Source: Bacteriovoracaceae bacterium (GTDB lineage: Bacteria > Bdellovibrionota > Bacteriovoracia > Bacteriovoracales > Bacteriovoracaceae). Taken from it: a stretch of DNA of 53,341 bases. The stretch is taken from positions 1-53,341 of the forward strand of contig JBFGZE010000013.1 of the NCBI GenBank assembly GCA_041586955.1, given 5' to 3'. The position numbers and the translations under genes are program-made. The notes below the pieces were generated by a model. That model saw only the letters and a list, made by a program, of their open reading frames with translations. It had not been told where the DNA came from and made no database searches. Positions 1 to 53,341 of this stretch are shown here, piece after piece; positions within the stretch are counted from its first letter, which is position 1, and each line of letters starts with the position of its first letter.

Positions 1-900
1 CCAGCAGATAATGCTGATAAAAAAGAAATAGAAAAAGCGGAGCGCCCAAAAAGAGGGGAGGGTCTTAATATCTCTTTTCCGATTACTTCTGGATACCCTC
101 TCTTTTGGTTACAGAAGATGGTGATTTCATCCAAGGGAATGCAAGATGTAGAGTTTTCAGGGACCCTCGAAAATGTCACCAATGATCCAATCTTTCTACA
201 AAAACCAGCGACCTTTGATCTAGAAGGTAATTTTCAGGCCTTTAAAGTGAAGGCAGCTAAAGTGCAAGCGGTCTTTGATCATACGAAAGCGCCAGCGACA
301 GAAAGCTTCTCTGTCGATTTACAAGGCCTGGTCGTAGAGAATATGATGTTTGGTCAATCAAGTCACCAAATAGGGCTTAAAAAGGCGATTGCTACCAGCA
401 ATATTAAAGGGCAAATCGTTGGCGAAACAATCAAAATTTCATCTTTTAATCAATTTCATCAACCCCAATATTATGTTGAATCAAAATCGGAAAAGTTTAA
501 ATCCTTAATGACAGATGTTCTAAGTGATATTCCTCTCATTAATATTGAAGCAAAGGCCCAGGGATCTCTTAGTCAAATTAAATGGAGCTTTTCTTCTAAT
601 TTAGGCGATGAGATTTCTCGCGGGGTTCATGCCCAGGTTAAAAAGAAAATCAAGGCCAAAGAAAAGGAAATTAAAGATAAGGTCAATAAACGCATTGCGG
701 GTAAAAAAGAGAAATTTGAAAAACAATATCAAAAAGTTAGTTCAAAGATTAAGCAGGCACTTGCTAAAAATGAAAAAGAAATAGATAAGGCCAAGTCTAA
801 TGCCACTAAAGAGCTTACAGGGAAGCAGAAGAATGCGAAGTCCGGGCCTGCTAAAAAACTAGAGAAAAAAGCGAAAAAGCTCCTCAAAAAACTTTTTTAA
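1..900 (+). CDS. 5'-truncated envelope protein, TIGR03545-like family, Lys-rich coiled-coil C-terminus
   Basis: Frame is open from base 1 (PADNADKKEIEKAERPKRGEGLNISFPITSGYPLFWLQKM...), so the gene starts upstream of the window. The R-G-x-x-x-I-x-F...YPxF pattern and KKLLKKLF end resemble TIGR03545. Confidence 0.6.
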   Translation, partial: PADNADKKEIEKAERPKRGEGLNISFPITSGYPLFWLQKMVISSKGMQDVEFSGTLENVTNDPIFLQKPATFDLEGNFQAFKVKAAKVQAVFDHTKAPATESFSVDLQGLVVENMMFGQSSHQIGLKKAIATSNIKGQIVGETIKISSFNQFHQPQYYVESKSEKFKSLMTDVLSDIPLINIEAKAQGSLSQIKWSFSSNLGDEISRGVHAQVKKKIKAKEKEIKDKVNKRIAGKKEKFEKQYQKVSSKIKQALAKNEKEIDKAKSNATKELTGKQKNAKSGPAKKLEKKAKKLLKKLF

Positions 901-2366
901 AAAATCTTAGTTTTAACAAGCTTAGAGTTTCGTGAGAGCCCTGTGTCTTTGGAGAGAGTTTCAGGATCTTTAAAGGCATTCTTTAAGTTTTCTAAAACCT
1001 TATCGTTAAACTTTTTGACGATTAAAGGATCTTTACATATCTCACTAAGTGCGACTCGGGGTGATAATTCCTTATCCGCAATATAATCGGTAAAGAAGTT
1101 CGCTAGACTGATAATTTTAGAAATGGTGAGAAGCTTATCGTCCCGTAGTCCATCAGGAAAACCTGAGCCATCACTATATTCATGATGTTGCCTAATAACT
1201 TGTTTGATTGAGGTGGTGATCAATCTATTTTCCTCAAGAAGTTGGGTGCTATAGATGGGATGTTTTTTATATTCGGCCAATTCTTCTTCATTCATTTCTC
1301 GTGGGTTCTTTTCCAGGATCGTGGCGGGTAATTTGGTTTTGCCAATATCATGTAATAGGGCGGCAATGCCCGCAGTCTCTAAACTTTGAGGTGTTTTCCA
1401 TTTAAATTGATTCACAATCATGGAAGTAAATAGGCATACCATATAGGAATGGCTAAAACTGGTAGGGTCAAAATCATTTAAATTACTGACCACTTTAAAT
1501 AATTGCTTATCACTTTGAATCATATTAAAAATATTGTTACAAAGCTCTTTTCCCTGTTCCAGGATTTGTGGCTTGACCCCCGTTAAATCAACCTCATCGA
1601 CAAAGTTTTGAGCGACAATCTTTAAAACCTTGCCCTTGACCTGGGTTTTATCTGAGGCATGTTTTTTTATGAGGCGGTTTGCCAGTAGGTTACAGAAACG
1701 AATGTATTTACGACGGTCTCTTTTATGGAAGTAGAGGGAGCTAACACCTTTATTTTCTCTATAATGAGTAATTCTATCTTGAGCAAATGAATCGCCCGCA
1801 TGAAGAATCTTTAAAAACTTCTTATCATTAATTTTGATGAAAACGTCAAAGAGCACTTTTCTATTGGGGATAAAGTCTACCATAGGGACTTCAAAGTAAC
1901 TATCAGAGTTAGCGTCAACTTCTTCGACATCAGATTGCCCTTCATTATCAGGCATATTTTTCATTAATTGATCAACTGATTGTGCGCCTTCAACTAATGA
2001 TAATAAGTCTTCCAGGGGAAAGGGGCGGATGAGAGCATCAATGGCACCGAGACGATTTAATTGCCATTCTGTGAGAACCCCTTCATCGATCATGCGGCGT
2101 GAACTTAAGATGACGGTCGTATCAAGTTTGGGAAAACGTAGTCGCAAAAACTTCATAACCTGGGGGCCTGAGTAATTCTGGACCTCTAGGTTAATGATGA
2201 CTTGGAAGTATTCTTGCTGACCCTTTTGAAAGCTTTTAGAGATCATCAATTGAGCATCTTTACCATTTTCTACAGTATCGATGGCATAACCTCTTTGGGT
2301 AAAGAAGTCTTTCGCGGCCAAAAGCCAGTCGGAGTCAGGGTCTACACATAATAAACGTAGGGCCAT
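897..2366 (-). CDS. Receiver-like domain + HD-GYP-family (HD-GFP variant) cyclic dinucleotide phosphodiesterase-like protein
   Basis: N-terminal REC-like pattern (LLCVD...GYAIDTVENG); C-terminal HS...LLHDIGK...HHEYSDGSGFPDGL. Confidence 0.85.
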   Translation of the reverse strand: MALRLLCVDPDSDWLLAAKDFFTQRGYAIDTVENGKDAQLMISKSFQKGQQEYFQVIINLEVQNYSGPQVMKFLRLRFPKLDTTVILSSRRMIDEGVLTEWQLNRLGAIDALIRPFPLEDLLSLVEGAQSVDQLMKNMPDNEGQSDVEEVDANSDSYFEVPMVDFIPNRKVLFDVFIKINDKKFLKILHAGDSFAQDRITHYRENKGVSSLYFHKRDRRKYIRFCNLLANRLIKKHASDKTQVKGKVLKIVAQNFVDEVDLTGVKPQILEQGKELCNNIFNMIQSDKQLFKVVSNLNDFDPTSFSHSYMVCLFTSMIVNQFKWKTPQSLETAGIAALLHDIGKTKLPATILEKNPREMNEEELAEYKKHPIYSTQLLEENRLITTSIKQVIRQHHEYSDGSGFPDGLRDDKLLTISKIISLANFFTDYIADKELSPRVALSEICKDPLIVKKFNDKVLENLKNAFKDPETLSKDTGLSRNSKLVKTKIF

Positions 2367-2489
2367 AGGGACTATTCTCGCTAGATGTCGAATATTTCAT
2401 TCACTATCTATCTTAACCAGATTTCCCAAAAGAGGGAATATCTAGAACTAATTGCAGGCCAAGGTATTGCAAAGCTAGAATGTATGGCC

Positions 2490-4721
2490 TTAATCGAGAA
2501 CTATCTTTTCCAACCTCTGGATGTTAATCATCGTGCCTAAATTAATTAACTGACCATTTGGCCTTTGAATAAAATAGGCCGGTACTCCCACCAGGCCATG
2601 GCCTTGAAGAAATTTTTCAATGAGTGGATCGCCATTAGTATAATCACCCAATAGTAATTTGAGGTTATTCTTCTCAATGAAAGTTTTAAAGGACTTGGTT
2701 TCTAGCACCGTTTTGTCGTTAATTTTGCAGGTGACGCACCATTTTGCAGTGAAATCGATAAAAACCCACTCTTGCTTTTGTTGATAATAGGCCATCTTCT
2801 CAGCTGACCATTTCTCCCATGGGAGTCCTTTACTCTGTTTTTCCTCCAAATAACGATTACTGGCCTGTGGTAATTGTTCGGGAATTAATTGGTAGGCATA
2901 GATAAAAAGCACCGTAGGGAAGATGAGAAGCACATTTTTTGCCAATTTGTTACTGACTTTGCGCCTAAAAATAAGAGTGATTCCTAATAAAATGAGGCCA
3001 ACCCCTAAAGCGAGGCAGACCATTTGATTTTCAGTCAGGGCAAAAAGAATATCGAATAACCATAATAAAGTGATGAGGAGGATAATACCCAATGCCTTTT
3101 TTAAAGTGATCATCCATTGCCCAGGTTTAGGCAGGAATTTAATTAAGGCAGGAAAAAAGCCGGTTAATAGAAATGGAGAGGCCAAACCAAGGCCGATCGC
3201 TAAAAAGGTCAGAGTTATTTCTAAAGGGGGTGAAGTAAAAGCAAAGGTCAAGGCCGTTCCCAAGAAAGGAGCACTACAGGGAGTGGCCAGAAGTGTGGCC
3301 AAAACCCCATTAAAAAAGTCGGCGAATGGACCTTCTCCTAGTTTGATAGCGCCAATTTTATTACCACCTGGGGTATGAAACTCAAATAGGCCCAGCATAT
3401 TGAGACCTAAGACATAAATGATAAGAATCATCGCCAAAATAAAGCCTGGTGATTGCATTTGAAATCCCCAACCGATACCTTGTCCGGTGGCCTTAATGAC
3501 AATGACAACGATCGCCATTACCAGAAAGCTTGCGAGAACCCCAAAGGAATAAAGGAGATTATGACGTAAAATAAGTGATTTATTTTTCTCCCTAATACTA
3601 AGAAGATGAAAGAGCTTTAAAGAGATGACTGGTAATACACAAGGCATAATATTCAAAATAAGACCGCCAATAAATGCGAGGGCAAGAAAATAGAGAAGCC
3701 CATTCTTTTGAGGTGCAGGCAATGGGAAAGGGTCGGAGCTGGTGCTCTTTTGGGGTAAGTCGGCTCCTTTTTTTAAATCAACCTTACTAAGAAGAGAGAA
3801 GAATTGATTGAGCTCTTCTGTGCCATTTAAATCAAAGCGAGTAAAAGTTTTCTCGATGATTTGCGCTTCTTGCCTTTCTGGATGAAATAAATGAAAGGTC
3901 ATGGTAATAGGTTTTTCAAAAAGGCCATCTTTTGGCAATTGCATTGGAGGTTCTTCGTATTCACCATCCCAGCTAATCGGTGTTTTTCCGTAAAGAATAC
4001 CTTTGCTATCAAGTGCCAATGATTCATGTCTAAAGTCAAGAGGAGAGACTCTTAGCGGTGTGAGAAAATTGATATCATTGATCTTAAGATGTTTTGTTGC
4101 AGAGGAAAAATTATAAAATAAAACAAGGCCATCTGTGGTGGGGTCCTTTTTTAGAACAATGTCGAGCTCTTTCGGCCATTGCGCTTTTTTGGGTAATAGC
4201 ATCAAGAGTTTTTGTAATTGGTCATGGGAAAAGGTGACACCTGTCTCGTTTACTCCTGAGTCAGTGGTCAAAGAGTTTAGTTCCTTTTTCCCGGGAATGC
4301 AGATATGTTTACAGACTAACCACGTTAAATTGGCCTTGAAAGGCCGATTAGTCCATGTGCTGGTTAGCTCTTCGGGCAATCGGTAAAAAAGAGAATATTC
4401 GTTGATCAGTCCGTAAGTCCATAAGTTTTCACCTTCAGTAAATCGTGTGGGGCTTGGCCATTGGAGGGCCTCTAATTCAAGTGGTTTATTATTGACAGTA
4501 AATTTAACTTTAATGCTGAGCCCAGAATCACCTGGGTTTTGCCAATAGGTATGCCAATGAGGATGGTTTTTAAAATTAATGGCCAAGTAGTTTTGGTTAT
4601 CTTTTTTAAAGGTTTGCATACCCACAAGAACTGGTTCTGCTGGAATTTCTTCCTGGTTGTCCATCGCGATTAGGGGGGCCTGCCATAGAAAAAGAACTAT
4701 TACGAGAATTTGAGAAAACAC
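2490..4721 (-). CDS. dsbD: DsbD/ScsB-family protein-disulfide reductase
   Basis: WHTYWQNPGDSG and CKHIC in the N-domain; TM domain with MPCVLP and TPCSAP; thioredoxin WCVTC; GTG start with GGAGG upstream. Confidence 0.9.
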   Translation of the reverse strand: MFSQILVIVLFLWQAPLIAMDNQEEIPAEPVLVGMQTFKKDNQNYLAINFKNHPHWHTYWQNPGDSGLSIKVKFTVNNKPLELEALQWPSPTRFTEGENLWTYGLINEYSLFYRLPEELTSTWTNRPFKANLTWLVCKHICIPGKKELNSLTTDSGVNETGVTFSHDQLQKLLMLLPKKAQWPKELDIVLKKDPTTDGLVLFYNFSSATKHLKINDINFLTPLRVSPLDFRHESLALDSKGILYGKTPISWDGEYEEPPMQLPKDGLFEKPITMTFHLFHPERQEAQIIEKTFTRFDLNGTEELNQFFSLLSKVDLKKGADLPQKSTSSDPFPLPAPQKNGLLYFLALAFIGGLILNIMPCVLPVISLKLFHLLSIREKNKSLILRHNLLYSFGVLASFLVMAIVVIVIKATGQGIGWGFQMQSPGFILAMILIIYVLGLNMLGLFEFHTPGGNKIGAIKLGEGPFADFFNGVLATLLATPCSAPFLGTALTFAFTSPPLEITLTFLAIGLGLASPFLLTGFFPALIKFLPKPGQWMITLKKALGIILLITLLWLFDILFALTENQMVCLALGVGLILLGITLIFRRKVSNKLAKNVLLIFPTVLFIYAYQLIPEQLPQASNRYLEEKQSKGLPWEKWSAEKMAYYQQKQEWVFIDFTAKWCVTCKINDKTVLETKSFKTFIEKNNLKLLLGDYTNGDPLIEKFLQGHGLVGVPAYFIQRPNGQLINLGTMINIQRLEKIVLD

Positions 4722-4765
4722 GAGTTAAACCTCCAACCAATTGAGAATTGGCATATTCTAACAAG

Positions 4766-4783
4766 TTGTCACATAAGTGTCAT
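4766..4783 (+). promoter_or_regulatory. Candidate PhoB/OmpR-type direct-repeat box
   Basis: TTGTCAC-ATAA-GTGTCAT with 11-bp period, in the divergent intergenic region upstream of dsbD. Confidence 0.35.
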
Positions 4784-5128
4784 GTGCCTATGGTGCTCAT
4801 TATCCCATGAAACGTGTGGGGTTACTTATATTCTATGTCATTTTGAGGTCAACTTTCTGCGAAGGATCATTTATATGATTGAAAGGGCCTTGGAGTTTTT
4901 TATGCCATTATTTTTCCTCGGAGGCGATATTTCTGGGAATCAAAACCGACCTGCCTTCGCCAAAAAAATGGGTTGAGGTTCTAATGGATTACTTCTGTGG
5001 TGTTTAACCTAATTTCAATTGTTTAGATGGATGAAATAACCTTTTTTGATTCAGTATTAAGATTTTTGTCTTTTTTTCCGATTAGCCTAAAGAGTTAATA
5101 AGAAGTTTTAGCTTTAAGGCAAATAATT

Positions 5129-5878
5129 ATGAAAAATTTGAGTAAAACGACATTAATGACTTTTCTGATTCTCTCGCTTTCCTCTTGTGATTTGGCACAA
5201 AGGATTGAAAAGAGGGCCGCTCAAATTAATAGATATGAGGATACGGCCCTTTTACTGGCCAAGGAAAACCGCGACCTAAAAGCGGAAATCAATCGTCTTA
5301 AGTTTGAAATTGAATCATTGGATTCCAAAAATAATTATTTAAAAATAAAATTAGAAAAACAGGTTTCTGAGTTTAACAAGGCCAAGGGTGCGAGAACGAT
5401 TGCTTCAGTACACCCTAAACCTGCACCACGAGCAGCGGTAGACCCTAAGAATGATTTAGTGAAATTTGACGTTTATAAGTGGACGCCAAATCAAATTTTG
5501 GCGATGGCCGAAAAGGAATTTGAGGCCAAGAATTTTGAAAGGTCCGCTCAATTTTTTAACGTTTTTTATACAAATTTTCCTGGGCATAAGAAAGTAGATG
5601 ATAATTTTCTTTTCCAGGCGGGAGTTGCTGCTTATGAGTCTGGCAAGCATCCTGATTGGGTTTTGACCAATATGGAAAAACTAGTACGTGAATATCCGGC
5701 GTCACCTTTTTATCGAGGGGCGAAGTTATGGATGGCTCTTACTTATTTAAATCAGGGCAAGGAAGATCATTTTTTTACAATCGTCGAAGAATTTAGAAAG
5801 AAGTATAAAAATACTTCTGAATGGAAAATCTTGAGCAAGCATTATGAAAAAATTGTACAAAATTACAAAAAGAACTAG
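5129..5878 (+). CDS. Lipoprotein with coiled coil and TPR-like C-terminal domain (CpoB/YbgF-like architecture)
   Basis: Lipobox LSSC; heptad coiled coil; TPR-like helices (F...FP..., LVREYPAS). Confidence 0.65.
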   Translation: MKNLSKTTLMTFLILSLSSCDLAQRIEKRAAQINRYEDTALLLAKENRDLKAEINRLKFEIESLDSKNNYLKIKLEKQVSEFNKAKGARTIASVHPKPAPRAAVDPKNDLVKFDVYKWTPNQILAMAEKEFEAKNFERSAQFFNVFYTNFPGHKKVDDNFLFQAGVAAYESGKHPDWVLTNMEKLVREYPASPFYRGAKLWMALTYLNQGKEDHFFTIVEEFRKKYKNTSEWKILSKHYEKIVQNYKKN

Positions 5879-7058
5879 TTTCATTGCGGCGGCCCTCTTT
5901 TTGGGCCTCACTCAATTATGGGCGCAAAGTCCCATTGGGATGGTACACGAAGTTCGCGGCAATGTTTTTATGACCCACCTGGGGAAAACTCTACAATTAA
6001 GGGCGGGCGCTCATATTTACGATTTTGCTGAAATCTTTACTGAAGCGGGCTCACAAGTCACCGTTTCCGATTATTTTGACCATCAATTTCACTTGTCCGG
6101 TTCAGGGCATATACGTTTTCTCAATAAAATTGTCGAAGTGAAGTCGGGCTATTTATGGTTTCAATCGCTTAGTAATGCCAATGGTCACTTTTATATTCAA
6201 ACGGCGAACGCCCAAGTTGACTATGAATTAGGTGAGGGGATTGTCAGTTTTGATAGCGTTGGAGGTAAAACTCAATTTCTCGCAGTAAATGGTCATTTTA
6301 CTTTGGCCAATATTTTAGAGCCTGAAAGGTTTGTTGAAATATCAGATGGCCAATTTTCTTTTGTGAAGAAAGATTATAGCAATGGAATTCCTAGAAAACC
6401 GACGCCTATAGGTTTTAGCTCCTATAAAAAGGTGACTGCTTTATTTCATTCTATTGCTCCACTCAATAAAAGAGCGATCAATAATATTCGCTTAGGTGAT
6501 TCCGATCCAGAAGAGAAGAGAATGGCGAAGGCCCCTACTGCCCAGGTCTCCCAACACGATAGTGCTTTTGAAAAGGCCTTGAGCCAGAAGAAACCAAGCG
6601 GCCAGCGCTCGATAGCTTCTACAAACGAGAATAATGGGCGTACTGTTTTTATTCGCCGGGAAGCGAACCCCATCCAAAGGGAAGCTCAGGCCAATCGTAT
6701 GATTAATTATCATAAGGGTAAAGTACAAGATTTGAACCGACCTAGGCCTAAAAAGAAGTTTAGACCCGAGTCAGAATATGTTGGAAAATCCAACGTCAAA
6801 ATTAACATTTTTGGGCAAGATCGGGCCGATGTTAAGTACGAATATGTTCATAAAAGAGTTGTTCAAGAAGAGTCCGCTCCACGCAGAGTCCCGGCCTCCC
6901 TTAATGAGCTCAAAGCACCTGCTGCAGTTCATCGGCCGCAGATTTTTGAGAATAGGTTAGTGGATGAGTATAAGAAGCAAATGCGCCATAGCAATGAGGT
7001 CAATCAATTGATTGATGAGCTTAAAAGTTATGATATGGACTATAAGAAATCCTATTAA
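5844..7058 (+). CDS. Secreted protein with FecR-like beta-rich N-terminal domain and disordered C-terminus
   Basis: Signal peptide; GMVHEVRGNV...IFTEAGSQV...IQTANAQV pattern typical of FecR-like domains. Confidence 0.55.
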   Translation: MKKLYKITKRTSFIAAALFLGLTQLWAQSPIGMVHEVRGNVFMTHLGKTLQLRAGAHIYDFAEIFTEAGSQVTVSDYFDHQFHLSGSGHIRFLNKIVEVKSGYLWFQSLSNANGHFYIQTANAQVDYELGEGIVSFDSVGGKTQFLAVNGHFTLANILEPERFVEISDGQFSFVKKDYSNGIPRKPTPIGFSSYKKVTALFHSIAPLNKRAINNIRLGDSDPEEKRMAKAPTAQVSQHDSAFEKALSQKKPSGQRSIASTNENNGRTVFIRREANPIQREAQANRMINYHKGKVQDLNRPRPKKKFRPESEYVGKSNVKINIFGQDRADVKYEYVHKRVVQEESAPRRVPASLNELKAPAAVHRPQIFENRLVDEYKKQMRHSNEVNQLIDELKSYDMDYKKSY

Positions 7059-7087
7059 AAAGAAACTCTTTATATCTTGATGGAATT

Positions 7088-7114
7088 GGGTGGTTTAAAA
7101 CTGCCCTTTTTTTT
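7088..7114 (+). terminator. Intrinsic terminator
   Basis: GGGTGGTTT-A-AAACTGCCC hairpin followed by T8. Confidence 0.7.
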
Positions 7115-7176
7115 GACACCCTATCATTTTTTTAATGTCAGTCGCTAATTAACTATAATTACACTATAATCTGTAA

Positions 7177-8682
<1,506 letters not shown>

Positions 8683-8705
8683 AAAATAAACGAAAGGATT
8701 AGTCC

Positions 8706-10256
8706 GTGGAAAAAAGACAAATATGGATTGCTGATTTTGGATCTCAATACACTCAATTAATTACTCGAAAAACGCGAGAGTTAGGTCACTCTAGTGCTAT
8801 TTATACTATTGATGAAGTGATCGGAGCACTTAAGGCGGGAAAAAAACCTCAGGCCATTATTTTATCAGGAGGCCCTCAGTCCGTTTTTGAAGATCATACT
8901 GATTACTCGGCCGTCTGGGAAAGTAATTTACCGATTCTCGGTATCTGTTACGGCATGCAATTAATGGCCAAAGAATTTGGTGGTGTCGTTGAGAAGGGGA
9001 GTATCGGTGAATATGGGCATGCCCAGATTCATTTTGAAAATGGATCTTCTATTAAGGGATGCCCAGATCAATTTAGTGTATGGATGAGCCATTTTGACCA
9101 TGTTGCCAAGATTCCAACTAACTTTAAAACAATAATTAAAAGTAATAATGATTTAATTGCTGGAATTGAGCATAGGGAACGTCCCATACTAGGGCTTCAG
9201 TTTCATCCTGAAGTGAACCACAGTGAACACGGCAATGATATCCTCCGATATTTTTATGACGACGTTGCCAATCTCCATAAAGATTGGAGTACCAAGGAAA
9301 TGCTGAAGGAAGCACGTGCAGAAGTCGAAGTTCTTGGGGAGGCCCAGGTTCTTTGTGCTTTTTCAGGGGGCGTCGACTCTTTAGTGGCCGCAACTTTATC
9401 CGAACCAATTCTAGGTAAAAACTTACACTGCTTTTTTGTAGATAATGGACTTTTACGTCCTCAGGATTATGGCCATATTGAATTATTAAAAGAAAAAACA
9501 AATCTCAATATTCAAGTGGTTAATGCCAAAGACTTATTCTTGTCTGAATTGGAGGGGATTGCTGATCCTGAAGAAAAACGTAAAATGATTGGCCATAAAT
9601 TTATTGAAGTCTTTGAGCAGAAAGTTCATGAATATGAAGAGCATAAGGGTATTACCTTTACTCACTTGCTACAGGGGACTCTCTATCCCGATGTTATAGA
9701 ATCAATCTCACCCCACCAAAAAGGTGGAAAGTCTGCGACGATTAAGAGTCATCATAATGTTGGAGGCCTACCTGAGCGCATGAAACTTAAGTTAGTCGAA
9801 CCATTACGTTACCTTTTTAAAGATGAAGTCCGCCTGATCGGAGAAGAGTTGGGACTTAAATATAAATGGGTACACCGTCACCCCTTTCCAGGTCCAGGTA
9901 TCGGAATTCGTGTTCTGGGAGAGTTAAGTGCTGAGCGCATTCTCAAAGTTCAGGAATCTGACCAAATTTTATTTGAAGAACTCACTAATGAGAAGATGTA
10001 TGAAAATACCTGGCAGGCCTTTACAGTTCTTTTGCCGGTTAAAACCGTCGGAGTGAAAGGTGATGCTCGAGCCTATGAAGAAGTTATTTGTATCCGAATG
10101 GTTAATAGTTCAGATGGTATGACCGCCAATTTTACCCGGGCTCCTTTTGAGTTTTTGGAAAAAGTAAGTCGACGGATTACTAATGAAGTCGCTGGAGTGA
10201 CCCGCGTGGTTTATGATATTACTTCGAAGCCTCCTGGTACTATCGAATGGGAGTAG
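8706..10256 (+). CDS. guaA: GMP synthase (glutamine-hydrolysing)
   Basis: DFGSQYTQLI, GICYGMQ, QFHPE, SGGVDS, C-terminal KPPGTIEWE. Confidence 0.98.
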   Translation: MEKRQIWIADFGSQYTQLITRKTRELGHSSAIYTIDEVIGALKAGKKPQAIILSGGPQSVFEDHTDYSAVWESNLPILGICYGMQLMAKEFGGVVEKGSIGEYGHAQIHFENGSSIKGCPDQFSVWMSHFDHVAKIPTNFKTIIKSNNDLIAGIEHRERPILGLQFHPEVNHSEHGNDILRYFYDDVANLHKDWSTKEMLKEARAEVEVLGEAQVLCAFSGGVDSLVAATLSEPILGKNLHCFFVDNGLLRPQDYGHIELLKEKTNLNIQVVNAKDLFLSELEGIADPEEKRKMIGHKFIEVFEQKVHEYEEHKGITFTHLLQGTLYPDVIESISPHQKGGKSATIKSHHNVGGLPERMKLKLVEPLRYLFKDEVRLIGEELGLKYKWVHRHPFPGPGIGIRVLGELSAERILKVQESDQILFEELTNEKMYENTWQAFTVLLPVKTVGVKGDARAYEEVICIRMVNSSDGMTANFTRAPFEFLEKVSRRITNEVAGVTRVVYDITSKPPGTIEWE

Positions 10257-10736
10257 CCTTAGGACTCAAGTGAGTGGTATGAGGACCCCATTGTTTTTAT
10301 ATTTTGAAAATTTAGGTTAAGGAAGAGTAAGGTCCTGCAACTCCATGTTCCTCCTGAATGCGGAGAACTTAACCTGAATTCCTATGTTCATTCGCAATTT
10401 AAGTAGCTATGTTTTCACCAAATATATGCTTTCATACCCTATTTGTTTTCTGTTAAGTTAAAATATTTCAATGTGGATTTCTCGAAAACTTGGTAGAAGC
10501 ACTTTATGGTGCCAACCTCAAGCGTGGTACTCGCACCTTGATTCTTATTTTTTGTCACGCTAATGACGCGAATCGTTTGGCGGTCGCATGCCCTGATAAA
10601 TTTAAAAAGAAGATGGACGAAAGCATATGGCGTTTGTTAAAAACAAGAGTCTAAAAAATAATTTTTAATAAAAATCTTAAACCTTATCCTAAAAAAGACA
10701 TCATTTTTACGAATACAACTCGAGGTAAGCGAAATT

Positions 10737-11462
10737 ATGAAAAATATAATAATAATTTTAATTTTCACAACTCTATTTTCTTGTCATCAAGAAAAGGAGA
10801 ATGAGTTCAGATTTGCGGTATCAGGAGAGTTTAAACCATTTAGCTATGTCGATAAAGATGGTAACTTAACTGGATTTGACGTTGAACTTGGTCGCCTAAT
10901 AGCGAAAGAGCTTAAAAAAACACCTGTCTGTGTGAAATACAAGTTTTCAGGAATAATAGAAGGCCTCAAATCGGGCCGCTTTGACGCAGCGGTTGCTAGC
11001 CATACGATAACCGATGAGAGGAAAAAGCATGTCAACTTTTCTCTTCCTTATTACTATTCTGGGCCTCAGGCTTTTTCTCGAACTAAAAAAGATAAAATAA
11101 ACTTGGAAAATTTGGAGATTGCAGTCTCAAAGGGATCGACATATCAAAAAATGGCACAATCATACTCAGAAAACGTTAAGGTATACGATAGTGACAATAC
11201 AGCTTTAGAAGCGTTGTCTCGCGGAAGGCATGAGGCCGTCATCACGGATAGAGTGACTGGTGCAATGGCACTGAAAAAAGGTATTAATGTTTTTCCCAAT
11301 CAATCTCTGGGGCAAAGTCAGCAAGGAATAGCATTGGCCAAAGAAAAGCAGGAATTACTAAAGGAAATTAATAAAATATTGTCTAAATTAAAAAGTGACG
11401 GATCACTAATGAACTTGAGCAAGAAGTACTTTGGTGCAGATATAACGAGAGAAAAGAGCTAA
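10737..11462 (+). CDS. Polar amino-acid ABC transporter substrate-binding lipoprotein
   Basis: Lipobox LFSC; PFSY...GFDVELG; ITDERKKHVNFS.PYY (SBP_bac_3 pattern). Confidence 0.92.
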   Translation: MKNIIIILIFTTLFSCHQEKENEFRFAVSGEFKPFSYVDKDGNLTGFDVELGRLIAKELKKTPVCVKYKFSGIIEGLKSGRFDAAVASHTITDERKKHVNFSLPYYYSGPQAFSRTKKDKINLENLEIAVSKGSTYQKMAQSYSENVKVYDSDNTALEALSRGRHEAVITDRVTGAMALKKGINVFPNQSLGQSQQGIALAKEKQELLKEINKILSKLKSDGSLMNLSKKYFGADITREKS

Positions 11463-11465
11463 TTA

Positions 11466-12131
11466 ATGACAGGCCTAATAAATTTTGCAAACGCTTTTGT
11501 AGACTCTTCTCCATTATTTTTAAAGGCCTTAGGGCTGACTCTCTCAATTACGACTTGTTCTTTACTCTTATCTCTTCCTATCGCATTATTTTTTACCTTT
11601 TTAAGTCTGACGAAAAAAAAAGTACTCATTCAGATTTCAAAACTTTATATCTATCTAATTAGAGGCACACCTCTTATCGTTCAAATTTTTGTGCTTTATT
11701 TTGGACTGACTAATATTATTAAGCTTAATGCCTTTGTTTCCGCTTCTTTCGCTCTTGCTGTACATAACGGAGCATATATTTCAGAAATATTTCGAGGAGC
11801 AATTAATTCAATTGGCCTTGGTCAGTTTGAAGCATCAAAAAGCTTGGGAATGAATGCATTTAAAATGTATCGACGAATTATACTTCCACAGGCCATTAAA
11901 AGGTCCATTCCCAGCTTGGGAAATCAATTCATAATAACACTTAAAGATTCATCATTGGCCGCCTTTATTTCTATGAATGAATTATTTAATGTCGCAACAA
12001 CTTTAGGAGCGAATACATTTGATCAAATGACCTATTTGTTAATTGTCTCAGTATATTATTTGGGGCTGGTATTCATTTTTACGCTATTAACACGCTTATT
12101 AGAGAAGAAGCTTCATTATGCAGAAATCTAA
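11466..12131 (+). CDS. Polar amino-acid ABC transporter permease
   Basis: RGTPLIVQ, AYISEIFRG, GQFEASKSLG (EAA loop), LKDSSL. Confidence 0.93.
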   Translation: MTGLINFANAFVDSSPLFLKALGLTLSITTCSLLLSLPIALFFTFLSLTKKKVLIQISKLYIYLIRGTPLIVQIFVLYFGLTNIIKLNAFVSASFALAVHNGAYISEIFRGAINSIGLGQFEASKSLGMNAFKMYRRIILPQAIKRSIPSLGNQFIITLKDSSLAAFISMNELFNVATTLGANTFDQMTYLLIVSVYYLGLVFIFTLLTRLLEKKLHYAEI

Positions 12132-12858
12132 CGTATTATTGGAAATTAAAGGTCTAACGAAACGATTTGGGCAGTTTGATGCTCTTCGTTCTGTTGATTT
12201 TTGTCTAGAGAAAGGCCGTACGACTTCTATTATAGGGCCTTCAGGTTCTGGAAAAAGTACTTTGATAAGATGCTTGAATCTGCTTGAAGACTTTCAAGGA
12301 AAGTACTGTTTTGAAAATACTAGTATAGATATGGACTTTAAAAAGATTAACGAATTTAGGTTAAACTTTGGAATGGTATTTCAGCACTTTAATTTATTTC
12401 CCCATTTAACGGTTCTTGAGAATATTATTGAAGCGCCAGTTCACGTTCAAGGAAGAAAAAAGGCCGAATGTATTAGTGAGGCAAAAGCTTTATTAAGTCG
12501 TGTGGACCTTATTGATAAAGTCTCAAGTTACCCAAGTCAGCTTTCAGGGGGCCAAAAACAAAGAGTTGCTATTGCTAGAAGTTTGGCAATAAACCCAAAG
12601 GTTTTATTATTTGACGAGCCTACGAGTGCCCTCGATCCAGAAATGGTTGAAGAGGTTTTAGGAGTCATTCGCGGCCTAAAATCTAATCTAATCTCTATGG
12701 TCATTGTTTCCCATGAAATGAGCTTCGTTAAGGAAATTTCTGATGTGATTATATTTTTGGATAAAGGTGAAATTATTGAATCAGGTCCTCCTGATCAAAT
12801 ATTTAATAATCCTAAATCTCCTCGCCTAAAAGAGTTTTTGGCAAATGTTAAATCTTAA
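12118..12858 (+). CDS. Polar amino-acid ABC transporter ATPase (GlnQ family)
   Basis: GPSGSGKST, LSGGQKQRVAIAR, FDEPTSALDPE. Confidence 0.95.
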   Translation: MQKSNVLLEIKGLTKRFGQFDALRSVDFCLEKGRTTSIIGPSGSGKSTLIRCLNLLEDFQGKYCFENTSIDMDFKKINEFRLNFGMVFQHFNLFPHLTVLENIIEAPVHVQGRKKAECISEAKALLSRVDLIDKVSSYPSQLSGGQKQRVAIARSLAINPKVLLFDEPTSALDPEMVEEVLGVIRGLKSNLISMVIVSHEMSFVKEISDVIIFLDKGEIIESGPPDQIFNNPKSPRLKEFLANVKS

Positions 12859-13022
12859 ATAATGGAAAAATTGTTTACTTTAAACTGAATAAATTTTTGG
12901 GCCTTAAAGAAGAAATAGCGAATACGGTATTTAGTTAAAACTGGAATAATTTAATCTTTAGTTTGAGAGCTTCTAATGAAGACTGTGAATTCGCCTAAAT
13001 GGCGACTCTCGGTAAGAAGCAT

Positions 13023-13070
13023 TCGTTCCAGGTTCCAAAAAGATAGGTCCGACCATGGAACCTGGAACGA
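13023..13070. repeat. Perfect 15-bp inverted repeat with 18-nt loop
   Basis: TCGTTCCAGGTTCCA (13023-13037) / TGGAACCTGGAACGA (13056-13070). Confidence 0.85.
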
Positions 13071-13085
13071 TCAAAGAGACATCTT

Positions 13086-13325
13086 TCATAAACGCGTCGA
13101 CTTCACTTCGTGAATGCTCTCACATTTGACGCCGGCCTTCGCATGGTGTTTTTTGATCGCCTCGAGGTTTGGAGCGTCCAGCACGCAATAGATCTTATTA
13201 TCTTTCTCACTGAATAGGATCTCATCGTGTGTGACTCCGAATTCGTCAGGTGGCTCATTCTGCAATTTATGAAGAGTGTCCTCTGTAAATGGCTTCATTG
13301 GGTGGGTATCGATGAACTTTGGCAT
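13086..13325 (-). CDS. DUF4242 / SCO4226-like small metal-binding protein
   Basis: MPKFIDTH...KIYCVLDAPNLEAIKKHH...IHEV; AAGGAG RBS. Confidence 0.85.
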   Translation of the reverse strand: MPKFIDTHPMKPFTEDTLHKLQNEPPDEFGVTHDEILFSEKDNKIYCVLDAPNLEAIKKHHAKAGVKCESIHEVKSTRL

Positions 13326-13648
13326 GGTATCATCTCCTTTCGTCTGAATAATAGGGACTTAAAATTATTTTAAAAAGGGGGGACAATATATCTTACTTAA
13401 TGAGTGCCCAATATTTTCTTCATATTTTTATCAATAAAGAGCATTTGTGGCATAAAAGTGACAGTTTAAAAAACCACTAAACCTATTTAGCATCAGCCCG
13501 AATTTTGTGCAAGACTTTTAAAGTGTTGGGAGCAGACCGCTTTTTTTGGGTCTCCGATTACTGACCTCCACCGTGCCATTGGCCTTATGCTGGTACACCA
13601 ATTTTGGAGTATTTTGAAATGGTAATCAGTAAAATTTAAAAGACAGTT

Positions 13649-14554
13649 TTATAAGAGGTTAAGTTGCTCAGGCTTAGTGAATCTATGTCTCTGTTTAGTG
13701 CGATGCTGAAGAACTTCTGTTTTAATGATGGCATCTTCAGTGGTTTGAATGACAAAAAAGCTCATATCAACATATTCACGTTTTAATTCTTTCATCGCTT
13801 CAGTAATTAATTCTAAGTTCGCGGGGTCATCATCACTCATCCCGAAGCGGTGATGAGGGGAATGGCCATAAGTTTGAAGAGCTGTTTCAACTGATTGAAT
13901 GATTGCTCTTCGTTTGAGTTCTGGAACTGATATTTGAAATTTAGGGTCATCTAATTCTGTGGCGCGAACAGTACTATTACTAACCGGGTAAATGGTTAAA
14001 TAATTAGGGTTATGGGGGAGATGGCCATCTTTAACCAGAAGGTCAATTCCACGCTTGATGGTTTCTTTTTGGTGGCCTCTGGCAGTGATGACAGAAGTCG
14101 GGCGTTGATTATAGGTGGCATGGTAAAAACAATGCCAAGAGGGCGCCTTCCAACTATAATCCGCCCTTTTAAGAGCGACCTGAATATCCTCATGAAAGGA
14201 TAATTGTTTGCCGAGTAAACGCTCAAAGATATTGATCTTTTGATCCCGAAAGTTGCGAAACGATCCTGTGTCGTCATCAAAATTGAGAAAATAATCTTTA
14301 AAAGGGCCATCCTTACCAATGCTTTTTGAATGTTGAGCAAAGCTTCCACTAGAAACCCATTTCTCACTATTATCTTTTTTAGAGAAAAGTACAATTGGAG
14401 TGGCAAGAGAGACGACATTGTCGTCAAAGTCGAAAAAATAAAAACTTTTACCACCAAGGTGGGAGTTTCGATCCAATTCAAAGGGTCGAGCTAGATTTAG
14501 ATCCAATTGTCTTTTGTTTTGAGGAATGCGGGTACGGCTGATCCGTAGTTTCAT
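13649..14554 (-). CDS. HAD-superfamily-like hypothetical phosphatase
   Basis: FYFFDFDDN (motif I DxD), ITARG (motif II), K, GMSDDD (motif IV); ATG at 14554 preferred over the upstream GTG. Confidence 0.6.
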   Translation of the reverse strand: MKLRISRTRIPQNKRQLDLNLARPFELDRNSHLGGKSFYFFDFDDNVVSLATPIVLFSKKDNSEKWVSSGSFAQHSKSIGKDGPFKDYFLNFDDDTGSFRNFRDQKINIFERLLGKQLSFHEDIQVALKRADYSWKAPSWHCFYHATYNQRPTSVITARGHQKETIKRGIDLLVKDGHLPHNPNYLTIYPVSNSTVRATELDDPKFQISVPELKRRAIIQSVETALQTYGHSPHHRFGMSDDDPANLELITEAMKELKREYVDMSFFVIQTTEDAIIKTEVLQHRTKQRHRFTKPEQLNLL

Positions 14555-15141
14555 AAAAATCTCTCTCAATGGGTCGCCACAGTGTGTCACGCGCTAGGGT
14601 TTTTGGCAAGGACCCCTATAAGGATTTTATTATTGGTACTATTTATAGAGAATTAATGTCTGATGTAAACTATTAAAAGCATTAGCTTTTTTCTAAGGTT
14701 AGCCGATTTATTCAAAAGGTCATTCGGTTATGATTGGAAGTTTAAAGAGAGTGGAAGGTCTCATTTTTGTCGTAGGCCTTGATGTCAAAAAATTTTCTTG
14801 AGGGGCGAGGAGTTTTTTGTCATGAATTCCACTTGTTTATCTCATAAACAGATATTGGGAAGAGCGGCGCCATTAATTGATATAGGGATAAAAGTGCGCC
14901 TTGCGGCCCCTAAGGCATGTCAATATTGAATGAGATGTGGAATGGGGAGAATTAAATTTTCCTTTTTTTTCATTTCATAGTTAATTGGTTGTATTTGCTT
15001 TTTATGGGTCCTAGGTCTTGTCCGACTGAGGTGATTCAATAATATAAATGATTTTCTGGGAATTGTTTTGTAACCACCTCTTATGAGGGGAAGTTTTAGA
15101 AATTTCTGGTAAACTAGGGGCATGCCTTAAAAGGAGTTGGT

Positions 15142-16740
15142 ATGTCTGCAATTGATCTAAACCGAAGAGAATTCGTCAAATTTGTCACTAATGGGGCGCT
15201 TTTATCGACCCAGGTTGGGACCCTGGCGCATCTCGCTGGATGTTCTAGTTTTGGCGCTAAAAAAATTAATGAGCTACCCTTCACTCCTTTACGGCCAAGT
15301 CATTATGACAATCTTCTTTTACCAGAGGGCCTTGATTACACAATCCTGGCGGAATGGGGGCAAAAAATAAATACGGAAGATACCTTTGGTTTTAATAATG
15401 ATTACACCGCTTTCCTTCCTATAAGCAACCAAAAGCATGAAGGGATTTTATGGGTTAATCATGAGTACCCGCATCCCTTATTTATTAATGGGTTGTCACG
15501 GGGTAGTAAACCCAATCAGGCCCAGGTGAATAAGCAGCGTTACGAAGTGGGAGGTTCTCTTCTTCATCTTAGAAGAAAGGATGAACATTCAAAATGGGAG
15601 ATTGTCGCGAATTCTTCTTATAATCGTCGTATCACTGGACAGACTCCAATCCCTTTAATTGCTGATCGACCTATCGCAGGAAAGAGGACTGCGATTGGGA
15701 CCTTGGGGAATTGTGCCGGAGGAGTCACCCCTTGGGGCACTGTTTTAACCTGCGAAGAAAATTACGATCTATTTGTGGGGGAGAGATTACATAATAAAAA
15801 GCAAATTTTGAGCAGTAAACTTGGGTGGGAGCGCCATTATAATTTGCCTCCTGAGCATTATGGTTGGGTGGTGGAAGTTAATCCTTTTACTGGAGCCGCC
15901 AAAAAATTAACCGCTCTTGGGCGATTTGCCCATGAATGTGCGACCTGTGTAAAGACCAATGATGGCCGCACAGTGGTTTATTCTGGTGATGACCGTGCAG
16001 ATCAATTTATTTATAAATTTATTGCGGAGAGACCGGGCTCTTTGGAGAGAGGGGAGCTTTTTGTCGCCGATATTATTAAAGGCCGTTGGCTTTCTCTTGA
16101 TATCAATAAACAAGAAGTCTTAAAGAAAAACTTTAAAGATCAACTTGATATTCTCATTAATTGTCGCAAGGCCGGCAAATTATTAGGCGCTACACCTTGT
16201 GATAGACCAGAAGATATCGAGGTGAACCCCTTTACTGGCGATGTTTTGGTATGTCTCACAAATAATGTTAACCGCGCGAATTATTATGGCTCCATTCTTA
16301 AAATTCAAGAAAAGGGAGACCATTTATCAACGGAGTTCACTTCGTCGGACTTTAAAATGGGTGGTGAAGAATTTGCGTGCCCTGATAATATGGCCTTTGA
16401 TCGCAATGGTAATTTGTGGATGACCACCGATATGAGTGGATCAAGAATGAATAGACCTCCTTACAAGAAGTTTAAAAATAATGGACTTTTTTTTATTCCT
16501 ATGGCCGGAGATCTTAAAGGGCAAGTCTTTCAGGTAGCATCGGCTCCTAGAGACGCTGAGTTAACGGGGGTGAGTTTTTCAACGGATGGGCAGACCTTAT
16601 TTCTTTCGGTACAGCATCCTGGCGAGAACAGTAGAGGCCTGAGCAATTTAACGAGTCATTGGCCACATGGCGGTGATTCACTACCTAGGCCTTGTGTTGT
16701 TCAAATTAGGGGACCGGCGCTATCGAAATTGACTATTTAA
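15142..16740 (+). CDS. phoX: PhoX-family alkaline phosphatase, Tat-exported lipoprotein
   Basis: RREFVK twin-arginine signal, LAGC lipobox, VNHEY, NCAGGVTPWGTVLTCEEN, GRFAHE, DRPED, SVQHPGE; AAGGAG RBS. Confidence 0.92.
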   Translation: MSAIDLNRREFVKFVTNGALLSTQVGTLAHLAGCSSFGAKKINELPFTPLRPSHYDNLLLPEGLDYTILAEWGQKINTEDTFGFNNDYTAFLPISNQKHEGILWVNHEYPHPLFINGLSRGSKPNQAQVNKQRYEVGGSLLHLRRKDEHSKWEIVANSSYNRRITGQTPIPLIADRPIAGKRTAIGTLGNCAGGVTPWGTVLTCEENYDLFVGERLHNKKQILSSKLGWERHYNLPPEHYGWVVEVNPFTGAAKKLTALGRFAHECATCVKTNDGRTVVYSGDDRADQFIYKFIAERPGSLERGELFVADIIKGRWLSLDINKQEVLKKNFKDQLDILINCRKAGKLLGATPCDRPEDIEVNPFTGDVLVCLTNNVNRANYYGSILKIQEKGDHLSTEFTSSDFKMGGEEFACPDNMAFDRNGNLWMTTDMSGSRMNRPPYKKFKNNGLFFIPMAGDLKGQVFQVASAPRDAELTGVSFSTDGQTLFLSVQHPGENSRGLSNLTSHWPHGGDSLPRPCVVQIRGPALSKLTI

Positions 16741-16838
16741 ATTCCCTGTTAAAGGTTTAATTGAGAATAGTCGTAAATTTGCTATGGGATTTAGACTATT
16801 TTTTTTTGTGAGTTAAAAATTGCGCAAGAATTTCTTAA

Positions 16839-19800
16839 CTATAAATGAAGAATCGGCTCTGTTTCTTTCTTAGAAACCGGAACAAAGTCACCATCAGAAA
16901 CGGTTTCTGCCTCCTGACTGATGAGCATTTCTGGCAAAGGGGTGTGGACGGGAATTACCAATTCTTCTTGCTCTTTATTTTTGAAAACTTTATTTTTAAC
17001 TTTGTTTAAGAGTGACAGAATATCCCATTGAATATGCATTAGGCAGGGGATTAGGATCAATGTTAGAACTGTTGCAAAACTAAGACCCCAGCCCATAGAC
17101 ATCGCCAGGGACTTGGTAAAACCCGCATCTCCACCAATTCCGTAGGCCATAGGAAAGACGCCCCCTAAAGTAGTAATAGAGGTCAGCATAATGGCGCGTA
17201 AGCGTGAACTCGCACCATCAATAATAGCGAATTTATCTTGCTTTATTTGCTTCTTTTTTTTCTGATTAATGGTATCCACCATTAGCAGGGAGTCGTTAAC
17301 CACGACACCCGCCATACCAATGACTCCGATAATCGCCATTACATCTAATTGCATGTCTTGGAAATAAAAGGCCCAAATAATACCGATAATACCAAAAGGA
17401 ATGGCCGAGATAATCATAAGTGGCTGTGCCACACTACCAAGAACAAATGCCAAGATGGCGATAATTAAAAGAATACATTGGAAGAACATTTTAAGGAGAT
17501 TGGATTTATTTTCTTCCTCTCCACGGCTTGAATTCTTCACTTCAAATTGAGTTTGCGGGTAAAGTTCCTTTAAAGGCAATAATTGTTTATCTAGATCATT
17601 GATAAAGGTATCTTTATTAATTTTTTTTGCATCAAATAGGACGTCGACATAAACTTTACGCTTTAAGTCCTCATGGCTAACCGTTTTGAGGATGGTTTTC
17701 TCCTGCCAGCTTCCAAGGAATGAGGCGGGGATCTGTAGACCATTGGAAAGGTTTATAAGGAGATTGTTGAGGTCCTTAAAGGTCAAGTCTTCACCGTCTG
17801 TAAAGCCGACTTGAAGGGGGATATTTTCTCCGTTGAGGCGAATGTCTTTAATCCATTGAGGTGTGGTAAAACCGCGCAATTGGATCGCCAGCTCTTGGCG
17901 GTTAATGCCATACTCGAGAAGTTTTTTATTATTGGGATTAAAGACCCACGTCTTTTGGATTCGCTCAGGATCAAGAAAGGCCCCTGTCGTACCTTCCACT
18001 TTCATCGCTTCGGCCTGAGTAACTTTAAGAACCTGATCCACGTCTAATTGATCATTCATAGAGATTGAAACCTTAACTTGGTTATCTTTTTTATCCTCTT
18101 TACCATCGATAGAACGGTCGGAACTAAGGGTGTCAAAGTTATCGGTTTTGAGTGCCTTGAGATTTTCTTTGAGAAATTTTTCGATAAATTCCTTATTCTC
18201 TTTGAGGTTGGGATCCGTTTGCGAAAAGCGAATACTGATGCCGGCATAGCGATCACCCTCAAATTTTTTACCATTATGCCAAACGTGTCCAACCCGAGTG
18301 TGGATAAAATTATACTTCTCACGTGGCAGCTCTTTTAATTTGTTTTGGATTGGTTGTAGCATAGTGACAGTATGATCAACATTTTTAGACTCTTTTAGAA
18401 TCGAGACAATTTGAATACTCTCGTTGCCAATGTTGAGATTAAAATTCATAGGAACATTTTTTTGAGCGAAATAGAGGGAAAAGCCTGTAAAACCAAAAAA
18501 GACCAATAATAATAAATAGCGAGCTTTAAGGGCAAAACTTAGGACCTTCTTGTAAATACCCGCCATTTTATTCATAAAATTTAAACGCTTATCGTGTAAA
18601 GGCTTTTTGACGAAATGAAATAAATGATTGGGTAAGATAAAAAAGCAATCAATCCAACTGATGGCCAAGGCCGAAATGACAACAATGGGAATTGCCCGTA
18701 GAAAATTATTAAGCCCACTTTGAGATATTAATATAGGTGCAAAGGCCACCATCGTGGTCAAAACGGTTCCGGTTATGGGGCCCACGGTGGTTTTGACAGC
18801 ACTTAAGGCAGCATCCTTGGGATTCATTCCCTCTTCAAGATTTTGATTATATTGCTCGGCCACAATAATAGCGTCATCAACCAAAATGCCGATTACGAGA
18901 ATCATACCAACGATGGAAATGAGGTCAATTTTTATACCCATCGCCTCCATTATGGTAAAGGTGGTAAAATAGGCCATAGGAAGTCCCAGGGCTGCCATCG
19001 CTGCGGTCTTAAACCCTAAGAAAAAATAAAGGGATAGGACCACTAAAATAAGCCCCAAGAAGGCATTATTATTGAGTACTATTAATTGTCTTTCAATAAA
19101 GGCCGGCCCATCACCTGTAATCTCAAGACCGAGACCTTGGGGCATACTTTTTAATTCTTCATCAATTAATGTTTGAAGCTTTCTTTTGGTTAAGAGGGTA
19201 TCAGTGTCAAGGTCCTTAAAAAGTATAAGGTTAGATGAGGGTTGACCATTAATCAGAAAACGGTTTTTAAGCTTAGGGAAATCGTATTTAAGAACCCCAA
19301 GATTTTGAATGGTGACTTGGCGACCAGAGGAATTTCCCTTAACAATTATATTTTTCAAGCGGTCAATGGAATTGATATTATCACCTAATTGAATGGCGAT
19401 TTGGTCCCGGCCTTTTTCTATAAGGCCAATCGGCATTTGCTTAAGCTCACTAAGAAGAACTTGGGTCACATTTTGTGCCGGTACCTGGTAGCGCGCTAAT
19501 TTTTTAGGGTTTAACTTGAGAGTTAATATTTTCTGGGGGGCGTAGTTTGAAACTCGGTTAATGCCGGGAAGACGTGAAAGTTTTTGCTCAAGGTCTAAGG
19601 CCTTGGCCAAATGAGCTGGGTTTTTGAAGTCATAACCTAAAAGGGAGATAGAGCTGAACCAAAACGAGCTGATGAGGAATTTTTGGGCCTGCAGGTTTTC
19701 AACTTCTTGCGGCAGGGAAGATTTCCTCCCGGCAATGATATTTTTAACATTCTCTGTGAAGTTATCAACCTCATTAAAATCATCCGTTAAATGAAGGTCA

Positions 19801-20072
19801 ATAGAGGTATACCCAGGAGAGGTATGAGAGGTGATATTCTTAATACCGGCCAAACTTTTGACAGACTCCTCAAGAGGAAAGGTTACCCATTTTTCCATTT
19901 CTTCACTGCTGGCCCCTCGTAATTGAGCAGTGATTGTTACCTTTTTTTCTTGCCATTGCGGGACTAGGTCGCGTTTTAAATTAAAGGCAGAAAGGCCACC
20001 GATAATAATGAGAATAATGGAGATAAGATTGATGACAAAGCTTCTTTCAAGAAAAAAACGGATGATCGGCAT
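16839..20072 (-). CDS. RND-family (AcrB-like) transporter permease
   Basis: 1077 aa with two large periplasmic loops; GILVDDAIIV; RLRAIMLTSITT. Confidence 0.92.
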   Translation of the reverse strand: MPIIRFFLERSFVINLISIILIIIGGLSAFNLKRDLVPQWQEKKVTITAQLRGASSEEMEKWVTFPLEESVKSLAGIKNITSHTSPGYTSIDLHLTDDFNEVDNFTENVKNIIAGRKSSLPQEVENLQAQKFLISSFWFSSISLLGYDFKNPAHLAKALDLEQKLSRLPGINRVSNYAPQKILTLKLNPKKLARYQVPAQNVTQVLLSELKQMPIGLIEKGRDQIAIQLGDNINSIDRLKNIIVKGNSSGRQVTIQNLGVLKYDFPKLKNRFLINGQPSSNLILFKDLDTDTLLTKRKLQTLIDEELKSMPQGLGLEITGDGPAFIERQLIVLNNNAFLGLILVVLSLYFFLGFKTAAMAALGLPMAYFTTFTIMEAMGIKIDLISIVGMILVIGILVDDAIIVAEQYNQNLEEGMNPKDAALSAVKTTVGPITGTVLTTMVAFAPILISQSGLNNFLRAIPIVVISALAISWIDCFFILPNHLFHFVKKPLHDKRLNFMNKMAGIYKKVLSFALKARYLLLLVFFGFTGFSLYFAQKNVPMNFNLNIGNESIQIVSILKESKNVDHTVTMLQPIQNKLKELPREKYNFIHTRVGHVWHNGKKFEGDRYAGISIRFSQTDPNLKENKEFIEKFLKENLKALKTDNFDTLSSDRSIDGKEDKKDNQVKVSISMNDQLDVDQVLKVTQAEAMKVEGTTGAFLDPERIQKTWVFNPNNKKLLEYGINRQELAIQLRGFTTPQWIKDIRLNGENIPLQVGFTDGEDLTFKDLNNLLINLSNGLQIPASFLGSWQEKTILKTVSHEDLKRKVYVDVLFDAKKINKDTFINDLDKQLLPLKELYPQTQFEVKNSSRGEEENKSNLLKMFFQCILLIIAILAFVLGSVAQPLMIISAIPFGIIGIIWAFYFQDMQLDVMAIIGVIGMAGVVVNDSLLMVDTINQKKKKQIKQDKFAIIDGASSRLRAIMLTSITTLGGVFPMAYGIGGDAGFTKSLAMSMGWGLSFATVLTLILIPCLMHIQWDILSLLNKVKNKVFKNKEQEELVIPVHTPLPEMLISQEAETVSDGDFVPVSKKETEPILHL

Positions 20073-20292
20073 AAATATTCCCTAAGTTTTGGTGCACGGT
20101 ATCAGCCGCTGGTCAGAAGATCATCAATCGATGAAATCTTTATATTAAATAAATAATGGAATTATAGGTGTCAAGGTATTGGATTTAGGTAATAATTTCG
20201 TCGGCTATTGGCTTTATTGCAGAGCGTGCTCCGGGACAAAGGGGAAATTTTTTGATCTAATGGAGATCGGTTAAAAATGAGGAATAAGAATT

Positions 20293-23200
20293 ATGACTGA
20301 GCCCACTCAAAGTTTATTAGAAACTCACCCCGATAGTTTCGTTCATCTGCATTTACATACTCAATATTCGCTTTTAGATGGCGCCATTCGACTCAAGGAT
20401 CTTATTCCCAAGGCCCAGGAGTTGGGTGTTCCCGCCATTGCTCAAACCGATCATGGTAATATGTTTGGTGCCATTGACTTTTATGTCCGCTGTAAAAAGG
20501 CAGGGATTAAACCAATTTTAGGGAGTGAGATATATTTCACACCGGGTTCCCGCTTTGACCGTAAGGCCGCTAAGCGTACTAAAAGTGTTAGTTCCCAGGA
20601 TGAGGAAGAATCTAGTCGTCAGATTCATCACCTCATTTTACTTTGTAAAAATAATAAGGGTTATGAAAATCTCTGTAAGTTATTAAGCCAGGCGTACCTT
20701 GAAGGTTTTTATTATAAACCGCGTGCTGACCTCGACCTCTTGAAGCAATATAGCGAAGGCCTGATCTGTACGACGGCCTGCCTTAAGGGAGAGGTCGGAT
20801 ATAATTTCTTTACTGGCCAGGATGAGCGTGCGGTTAAGGCCATTTCAAAATTATCAGAAATTTTCGGTGACGATTTTTATTTAGAAATTCAAGAAAATGG
20901 AATTTCTGAGCAAAAAATAGTGAATGAAAAAGTTATTGCCTATGCTCAAGAAAATAATGTCAATTTGGTGGCGACTAACGATTGCCATTACATGACTCAA
21001 GAAGATGCGACCGCCCAAGAAGTTCTTCTTTGTGTGCAAACCGGGAAGACCTACGCTGATGAAAATCGTATGCGCATGACCAGTCAGGAGTTTTATTATA
21101 AGACCCCCGAACAAATGCGTCAGGCCTTTGCTCATGTCCCTGAGGCCTGCGATAATACTTTAAAAATCGCCGATAAATGCAATGTTGAACTCAATTGGAC
21201 TGATGAGAACGGGGAGCAGATTTATCATTTGCCAGAATTTCCCATTGATACTGGTGAGACTCCCGCTGATTATTTCAGACGGATCTCTAATGAAGGCCTG
21301 GAGTGGCGCTTTAAGGGGCCGCAATTTACTAAATTGGTGGCCAAACCGGAATGGGAAGAGGAGATCAGGCCCAAGTATTATGCCCGCCTAAAAGAAGAAC
21401 TTGATATGATCATCAAGATGGGATTTCCCGGTTATTTTTTAATCGTTGCAGATTTCATTCAATGGTCTAAAGATAATGGGATTCCAGTTGGCCCTGGACG
21501 AGGCTCGGGTGCGGGCTCTCTTGTCGCCTATTCCATGAATATTACCAATATTGACCCGCTTCCTTTTAACCTTCTTTTTGAACGTTTCATTAACCCTGAG
21601 CGGATTTCCATGCCTGACTTTGACGTGGACTTTTGCCAGGCCGGCCGCCAGCGTGTGATTGAATACGTGACCGAAAAATACGGTGAAGATAAGGTTGGTC
21701 AAATTATTACCTTCGGTAAATTACAAGCAAAGGCGGTGATTAAAGATGTGTCTCGTGTTTTTGGACTTAACTTTGCTGAAGCAGATGTCTTATCAAAATT
21801 AATTCCCGATGAATTGGGAATTAATTTAGAGCGCGCTTTAGAAATGGAGCCAAAGCTAACCGAATTAATCGACACAGATCCTAAAGTTCGCCAAATCTTT
21901 ACCATTGCCCGCCGCTTGGAAGGGCTTTATCGTCATGCGGGGATTCACGCTGCCGGAGTTGTTATTACCAATGAACCTTTGGTTAATTATTGCCCGCTTT
22001 TTAAGGGTGCTAAAGGTGAAAAGGTTATCCAATTTGATAAGGACTTTAGTGAATTAATAGGATTGGTGAAGTTTGACTTCTTAGGCCTAAAAACCCTGAC
22101 GGTGATCGATCAGGCGTGTAAGTTTATTCGCCGTGACCATGATCCTGATTTTGATATTGAAGAAATTGATATTGAAGATAAGAACGTTTATGAATTTATT
22201 TCAGAGGGAGATACCATTGGTGTTTTCCAGCTGGAATCCTCTGGCATGATCGATCTTTGTAAACGATTGGGCCCTGATAATATCGAAGATATTACTGCGA
22301 TCAATGCCCTTTATCGCCCTGGTCCTTTAAACTCAGGGATGGTTGATGACTTTATTGATATTAAGCATGGCCGCAAGCAAATGACTTTTCCCTTCAAAGA
22401 ACTGGAGCCTGTTTTAAGTGACACCTATGGGGTTATTGTCTATCAGGAACAGGTCATGAACATCGCACGGATCCTTGCCGGTTATAGTTTAGGGCAAGCA
22501 GATATCTTGCGTAAGGCGATGGGGAAGAAAAAAATTAAGTTGATTGAAGAGCACAGGGCCATTTTTCTCAAAGGGGCGAAAGAGCGCGGATTTGATGAAA
22601 AAATTGCCGATGATCTTTATCAATTGATGGCCAATTTTGCGGAATATGGTTTTAATAAATCCCATGCTGTGGCCTATGCGCTGATTGCCTATCAAACTGC
22701 CTTTTTGAAAAAGTATTATCGACCGGCCTTTTTTGCAGCGATTTTATCTTCAGAATTAACTAACACGGATAAAGTGACCCTTTATATTAACGATGCTCGT
22801 AATCATGGTATTGAGGTCATGCCACCTGATATTAATGAATCATTATGGCAATTTAATGTTGTTGACGACAATATTCGTTTTGGAATGGGGGCCATTAAAA
22901 ATGTTGGGGAAGCTGCTGTTCAGGTTGTCATTGACGAGAGAAAAGCAAACGGTCCTTATAAGGGGTTTATCGACTTCTGTGAGCGTGTGAACTTAAAGAT
23001 GGTCAATAAGCGTATGATTGAATCCTTAATCAAAGTAGGCGCCTTTGATGATAGTGAGAAAATGAATCGGAAGACCCTTCTCGAAAATATGGAATTAATT
23101 ATTTCTTATGGGGCAAAAAAACAAGAAGAAAAGGAGCTTGGCCAGGTGAATCTTTTTGATATGGGTGAAGCCCAGGATCAGGATACGTCATCTCAATTAG

Positions 23201-23892
23201 ATATTGTTCAGGCATCAGACTTTGAGGATAAAGAAAAGCTCTCTTATGAGTCTCAATTGATGGGGATCTATGTTTCAGGTCATCCCCTTGATCGCTTTAG
23301 TGGTGTTTTAAAGCAATTGGCCTCAAAAGAGATTGCTGGGGTCCATGAGATGCCTGGCAATGATAAGCGGGATATGATGCTGGCAGGAATCATTTCCTCT
23401 AGGAAAAATATTCTGACTAAGAAGGGCGATCGTATGTGCTTTCTTAACCTAGAGGATTTATCGGGAAAGATTGAATGTATCGTTTTTCCAAAGACATTTG
23501 CCCAATATGAGGAGGTCTTGGCCACTGAAGACCCTATTATTATGTCTGGCCAAGTGAATCTCGCGGAGGAGCCCCGGAAATTTTTTCCTAGCAAAGTTGA
23601 AAAGCTGAAAGATCAGGCCGAGGAAAGGGTTACTGGAGTGCGAATTAATGTTAAAATGAAAGGTGTAGATAAGAGAAGGCTTGAAAAGTTCAAGCAAGTC
23701 CTTCTCAGTTACCGAGGCAGTGTTCCGACCCATCTCATTTTTGAAAATGGAGAGGGGAAAGCAAGATTGCCTCTTGGCCAAGATTTCTTGGTCAATCCTA
23801 CACCACAATTGGCCGCAAAGATTAATGAAGTCTTTCAAAGTAATAGCGTTCAATTTATTGTGGATGGGAAAATTGAAGATGTGACTGTTTAA
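20293..23892 (+). CDS. dnaE: DNA polymerase III alpha subunit
   Basis: PHP HLHLHTQYSLLDG, GPGRGSGAGS, PDFDVD, KFDFLGL, YGFNKSH, OB domain. Confidence 0.98.
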   Translation: MTEPTQSLLETHPDSFVHLHLHTQYSLLDGAIRLKDLIPKAQELGVPAIAQTDHGNMFGAIDFYVRCKKAGIKPILGSEIYFTPGSRFDRKAAKRTKSVSSQDEEESSRQIHHLILLCKNNKGYENLCKLLSQAYLEGFYYKPRADLDLLKQYSEGLICTTACLKGEVGYNFFTGQDERAVKAISKLSEIFGDDFYLEIQENGISEQKIVNEKVIAYAQENNVNLVATNDCHYMTQEDATAQEVLLCVQTGKTYADENRMRMTSQEFYYKTPEQMRQAFAHVPEACDNTLKIADKCNVELNWTDENGEQIYHLPEFPIDTGETPADYFRRISNEGLEWRFKGPQFTKLVAKPEWEEEIRPKYYARLKEELDMIIKMGFPGYFLIVADFIQWSKDNGIPVGPGRGSGAGSLVAYSMNITNIDPLPFNLLFERFINPERISMPDFDVDFCQAGRQRVIEYVTEKYGEDKVGQIITFGKLQAKAVIKDVSRVFGLNFAEADVLSKLIPDELGINLERALEMEPKLTELIDTDPKVRQIFTIARRLEGLYRHAGIHAAGVVITNEPLVNYCPLFKGAKGEKVIQFDKDFSELIGLVKFDFLGLKTLTVIDQACKFIRRDHDPDFDIEEIDIEDKNVYEFISEGDTIGVFQLESSGMIDLCKRLGPDNIEDITAINALYRPGPLNSGMVDDFIDIKHGRKQMTFPFKELEPVLSDTYGVIVYQEQVMNIARILAGYSLGQADILRKAMGKKKIKLIEEHRAIFLKGAKERGFDEKIADDLYQLMANFAEYGFNKSHAVAYALIAYQTAFLKKYYRPAFFAAILSSELTNTDKVTLYINDARNHGIEVMPPDINESLWQFNVVDDNIRFGMGAIKNVGEAAVQVVIDERKANGPYKGFIDFCERVNLKMVNKRMIESLIKVGAFDDSEKMNRKTLLENMELIISYGAKKQEEKELGQVNLFDMGEAQDQDTSSQLDIVQASDFEDKEKLSYESQLMGIYVSGHPLDRFSGVLKQLASKEIAGVHEMPGNDKRDMMLAGIISSRKNILTKKGDRMCFLNLEDLSGKIECIVFPKTFAQYEEVLATEDPIIMSGQVNLAEEPRKFFPSKVEKLKDQAEERVTGVRINVKMKGVDKRRLEKFKQVLLSYRGSVPTHLIFENGEGKARLPLGQDFLVNPTPQLAAKINEVFQSNSVQFIVDGKIEDVTV

Positions 23893-23908
23893 ACTTAGGG
23901 ACGGGTTT

Positions 23909-25258
23909 ATGAGAAAATATTGGACAATTATTTTAATGGCATTTTGTCTGTTCTCTTCTTCGGTATTTGCGAAGAGAGCATGGGTAACAGGAGAAGGGCG
24001 GTTTTATGCCAAAGATAATGATTCCTTAGGTTTTATCAAAAACCAATTATTATCTCAGGCCTTTCGCAATATATTCACCAAAGAGTTTAAAAGTCTGGGT
24101 CTTGATACCGAATTTTTCTGGAAACGGTATGAAGAAAAATTTGAAGAATATTTTTCACCGATCCATGAACGTTTAAAAAAGAAATATGGTGTTGAAGCAC
24201 CCGGTGTTAGTAATAAACGTGTCACTGAGTATCAAGAAGCTTTGCGCGCCAAGCGCTTGCGGCTTAAGGCCAAATTTGGCAATTTAAACCGCGCCATCTT
24301 ATCTTATTCTATAAAAAAAATGACCCGCTCTCAGCAAGTCCCCAATAGCCGTTACCTCATGGTATCCGCCAAAGTTAATAAAAAATTATTAAATTCTATT
24401 TACCAAAAGTTCACAACAGAAATGGGTAAGAGAAATTACGATAAGCTTATTATTACCACCGATTTTGGGCTTAAGGACATGTCTTGGTTAGATGTGGGAG
24501 TTGATGTTGAAAGCGATTTTGTCTCAGTTATTGAGGAGCATTGGGTTAAGTATTTAAAGGAAAACTTAGGGGCAATAGTTGAACAAGTTATTGTTGCCAA
24601 CGATGATAAGCGCAAAGAGCTTCGTGAACGTCTTAAAGTTCCTGTTGAGACGATGAAAGAACTTCAAAAAGTAGCAACTGATGAAGAAGGGCCAAAGGGG
24701 ATTAAGAAGTTAGGTTCACTTTGGTTGCACGTGAATGTTAATTTCGAAAAAGTGGGAGAGAATCGTCTCGGGAAAAAAAGAAAATTTGTGATGGACGGCG
24801 ATTTTGTCCTGGTGGACCTTGAGGCCAATAAAATTGTTGAACATACCGATTTTGTGCCTGTACAAAGTGAACTCAGTACTGCTGATGGCCATAAGCTAAG
24901 CTCGACCCTGGCAAGTCTTGTTTACCGGACCCCATTAGATTTATTTAAGCGCTTTCCCAATAAAATATCTTCTTTTGGATTTTCTCACCAAAGAGCAGTT
25001 ATCCAAGTCCACGGTGCTAAATCAGTGAGAGAGTTATACGATTTTATTGATTTTTTAACGATTAAAGGTGTGACCAAAAGGATTACACCCGTATTAAAAT
25101 CGTTTAATACTGATATGGCGCAGATTACCCTGCATTTTAATGCAGATACTACTGATCTTGCGGTTTGGATGAAAACATTAAACTCATTACCGATTGGGAA
25201 GGATGCGAGACATATAGTTTCAAAACAAGAAAACCCATTTAATATTAGTTTTCAATAG
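23909..25258 (+). CDS. Secreted hypothetical protein
   Basis: 449-aa ORF with signal peptide (...SSVFA), in the dnaE operon; N-terminus loosely FlgT_N/LPP20-like. Confidence 0.7.
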   Translation: MRKYWTIILMAFCLFSSSVFAKRAWVTGEGRFYAKDNDSLGFIKNQLLSQAFRNIFTKEFKSLGLDTEFFWKRYEEKFEEYFSPIHERLKKKYGVEAPGVSNKRVTEYQEALRAKRLRLKAKFGNLNRAILSYSIKKMTRSQQVPNSRYLMVSAKVNKKLLNSIYQKFTTEMGKRNYDKLIITTDFGLKDMSWLDVGVDVESDFVSVIEEHWVKYLKENLGAIVEQVIVANDDKRKELRERLKVPVETMKELQKVATDEEGPKGIKKLGSLWLHVNVNFEKVGENRLGKKRKFVMDGDFVLVDLEANKIVEHTDFVPVQSELSTADGHKLSSTLASLVYRTPLDLFKRFPNKISSFGFSHQRAVIQVHGAKSVRELYDFIDFLTIKGVTKRITPVLKSFNTDMAQITLHFNADTTDLAVWMKTLNSLPIGKDARHIVSKQENPFNISFQ

Positions 25259-25287
25259 ATTGGCACAAAGGATTTGTGAGGTAACCC

Positions 25288-26226
25288 ATGGTAGGGAAAA
25301 GTGTGTGGCGGAATTTACCCCATTATTTAATTGTTGGAATATTTGTTCTCTCTTGCTCTGGAGAGGTTGTTGATCGCACCAGTCGTGGCCGTCGGCCTAG
25401 GGCCAAACCTCGAAAGCAATTTGATGGTGTGAAAAAGAAAATCGCCTTATTGCAATTTTTTAATGAATCTCCCTACGGTGGTCAGGATTTAGGCATCACC
25501 GCAACCGAAGAATTACAAAAAGAATTAGCGCGTACTGGCGAATTTATTGTCGACCCAATGGCCAAAAAATTATTTGGCAACTCTAAAGAGATTTATTCTG
25601 GTGGCGGGGTCAAATTAGTGCAATTGAGCCGCAAGGCCAAGATTGCCGGTCTTAATTTTGTTATGTACGGCCGTGTGGTAGAGGCGCGAGTACGGGAAAG
25701 AACAGATGAGATTGGCGTTGTCAGGGAAACTAAATCTTATACCGAAAGTAAGGTCGAAATTAGAATATTTGATGTCAACTCAAATAAAGAAATCTATACT
25801 GATACCGTGAAAGGCTATGCCGATGATGCGACTTTCCGTTTTTTTGCAACTGCGAGAGAAGACCGCATTACTTATCGCCGGGATCTTTTGCGTTATGGCG
25901 CTCGTGTCGCCGTTCGCAGGGCGATTCCTCGTATTTTAAAAATCTCTGAAAAACTGGATTGGATTGGACGAGTTGCTAGAATTATAGGCAATAAGATTTA
26001 TGTCAATGCTGGACGCAAGTCGGGGATCCAAATTTCGGATGTTTTGAAGGTTGTGACTGAGGGGCAAGAGGTTTTTGACCCCGAAACAGGGGCCATGATT
26101 GGTGTGAGTAAAGGGGAAATCAAGGGAACTGTTGAAATTATAGATTATTTCGGACCAGATGGCTCAATTGCAATTCTCCACTCTGGCGGTTCCGTATTAG
26201 AAGGGGACTTTGTCCAATTATATTAA
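25288..26226 (+). CDS. CsgG/FlgT-like lipoprotein
   Basis: Lipobox VLSC; KKIALLQF...L..EL.RTGEF (CsgG/TolB-N-like); IYVNAG..SGI...DPETG (FlgT_C-like). Confidence 0.65.
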   Translation: MVGKSVWRNLPHYLIVGIFVLSCSGEVVDRTSRGRRPRAKPRKQFDGVKKKIALLQFFNESPYGGQDLGITATEELQKELARTGEFIVDPMAKKLFGNSKEIYSGGGVKLVQLSRKAKIAGLNFVMYGRVVEARVRERTDEIGVVRETKSYTESKVEIRIFDVNSNKEIYTDTVKGYADDATFRFFATAREDRITYRRDLLRYGARVAVRRAIPRILKISEKLDWIGRVARIIGNKIYVNAGRKSGIQISDVLKVVTEGQEVFDPETGAMIGVSKGEIKGTVEIIDYFGPDGSIAILHSGGSVLEGDFVQLY

Positions 26227-26227
26227 T

Positions 26228-27286
26228 ATGAATCTATCACCTTATAATATTTTTAAGTTTATGGCCTTCCAGCTCGATCCAGAGAAGGCCCACACTTTGA
26301 CTCTTAAAACTCTTTCTTGCTTTCCAAGATTATCGCTTAATGTTGGATGTCGTAAAAATCAGACATCTAAGTATTGGGTGAAAGAGGGAAGGATGTGTTG
26401 GCATTTTCCGATCGGGTTGGCGGCAGGGCTAGATAAGAATGGAGAGTGCCTCCATTATTTTTCCCATGTTGGCTTTGGTGGTGTTGAAGTCGGAACAATT
26501 ACTCCAAGGCCTCAGCCTGGTAATGAGAAGCCCCGCCTATTTCGCTATCCTGAGGAGAAAAGTTTAAGAAATCGTATGGGATTTAATAACCAGGGTGCCG
26601 ATGGCCTTTTAAATCGAGTTCTTGAGTTTAAAGAAAAGAGTGTTCCCTTGGGTATTAATCTGGGAAAAAATAAAACCACGACACAAGAACATGCGGTAGA
26701 TGATTATGTTGAGCTTTATCAAAAGTTTTCCCCTATTGCAGATTACTTGGTGATTAATGTTTCATCCCCCAATACTCCCGGGTTAAGAGATTTACAAAAA
26801 GTAGACCAATTAAAAATCATTCTCGAGGGGATTGGGCCGTATCGCCAAAAGGAAGATCCTCCTTTGTTTTTAAAAATAAGCCCCGATATGAATCTTGATG
26901 ATTGTGAAGGAGTGGTTCAACTATGTTCGGACTATCAACTTGAAGGGATTATTGCGACTAATACCACTATCATGAAAGAGAAAGGGCCTGGAGGTATTTC
27001 GGGAGATTTGCTCTATAAACGGTCACATATCATCCGTTTACGCCTTTTGGAGTTGACTCGTGATATGCCATTATCCATTATTGGCGTCGGTGGTATCTCG
27101 GAGTTTCGCCACTTATGGGATTTCTGGAAGGCCGGAGGGAAGTTTTGCCAAATCTATACCTCCTTTATTTATCAGGGACCTTTTATTTTAGAAAAGTTTG
27201 AAAGAGAAATAGATAGGGTGTTAAAGAAAAACGGATGCCAAAATTTAATGGAATTATTGTCCGATATCGATCAGGCGGAGTACTGA
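26228..27286 (+). CDS. pyrD: Quinone-dependent dihydroorotate dehydrogenase (class 2)
   Basis: DPEKAH, GLAAGLDKNG, NRMGFNN, NVSSPNTPGLR, KISPD, TNTT; ATG at 26228. Confidence 0.96.
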   Translation: MNLSPYNIFKFMAFQLDPEKAHTLTLKTLSCFPRLSLNVGCRKNQTSKYWVKEGRMCWHFPIGLAAGLDKNGECLHYFSHVGFGGVEVGTITPRPQPGNEKPRLFRYPEEKSLRNRMGFNNQGADGLLNRVLEFKEKSVPLGINLGKNKTTTQEHAVDDYVELYQKFSPIADYLVINVSSPNTPGLRDLQKVDQLKIILEGIGPYRQKEDPPLFLKISPDMNLDDCEGVVQLCSDYQLEGIIATNTTIMKEKGPGGISGDLLYKRSHIIRLRLLELTRDMPLSIIGVGGISEFRHLWDFWKAGGKFCQIYTSFIYQGPFILEKFEREIDRVLKKNGCQNLMELLSDIDQAEY

Positions 27287-29304
27287 TCGTTCCCCTTATT
27301 TGGACTATCATAGCGCCTTTTATTATTCCTCTGGTAATGATAGGTTTTTCACTACCTTTCTATCAATGTCTTGCCGTTTCCTCTCTTCTTCTTTGTGATA
27401 ATTTAATAGGCCTTTTCTCGATACGTTTTTTAAAAATTATTCCCTGGGCAAATGATTGGCCCCTCGGAGTTAAAAAAATATTATTATGGTCGTCCCTCTT
27501 TATGCTCTTTTGGTTCGGGCGATTGCTGGAAATTTTTCCTGCTTCTTCTTTGGGCCTTTATGGGTTGATCATTTTGATGCTTTTATGGTTTATCATCAAG
27601 GATGATAAAAAAGACCTTCTGTTCTCCTTGAAAAAGAATGACTTTTTTCTCTCACAGGCTCTTTTTTTTCTCATTCTCCTTTTAATTATTATCTTTAATG
27701 CCTTTCATCCTGAGATATATTTCGGAGAAAAGCCTATGGATTATAATTTAATCCAATACTTTTCACGCTTCCCAGATATTCCACCACAGGATCCATGGTT
27801 CGCTAAAAAGAGATTGAATTATTATTATTTGGGTTATTTTTCTCTTGGTAGTTTGAAATCTATGTTCGGGATGGAACTAAAATGGACCTATCATCTTTTC
27901 CTAGGCCTATTAGCAGGTTGGTTTTCTCAAATGATAATGGCCATTTGTATGGCGCTTAAGGTATCCAGAGTTAAGGCGTTATGGGTCGCCTTGCTCTTAA
28001 CCCTTGGAAGTAATTGGCACTCTTTTTATACTGGTTTCTTTGGAGATAAGGCCCTTGATATTAACTTCTTTTGGAAAAACACCAGAGTATTCAATAATGG
28101 TCTATTTGCCGAGTTTCCTATTTGGTCCTTTTTATTTGCCGATATCCATCCCCATGTCATGGCCTATCCTTTTGCGCTGCTCGGTCTTTTTTTCATCATT
28201 CGTTTGTGGAAGGGAGATGAGCTGTCGTTTATTGAGGGGTTCTTTTTAGGATTTTCTCTGGTGACGACCTTTTATATAAATATCTGGGATGCTCTGTTTT
28301 ATGGCAGTTTTATGGCCTTAGGCCTTATTTCTTATTTATGGCGTCACAGGAATAAGGGATTAAAATATTGCTATGCTCTTTTTATATCAATGCTTGTTTT
28401 ATTGATCCCCTATTTTTTTACAATGAGTGGTGGACGCTCTATCGAATGGGGGATGCACCAAAAAAACCTTTATGACTTCAGTCGCTGGGGATATTTACTT
28501 GGGCAATATATACCGCTTTTAATCGTGGGAATATTTTTAAAAAGAAAGGCCATTCAGCTGGATCAGAGATACTTATTGGCCGGGGTTCTTATATGGACGT
28601 TTGCCATTGAATTTTTTTATTTAATGGACCCAGTGAACACTATCTTTAAATTTGGTAATCAGATATTTATTTTATTGGGGGTCCTCTCCTTTTCTCTGCT
28701 ATCTTTTAACTCAAAGCTTAGTCGTGGCAAAAATTGGTCGATCGTAGGTACTGGCATCTTCGTTTCTTTTCTTATGTTGATTGGAACAGGGTATAATTTG
28801 AAGGCCCTCTTTGGGCATACCTATTTTGGCACGTCGAAACCCCATCTAAATGGACAAGAGTATTTTGAGCGCCTAAGCCCTGTTGATCATGAATTTGTTG
28901 AGTTTCTCAATACTAGGGTTAAGGGATTGCCGCTTCTTCTTGAACGTTATGGCCGTTCTTTCGAGCCGCATCTCTCAAGGATTTCTAGTCGAACTGGCCT
29001 ACCAGTTTTACTGGGATGGGATGGCCATATCATGGTGCGAGGGGCCGATATTCAAATTATTCACCAAAGAAAAAAAACGATTGATTTTATTTACAACTCA
29101 GTGGACCCTATACAGGTCCACCAATTGTTGAGAGAGAAAAATATTTCCTTTCTTATTATTGGTCCCGCTGAAAGACAAGAATATGAAAGTAAAGGGCTTG
29201 CTAAGTTTTTTGCTTTTTCTGATTTATTCAGGCCGCTTATTATTAATAATGGGTATGGACTTTTTGGCATTGGAAATTTTGAAACCTTCTTAAAGGGGCG
29301 TTGA
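27235..29304 (+). CDS. DUF2298 (Chlor_Arch_YYY-type) polytopic membrane protein; start uncertain
   Basis: GEKPMD, PPQDPWF...NYYYLG, EFPIWSFLFADIHPH, NTIFKF, S.RTGLP..LGW.GH. Confidence 0.8.
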   Translation: MPKFNGIIVRYRSGGVLIVPLIWTIIAPFIIPLVMIGFSLPFYQCLAVSSLLLCDNLIGLFSIRFLKIIPWANDWPLGVKKILLWSSLFMLFWFGRLLEIFPASSLGLYGLIILMLLWFIIKDDKKDLLFSLKKNDFFLSQALFFLILLLIIIFNAFHPEIYFGEKPMDYNLIQYFSRFPDIPPQDPWFAKKRLNYYYLGYFSLGSLKSMFGMELKWTYHLFLGLLAGWFSQMIMAICMALKVSRVKALWVALLLTLGSNWHSFYTGFFGDKALDINFFWKNTRVFNNGLFAEFPIWSFLFADIHPHVMAYPFALLGLFFIIRLWKGDELSFIEGFFLGFSLVTTFYINIWDALFYGSFMALGLISYLWRHRNKGLKYCYALFISMLVLLIPYFFTMSGGRSIEWGMHQKNLYDFSRWGYLLGQYIPLLIVGIFLKRKAIQLDQRYLLAGVLIWTFAIEFFYLMDPVNTIFKFGNQIFILLGVLSFSLLSFNSKLSRGKNWSIVGTGIFVSFLMLIGTGYNLKALFGHTYFGTSKPHLNGQEYFERLSPVDHEFVEFLNTRVKGLPLLLERYGRSFEPHLSRISSRTGLPVLLGWDGHIMVRGADIQIIHQRKKTIDFIYNSVDPIQVHQLLREKNISFLIIGPAERQEYESKGLAKFFAFSDLFRPLIINNGYGLFGIGNFETFLKGR

Positions 29305-29876
29305 AGATGAAAATAGCAGATATTCCTCATAAAATGGACTTCACCTTTGATGACGAATTACATGAGGTACCTTTAGATAAGGGTGAAATGAAAAAAGGAT
29401 TGCGTTTCTTGGAAGGGAAGTTAAAAGAGGATGGTATTAATGAGTTAGAATCAGCTGTGATTATGACTCTTATCGGCCAATTTTCCCGCATCCTGGGCGG
29501 CCTTGCCCAATCTGAGGAAATGTTGACTAAGGCCTTTCATATTTTTAAAGAGAAGCAGCAAGTGACACATGCTTTTAATGTGAAATTAAAATTGGCCATG
29601 ACTTTATTGGCCTTGGGTAATAAGGGCAAGGCCCAAAAAATTACGAAAGGCTGTTTAGATTATTTAAGTAAGTCCAAAGATGCTAAGCTGAGCTTATTCA
29701 ATGACCATATTATTCATCAATTAGGTCGCATTGCTTTCGCGCAACGGTATTATGAACAGGCACTTAATCATTTCCTCAAGGCGCATGAGATTCGTATTTT
29801 GAAGGGAAATGTGGAACATATTCAACAAACTGAGCACGCTATTTCAGTGACTCGCCAAAAATTGGATGAGCTTTAA
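29301..29876 (+). CDS. TPR-containing protein
   Basis: Helical TPR-like repeats (LIGQFSRILG...HQLGRIAFAQRYYEQALNHFLKAHEIR). Confidence 0.75.
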   Translation: MKMKIADIPHKMDFTFDDELHEVPLDKGEMKKGLRFLEGKLKEDGINELESAVIMTLIGQFSRILGGLAQSEEMLTKAFHIFKEKQQVTHAFNVKLKLAMTLLALGNKGKAQKITKGCLDYLSKSKDAKLSLFNDHIIHQLGRIAFAQRYYEQALNHFLKAHEIRILKGNVEHIQQTEHAISVTRQKLDEL

Positions 29877-29897
29877 TCCTTTCTATTAATGTTACCC

Positions 29898-29923
29898 GGG
29901 CTTCCTTTGGAAGCCTTTTTTTT
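29898..29923 (+). terminator. Intrinsic terminator of the dnaE-TPR run
   Basis: GGCTTCC-TTT-GGAAGCC followed by T8. Confidence 0.8.
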
Positions 29924-29987
29924 GTTTCGGTATTGGCCAGGCGTATATGTTGGTTTTTTGATAATTGTGGTGTTAAAGTAGTTGAAT

Positions 29988-30758
29988 ATGTTGAAAAATG
30001 GATCAGAAGAGCAAGTTCAGGACGGGTTGCGTTATTGGCGTAAGTTAAATGGCCTAACTCAAAAGGAAGTCGAGGCGGTATTGGGCCTACGTGCCCTGAG
30101 TATTCATGATTATGAAAAAGGTCGCCTCAAATTACCAATGGATGTGGCGATACAATTGGCAAGGCTCTACCAAACGGACTTAAATCAATTGGTTAATTTT
30201 GAGGCCGAAAAGAAAAACCTTTCGGTCCCTTTTCAATTATTGGGGCTTCAAAATAATCAAATGGATCACTTTTCAAAGCTGGTGTTTGCTGATCCCATTA
30301 TGTTGGGGATTTCTGGCCGTGTTGAGCAGGACTTTGGGGAAAATTGTTTTCTTAAAATTTTAGATATGATTCCTAAAAGGAATCACGAAGAGTTTTTTGT
30401 TGAACTTCTCTGTTATTTAAACTCATTGATTGCTGCCGATAAAAAGATCCTGAATAAAGAGCTTTCTTTCTGTAGTGAAATATTAAAAGGGTTTTCATTT
30501 AAAGTGAGTGGTCCACAAAGGAAAGCGATTCAAGATGCTTTAGAGCAGCAATATTTTGGTCAAAACCTTGAGGTCTTTAAGCAAAGGACTGTGAAGCATT
30601 TTTTTATTTGGCTTTTAATCCTTGCCGCGGTGGTCGATGGCAAACTCGATTATCGGGAAATGGATTATATTAAAAAAGTCGCGTCACATATTCGTTTACC
30701 AGTTAAGAATCAAAAATTTATTTTTGATTTAGTTCGAGAATGGCAGAAGGGGGGCTAA
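29988..30758 (+). CDS. XRE-family HTH fused to a TerB-like domain
   Basis: LRYWRK..GLTQKEV...LGL...I.DYEKG (HTH_3); two TerB-type motifs IAADKKILNKE and VVDGKLDYRE...IKKVA; start 29982 or 29988. Confidence 0.8.
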   Translation: MLKNGSEEQVQDGLRYWRKLNGLTQKEVEAVLGLRALSIHDYEKGRLKLPMDVAIQLARLYQTDLNQLVNFEAEKKNLSVPFQLLGLQNNQMDHFSKLVFADPIMLGISGRVEQDFGENCFLKILDMIPKRNHEEFFVELLCYLNSLIAADKKILNKELSFCSEILKGFSFKVSGPQRKAIQDALEQQYFGQNLEVFKQRTVKHFFIWLLILAAVVDGKLDYREMDYIKKVASHIRLPVKNQKFIFDLVREWQKGG

Positions 30759-31222
30759 TGTTTGGTTTTGAATTAGATGTCGCTATTTGGTTTATATTGG
30801 GTGTTATCTTGGTGCTATTGGAATTTGTTATTCCTGGCGCGATTTTAAGCTTTATTGGAATAGCGTCTATTCTAGTCAGTGGTGCTTTATATTTTAATCT
30901 TATTCAGGGATTGGTTGCCAGTTTATTAACCTGGTTTATCAGCTCTATCATTTTAGTATTATTTTTAAGAACCTATATTTTACGGTTTATGCCGGCGGAC
31001 TATGAAGTTCAAGATACAAATGAAGAAAATCATTTCGTAGGTGCTATTGTAAACGTCATTGAAGATATTATTCCCGGACAGTCCGGGCGTATTTCTTTTC
31101 GTGACACGACTTGGGATGCCTTTAGTGAAAAACCATTTGCTAAGGGCGATAAGGTCAAAATAATTAGTCGTAAGGGAAGTTCGTTTCAAGTAAGTTCAAT
31201 CGAAAGTGAAGGAGGTTTATGA
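30758..31222 (+). CDS. NfeD-family membrane protein
   Basis: WFILG.IL...E..IPG TM hairpin plus C-terminal OB-like GRI.FRDTTWDA; ATG overlaps the upstream TAA (TAATG). Confidence 0.88.
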   Translation: MFGFELDVAIWFILGVILVLLEFVIPGAILSFIGIASILVSGALYFNLIQGLVASLLTWFISSIILVLFLRTYILRFMPADYEVQDTNEENHFVGAIVNVIEDIIPGQSGRISFRDTTWDAFSEKPFAKGDKVKIISRKGSSFQVSSIESEGGL

Positions 31223-32142
31223 TGTTGTATATTACTATTTTATTCGCACTCATTTTATTTATAGGGATAAATACCATTATCGTTGTACCGATGCGTGAGG
31301 CGTTTGTTATTGAAAGATTGGGTAAATTTAAAATGGTTTTAGACCCAGGAATTCATATTTTAATCCCATTTTTTGACCGTATTGCTTATCGCCATGATGT
31401 GCGTGAGCAAGTTTTAGATATTCCCGGCCAATCTTGTATTTCTCAAGATAATATTCAAATTGAAGTCGATGGGTTAGTTTATCTTCAAGTGATGGATGCG
31501 GCGAAGGCCAGTTACGGTATTGAAAATTATCGAATGGCGGCCATCAACCTCGCACAAACCACAATGAGAGCGGAAGTAGGGAAGTTAACTCTCGGGCACA
31601 CTTTTTCTGAAAGAGATAATCTCAATGAAAAGATTGTTAAGGAAATTGACCGCGCCTCTGATCCATGGGGAATTAAGGTTCTTCGCTATGAAGTGATGAA
31701 TATTAAACCGAGTTCTCAAGTCGTGAAGACTCTTGAAAAGCAAATGGAAGCTGAAAGGGAAAAGCGTGCAGAAATTACTTTAGCAATGGCGGAAAAGGAA
31801 AACCGGATTAATTTATCTGAAGGTCTTCGAGCAGAGGCCATCAATATTTCTCAAGGTGAAAGGCAAAAAAGAATTAACGAGGCGAAAGGCAAGGCCCAGG
31901 AAATTACATTAATTGCCACCTCAACTGCTAAGGGGATAGATATGATTGCCCGGGCCACGCAGAAAGAGGGAGGAGATCTCGCGGTGAAGTTACATTTAAT
32001 GGAAGGCTTTATTGAGCAATTGGGTGAAATCCTCGACAAGAGTAATATTTCTATTTTGCCGAATGAGATGGCACAAGTGAAAGGTATTTTTGAAGGTGTC
32101 GAAAATATCACTGATGTAATGAAAAAGGGAGGTTTAGCGTGA
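31219..32142 (+). CDS. SPFH/stomatin-like (slipin/QmcA-type) protein 1
   Basis: ERLGKF..VLDPG.H, AQTTMRAEVG, WGIKVLRYEV, KQMEAEREKRA. Confidence 0.93.
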   Translation: MMLYITILFALILFIGINTIIVVPMREAFVIERLGKFKMVLDPGIHILIPFFDRIAYRHDVREQVLDIPGQSCISQDNIQIEVDGLVYLQVMDAAKASYGIENYRMAAINLAQTTMRAEVGKLTLGHTFSERDNLNEKIVKEIDRASDPWGIKVLRYEVMNIKPSSQVVKTLEKQMEAEREKRAEITLAMAEKENRINLSEGLRAEAINISQGERQKRINEAKGKAQEITLIATSTAKGIDMIARATQKEGGDLAVKLHLMEGFIEQLGEILDKSNISILPNEMAQVKGIFEGVENITDVMKKGGLA

Positions 32143-33050
32143 GGTTAGAGGACTTTATTAATCTTGCCGTTTGGGGCGGAACATTTGCGATCGTTGTCAT
32201 TCGATTCTTTAGGTCTTTATGTTTGGTACCAACTAAGACTGTCTATATCGTCGAAAGATTTGGCAAATACCATAAGACTTTGGGAGCAGGATTTCACGCT
32301 TTAATTCCTTTCATGGATAAAGTTGCATTTATTCATGATCTCAAAGAGGAGACAATTGATGTTCCTCCACAGGAATGCTTCTCAAAAGATGAAGTTTACG
32401 TCACTGTGGATGGAGTTATTTATATTTCAGTGACTGATGCCGCGAAGGCCAGTTATGGAGTGACAGACTATCGTTACGCCGCTGTTCAATTGGCGCAAAC
32501 GACAACTCGTTCTGTTGTCGGTACTCTTGATCTGGACAAACTATTGGAGGAGAGGGACATGATCTCTGCTAAAGTGGTGGAAGTTTTAGATCGTGCTGGT
32601 GAGTCCTGGGGCATGAGAGTACATCGTTATGAAATTAAAAATATTCAACCCCCGGAAACTGTTCGCAATGCTATGGAAAAGCAAGTGACGGCGGAAAGAG
32701 AGAGACGAGCTATTCTTGCTAAGTCTGAAGGTGATAAACAAAGGCGCATCAACCTTTCAGAGGGTGAGATGATGGAAATGGTCAATGTTTCAGAAGGTGA
32801 GATGACTAGACAGATCAATGAAGCACAGGGACGTGCTGAGGAAATTTTAACGTTGGCGACAGCAACTGCCGAATCCATTGAAAAAGTGGCATTGTCAGTT
32901 TCTAGTCCTGGCGGTGAAGCTGCGGTAAAAATGAAAATGGCCGAAAAGTTATTTAAGAAATTAGGAAAAATTGCAGACAGGGATACGCGAGTGATTTTAC
33001 CAGCGGATGTTTCAAATTTTGACGGTTGGATTAAAAAATTAGGGCTGTAA
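32139..33050 (+). CDS. SPFH/stomatin-like (slipin/QmcA-type) protein 2
   Basis: ERFGKYHKTL.AG.H, AQTTTRSVVG, WGMRVHRYEI, KQVTAERERRA; GTG start overlaps the upstream stop. Confidence 0.93.
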   Translation: MRLEDFINLAVWGGTFAIVVIRFFRSLCLVPTKTVYIVERFGKYHKTLGAGFHALIPFMDKVAFIHDLKEETIDVPPQECFSKDEVYVTVDGVIYISVTDAAKASYGVTDYRYAAVQLAQTTTRSVVGTLDLDKLLEERDMISAKVVEVLDRAGESWGMRVHRYEIKNIQPPETVRNAMEKQVTAERERRAILAKSEGDKQRRINLSEGEMMEMVNVSEGEMTRQINEAQGRAEEILTLATATAESIEKVALSVSSPGGEAAVKMKMAEKLFKKLGKIADRDTRVILPADVSNFDGWIKKLGL

Positions 33051-33071
33051 TGAGGGCCTTAAAAAATTGAT

Positions 33072-33103
33072 AAAAAAAAGAGGCCATTTAGGCCTCTTTT
33101 TTT
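33072..33103. terminator. Bidirectional intrinsic terminator
   Basis: A8-GAGGCC-ATTTA-GGCCTC-T7 between convergent genes. Confidence 0.85.
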
Positions 33104-33803
33104 ATGATAAGTAATTTGGTCTTTGTTCATATTCAATGGGATCTTGCAGCCCGGCCTTTTGAAAGCCTCTTAATCTCAAGGCACAAGAGTCACAGACTCC
33201 GCAGGCGATATTACCCTGAGCATAACAGGAATAGGACGAGGAAAGGGGGGCCTTCAGCTCAACTGCTTTGGCGACAATCTCTTCTTTTTTCATATTAATA
33301 ACGGGAGTAATGACCTGAATATCACCATCTTTTGTTCCCTGTTGAATTAATTTATTAAGAGCGTCGTAATAACTGGGACGGCAATCAGGGTATCCTGAGG
33401 AGTCCTCATAGACAGCACCGATAAAAATCTTTTTAGCACCAATAATTTCAGACCAACTCACGGCCATCGCGACAATATGGGTATTGCGGAAGGGGACATA
33501 GCTATCTGGGATCTCTTCAGTTTCACCTTTATAGGTTTTAACATCAATTTGATCATCTGTTAGAGAGCTACCACCAATCTGCTTGAGAAAGCTGACGTCG
33601 ATTATCTTGCGCATACTTTGAGGTACTTTATAAAAATCTGCAATTTCGTGAAAACACTTTAGCTCTCTTTCTTCCGTCTTTTGACCGTAGTTGAGGTGAA
33701 GAAAGGCCAGTGAGTTGTGTTTTTGTGAGGCAATGGCCGCTGTCACGAGGGAGTCCATACCTCCACTCACTAATACAACGGCCAATTCGTTTGATTTTTC
33801 CAT
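33102..33803 (-). CDS. queC: 7-cyano-7-deazaguanine synthase
   Basis: SGGMDS, YGQK, YVPFRN, GYPDCR, SCY...CGVCDSC; ATG at 33803. Confidence 0.96.
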   Translation of the reverse strand: MEKSNELAVVLVSGGMDSLVTAAIASQKHNSLAFLHLNYGQKTEERELKCFHEIADFYKVPQSMRKIIDVSFLKQIGGSSLTDDQIDVKTYKGETEEIPDSYVPFRNTHIVAMAVSWSEIIGAKKIFIGAVYEDSSGYPDCRPSYYDALNKLIQQGTKDGDIQVITPVINMKKEEIVAKAVELKAPLSSSYSCYAQGNIACGVCDSCALRLRGFQKAGLQDPIEYEQRPNYLS

Positions 33804-33839
33804 AAGTCCATCCTTTAAAAATTTGATGGACAAGATTTA

Positions 33840-35612
33840 TTACGCTTCTTCTGCTTGGGCCTTTAAGAATGTTAAAAACTCTGCAGTCAGTTGAGATGCC
33901 TTTGCCTTTTTCTCTTGGAGGCTTCCTTCTGTTTCCTGGATCATAATATAAAATTTGATCTTAGGCTCAGTTCCTGATGGCCGCAGAAATAATTTATTAC
34001 CGCTAGCAAAAGTGAAACCAAGGACATTACTTTGAGGAAGCTCCAATTTGGTCGTGTCACCATTTTGATGACGGATTGACTGGGCCTGATAATCGGCCAA
34101 AGAGGCTATTTCTTGTCCACATAAGGTTTGTGCCTCAAAATGCCTGAATTTGTCCATGATCCTCGAAATTTTTTCCGCCCCTTCTTTCCCATAATAATTA
34201 AGACTCAACAATTCTTCGCTAGAGAAGCCGTATTGCTCATAAATCTGATCAAGGGCCTGTAATAGATTGAAACCACGGGATTTATGGTAAAGCGCCAATT
34301 CACAAAGTAGGGCAATTGAGGCCACGCCATCCTTATCGCGCACTGAGTCGTGATTGAGGTAGCCAAAGGACTCCTCTGTGCCAAAGATAAAGTTTTTCTC
34401 AGGATGGGTCTCTTCTATTTCTTTCATACGGCCACAGATCCACTTAAAGCCTGTGAGGGTATTTTCTGTTGCGACACCAAAAGCGTTGGCGACAATTGTT
34501 TGTAATTCAGTTGTCACGATTGTTTTGACGAAGTAAGGGTCACTAGGGATTGCATTCTTTTCCTTTAATTGGACAAGAATATAATGAAGCATGAGAAGGC
34601 CAATTTGATTACCATTGAGGTAGTGAGTTTGACCTTCGTGCTGGAGGGCCACGCCAACACGGTCGGTGTCTGGGTCAGTTCCAAGTGCCAAGTCGCCCTT
34701 TTCTTTTTTCATCAGGGCCACGGCCATGGACAAGGCTTCTGGGTTTTCGGGGTTAGGTGAACTGACTGTTGGAAAATTGCCATCAGGACGATCCTGCTCC
34801 GGCACAGTTTTTATATTGGTCAAACCAATTTGTTCAAGAGCGCGTGTGCAACAATGAAGACCGGTGCCATGAAGAGCGGTATAAATAATATTGAGCTCAC
34901 GTCCTCTTTCCTGGCATAATTCAGGGGTTAAACATTTTTCCTTGATTGTATTGTAATAAAGAGATTCTGTTTCCTCTCCCATCCATTCAATAAGACCTTT
35001 TTTTATACCTTCTTCGAAATCGAGATGGGGGATGAGACTATAGTCTTGGATGTCATTAAAGTGATTAATGATATTACTATCGTTGGGGGGTGTGACCTGA
35101 GCACCATCTGACCAAAAAACTTTAAAACCGTTATAATCTGGTGGATTATGACTTGCGGTCACCATAACCCCGGCCTGGCATTTATGATGGCGAATAGCAA
35201 AACTGACTAGGGAAACTGGGTTGAGGCGCTTATAAATAAAGGCCTTGATGCCATTAGCAGCAAAGACACTCGCAGCTTCTTTGGCAAACTCAAAAGAGAA
35301 GCGCCGGGAGTCATAGCTAATAGCGGCACGTAGATTATCCTCGCCAGTATTTTTAATCTCCAGGGCCACTGCATGAGTTGCTTTGCGGATATTATATTTG
35401 TTGATACGGTTATTGCCTTGTCCCAAGACGCTGCGCATTCCACCTGTCCCAAACTCCAGGTCCTTGTAGAATCGCTCCTCTATTTCATTATGATCTTCTT
35501 GGTCAATGAGATCTTGAATTTCTTGCCGATCGGCTTCGGCGAAATAGGCATTTGATGCCCATTGTTTGGCCCTATCTAATGAGGAAGTTTGCACACAGTA
35601 CTCCTTTGGCAA
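33840..35612 (-). CDS. Phosphoglucomutase/phosphomannomutase
   Basis: FGTGGMR, TASHNP (phospho-Ser), DPDTDR, EESFG, RPSGTEPKIK. Confidence 0.95.
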   Translation of the reverse strand: MPKEYCVQTSSLDRAKQWASNAYFAEADRQEIQDLIDQEDHNEIEERFYKDLEFGTGGMRSVLGQGNNRINKYNIRKATHAVALEIKNTGEDNLRAAISYDSRRFSFEFAKEAASVFAANGIKAFIYKRLNPVSLVSFAIRHHKCQAGVMVTASHNPPDYNGFKVFWSDGAQVTPPNDSNIINHFNDIQDYSLIPHLDFEEGIKKGLIEWMGEETESLYYNTIKEKCLTPELCQERGRELNIIYTALHGTGLHCCTRALEQIGLTNIKTVPEQDRPDGNFPTVSSPNPENPEALSMAVALMKKEKGDLALGTDPDTDRVGVALQHEGQTHYLNGNQIGLLMLHYILVQLKEKNAIPSDPYFVKTIVTTELQTIVANAFGVATENTLTGFKWICGRMKEIEETHPEKNFIFGTEESFGYLNHDSVRDKDGVASIALLCELALYHKSRGFNLLQALDQIYEQYGFSSEELLSLNYYGKEGAEKISRIMDKFRHFEAQTLCGQEIASLADYQAQSIRHQNGDTTKLELPQSNVLGFTFASGNKLFLRPSGTEPKIKFYIMIQETEGSLQEKKAKASQLTAEFLTFLKAQAEEA

Positions 35613-35766
35613 TGGTAATTTGCCGCAATTGTCGCAAAAAGGACCTCTTAAATCAACAAAAGGCCATGGTCGTTTTTTGATAATGCGGCTATACTTGGTA
35701 GGGTGTATTTTTAATTGTAGAATCCCCTAGTTTTTTGCTACATTTTTCGATTTAAGGAGTATTGGT

Positions 35767-36015
35767 ATGGCAAACCCAAATATGAAACATTCTAAAAATA
35801 TCGCTGGCCCTTGGTATTGTACAGACCCTGATGATGACAATGGTGAAGGCTGTATTGCCTGTAACGTTTGTTACACAGGTGCACCTGATTTCTTTGGTGA
35901 AGATGAAGATGGAAATGCTTTTGTCATTAAGCAACCATCGACACCTGAGGAAATTGAGCTTTGCCAGGAGCAATTAGAGGCCTGTCCAGTTGCCTCTATA
36001 GGCAATGACGGCTAA
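35767..36015 (+). CDS. Single-cluster ferredoxin
   Basis: CIACNVC...APDFF...CPVASI; acidic; AAGGAG RBS. Confidence 0.92.
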   Translation: MANPNMKHSKNIAGPWYCTDPDDDNGEGCIACNVCYTGAPDFFGEDEDGNAFVIKQPSTPEEIELCQEQLEACPVASIGNDG

Positions 36016-36043
36016 TTTGATTGGTTTTTAATTAATGAAAGGG

Positions 36044-36079
36044 AGGCCTCTTCTTTAACTAGAAGAGGCCTTTTTTTTT
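36044..36079 (+). terminator. Intrinsic terminator
   Basis: AGGCCTCTTCT-TTAACT-AGAAGAGGCCT followed by a T tract. Confidence 0.85.
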
Positions 36080-36139
36080 GGACAAAAAAATAATGATTGG
36101 TATCATTGTAGAAAAGAATCTTTTTAACAAGGGAAGTTT

Positions 36140-37462
36140 ATGAACCCAAGTACTATTGAATTAACTGGGACGATTCTGTTTGCGCTGGCCGTCCTTCACA
36201 CCTTTATGGTGAAAAAATTTGAACATATGGCGCATAAATATCCAGAGGGCTCCATTGGAGAGAACCTCTTTCATTTTCTCGGAGAAGTGGAAGTCGTTTT
36301 TGGTCTTTGGGCGGCCGTCTTTATTGGATTCTTTTCCATTTTCAGCGGATTTGCTCAATACGATGAAGGGCATAAACTTATTGGCGGAGCACTCCACCAT
36401 CTAGAGTCCCTTAATTTTACTGAGCCTGTTTTTGTTTTCGTCATTATGGCGATGGCGGGGACCCGGCCGATTATCCTTTTAGCGGAAAATATCATTAGTC
36501 TCTTTTCTAAGGTTTTGCCCTTTGGAAGTAAAATGTCATTTTATATCGCAGCTTTGGTCTTGGGCCCTATTCTTGGTTCCTTTATTACCGAGCCCGCCGC
36601 TATGACAGTGACCGCTCTTATTTTATTAGATTATTTTTATTCAGGTGAAATGAGCCCTAAATTTAAGTATGCCACTATCGGTCTTCTTTTTGTGAATGTT
36701 TCCATTGGAGGAACATTGACTCATTTTGCCGCACCTCCTGTTCTGATGGTCGCTGCAAAATGGGATTGGGGTATGATGCATATGTTAACCAACTTTGGTT
36801 ATAAAGCTGTTATTGCCATTGTTATGAGCACTATTGGCGTGGCGATGGTCTTTAAAAAAGAATTGGCCGGCGAATTAGAAATGAAGCAGCCTCATGATAA
36901 TTATATGAGACCAACTTGGTGGATTACTGTGGTCCATGTTATTTTCCTGGCGCTCGTTGTTTATACTGCTCACCATATGGTTTTCTTTTTAGGCCTTTTT
37001 CTTTTCTTTCTTGGTTTCGCGACTGTTACGCGAGAATACCAAGATGAAATTAAATTAAAAGAGTCTCTTCTCGTTGGTTTCTTTTTAGGGGGTCTTGTCA
37101 CTCTTGGGTCTGTTCAGCAATGGTGGCTACAGCCGATACTGACACAGATGGGTGACTTTGTTCTCTTCGTTGGAGCGACTGGCCTAACTGGTATCACTGA
37201 TAATGCCGCACTTACTTATCTAGGCTCATTAGTCGATCTATCTGATTCAGCGAAGTTTAATTTAGTGGCCGGTGCTGTTGCTGGTGGTGGTCTCACTGTT
37301 ATCGCCAATGCTCCAAATCCCGCTGGTTTTGGTATCCTTAAGAGCTCATTTGGCAAAGACGGTATCTCTCCCCTTGGCCTTCTGGTAGGAGCGCTTATTC
37401 CTACTATCATCGCGATGATTTGCTTACAGGTTTTTCCAAGTTTGGGTGCTGTTGCTCATTAA
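36140..37462 (+). CDS. Putative Na+/H+ antiporter (DUF1504 family)
   Basis: HFLGEVEVVFGLWA, GSFITEPAAMT, NVSIGGTLTHFAAPPVLM, TDNAALTYLG, GGGLTVIANAPNPAG. Confidence 0.85.
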   Translation: MNPSTIELTGTILFALAVLHTFMVKKFEHMAHKYPEGSIGENLFHFLGEVEVVFGLWAAVFIGFFSIFSGFAQYDEGHKLIGGALHHLESLNFTEPVFVFVIMAMAGTRPIILLAENIISLFSKVLPFGSKMSFYIAALVLGPILGSFITEPAAMTVTALILLDYFYSGEMSPKFKYATIGLLFVNVSIGGTLTHFAAPPVLMVAAKWDWGMMHMLTNFGYKAVIAIVMSTIGVAMVFKKELAGELEMKQPHDNYMRPTWWITVVHVIFLALVVYTAHHMVFFLGLFLFFLGFATVTREYQDEIKLKESLLVGFFLGGLVTLGSVQQWWLQPILTQMGDFVLFVGATGLTGITDNAALTYLGSLVDLSDSAKFNLVAGAVAGGGLTVIANAPNPAGFGILKSSFGKDGISPLGLLVGALIPTIIAMICLQVFPSLGAVAH

Positions 37463-37487
37463 AAATTGATTAAAATTAGAATTGATT

Positions 37488-37515
37488 AAGGGCCCTCTAT
37501 TGAGGGCCCTTTTTT
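37488..37515 (+). terminator. Intrinsic terminator
   Basis: AAGGGCCCTC-TATT-GAGGGCCCTT followed by a T tract. Confidence 0.85.
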
Positions 37516-37596
37516 GTGGGCATTAAGTTTTTTGGTTTAATCTTTAAAGGCGTCTTTTAGGAAATGATCTAGGGTTACCGACCGAATCAATAGTCC

Positions 37597-38139
37597 CTAG
37601 AAACAGAAGATTGAGCGGCTTCTGAGTCGACGGCTAATACTTTTTTTGAAAGTGATACCTAAAGAAGGTATTCTTACTCGAGCAGTTCTTACGCGGTAAA
37701 CGCTACAGCGGTCAGCACCTCCACCTGAGTCTCTACGACCCATTCTATGACCACCGTGTCTGCCGCCATGATGACCGCCACGACGCATTCCATGGCCACC
37801 GTGTCCACGACCCCCACGATAACCAGGACGTTCTGCGACGGCGTTTTTTGTGGAGTCTGCTGCTGTTTTGATTACGGTTGAACGAGAGACACGAACATTA
37901 GCACGAAAGGTATTGCTTTCAAGGCTACGAATCCGGCGTACCATACGCCGGCAATTGCGCCGGCCCATACGCCGGGTTTTAAAGGTCCGACCATTAAAGC
38001 GCGCAGCGCTACCATCGAGGCGATATATTTTGGCCTTTAGTTTGCCAAACAAAGAACAGTCGAGAGAGGAGAGCCTGATGGTATCGGCGTTAATGGTAAA
38101 CGTTAAGAAGAATGCTAGAGAAGATATCAAGATTTTCAT
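37597..38139 (-). CDS. Secreted Arg-rich protein with Gly/His-rich insert
   Basis: GGAGG RBS, signal peptide MKILISSLAFFLTFTINA, four Cys, RGGRGHGGHG low-complexity segment. Confidence 0.7.
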   Translation of the reverse strand: MKILISSLAFFLTFTINADTIRLSSLDCSLFGKLKAKIYRLDGSAARFNGRTFKTRRMGRRNCRRMVRRIRSLESNTFRANVRVSRSTVIKTAADSTKNAVAERPGYRGGRGHGGHGMRRGGHHGGRHGGHRMGRRDSGGGADRCSVYRVRTARVRIPSLGITFKKSISRRLRSRSIFCF

Positions 38140-38631
38140 GAGTTCCCTCCAGGAAAAATTTGTGGAAACATACCATAAATAAAAAATATTTCCATGGTTT
38201 TATTAGGAGGTGAGTTCTTGGTGCGTTGCGTATGACAGCGTTTTTGAATACTCCCACTTGTACTGAGGGTTGTCACTAATGATGACATCACAAACAACAG
38301 AAAAAAGTTTAAAGCGGAGACTTATTTAAATTTAAAAAAAGAGCTCTATAGAAGAGAAGGATTTTCTTTAAAAGCGCAATATAAGAAGCATGGTGATAAA
38401 GACCCTTTTGGCCACACACTTTATTAGGGAGAGGTATGACTTGGTGGATATGGAGCACTGCCTGATTCTTCTTACTCTTTTGCTTATTTTTTGGGCATAT
38501 TTGTTTAACTAATTTTTATCGCTCCAAATCGCTAACTTATTTAAACCACAAGGAATTCCATAATATTTTTTGTAATTAATAATATAACACTCTTCCTCAT
38601 CTATAATGATTCTAAATAAATGGGGTATACG

Positions 38632-40797
38632 ATGAAACATCTATTATTTTGTATTTTAATTGGGATTGTCTCTTGTGTACCTGAACACAAAACTGGTGAA
38701 AAATTTGAATTAATCACTTCCGATAGGGAAGATAATTTTGCGGCAATTAATGGTGCCGATCTTTATCAAGTCAACTGTGCCAGCTGTCATGGTAATATTG
38801 AGGCCTCCACAAGAAGAGGCTCATCTGCTGAATCTATCTCTCAGGCCATCTTAACTATTCCTAATATGGGTCATTTAAAACAATTAACGAGTCTCGAAAT
38901 AAGTGCTATTGCGATAGAACTTAAAGATGTATCGCCAGTGCTTACAACTGAGACACCAGTACCAGCGCCAGTACCAGCACCAGCACCGGTACCAGAACCA
39001 AAACCTGTCGTGACAAACCTCGGTGTATCAAAAATTGATTTATATGATGTGAGTAATAAAAGAAATATTACTAGTCTTAGTGATAATCAAATTGTTGAAT
39101 ATGCTAAGACATCTCTTGCCTTTGTGGTAGAGGGAGAGGCCGCAGTTGAAAGTGTTCGTATTCAAATATTTAAATCTTCTGATTTATCCAAGCCGGCCTA
39201 TGAAATAGTTGAAAGTGGAGTGCCTTATGTTTACCCGGGAGATAGTGGAGGGGTACCATTTGGCATGGATCTTCCTTTTGGCGCTTATCAAATAAAAGTA
39301 ACTCCTTATTCAGAGAATAAATTAGGGGGCGATAAAGGTGTCGTTAAAATCATCAATTTTAAATTACAAGAAAAAGGAATAGTAGAAGCACCAACACCAA
39401 CACCAACACCAGCACCAGCACCGGTACCAGAACCAGTACCAGCTCCAACACCAGCACCAGAACCGAGTGCTAATTCAGAGTTCGAATTACTTAATGTAAC
39501 TGGAAGCAATAGCGATCTCGTTGAGGGAACGTTTACTCCATCAAGTAAGGCGACCTTGGCCAATTCTGGGACGCAGTCGAAACGATCAATCCATCAGGGG
39601 GGCTTTGGTACTAATTCGGTATGTGGCCTGAGAGGACGAGTCATTAAAGTGACGAACCTAAATGATAGCGGTCCTGGATCATTAAGGGATGCGGTAAGTA
39701 AGACAGAAGCAAGAACAATTGTTTTTGAAGTTTCCGGTGCCATTAAATTAAGATCGCGCCTTGATGTTAATTCTCCATTTCTCACAATCGCAGGTCAAAC
39801 AGCACCAGCTCCAGGGATTTCGCTCTATCACCATTCACTGAGAATTAATACACACGATGTTTGTTTACAGCATTTTCGAGTTCGTCTCGGTGACCGTGAT
39901 CATAATTTAAACCTCATTAGTTCATCTCAGGCGGATCAAGCGGACGCCTTGATGATCGTTGGAGGGAGAAACCCAGGGGGAACGCATAACGTGGTTCTCG
40001 ATAATATGTCTATCAGCTGGTCTTTAGATGAGAGTATCTCAATGTGGGGAGGTATTTCTAATGTTACCATTCGTGACTCAATTATTGCTGAACCTCTAAG
40101 AAAGAGTGTTCACAAAAATGAAAATCATGCCTATTGCCTCCTTATTCGGAGTGAGAGTGAAAGAATTTCGCTCATCGGAAATTTATTTGGCCATTGTCAA
40201 AGACGTTCACCTCGAATGGATGGCGGAACATTGCAATACGTAAATAACTTAGTTTACAACCCTGGTGAATATGCTGTTCATGTACACGATTTGCCAATTG
40301 ATGTAACAATGGTTGGTAATATCATAGATTTCCCCAGCGACCCCAATAATCGCTGGGAACACGGTGGTGCAAAAGAATTTTTTGCGAGTCGAAGTACTGA
40401 CTCGAAAGTTTATTTTCTTGGTAATAGGACCTTCGAAAATCGTCCCTTGCACGCGGCCCGCATGCAAGGAGACCCAGTTGTTATACAATCTGTCCCAAGA
40501 GTGTGGGAGGGGAATGTAAAGGCACTTACGGCAGCGGAAGTTCAAAAGTCGACACCCGACTGGGTAGGAGCATTTCCACGGTATCGTGATGTTGTTGATA
40601 CTCGAATTATTAAAGGAGTAAGAACACGCACAGGAACATATTTGGATTCTCAAATGATGGTTAATGGCGGTTATGTTTATATCGAGGAAAACAGGAGAGC
40701 TCTGACGGTTCCTAAAGATCCGCAGAAAGATGATGATGGTGATGGCATCTCAAATTTAGTTGAATGGCTGCAGTTTTATACTGACTTGGTTGAGTAA
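38632..40797 (+). CDS. Lipoprotein: cytochrome c domain + Ig-like domain + PL1-like polysaccharide lyase
   Basis: Lipobox IVSC; CASCH heme motif; Pro-rich linkers; VTNLNDSGPGSLR, TIAGQTAP, RSPR; C-terminal DDDGDG. Confidence 0.8.
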   Translation: MKHLLFCILIGIVSCVPEHKTGEKFELITSDREDNFAAINGADLYQVNCASCHGNIEASTRRGSSAESISQAILTIPNMGHLKQLTSLEISAIAIELKDVSPVLTTETPVPAPVPAPAPVPEPKPVVTNLGVSKIDLYDVSNKRNITSLSDNQIVEYAKTSLAFVVEGEAAVESVRIQIFKSSDLSKPAYEIVESGVPYVYPGDSGGVPFGMDLPFGAYQIKVTPYSENKLGGDKGVVKIINFKLQEKGIVEAPTPTPTPAPAPVPEPVPAPTPAPEPSANSEFELLNVTGSNSDLVEGTFTPSSKATLANSGTQSKRSIHQGGFGTNSVCGLRGRVIKVTNLNDSGPGSLRDAVSKTEARTIVFEVSGAIKLRSRLDVNSPFLTIAGQTAPAPGISLYHHSLRINTHDVCLQHFRVRLGDRDHNLNLISSSQADQADALMIVGGRNPGGTHNVVLDNMSISWSLDESISMWGGISNVTIRDSIIAEPLRKSVHKNENHAYCLLIRSESERISLIGNLFGHCQRRSPRMDGGTLQYVNNLVYNPGEYAVHVHDLPIDVTMVGNIIDFPSDPNNRWEHGGAKEFFASRSTDSKVYFLGNRTFENRPLHAARMQGDPVVIQSVPRVWEGNVKALTAAEVQKSTPDWVGAFPRYRDVVDTRIIKGVRTRTGTYLDSQMMVNGGYVYIEENRRALTVPKDPQKDDDGDGISNLVEWLQFYTDLVE
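38956..39000 (+). repeat. Hexamer (CCAGCA-type) tandem repeat encoding Pro-rich linker 1
   Basis: Encodes PVPAPVPAPAPVPEP. Confidence 0.85.
39391..39465 (+). repeat. Hexamer tandem repeat encoding Pro-rich linker 2
   Basis: Encodes PTPTPTPAPAPVPEPVPAPTPAPEP; shares a 28-bp identical block with linker 1. Confidence 0.85.
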
Positions 40798-41074
40798 TCA
40801 CGGTATTGCGCTTAAGAGAGTTTAAAATTTATGACGGATAAATCATTAAGCTTCTTCATCGATGCTGTGAGGATGGCCAAAAAAGTATCCTCAATGTCTA
40901 GAGTATTAAGAAAATAATATGGGGACTTGTTAAAGCTAGGAATTTGGTCTGCAACTTAAAATTAAGTTTTGATTTGATAAAAAATAATTCCCGGAACAAA
41001 TCAATAGGCCTAATTGCAAGCGCCTCAGCGTTATGCTTGCTGTCGGGCGCCTGGTAAAGTTTTTGCGACGTTAT

Positions 41075-42139
41075 TTACAGTTTGGCCAAATAGCGCCAAT
41101 TAAAGGGGTCCTCAGCGCGTCCCTCTTGAATATCCAAAAGAGCAGCCTTGATTTTTTTTGCCACGGGACCTTCACTAAAAGGTAATTTGAATTGCTCTGT
41201 TTTGGTACCAAATAATTCAATCGGCGTGATGATAACAGCAGTACCGCATGAAAAGCATTCGCTACAACGACCTTCTTTGATCGCCGTCGCTAACTCTGTA
41301 AAAGTTATGGGACGTTCCTCTATTGGCATTTTTAAATACTTGGCCAATTGAATAAGGGATTTGCGAGTAATGCCGTTAAGAATGGTATTGGTGAGAGCTG
41401 GAGTAATGATGACATCATCAATGACCGCAAAAAAGTTCATTCCGGAGAGCTCTTCAATATATTTTTTTTCAAGTGCATCAAGCCACAGCACTTGCATATA
41501 GCCCAATTTATTGGCGCTTAGGGTTGATTGAAGGCTTGCGGCATAATTGCCACCAGTCTTAGCAGCACCGACACCCCCTGGGCAAGCGCGGATCGCCTCC
41601 TCTTCAACAAAGACAGAGAGGGAGCCAGATTTAAAATAAGCAGTTGAAGGGGAGGCAACGACCATAAAAAGAAATTCTTCACTGGGTTTAATGCCTAAGC
41701 TATTTTCTGTCGCGAACATAAAGGGTCGCACATAAAGGGAGTCACCAGTTTTTGGCGGGATAAAGTCTTTTGAGTAATGAGTAATGGCGGTGACGGCCTC
41801 AAGAAAAAACTCCTCTGGTATTGAAGGCATCGCCATTCTTTCTGCAGACATATTAAAGCGCTTTAAGTTTTCATCTGGGCGGAAAAGAAAGGGACCTTCC
41901 TTATCTACGTGGTAGGCCTTCATCCCTTCAAAAATTTCTTGAGCATAATGAAGAACTTTGGCGGTGGGGTCGAGAGTGATTGGGGCATAGGGCAGCAATT
42001 CCAGTGGGCCCCATTCTCCCTTTTTATAAGTACAAGTCACCATTATAGGTGAAAGAACTTTTCCAAAGCCAATCTCTTCGGGCATGGTAAAATTCTCAAG
42101 AGCTGTTAATACCTCAGGATGAACCTTTAGATGTTTCAT
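41075..42139 (-). CDS. ilvE: Branched-chain amino acid aminotransferase
   Basis: LHYAQEIFEGMKAY, LFRPDEN, AKTGGNYA (PLP Lys), ILNGITRKS, GTAVIITP. Confidence 0.96.
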   Translation of the reverse strand: MKHLKVHPEVLTALENFTMPEEIGFGKVLSPIMVTCTYKKGEWGPLELLPYAPITLDPTAKVLHYAQEIFEGMKAYHVDKEGPFLFRPDENLKRFNMSAERMAMPSIPEEFFLEAVTAITHYSKDFIPPKTGDSLYVRPFMFATENSLGIKPSEEFLFMVVASPSTAYFKSGSLSVFVEEEAIRACPGGVGAAKTGGNYAASLQSTLSANKLGYMQVLWLDALEKKYIEELSGMNFFAVIDDVIITPALTNTILNGITRKSLIQLAKYLKMPIEERPITFTELATAIKEGRCSECFSCGTAVIITPIELFGTKTEQFKLPFSEGPVAKKIKAALLDIQEGRAEDPFNWRYLAKL

Positions 42140-42190
42140 TGACGATCCTTAAAAATTAATTGAGTTGTTTTCTGGGGGTGCTGAGGAAAA

Positions 42191-42265
42191 TGGTAGGGCC
42201 GGGCAGGATTGAACTGCCGACCCCTACGATGTCAACGTAGTGCTCTCCCACTGAGCTACGGCCCT
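42191..42265 (-). tRNA. tRNA-Val(GAC)
   Basis: Minus strand reads AGGGCCGTAGCTCAGTGGGAGAGCACTACGTT-GAC-ATCGTAGGGGTCGGCAGTTCAATCCTGCCCGGCCCTACCA; full cloverleaf with CCA. Confidence 0.97.
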
Positions 42266-42281
42266 CCAAATTTGTGGACAT

Positions 42282-42310
42282 AGACTATCTTGGCCAATAA
42301 ACTCCGTCAA
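42282..42310 (-). promoter_or_regulatory. Sigma70-type promoter for tRNA-Val
   Basis: TTGACG-N17-TAGTCT on the minus strand. Confidence 0.65.
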
Positions 42311-42354
42311 TCATTAATCCGATTCTAATTGTGACACTCTTTAAAAAATGATTT

Positions 42355-44016
42355 ATGATATCCGTCATGTCAAAACGATTACACCGCGGCCTGCCTGGTC
42401 TCCTTATTCATCAATTTCGTGAATTTTATTATTTTTATTTAGCGGCATTTTTATGTCTTGCGTTGACGCATTGGACCCAAGGTCATTTGCCGGTACTTGC
42501 GAGAGACTTGGCCTTGGTTGTTACAGGTAAAGGAGGGGAGTTCTCCCCATGGATATTTGTGCTTTTGGCCGTTGGCATCATCTTTTTTAGAACTGGCTCG
42601 CGGCTTTTATTCTTTTACCCTGCTCGCATTTTGCAAAAATTATTGCGTTTAGAAATTCTTGATATTTTAGAATCGGCCTGCCCATTGCGCTATGAGCATC
42701 ATTCGTCAGGACAATTATTCCAGGTGATTAGTCAGGACATGGATCAATTGCGGGCGCTTATTGGCTTTGCGCTTTTACAAGTTGGTAATATCGTTATAGC
42801 ACTTGTTGTCTTATTGCCAAAATTGGCGAGCTTCCACCCACGTTTAGTTGAGGCGCTGACTCCAATGGCGGTGTGTTTTATTTTATTTTCTTTGGTGGTT
42901 AGTCGCAACCGCACTCATTACCGCCGCTCTCAAGATGCTCAAGGTGAAGTACAAAATATTATCATCGAAAGTTACTTAGGTAAGAAAACAATTAAAAACT
43001 ACCATGCGGAAAAATCTTTTAAAGAATTATTCGCCGCCTCTTCACATAAAGAGTTATGGCATTTTTATCGAGCAGGTAAGACCATTGCAGGTGCTATTGG
43101 GCTAGTCGAATTAGGTGTCGGTCTTAGCCTCGTTTGGGGAGGCTACCTTATTCAATTGGAAAATATGGGCGCAGAAATGCTGGTTTTATTTTCAGGCTTC
43201 GTGTTTCTTTTTTTAGAACCTATGATGTTTGTCTCCTGGATAGGAGTGGTCTTATCAAGATCCCATGGCTCATGGAGTCGAATTAAAGAATTGATCGGCG
43301 ATATGGAAAGAGAGTCTCATAAAGAAAAAGAATTGAAGAGTTTTCCCTTGGCGGTTGGGGACTCTATTGAGACGGTCCTCCCATTTTGGCAAACGTCTTT
43401 AAAATTTTCATTTAAAAGTCATCGATGGCATGCCCTGGTGGGCCCAACAGGTCATGGTAAAACCCATCTTCTTCATTTATTGGCCTTAAAATTAAAGAAT
43501 GCCGGTCATTCTATTTCCCTGGTGGCGCAAGAGCCATACCTCTATAACGACACAATTGAAGATAATATTTTTCTCGGACGTATTCCAAAAGAGGAAGATT
43601 TAAAGGAAGCTCAGAATTGGCTGCATTTAATGGGACTAGATATTTTATCGGCGGATATCAAATCACTTTTACAATTAGAAGTAGGCGAAAATGGTAAACG
43701 TTTAAGTGGCGGTCAGGCCAAGCGCTTGTCCTTAGTTCGCTCTTTAATGTCTCATGCCGATATCATCCTTTGGGATGATCCTTTTAGCTCTATTGATGTT
43801 ATTTTAGAGAAACAAATCATTGCCTCGCTTAAAGAAAGTCCCCTTCTCAGGGATAAAACCATCATCCTTTCGACTCATCGCTTGACGACGGTATGTCAAT
43901 GTGATGATGTTTTTTATATCGATAAGATCGAAGGTCTGGTGGAAAAGGGAAATGTGCAAACGTTATTAACTCAAAAAGGGAAAACATATGATTATTTCGC
44001 CGGACAAATGGTCTAG
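42355..44016 (+). CDS. ABC exporter half-transporter (MdlA-like), degenerate Walker B
   Basis: TMD + NBD; GPTGHGKT, LSGGQ, IILWDD. Confidence 0.88.
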   Translation: MISVMSKRLHRGLPGLLIHQFREFYYFYLAAFLCLALTHWTQGHLPVLARDLALVVTGKGGEFSPWIFVLLAVGIIFFRTGSRLLFFYPARILQKLLRLEILDILESACPLRYEHHSSGQLFQVISQDMDQLRALIGFALLQVGNIVIALVVLLPKLASFHPRLVEALTPMAVCFILFSLVVSRNRTHYRRSQDAQGEVQNIIIESYLGKKTIKNYHAEKSFKELFAASSHKELWHFYRAGKTIAGAIGLVELGVGLSLVWGGYLIQLENMGAEMLVLFSGFVFLFLEPMMFVSWIGVVLSRSHGSWSRIKELIGDMERESHKEKELKSFPLAVGDSIETVLPFWQTSLKFSFKSHRWHALVGPTGHGKTHLLHLLALKLKNAGHSISLVAQEPYLYNDTIEDNIFLGRIPKEEDLKEAQNWLHLMGLDILSADIKSLLQLEVGENGKRLSGGQAKRLSLVRSLMSHADIILWDDPFSSIDVILEKQIIASLKESPLLRDKTIILSTHRLTTVCQCDDVFYIDKIEGLVEKGNVQTLLTQKGKTYDYFAGQMV

Positions 44017-45739
44017 TTTCTTCCTTTTTCAGGGAGGGCGTCGTTACCTATTGGGGATGGCCTTTTGCCTGGCCCTATCGGCCGTTCTTGGCGGTCAGGT
44101 GCCGCATGCCATTACGAATCTCGCTAACTTTTATGGAACCTCACGTTTTAATGAAGGCCTTATTCTTTTAACGGCAATTTTCGTCGGGACTTATTTTAAT
44201 CGTGCTCTTTATCAAATCGTTATTAATAAATACATTCTTCTACTTATCCAGCATGTCCGGACTTGGTGTTATAATCAATGGCTGGACACCCATGAGGTGC
44301 AAACTTCCACTAAAAATACATCTGATCGCTACCCGCAGGGGGAATTATTAGCTCGTATGATGAATGACACCGAGTCTGTGCGCGAACTCATTACCTCCGG
44401 AACTTTTGCGATCTTTATTAATCTTTTCTTTGTGGCCTCCTGCTTAATCCAATTTATGACATTGAACCCCAAAATGGGAGGACTATTGGCCGTGGCCGAA
44501 GTCCTCTGCGCAGTTCTTCTCATTTTTGGCTCACGCTCTATGCGAGATATCTTTTTAAAAGTACGGCGTTCTCGCGGTATTATGTCGCGCACCTTGGCCA
44601 ATTTGGTCGGTGGTGTTTCTCAAACTTATTATTCCAATCATAATCATTACGCCTTAAAAAAAGGTGAAGTGGCCTTCGACGACTTTCTTAAGAATATTTT
44701 AAAGTCGAATATTTACGATGCCTCTTATTATTCTGTGGCGGAGAGCTTATACCCATTACTTTTGTTATTAGTTGGTTTTGCTTTTCCCTATGTGGAAATC
44801 CAACAGGCGGCGATTGTTTTGGCGTTGGTCGATCTCATTCAGCGATCCATTAATCCGATTAAGGAAATTGCATCTAAAGTGGCCAATATTCAACGCGCCT
44901 ATACTGGATTTTTGCGAATCTCAGAGTTCCTAAAAGACTTAGATCCGAGGCCTAGTGAAGATCCCTTATGGACTGAGGGGATTAAGTCGATGAAGGTTGA
45001 TGTAAAGGAGTTTTCCTATCCTGAAAAAGGCGGGGAGAGGTTTCAATTAAAAAATATCTCTTTCGAGGCGAAAGCATCAGAAATGATTGGACTGGTGGGT
45101 TTATCGGGCTCAGGAAAATCGACGTTATTACAAATTCTGACTCAAACAGTTATTCAAGATAAGGGCACCATTGAATTGAGCTATGATTCGGGCAAGACTC
45201 TCATTGTGAATCATGATGATGAAAATAGCCGCCAGCAGTATAAATATTGCATCGGATTGGTTAGCCAGGAGTCCCATCTCTTTTCAGAAAGTCTTTACTT
45301 TAATATTGGCCTCAATCAAAAGACCCGCGAGGAGTTCGATACCTTTTGGAACAAAATGAAGGTGGAAATTCCCTACCTCGCGGAGTGGGGGATCGATGTA
45401 AATGACGTTATTCATGTGGCCAAACTATCCCTAGGGCAAAAACAATTATTAGCGGCCCTGCGCTCTCTCTTTCTCAATAAGCCTATTGTTCTTTTTGATG
45501 AAATTGCATCTGGCCTGGACACTGCTCTAGAGAGTGCCCTACGCCGCATGGTACAACTGATTCAAGGTGAATGTCTGACTTTCATTGTGGCGCATCGCTT
45601 AGAAACAATTATTGACGCGGACAGAATTTTGGTAATGAATGAAGGCTCCTTAGTGGATTCTGGAAAACATCAAGAGCTTTTACAGAGCTCTTTAATTTAT
45701 CAGGAGTTCTTACAGGAGTTGGCGCATGAGTTTGCTTAG
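43988..45739 (+). CDS. ABC exporter half-transporter (MdlB-like), degenerate signature
   Basis: TMD + NBD; GLSGSGKS, LSLGQ, IVLFDE, AHRL. Confidence 0.88.
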   Translation: MIISPDKWSSFFLFQGGRRYLLGMAFCLALSAVLGGQVPHAITNLANFYGTSRFNEGLILLTAIFVGTYFNRALYQIVINKYILLLIQHVRTWCYNQWLDTHEVQTSTKNTSDRYPQGELLARMMNDTESVRELITSGTFAIFINLFFVASCLIQFMTLNPKMGGLLAVAEVLCAVLLIFGSRSMRDIFLKVRRSRGIMSRTLANLVGGVSQTYYSNHNHYALKKGEVAFDDFLKNILKSNIYDASYYSVAESLYPLLLLLVGFAFPYVEIQQAAIVLALVDLIQRSINPIKEIASKVANIQRAYTGFLRISEFLKDLDPRPSEDPLWTEGIKSMKVDVKEFSYPEKGGERFQLKNISFEAKASEMIGLVGLSGSGKSTLLQILTQTVIQDKGTIELSYDSGKTLIVNHDDENSRQQYKYCIGLVSQESHLFSESLYFNIGLNQKTREEFDTFWNKMKVEIPYLAEWGIDVNDVIHVAKLSLGQKQLLAALRSLFLNKPIVLFDEIASGLDTALESALRRMVQLIQGECLTFIVAHRLETIIDADRILVMNEGSLVDSGKHQELLQSSLIYQEFLQELAHEFA

Positions 45740-45781
45740 GTTATCATTAGACAGATTTAATATTTAGGAAGGAGTTAAACT

Positions 45782-46825
45782 ATGAAATGGCGATTAAGTA
45801 TGGTCTTTCTGACAATCATTCTTTTTATTGGGATATCTTGTCATAAGGAAGTGGAAAGTAAACCAAATTTTATTTTTAAGAAGGCCCCTAATACTCAAAC
45901 TGCAGCAAAAATCTTGGGGAAAGATGTTTCTTATGATGAACTTCATAAAGGTATCGAGAGTGATATTTATGAAGCGGAAATGAAAGTTTATGAATTGAAA
46001 ATGAACCGCTTAAGGGCGCTTGTTTTGGAGCGTTTAATGGCGGCAGATCCCCGTAAAAAGGGGATGAGTAATGATGAATTCTTAGATAAACATATCGCGA
46101 CGGAGATTAAGATTAAGAAAGAAGAAATTGACGCTTTTATTAAAAAACGTCAAATCCCCGCAGAGCATATTAACGATGTTCTCAAAGGAAGAATTGAAAA
46201 ATTCTTAGTCATGGAAAAGAAAAAAGTTGCAGTTGATGCTTGGATTTCAAGCAAGACTTCCAAGCAGCCAGTCGAGGTTTATCTTAATAAGCCGCAAAGG
46301 CCAGTATTTAAAGTTGTTGCCGGTAATTCTCCTTCTATGGGTGCGGCGGACGCTAAGGTGACCGTTGTTGAATTTTCTGATTTTCAATGCCCATTCTGTG
46401 CTAAGGGTGCGGATGTGGTGACTGAATTGAAGAAGAAGTATGGAAATAAGGTGAAAGTTGTTTTTAAAAACTTCCCACTTCCTTTTCATAATCATGCCGA
46501 AAAGGCCGCCCAAGCGGGGTTATGTGCCCATGATCAAGGCAAAGATAATTTCTGGAAAATGCACGATAAGATGTTTGCTGATCAGGCAAAACTTGATGAA
46601 AGTGGTTTGAAAGAGACAGCGAAAGCTATTGGCCTAAAGCTTGAGGCCTTTGAAAAATGCCTCACCTCTAATAAGTTCAAAGGACAAGTTGCCAAGGAAA
46701 TGGAAGAGGGGAGAAGTGTGGGAGTCAAATCGACTCCGACTTTTTTTGTCAACGGTCAAATGGTCAACGGTGCCCAACCAATCGAAGTTTTTGCTGAAAT
46801 TATCGACGAAGAATTGAAGAAATAG
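45782..46825 (+). CDS. DsbA-family thioredoxin-fold lipoprotein with helical N-terminal domain
   Basis: Lipobox GISC; EFSDFQCPFC; KNFPL; GVKSTPTFFVNG. Confidence 0.9.
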   Translation: MKWRLSMVFLTIILFIGISCHKEVESKPNFIFKKAPNTQTAAKILGKDVSYDELHKGIESDIYEAEMKVYELKMNRLRALVLERLMAADPRKKGMSNDEFLDKHIATEIKIKKEEIDAFIKKRQIPAEHINDVLKGRIEKFLVMEKKKVAVDAWISSKTSKQPVEVYLNKPQRPVFKVVAGNSPSMGAADAKVTVVEFSDFQCPFCAKGADVVTELKKKYGNKVKVVFKNFPLPFHNHAEKAAQAGLCAHDQGKDNFWKMHDKMFADQAKLDESGLKETAKAIGLKLEAFEKCLTSNKFKGQVAKEMEEGRSVGVKSTPTFFVNGQMVNGAQPIEVFAEIIDEELKK

Positions 46826-46855
46826 AAATAATTTCAAAGACTTAAATAACCTACT

Positions 46856-46893
46856 AACGCTCGTGGCAATTCTTTCCTCGGGCGTTTTTTTTT
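46856..46893 (+). terminator. Intrinsic terminator
   Basis: AACGCTCG...CGGGCGTT imperfect stem followed by a long T tract. Confidence 0.7.
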
Positions 46894-46951
46894 GCCATTT
46901 AGGGTAGACTCTTTAGAGGAGTATCTTGGCCTTTCCAGGAAGGAAGTCTAA

Positions 46952-49339
46952 ATGGATGTAAAAGATTATAATCAGCGGTTAACTCAAACTCGGCAGCAGT
47001 ACTCAGATGCCAGGGATGAGATGCGCCAAAATTATAATAAATCGATTGAAGATCTCAGCGAACTCAATAAGTCAAAGCAGGCCGATCAATTACAAACCTT
47101 TAAGAATCAAAAAAGTGAAATCGAAGCACAACAAAAAAATACCGAAGAAATCTATAATAATAAGGCCACCGACGCTATTAATAATGTGACCAAACGTTAT
47201 CGTCAGGAAATTGCGCAGGCAAAGGACGAGTTTTCACGTGATCGAAATAATTATCGCGAAGGTTATCGTAAGGAAATGGACAATATGGCGCGTAGTTTCC
47301 GTCAGGCCCGCGATGCTCAGAATAAGCTTCATGCCCAAGATACGGCAAATATTAAACGCTCGTTACAAGAGGCGAATGGTGATAGTGGCTCGCGCTTAGA
47401 GCAAAAGATGCATGAATTTAATGAGGTGAATGCTGAGCGCTTTAGAAAAGAAAGAGCAAATTATCGTCAAGCGCGAGAAGAATTAGGGAGTCATTTTAAA
47501 GATCGAGTTGATCATCTTACTGAACTCAATGATAAGAATACCAAGAATCAAAGAAACGTTTTTTTAAAAGATAAAAACGCAATGGAAAAGCGGACGGAAG
47601 AGCTTCAGACTCATTATAGTGATAAAACCAAAGAAGCGGTTGATGAGGCCACTAAAAATTACCGGCAAGACCTCAAAGAGGCGACAGAGAATTTTCAAAG
47701 AGAGAATAATAATGTCCGCAACAATTATCGGCGGAAGTTGACCAATGTTAGTGATGCCTTTACTGATAATAAAAATGAAATGGAAAGAGGGCACAAACTT
47801 GAAAGTGAAAACCGACATAAACAATATAGAGATAAACTTGAAGAGAGCGCTCGCAACTTTAATGAGCGGGTGAATGAAATTACTCGCAATAGTAAACACC
47901 AAGTAGAAGACATTCGAAATAGTTATGTCGATGAGCAAGGAGACCTTCTTAAAAAAAATGAACGTGAAAAGCGTCAAATGATTCAAGATTTTTCCAAAGA
48001 AATCAGTGACATTAAAGAGAAAAACCTGAACGAAAAAACCGCATTGATGACCTCTCAGAAAAGAGAATTAAGTACTGCTAGTGAGTTAAATAATAACCGT
48101 ATTGAAACGATACAAGAAAATAATAAGCGGAAATCAGAGCGAATGGAGAAAAGCTTCGAGGATGCCACTAATGGACTCATCCAGCGCAATAAGGCCGCGA
48201 CAGACAGTATGATTAAAGATCTCAATAACCAGGCATTGAGAGACAAGAATAAGCAAGAGGCGCAAATTATTGCACTTAAAAGAGAAAAGCGTCAGATGTC
48301 CAATAAGTCCGGAATGACTCAATTTGATCAAGAAAAAGAGAGAATTGATCACGCCCACGGTTTACGGGTGGAGAATTTAAAACGCGCCATGGACAATCAG
48401 AATTATAAGGCCGAACTTAAAATGGAGCGACTGGCTAAAGGTCACCAAGACGAGCTTAGAAATCTTAGCATTATGCAGGGGATGGAGATTGATAAGAAGA
48501 AGGGCGAATTGGCCGAGTTCCGGGAAGTGGAATTGTCCCGTCTGAAAGATAAGCAAGATGAAAAAATGGAGGTCTTTGATCGCCGTTACCGCACCCTAGA
48601 AGTGGAAAAGGAAGATCAGTCTATCAATTCTGCCCAAAAGTTACGCAATGTAGTAGAGCAGAAACGACTAGAGAATGCTCGTACCATTAATCGTCTCAAT
48701 GATGAATATCAGCGTAATGCCTCAATTATGAGAAAAGATCTTTCCGAGCAAAATGCCAATTTTATGAAAGCTGAGCGGGCCAATGGCCGTCGGGAGCGCG
48801 AAAGTTTACGTGATGAAATGAATACTAAGTTTGAGCGTAAAGAAGATAGCCTTAATAAAAGAGTTGATCATTGGCAATCAGAGCATCGTAAAGCGGTGGC
48901 CAGTTATGAAAAGAAGTTAGATGAACTAGCAAAGAAGTCGGCCAAAGAGCTCAGTTCACTCCAAAACTTGGAAAAAGAAAGACGCTATCAAGATCAGCGT
49001 TTGAAAAAAGCAGAGATGAATGATCTTGCACGCGAGTATGAAAAGGTGATTGGTGATATCCGCGTTCGCTTTGACAAGGAAATGGCCAAATTTAAAAACC
49101 ATAGTGATACCTATATTGCGAAATTAACCGAGCGCTATGAAGACCAATTGACGAGAGAGAGGCGAGACGCTTCTAAAGATTTAAACTTGAAACTGGCCCA
49201 TGCTAAATCTGAATATAATCGCATGGTAAGAGAGAAAGATATTCAGTTGGAAGCAGTGAGCCAGAAATATGAAATGAAGATGGATAAGATGCGCCAAGCA
49301 AATGCTCAGGCCCAAGAAGTTCAGTCAAAACGTAGTTAA
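46952..49339 (+). CDS. Long all-helical charged coiled-coil protein
   Basis: 795 aa rich in E/K/R/N/Q, no Pro or Cys seen, no signal peptide or TM segment. Confidence 0.8.
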   Translation: MDVKDYNQRLTQTRQQYSDARDEMRQNYNKSIEDLSELNKSKQADQLQTFKNQKSEIEAQQKNTEEIYNNKATDAINNVTKRYRQEIAQAKDEFSRDRNNYREGYRKEMDNMARSFRQARDAQNKLHAQDTANIKRSLQEANGDSGSRLEQKMHEFNEVNAERFRKERANYRQAREELGSHFKDRVDHLTELNDKNTKNQRNVFLKDKNAMEKRTEELQTHYSDKTKEAVDEATKNYRQDLKEATENFQRENNNVRNNYRRKLTNVSDAFTDNKNEMERGHKLESENRHKQYRDKLEESARNFNERVNEITRNSKHQVEDIRNSYVDEQGDLLKKNEREKRQMIQDFSKEISDIKEKNLNEKTALMTSQKRELSTASELNNNRIETIQENNKRKSERMEKSFEDATNGLIQRNKAATDSMIKDLNNQALRDKNKQEAQIIALKREKRQMSNKSGMTQFDQEKERIDHAHGLRVENLKRAMDNQNYKAELKMERLAKGHQDELRNLSIMQGMEIDKKKGELAEFREVELSRLKDKQDEKMEVFDRRYRTLEVEKEDQSINSAQKLRNVVEQKRLENARTINRLNDEYQRNASIMRKDLSEQNANFMKAERANGRRERESLRDEMNTKFERKEDSLNKRVDHWQSEHRKAVASYEKKLDELAKKSAKELSSLQNLEKERRYQDQRLKKAEMNDLAREYEKVIGDIRVRFDKEMAKFKNHSDTYIAKLTERYEDQLTRERRDASKDLNLKLAHAKSEYNRMVREKDIQLEAVSQKYEMKMDKMRQANAQAQEVQSKRS

Positions 49340-49438
49340 ATAGGCCCTATGCTCCTTTGTCCATTCATAAAGCATTTGTAGGCAAAGCCTTGGCCTTTTG
49401 TTATCGTTGAAAGGGAACTATCCAAAGGAATCTTTGTT

Positions 49439-51121
49439 ATGAGACGTGCTAAAATTATAGCAACCCTTGGCCCATCCAGTAATACGATCGAGAAAATCAA
49501 GGATCTGATCCTGGCAGGCATGAATGTTGCTCGGATCAATATGAGCCATGGGACCCATGAAGGTCATGCTGAGGTGATTCGCAATATTCGCCAGGCCTCG
49601 GAAGATATTGGTATTGAAGTCGCTATTTTATTAGATCTTCAAGGCCCTAAAATTCGTGTCGATAAATTAGATCGGCCTTTAGAAATTAAGGCCGGTGAGA
49701 AATGGGTGATTGGCCCATCCTCAAAAATTAAAGATTATCCAGAATATCAAAATAATTATATTCCCACCGTTTATGAGAAATTAGTTGATGATTGCCATGA
49801 TGGCGCTCGTATTTTATTTGATGATGGCCTTATGTCGGCCGTTGCTAAGAAGCGTGACCGTGATGTATATGAAATCGAAATTTTAACTGGTGGTTTTCTT
49901 AAATCAAATAAGGGGATTAACCTTCCCGATTGTGAGGTTTCTGCACCTGCTTTCACCGCCCAAGATCGTGTTAATTTATTATTTGGCCTTAAGCAGGGGA
50001 TCGACTTTGTCGCTCTCTCTTTTGTTAGAACACGTGAAGATGTTGAAGAAGTTAAATTTCTTCTTCATTCGCTTAAAATGAATATTCCCATTGTCTCTAA
50101 AATTGAAAAGCCTCAGGCCATCGATAATTTAGAAGAAATTCTTAAGGTGACTGATGTAATCATGGTGGCACGAGGAGATATGGGCGTAGAAGTGGGCAAC
50201 CATTTAGTCCCAGCACTTCAGAAAAAAATTATTACTCTTTGTAATGCTCGCTATACGCCAGTTATTACCGCCACTCAAATGTTGGAGAGCATGACTGAAA
50301 ATCCAACACCGACCAGAGCTGAAGCTTCAGATGTCGCTAACGCTATTTGGGATGGCACAGATGCCGTTATGTTAAGTGGTGAAACGGCGGCCGGTAAATA
50401 CCCTGTCGAAGCGGTTAAGATGATGGGACAAATTGTCGAAGAAGCAGAAAAGAGTCCGAAAGAGCGTCCTTTTCTGCGCCATATGGATCTTTCAAGCGTC
50501 AACGCCTCTGTCATGGTCGCCGCTTCAATGATTGCCGAAAAAGTGGATGCTAAGCGTATTTTATCCGTGACCGAATCGGGCAATTCTTGTCAGAAAATTT
50601 CTCTCTTTAGACCGCGTACCCCAGTTCTTGGAATTACCAGCCATATTAATGTCGCTCGTCGCATGTGCCTTTACTGGGGAGTTAGCCCTTTTCATATTTT
50701 TTCTTATGATGAAGATAATTTCAATTTTCAAAAAGACGTCGTTAATAATGTTCGTGACGCTCTTTCTCTTGAAAATGGCGATAAGTTGGTGATCACTCGT
50801 GGTGATGGTAAGTTTTTCGCCAAAGGGAGTTCTAATTCCGTTAAAGTGGAAATTATAAAAGATGTTCCTAATGTTTTAGGCTCCGATGACTACCTGGTGA
50901 CTGGTGAAGATGATAAAAAAACTATCATGATCGACACTAATGTTTGTGGTTCTTGCCAGAATTGTATTTCCATTTGCCCCCATGGAATTTGGAAATTAAC
51001 GGATGATAATCATAATAGAACTACCATCGACCTTGATCGTGTCAGTCGTTGTACTATGGATAATGAATGTATCCGTGTCTGCCCGACAGGTGCGATTGAG
51101 ATTATTCCCAAATTTACATGA
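49439..51121 (+). CDS. pyk: Pyruvate kinase with C-terminal dicluster ferredoxin domain
   Basis: KIIATLGP, RINMSHG, DLQGPKIR, MVARGDMG, TQMLESM, PTRAEASDVANA, MLSGETA; tail CGSCQNCISICP...CTMDNECIRVCP. Confidence 0.95.
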   Translation: MRRAKIIATLGPSSNTIEKIKDLILAGMNVARINMSHGTHEGHAEVIRNIRQASEDIGIEVAILLDLQGPKIRVDKLDRPLEIKAGEKWVIGPSSKIKDYPEYQNNYIPTVYEKLVDDCHDGARILFDDGLMSAVAKKRDRDVYEIEILTGGFLKSNKGINLPDCEVSAPAFTAQDRVNLLFGLKQGIDFVALSFVRTREDVEEVKFLLHSLKMNIPIVSKIEKPQAIDNLEEILKVTDVIMVARGDMGVEVGNHLVPALQKKIITLCNARYTPVITATQMLESMTENPTPTRAEASDVANAIWDGTDAVMLSGETAAGKYPVEAVKMMGQIVEEAEKSPKERPFLRHMDLSSVNASVMVAASMIAEKVDAKRILSVTESGNSCQKISLFRPRTPVLGITSHINVARRMCLYWGVSPFHIFSYDEDNFNFQKDVVNNVRDALSLENGDKLVITRGDGKFFAKGSSNSVKVEIIKDVPNVLGSDDYLVTGEDDKKTIMIDTNVCGSCQNCISICPHGIWKLTDDNHNRTTIDLDRVSRCTMDNECIRVCPTGAIEIIPKFT

Positions 51122-52122
51122 TTAGCGGTGTTGATCTACAAACTATTCTTGAGGATTACCCTCAGATTGTGGATTGCGGTTATACCACCGAATTGACGCC
51201 CGAATCTTACGGGCGTTATGATCGCTGGGTGCAAAAGAAAGGGCATGGGCCACTTCATTATTTGGCCGATTACCGCAAGGACAAACGAAAATCCCTCAAA
51301 GCATACTACCCCGAATGTGAATCTGCCTTGGTTTTTTTATTTTCATATGCTGACGGGAAGAAGGCACTCGATGATTTTTATCAAGGCCTTGAAAGTAATG
51401 GGCTGAAGGTCGCCAGCTATACCCTAGGCTTTAATGGCCAGGATTATCATTACGTCATTAAAGAATGGTTAGGGCAAATAGGGCAGCGTTTGGCCGCCTT
51501 GAACCCAGACCTCGATTATAAATTAACCTTGGATGTTCACCCCGTTTTAGAGCGCGATCTGGCCTACCGCTCAGGCCTTGGTTGGTTTGGCAAAAACTCG
51601 ATGTTTATTTCCAAAGAGCATGGTTCTTTTGTCTTATTAGGTTCTCTTCTCTTGAATCAAAGAATGGATTTAAAAGAAAAGGCGATGGATATTGATCATT
51701 GCGGTAATTGTCGCGCTTGTATCGACATCTGTCCAACAAACGCTATTGATATTGAAACCAGAACTATCATAACTTCGGAATGCATCTCCACTTATACTAT
51801 CGAATTATTCAAGGAAGAGGACACGCCTCCTAAGATTAAATGGCATGGCGGGGAAATCTTTGGCTGTGATCTTTGCCAAGACGTTTGCCCTTGGAATAAA
51901 AAGGTTCTCAAGGCCATAACTGCACAATCAGAGCTCTTAAATACGCCCTTTGGTCAATTAATCAAAGAAACATTTCTCACTCCATCTCCTGCCGCCATAA
52001 AAGCGAAATTAGAGGGGATGAGTGGCCGCGCTTTTACGCGTCTTTTTAAAGGTACTTCTTTTGAGCGTTCGGGAAAAAGAGGGCTTCTAAAGACTCTTCG
52101 CCACCTTTTTTATTTGGATTGA
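51118..52122 (+). CDS. queG: Epoxyqueuosine reductase
   Basis: DYH, PVLERDLAYRSGLGWFGKN, CGNCRACIDICP, CISTYTIE, GCDLCQDVCPWN. Confidence 0.92.
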   Translation: MISGVDLQTILEDYPQIVDCGYTTELTPESYGRYDRWVQKKGHGPLHYLADYRKDKRKSLKAYYPECESALVFLFSYADGKKALDDFYQGLESNGLKVASYTLGFNGQDYHYVIKEWLGQIGQRLAALNPDLDYKLTLDVHPVLERDLAYRSGLGWFGKNSMFISKEHGSFVLLGSLLLNQRMDLKEKAMDIDHCGNCRACIDICPTNAIDIETRTIITSECISTYTIELFKEEDTPPKIKWHGGEIFGCDLCQDVCPWNKKVLKAITAQSELLNTPFGQLIKETFLTPSPAAIKAKLEGMSGRAFTRLFKGTSFERSGKRGLLKTLRHLFYLD

Positions 52123-52883
52123 AAATAACCCTGATCTTTAAGCCATTTTTTGAGATGGGGTGCTGCCATTTCAGGTAAATGATGAGGGAGCCGTTTTGGT
52201 TTCTCCAATATGATGTCGTTACCTTGATCTTTTAAGATTTTTGCCATGCGCTCAGGACCGTCAGGGCCCGTTACTATATCGTCTTCACCCGCTAAAAAGA
52301 ACACTGTTTCGCCCTTCAATTGAAGCTTTCGCTTGAGAGTGTCAATGCGTGGAAAGAGAATCTCCGGGTGAATTGCTGGGGAGACTAATTGGGCGCGAAT
52401 ATTAAGCGTACTTTTATAAAAGGGGGTTTGAAACAAATGGGTTTGTCCCTCTTCATTGACCCCAAGACCAACTGCTACCCCTATTTTCTTGTAGGATGCG
52501 AGAGAGGGCAGGTTAAGGGCCATTAACGCCATCAGGGCACCGAGGCTATGGCCTCCTAGGATCAAGCGTTGGGCCTTCTGTTCATAATATTCTTCCATAC
52601 TAAAAATGGCCTGCGCAAAGAGAGCGGGGGTGTGCTCTTCAAATTCGTCCATGGATTGGACTTCGCTATAATGTCCCAGTAAATGACCAGGCAAGTCAAA
52701 AATGGCGACCGCCAGGCCCTCTTCCGCCAAGCGAATTCCCCAATTGAGGATGCTATCTTTATGGCTAGTATAGCCATGGGAAAAGGCCGCAAAGGTAGTT
52801 ACAGGCCCCTTGGGGAGGAAATAAAACACATGGGTTTTCTGGTCAATATAGCTAAGTGTCGAGGTTTTTACTTTAATATCCAT
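52110..52883 (-). CDS. Alpha/beta-hydrolase fold protein
   Basis: HGYT, DLPGH, nucleophile elbow GHSLG, GEDD, late His. Confidence 0.85.
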   Translation of the reverse strand: MDIKVKTSTLSYIDQKTHVFYFLPKGPVTTFAAFSHGYTSHKDSILNWGIRLAEEGLAVAIFDLPGHLLGHYSEVQSMDEFEEHTPALFAQAIFSMEEYYEQKAQRLILGGHSLGALMALMALNLPSLASYKKIGVAVGLGVNEEGQTHLFQTPFYKSTLNIRAQLVSPAIHPEILFPRIDTLKRKLQLKGETVFFLAGEDDIVTGPDGPERMAKILKDQGNDIILEKPKRLPHHLPEMAAPHLKKWLKDQGYFQSK

Positions 52884-52925
52884 AGGCCAAGCATACTAAA
52901 AAATTAAAAAAAGGGGAGATTTAAA

Positions 52926-52954
52926 TTGACGTTTCTGACCAAATCACTTAAATT
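52926..52954 (+). promoter_or_regulatory. Sigma70-type promoter for tRNA-Phe
   Basis: TTGACG-N17-TAAATT. Confidence 0.65.
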
Positions 52955-52972
52955 TTCCCAATCATAAAGGAC

Positions 52973-53048
52973 GCCCTCTTAGCTCAGTCGGTAGAGCAAG
53001 GGACTGAAAATCCCTGTGTCCGTGGTTCGAATCCGCGAGAGGGCACCA
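52973..53048 (+). tRNA. tRNA-Phe(GAA)
   Basis: GCCCTCTTAGCTCAGTCGGTAGAGCAAGGGACT-GAA-AATCCCTGTGTCCGTGGTTCGAATCCGCGAGAGGGCACCA, 76 nt with CCA. Confidence 0.98.
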
Positions 53049-53341
53049 TTTCTTTTGAAGTGCGAATCAAATTTCCGTCCTCAGTAGACCTAAAATCTCT
53101 GAGGACGAAATTTACCTCTCTAACTCCCTCATTATTTAAATCACTTACAATAATTTGCTCAAATAAGAGCCTGTATACAACTTTTAAGGCTGCTGGATCA
53201 TTTTCTTCGATACTTTGTATAGCTTTTTTAGCAACGTCTTGAATCGGCTTTAAAGTGAAGTTGTTAATCTTGTTTTGATTGTATGTTTCTTCAAGCCTTT
53301 TTATTTCTTCTTTACTTGTAAAGAGCTCATTCTCTAACAAG
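52984..53341 (-). mobile_element. Probable C-terminus of a large serine recombinase at the edge of an element integrated at tRNA-Phe (truncated by window)
   Basis: Frame is open to the window edge; coiled coil followed by LKVVYRLLFEQIIV, resembling the LSR C-terminal motif; points into the tRNA 3' end; sequence is visibly AT-richer after the CCA. The catalytic domain is not visible. Confidence 0.6.

Follow-up and report, generated by a model that had tools for sequence, protein, structure and literature searches.

Few allosteric enzymes have been studied as closely as pyruvate kinase (PK; EC 2.7.1.40), which is known to be controlled by metabolites, phosphorylation, and thiol oxidation; the effector site lies in its C domain, together with one tetramer interface. 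The solved PKs closest in sequence to the protein described here are from Bacillota, namely 2E28 of Geobacillus stearothermophilus (E 5e-113) and 3T05 of Staphylococcus aureus (E 1.1e-105), in both of which an extra PEP-utilizer-like domain follows the C domain. Ferredoxins of the 7Fe and Pyrococcus types, on the other hand, are free-standing electron carriers with Asp at the second Cys position of one motif, a substitution that is linked to a 3Fe or labile 4Fe cluster. Fe-S domains also occur within non-redox proteins such as ABCE1 and Bacillus subtilis PurF. We know of no description of an Fe-S cluster domain on any PK. The initial annotation could name no characterised example, and no study of a PK-ferredoxin fusion was found in the literature searched; the combination appears unstudied.

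The window, that is, the whole 53,341-nucleotide stretch of DNA analysed in this study, comes from a predatory marine bacterium. On its forward strand, a single open reading frame (pyk-fd, 49439..51121) was identified by the ORF list, Pfam, and NCBIfam as encoding a 560-aa PK with a C-terminal ferredoxin domain. The initial reading of a complete PK that continues in frame into a ferredoxin domain was borne out by Pfam, which assigned PK, PK_C, and Fer4 to this one frame. Its parts, all on the same strand, are the PK barrel comprising the A and B domains (residues 1-326, 49439..50416; Pfam, alignment, and AlphaFold2 model), the alpha/beta C domain, PK_C (residues 357-470, 50507..50848; Pfam), a linker (residues 471-495, 50849..50923; homologue alignment and AlphaFold2 model), and a bacterial-type dicluster ferredoxin domain (residues 496-554, 50924..51100; Pfam, domain model, and fold matches). 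Short and in part conserved (D475, P477, G481, K493, and K494), the linker contains an A7 run at 50905-50911 and has the lowest confidence of its region in the AlphaFold2 model. A 334-aa queG gene (probable epoxyqueuosine reductase; 51118..52122, forward strand; Pfam and NCBIfam) follows directly. Its ATG (51118-51120) and the TGA of pyk-fd (51119-51121) share a 4-nt overlap, ATGA (51118..51121, forward strand), precisely as first reported from the sequence.

By domains and residues, the product of pyk-fd is a catalytically complete PK. The whole PF00224 profile (1-328 of 328 positions) was matched at 390.7 bits (cut-off 30; E 6.6e-117) and PF02887 (PK_C) at 75.7 bits (cut-off 28; E 3.9e-21), and the NCBIfam pyruvate kinase model TIGR01064 scored 520.6 against a cut-off of 306.4. 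R32, N34, S36, D66, K221, E223, D247, and T279 are of catalytic type and invariant among 49 aligned sequences; presumably they map to the catalytic residues of rabbit PK. In the AlphaFold2 model of the whole protein (pLDDT 89.7), residues 1-474 are matched by solved PKs with Z of about 53. The best NCBIfam model, NF004978, describes a 590-position, extra-domain type of PK and was matched at positions 7-481, and Pfam found no PEP-utilizer (swivel) domain in the 560-aa protein. In a sequence search of solved structures, no solved PK aligned beyond residue 476. Because 2E28 and 3T05 align over residues 1-476 only, the ferredoxin sits in the place of their extra domain, the junction being the same at about residue 476; their accessory domain is PEP-utilizer-like, whereas that of the PK-ferredoxin is a Cys-rich ferredoxin fold. 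A genome search returned the pyk-fd protein as the sole PK match, so that all PEP-to-pyruvate flux runs through it.

Within the accessory domain, Pfam recognised Fer4 (32.2 bits, cut-off 21.1) and Fer4_7 (31.3 bits, cut-off 27) over residues 503-554. The two motifs begin at the very bases given by the initial annotation: motif 1, CGSCQNCISICP (CxxCxxCxxxCP; 50945..50980, forward strand), opens with the C503 codon at 50945 and includes C506, C509, C513, and P514, and motif 2, CTMDNECIRVCP (CxxDxxCxxxCP; 51050..51085, forward strand), opens with the C538 codon at 51050 and includes D541, C544, C548, and P549, Asp replacing the usual second Cys. The domain model (pLDDT 95.4) was matched by Foldseek, with a probability of 1.00, to PorD (9bt4_H, TMq 0.68) and to oxalate-oxidoreductase, 7Fe, and clostridial ferredoxins. 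Its fold resembles that of the Sulfolobus 7Fe ferredoxin 1XER (TMq 0.70, rmsd 1.9 A, 66 columns), and Acidianus 2VKR and Pyrococcus furiosus 2Z8Q (a D14C variant) were also among the fold matches; these ferredoxins turned up as sequence matches as well. Fer4-clan Pfam matches and Foldseek agree on a bacterial-type dicluster ferredoxin fold. The eight-Cys pattern of clostridial-type 2x[4Fe-4S] ferredoxins is absent, motif 1 being complete and motif 2 reading CxxDxxCxxxCP, and the pattern present is that of 7Fe types, with seven Cys and, in one motif, something other than Cys at the second position. Unlike in 7Fe and Pyrococcus ferredoxins, the Asp lies in the second motif.

This 7Fe-type pattern is conserved. 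Loss of the Cys residues had been named at the outset as grounds for abandoning the proposal, and all seven were retained in every one of the 149 homologues of at least 540 aa (from a set of 152). The Asp, likewise noted initially, was found in 148 of these and replaced by Glu once. Across the two clades described below, D499, C503, C506, C509, C513, P514, C538, D541, C544, C548, and P549 were invariant (20/20). Alignments of this kind indicate that the ligand positions are under strong purifying selection. From motifs and fold, we infer that the domain binds Fe-S clusters and, from the parallel with 7Fe ferredoxins, predict one [4Fe-4S] cluster together with either a [3Fe-4S] or an Asp-ligated, interconvertible [4Fe-4S] cluster. 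Fifteen frames with Fer4-type motifs occur in the same genome, including a small two-motif frame of 2x[4Fe-4S] type (C8:23771-23986), which rules out PK-ferredoxin as its sole ferredoxin.

The initial annotation proposed looking for the PK, PK_C, and Fer4 architecture, and for pyk-queG synteny, across genomes. The 120 best listed homologues all (120/120) combine PK and PK_C with a Pfam domain of Fer4 type. Among 201 genomes assigned by database names to Bacteriovoracaceae (69 genera, 136 high-quality genomes; matches at E<=1e-10), the ferredoxin domain was detected in 157 genomes, 48 genera, and 108 of the high-quality genomes, and was absent from 21 of the 69 sampled genera. Among the matches listed, it sits in PK-length frames, save where a contig end or a poly-A split interrupts them, and 142 family genomes have a single uninterrupted PK-ferredoxin frame. 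A second deep clade (families f21 and f24), whose PK is 39-42% identical, has the same fusion with both motifs; its members appear in databases as Bacteriovoracaceae, Bacteriovoracia, Oligoflexia, or Bdellovibrionota. The gene order of a DsbA-like gene, a long ORF without a Pfam match, and pyk-fd is common to both clades. BLASTP did not support homology of this long ORF across the clades (E 0.022, in low-complexity, coiled-coil-like sequence).

Outside the fused families, in none of 12 matched genomes of the same phylum does an unbroken frame extend into the domain. Ten of these matches stop at query residue 473 or earlier, the match in genome G036 attains residue 519 solely through two stops, and in genome G035 an unrelated frame of 249 aa contains a weak match of its own (E 2.8e-4, query 492-558). 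In a quick tree, non-fused PKs are nested among fused PKs; together with the 21 of 69 genera that lack the domain, this shows that PK works without it. Deep branches of that tree are weak, which bears on whether both clades share one fusion event. Genome comparison indicates that the PK-ferredoxin fusion is ancient within Bacteriovoracia-type predators. Farther afield, the best phylum matches of a distant fusion, P0194, are 43-48% identical, and the Atlas lists one PK+PK_C+Fer4 cluster (63 members, 79% of them with Fer4); the few members that bear a label are 'Candidatus Walliibacteriota', a lead only.

Two readings were offered with the initial annotation, a PK gated by redox state, iron, or O2 and a PK-tethered electron donor for QueG; the former is the best-supported inference, and the latter is disfavoured by the comparative data. 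In general terms, we consider the chances about even that the domain is a 7Fe-type Fe-S module that acts on PK itself, regulating or stabilising it. A small bacterial-type ferredoxin domain is attached at the end of the C domain, at about residue 475. Since both the effector site and one of the tetramer interfaces lie in the C domain, cluster occupancy or oxidation state, as set by iron supply, oxidants, or redox conditions, could modulate the allostery of PK or the stability of its tetramer; the cluster might instead do no more than stabilise PK. The tight queG operon of Bacteriovoracaceae would be a separate, later arrangement with at most an opportunistic secondary use. A more specific form of this proposal is put forward tentatively: a labile Asp-site cluster that interconverts between 3Fe and 4Fe, at the tetramer-forming C domain, may report iron supply or oxidant load and set PEP-to-pyruvate flux, and in the Bacteriovoracaceae operon the reduced domain might also feed electrons to QueG. 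Counting against PK regulation, the nearest fold matches are ferredoxins and ferredoxin subunits that serve in electron transfer, with no known sensor domains among them.

These same folds (PorD and 1XER) fit the idea that a ferredoxin parked on PK is a tethered electron carrier that supplies Fe-S/cobalamin reductases, in this family notably the co-translated QueG, and perhaps QueH elsewhere, and so links carbon flux to queuosine. The downstream gene has the QueG_DUF1730 (32.5, cut-off 25.1) and Fer4_16 (59.7, cut-off 30) Pfam domains and matches positions 18-295 of the 337 in TIGR00276 below that model's cut-off (177.9 bits against 200). Its Pfam architecture is that of QueG, a cobalamin/[4Fe-4S] enzyme known from a B. 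subtilis structure (PMC5175355), of which the PK ferredoxin domain is no part. QueG needs low-potential electrons, its own clusters lying at -510 and -575 mV, and the available text of that report names no physiological donor (PMC5175355); nor was a named physiological donor of QueG found in the literature searched. The ATGA overlap and the position of queG immediately after the fused gene, on the same strand, in at least 115 of 142 fused family loci would fit a functional link of some kind to QueG in Bacteriovoracaceae.

The comparison of genomes points the other way. Ten orthologous PKs without the ferredoxin domain (54-67% identity; G012, G041, G123, G047, G059, G065, G067, G078, G079, and G084) have queG 35-136 bp downstream. 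A copy of the domain elsewhere in the genome (E<=0.01) was searched for in three of these; G012 and G123 gave no match, and G041 gave one weak match in a 1161-aa frame. Conversely, three genomes (G017, G004, and G087) have QueH and no QueG match, and their PK-ferredoxin is intact with all ligands; in G017, the only one of them for which the two gene positions were compared, queH is distant from pyk. The synteny seen in the family does not extend to the second clade, where queG was found within 6 kb at none of seven loci. Across the family and second-clade genomes, the ferredoxin domain and queG are thus not kept or lost together, and these three observations indicate that the fusion and the queG adjacency evolve separately. 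Evidently, QueG can function without this domain, and the domain is retained without QueG. Comparative data of this kind indicate that the domain travels with PK rather than with queG and that the pyk-queG adjacency is a family-level operon habit separable from the fusion.

PK, moreover, catalyses no redox reaction that could charge the domain, and the genome encodes other Fer4 ORFs, the small 2x[4Fe-4S]-type frame among them. The alternative partner, a 2-oxoacid:ferredoxin oxidoreductase, is present in the same genome, but POR_N was found in only one of five second-clade genomes that are at least 90% complete, and this enzyme was rejected as a general partner. A predicted complex of QueG with the ferredoxin domain (score 0.01, mark 0.32) gives no evidence in either direction. 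We consider a dedicated role of PK-ferredoxin as QueG electron donor unlikely, and the broader proposal of a tethered carrier doubtful. Neighbouring queG, tempting as the inference is, does not account for the ferredoxin domain.

A purely structural role, in which the domain is a clamp, held together by a cluster or even lacking one, that takes the place of the Bacillota-type extra domain and secures tetramer stability without signalling, is improbable in our judgement. It agrees with the shared junction of 2E28 and 3T05, with the occurrence of structural Fe-S domains in non-redox proteins such as 2pa8_D, and with the repeated loss of the domain while PK was retained. It leaves unexplained, however, why Asp is retained (148/149 homologues, and 20/20 sequences from both clades) at a position where a Cys ligand would make the cluster sturdier. 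The 7Fe ferredoxin III of D. africanus contains a cluster that is termed a 'reactive [3Fe-4S]' in the available text of its report and takes up metals (PMC13111528), which likewise speaks against a purely structural module.

Four relatives (G019, G203, G158, and G046) have the PK and ferredoxin parts in different frames. All four breaks lie within a 9-11-base poly-A run that encodes the KKK linker, where the window has only A7, and in G019, the single split locus that was read through, the ferredoxin portion lacks its own start codon; for these reasons, the view that a free-standing small ferredoxin gene was ancestral was rejected. Library matches of 75-95 aa to the ferredoxin domain may be fragments. 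In three public marine metagenome runs of a single study, contigs cross the PK/ferredoxin junction without indels; in the X1 metagenome, which may be the source of the window itself, one contig covers 50500-51500 with one substitution, located in queG. An artefact, in which a frameshift, a missed stop, or a chimeric assembly joined a small ferredoxin gene to pyk, has the four split frames in its favour and is practically negligible, and for the window refuted, given the 120/120 best listed homologues, the 149/149 Cys conservation, the indel-free contigs, and the 142 uninterrupted frames, among which the intervening stop codon that the initial annotation had held up as fatal to the fusion does not occur.

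The ferredoxin domain is carried by the sole PK found and kept across much of a class of obligate bacterial predators. If cluster state controls activity, iron, oxidants, or redox state would be a new type of input to central carbon metabolism, and a soluble protein of about 560 aa with cultured hosts (Bacteriovorax stolpii and Halobacteriovorax) would offer a tractable model. Compared with 7Fe and Pyrococcus ferredoxins, which share its Asp, the domain forms the C-terminal end of a kinase that has no redox function. In this respect it resembles subunit D of archaeal RNA polymerase (2PA8; chain 2pa8_D is a weak sequence match, E 0.0019), in which an Fe-S domain likewise belongs to a protein needing no electrons. 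Mechanistic likeness to 2PA8, ABCE1, and PurF is by analogy alone, and none of the three is a glycolytic kinase; a cluster-switched PK would be the first Fe-S-gated one.

The gene pyk-fd (49439..51121, + strand) is a single uninterrupted frame of 560 aa that encodes, according to Pfam, the pyruvate kinase (PK) barrel over its full profile (residues 1-326, E 6.6e-117), PK_C (residues 357-470) and, both above cut-off, Fer4 and Fer4_7 (residues 503-554), which bears out the initial annotation of a complete PK running in frame into a ferredoxin domain. By NCBIfam the product is a pyruvate kinase (TIGR01064, 520.6 bits; cut-off 306.4), and the gene is the sole PF00224 match in the window's genome (88% complete). 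Both cluster motifs begin on the + strand where they had been placed: CxxCxxCxxxCP (CGSCQNCISICP, from 50945; C503, C506, C509, C513) and CxxDxxCxxxCP (CTMDNECIRVCP, from 51050; C538, D541, C544, C548). The cysteines on which that reading depended are each kept in 149/149 homologues of at least 540 aa (out of 152 stored), and the Asp noted in place of the second Cys of motif 2 is found in 148, the remaining one having Glu. The ATGA overlap with queG is also present as described (ATG 51118-51120, TGA 51119-51121).

The full-length AlphaFold2 model (pLDDT 89.7, pTM 0.84) dips only at residues 426-428 and in the linker, and its residues 1-474 match solved PKs with Z of about 53; the isolated ferredoxin domain was modelled with a pLDDT of 95.4. 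By Foldseek (probability 1.00), the domain model resembles the ferredoxin domains of oxalate oxidoreductase, PorD of a PFOR (9bt4_H, rmsd 1.8 Å over 65 columns), the 7Fe ferredoxins of Sulfolobus and Acidianus (1xer, TMq 0.70; 2vkr), HgcB, the D14C variant of P. furiosus ferredoxin and a clostridial ferredoxin, while its sequence matches polyferredoxin and NuoI-like proteins, 7Fe ferredoxins and archaeal RNA polymerase subunit D. Seven Cys, with Asp replacing the second Cys of one motif, are the pattern of [3Fe-4S]-containing or Asp-ligated ferredoxins, and by analogy the cluster content of the PK domain would be 7Fe-type or Asp-ligated. D. africanus ferredoxin III is described as pairing a stable [4Fe-4S] cluster with a "reactive [3Fe-4S]" that takes up metal ions (PMC13111528).

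The architecture search proposed in the initial annotation revealed that PK + PK_C + Fer4 is widespread in the window's family (Bacteriovoracaceae by database names) and recurs in a second clade. At E<=1e-10, the 75-residue ferredoxin part was matched in 157 of 201 sampled family genomes (own genome included), in 108 of 136 high-quality genomes and in 48 of the family's 69 genera; a PK match was found in 188 of the 201. Adjacency was tabulated for 153 genomes, comprising the 150 best-scoring PK places listed and three lower-scoring ones, with 61 further matches beyond the listing. A single frame reaches query residue 550 or later in 142 of these 153 genomes, the others being split at residue 495 (four), cut by a contig end (two) or devoid of the ferredoxin domain (five). 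PK ends at query residue 468-476 in all ten further genomes without a ferredoxin match that were checked directly. Outside the family, none of 12 matched same-phylum genomes has an uninterrupted frame into the ferredoxin domain: in ten the PK match stops at residue <=473, in G036 it reaches residue 519 only by crossing two stops, and in G035 a separate weak match (E 2.8e-4) lies in an unrelated 249-aa frame. In a quick maximum-likelihood tree of PK bodies, the non-fused G041/G123 and G012 are nested within the fused family clade (support 97), which implies secondary loss of the ferredoxin domain in these lineages.

Exhaustive profile-free searching with the ferredoxin domain, followed by Pfam, recovered the distant PK-ferredoxin fusions P0168, P0194, P0241, P0248 and P0170. 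A genome scan for the P0241 type yielded eight loci (MAG titles: Bacteriovoracaceae, Bacteriovoracia, Oligoflexia, Bdellovibrionota or Deltaproteobacteria), six of which map to f21 and f24, two further families within the window's phylum. PK of this second clade is only 39-42% identical to that of the window, and across the two clades (20 sequences aligned) there is no variation at D499, D541, the seven Cys or the two Pro; the quick tree gave no settled branching between the clades. In the second clade, 7/7 sequences (L027-L034; alignment A4, columns 50-53) have an additional Cys three positions ahead of motif 2 (CxxCxxDxxCxxxCP); it is absent from the window's clade and could be an alternative fourth ligand. 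The very divergent fusion P0194 (571 aa; PK 38% identical to the window's, composition unlike the rest of the alignment, long branch) retains CxxDxxCxxxCP. One PK+Fer4 cluster in Atlas has a few members labelled Candidatus Walliibacteriota, a lead only; the fusion may be present outside Bdellovibrionota.

In both fusion clades pyk-fd is preceded by a DsbA-like gene and then a long ORF that matches no Pfam family. This conserved upstream block (window 42355-49339; L027 1443-4568; L022 3807-6669) starts in the window with two ABC transporter genes, followed by the DsbA-like thioredoxin gene (45782-46825) and a Lys/Glu/Asn-rich ORF of 795 aa without a Pfam match (46952-49339). The long ORF of the second clade (~650 aa) runs ~26 nt past the pyk start, and the long ORFs of the two clades reach a BLASTP E of 0.022 only. 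Different genes follow at each second-clade locus (TauE, PRPP synthetase, MutS).

Between a gated PK and an electron donor for QueG, the two functions initially put forward, we consider an Fe-S module belonging to PK itself the most likely reading, at about an even chance: the Asp-site cluster would sense iron, oxidant or redox state for PK, or the module would stabilise the PK tetramer. A tethered electron carrier, QueG donor included, is doubtful. It draws on the ATGA coupling, on the requirement of QueG for low-potential electrons, its clusters lying at -510 and -575 mV (PMC5175355), and on the frequent adjacency within the family. Among the matches listed, queG follows immediately on the same strand, within 400 bp, in 115 of 142 fused genomes; its place is outside the matches listed in 21, the two genes are on different contigs in two (one or both lying at a contig end), and in G021 queG is convergent, 1.8 kb away. 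However, the pair separates in both directions. No TIGR00276 match was obtained in three fused genomes, G017 (98% complete), G004 and G087, all of which retain the full PK-ferredoxin and every ligand, and queG is within 6 kb at 0/7 second-clade loci with flanks. Conversely, 10 of 15 genomes examined with a ferredoxin-less PK (G012, G041, G123, G047, G059, G065, G067, G078, G079, G084) have queG 35-136 bp downstream, gaps too short to contain a separate ferredoxin gene; of the others, G014 and G053 have no queG match, G049 has the genes on different contigs, and G024 and G071 have no queG place among the matches listed. A search for the ferredoxin domain elsewhere at E<=0.01 found nothing in G012 or G123 and a single weak match in G041. 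QueG therefore works in genomes whose PK lacks the domain, and the domain persists where QueG is missing. These separations, together with PK having no reductase activity and with the other ferredoxin-type frames in the genome, weaken the donor proposal. A purely structural role of the domain is judged improbable.

The window's queG (51118..52122, + strand) has QueG_DUF1730 and Fer4_16 above Pfam cut-offs and scores 177.9 bits against TIGR00276, under the equivalog cut-off of 200, over model positions 18-295 of 337; its product is short (334 aa) with a divergent C-terminal part. An alpha/beta-hydrolase gene (Hydrolase_4, Abhydrolase_6; 52110-52883, - strand) is convergent with queG, covers its last 13 nt and directly follows pyk-fd in genomes without queG; queG is cleanly missing between the two at L019 (G017), L022 (G004), L023 (G087) and L026 (G007). 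QueH is carried by G017, G004 and G087, with no QueH match in the window's own genome, and QueG appears to have been replaced by cobalamin-independent QueH in some family genera. Elsewhere in the window's genome, a 2-oxoacid:ferredoxin oxidoreductase alpha-type gene (POR_N, 612-aa frame; L079, G000:C54:13561-17082) and a small 2x[4Fe-4S]-type ferredoxin frame with two motifs (72 aa; G000:C8:23771-23986) indicate ferredoxin-dependent metabolism independent of the PK domain. This oxidoreductase is unlikely as a general partner of the domain.

An artefact joining separate genes is scarcely credible, because Fer4-type domains accompany PK and PK_C in 120/120 of the best listed homologues (best 120 of 7999; 544-581 aa, 68-74% identical; where named, "pyruvate kinase" of Bacteriovoracaceae, Bacteriovorax stolpii, Halobacteriovorax or Bdellovibrionota), the ligands are conserved, and contigs from three runs of one marine metagenome study, among them X1, which may be the window's own source, span linker, both motifs and ATGA overlap without an indel. 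X1 differs from the window by one substitution within queG and X3 by one at 50575. Residues 472-560 as sole query gave 52 matches among 60 candidates, all 52 with a PK domain. The stop codon between pyk and ferredoxin that would have spoken against the fusion is absent from the 142 single-frame family genomes. The KKK linker is poly-A-encoded (window A7, 50905-50911; L021 2975-2985; also L097, L098, L099 and L100-L104), and among the genomes examined the run is A10 and in frame in five further ones from two genera. In G019, G203, G158 and G046, runs of 9-11 A throw PK and the ferredoxin part into different frames; in G019, the sole split locus read through, the ferredoxin part has no start codon of its own. 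Such runs are either sequencing errors in a homopolymer or a site prone to slippage that could yield ferredoxin-less PK.

Full-text literature searches yielded no account of a PK fused to a ferredoxin, in agreement with the initial annotation, and their listings name no physiological QueG electron donor; the architecture, visible in public annotation simply as "pyruvate kinase", is uncharacterised as far as these searches go. The C-domain end of PK structures lies at the C-C tetramer interface, near the effector site, which favours an effect of the ferredoxin domain on allostery or oligomer stability. The linker is short and partly conserved (D475, P477, G481, K493, K494, D499). The closest solved PKs, G. 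stearothermophilus 2E28 and S. aureus 3T05, align to residues 1-476 only, and the best NCBIfam model, a 590-position extra-domain type, is matched over positions 7-481. Like pyk-fd, 2E28 and 3T05 carry an extra C-terminal domain after PK; theirs does not align to the ferredoxin part, which therefore takes the place of the Bacillota extra domain.
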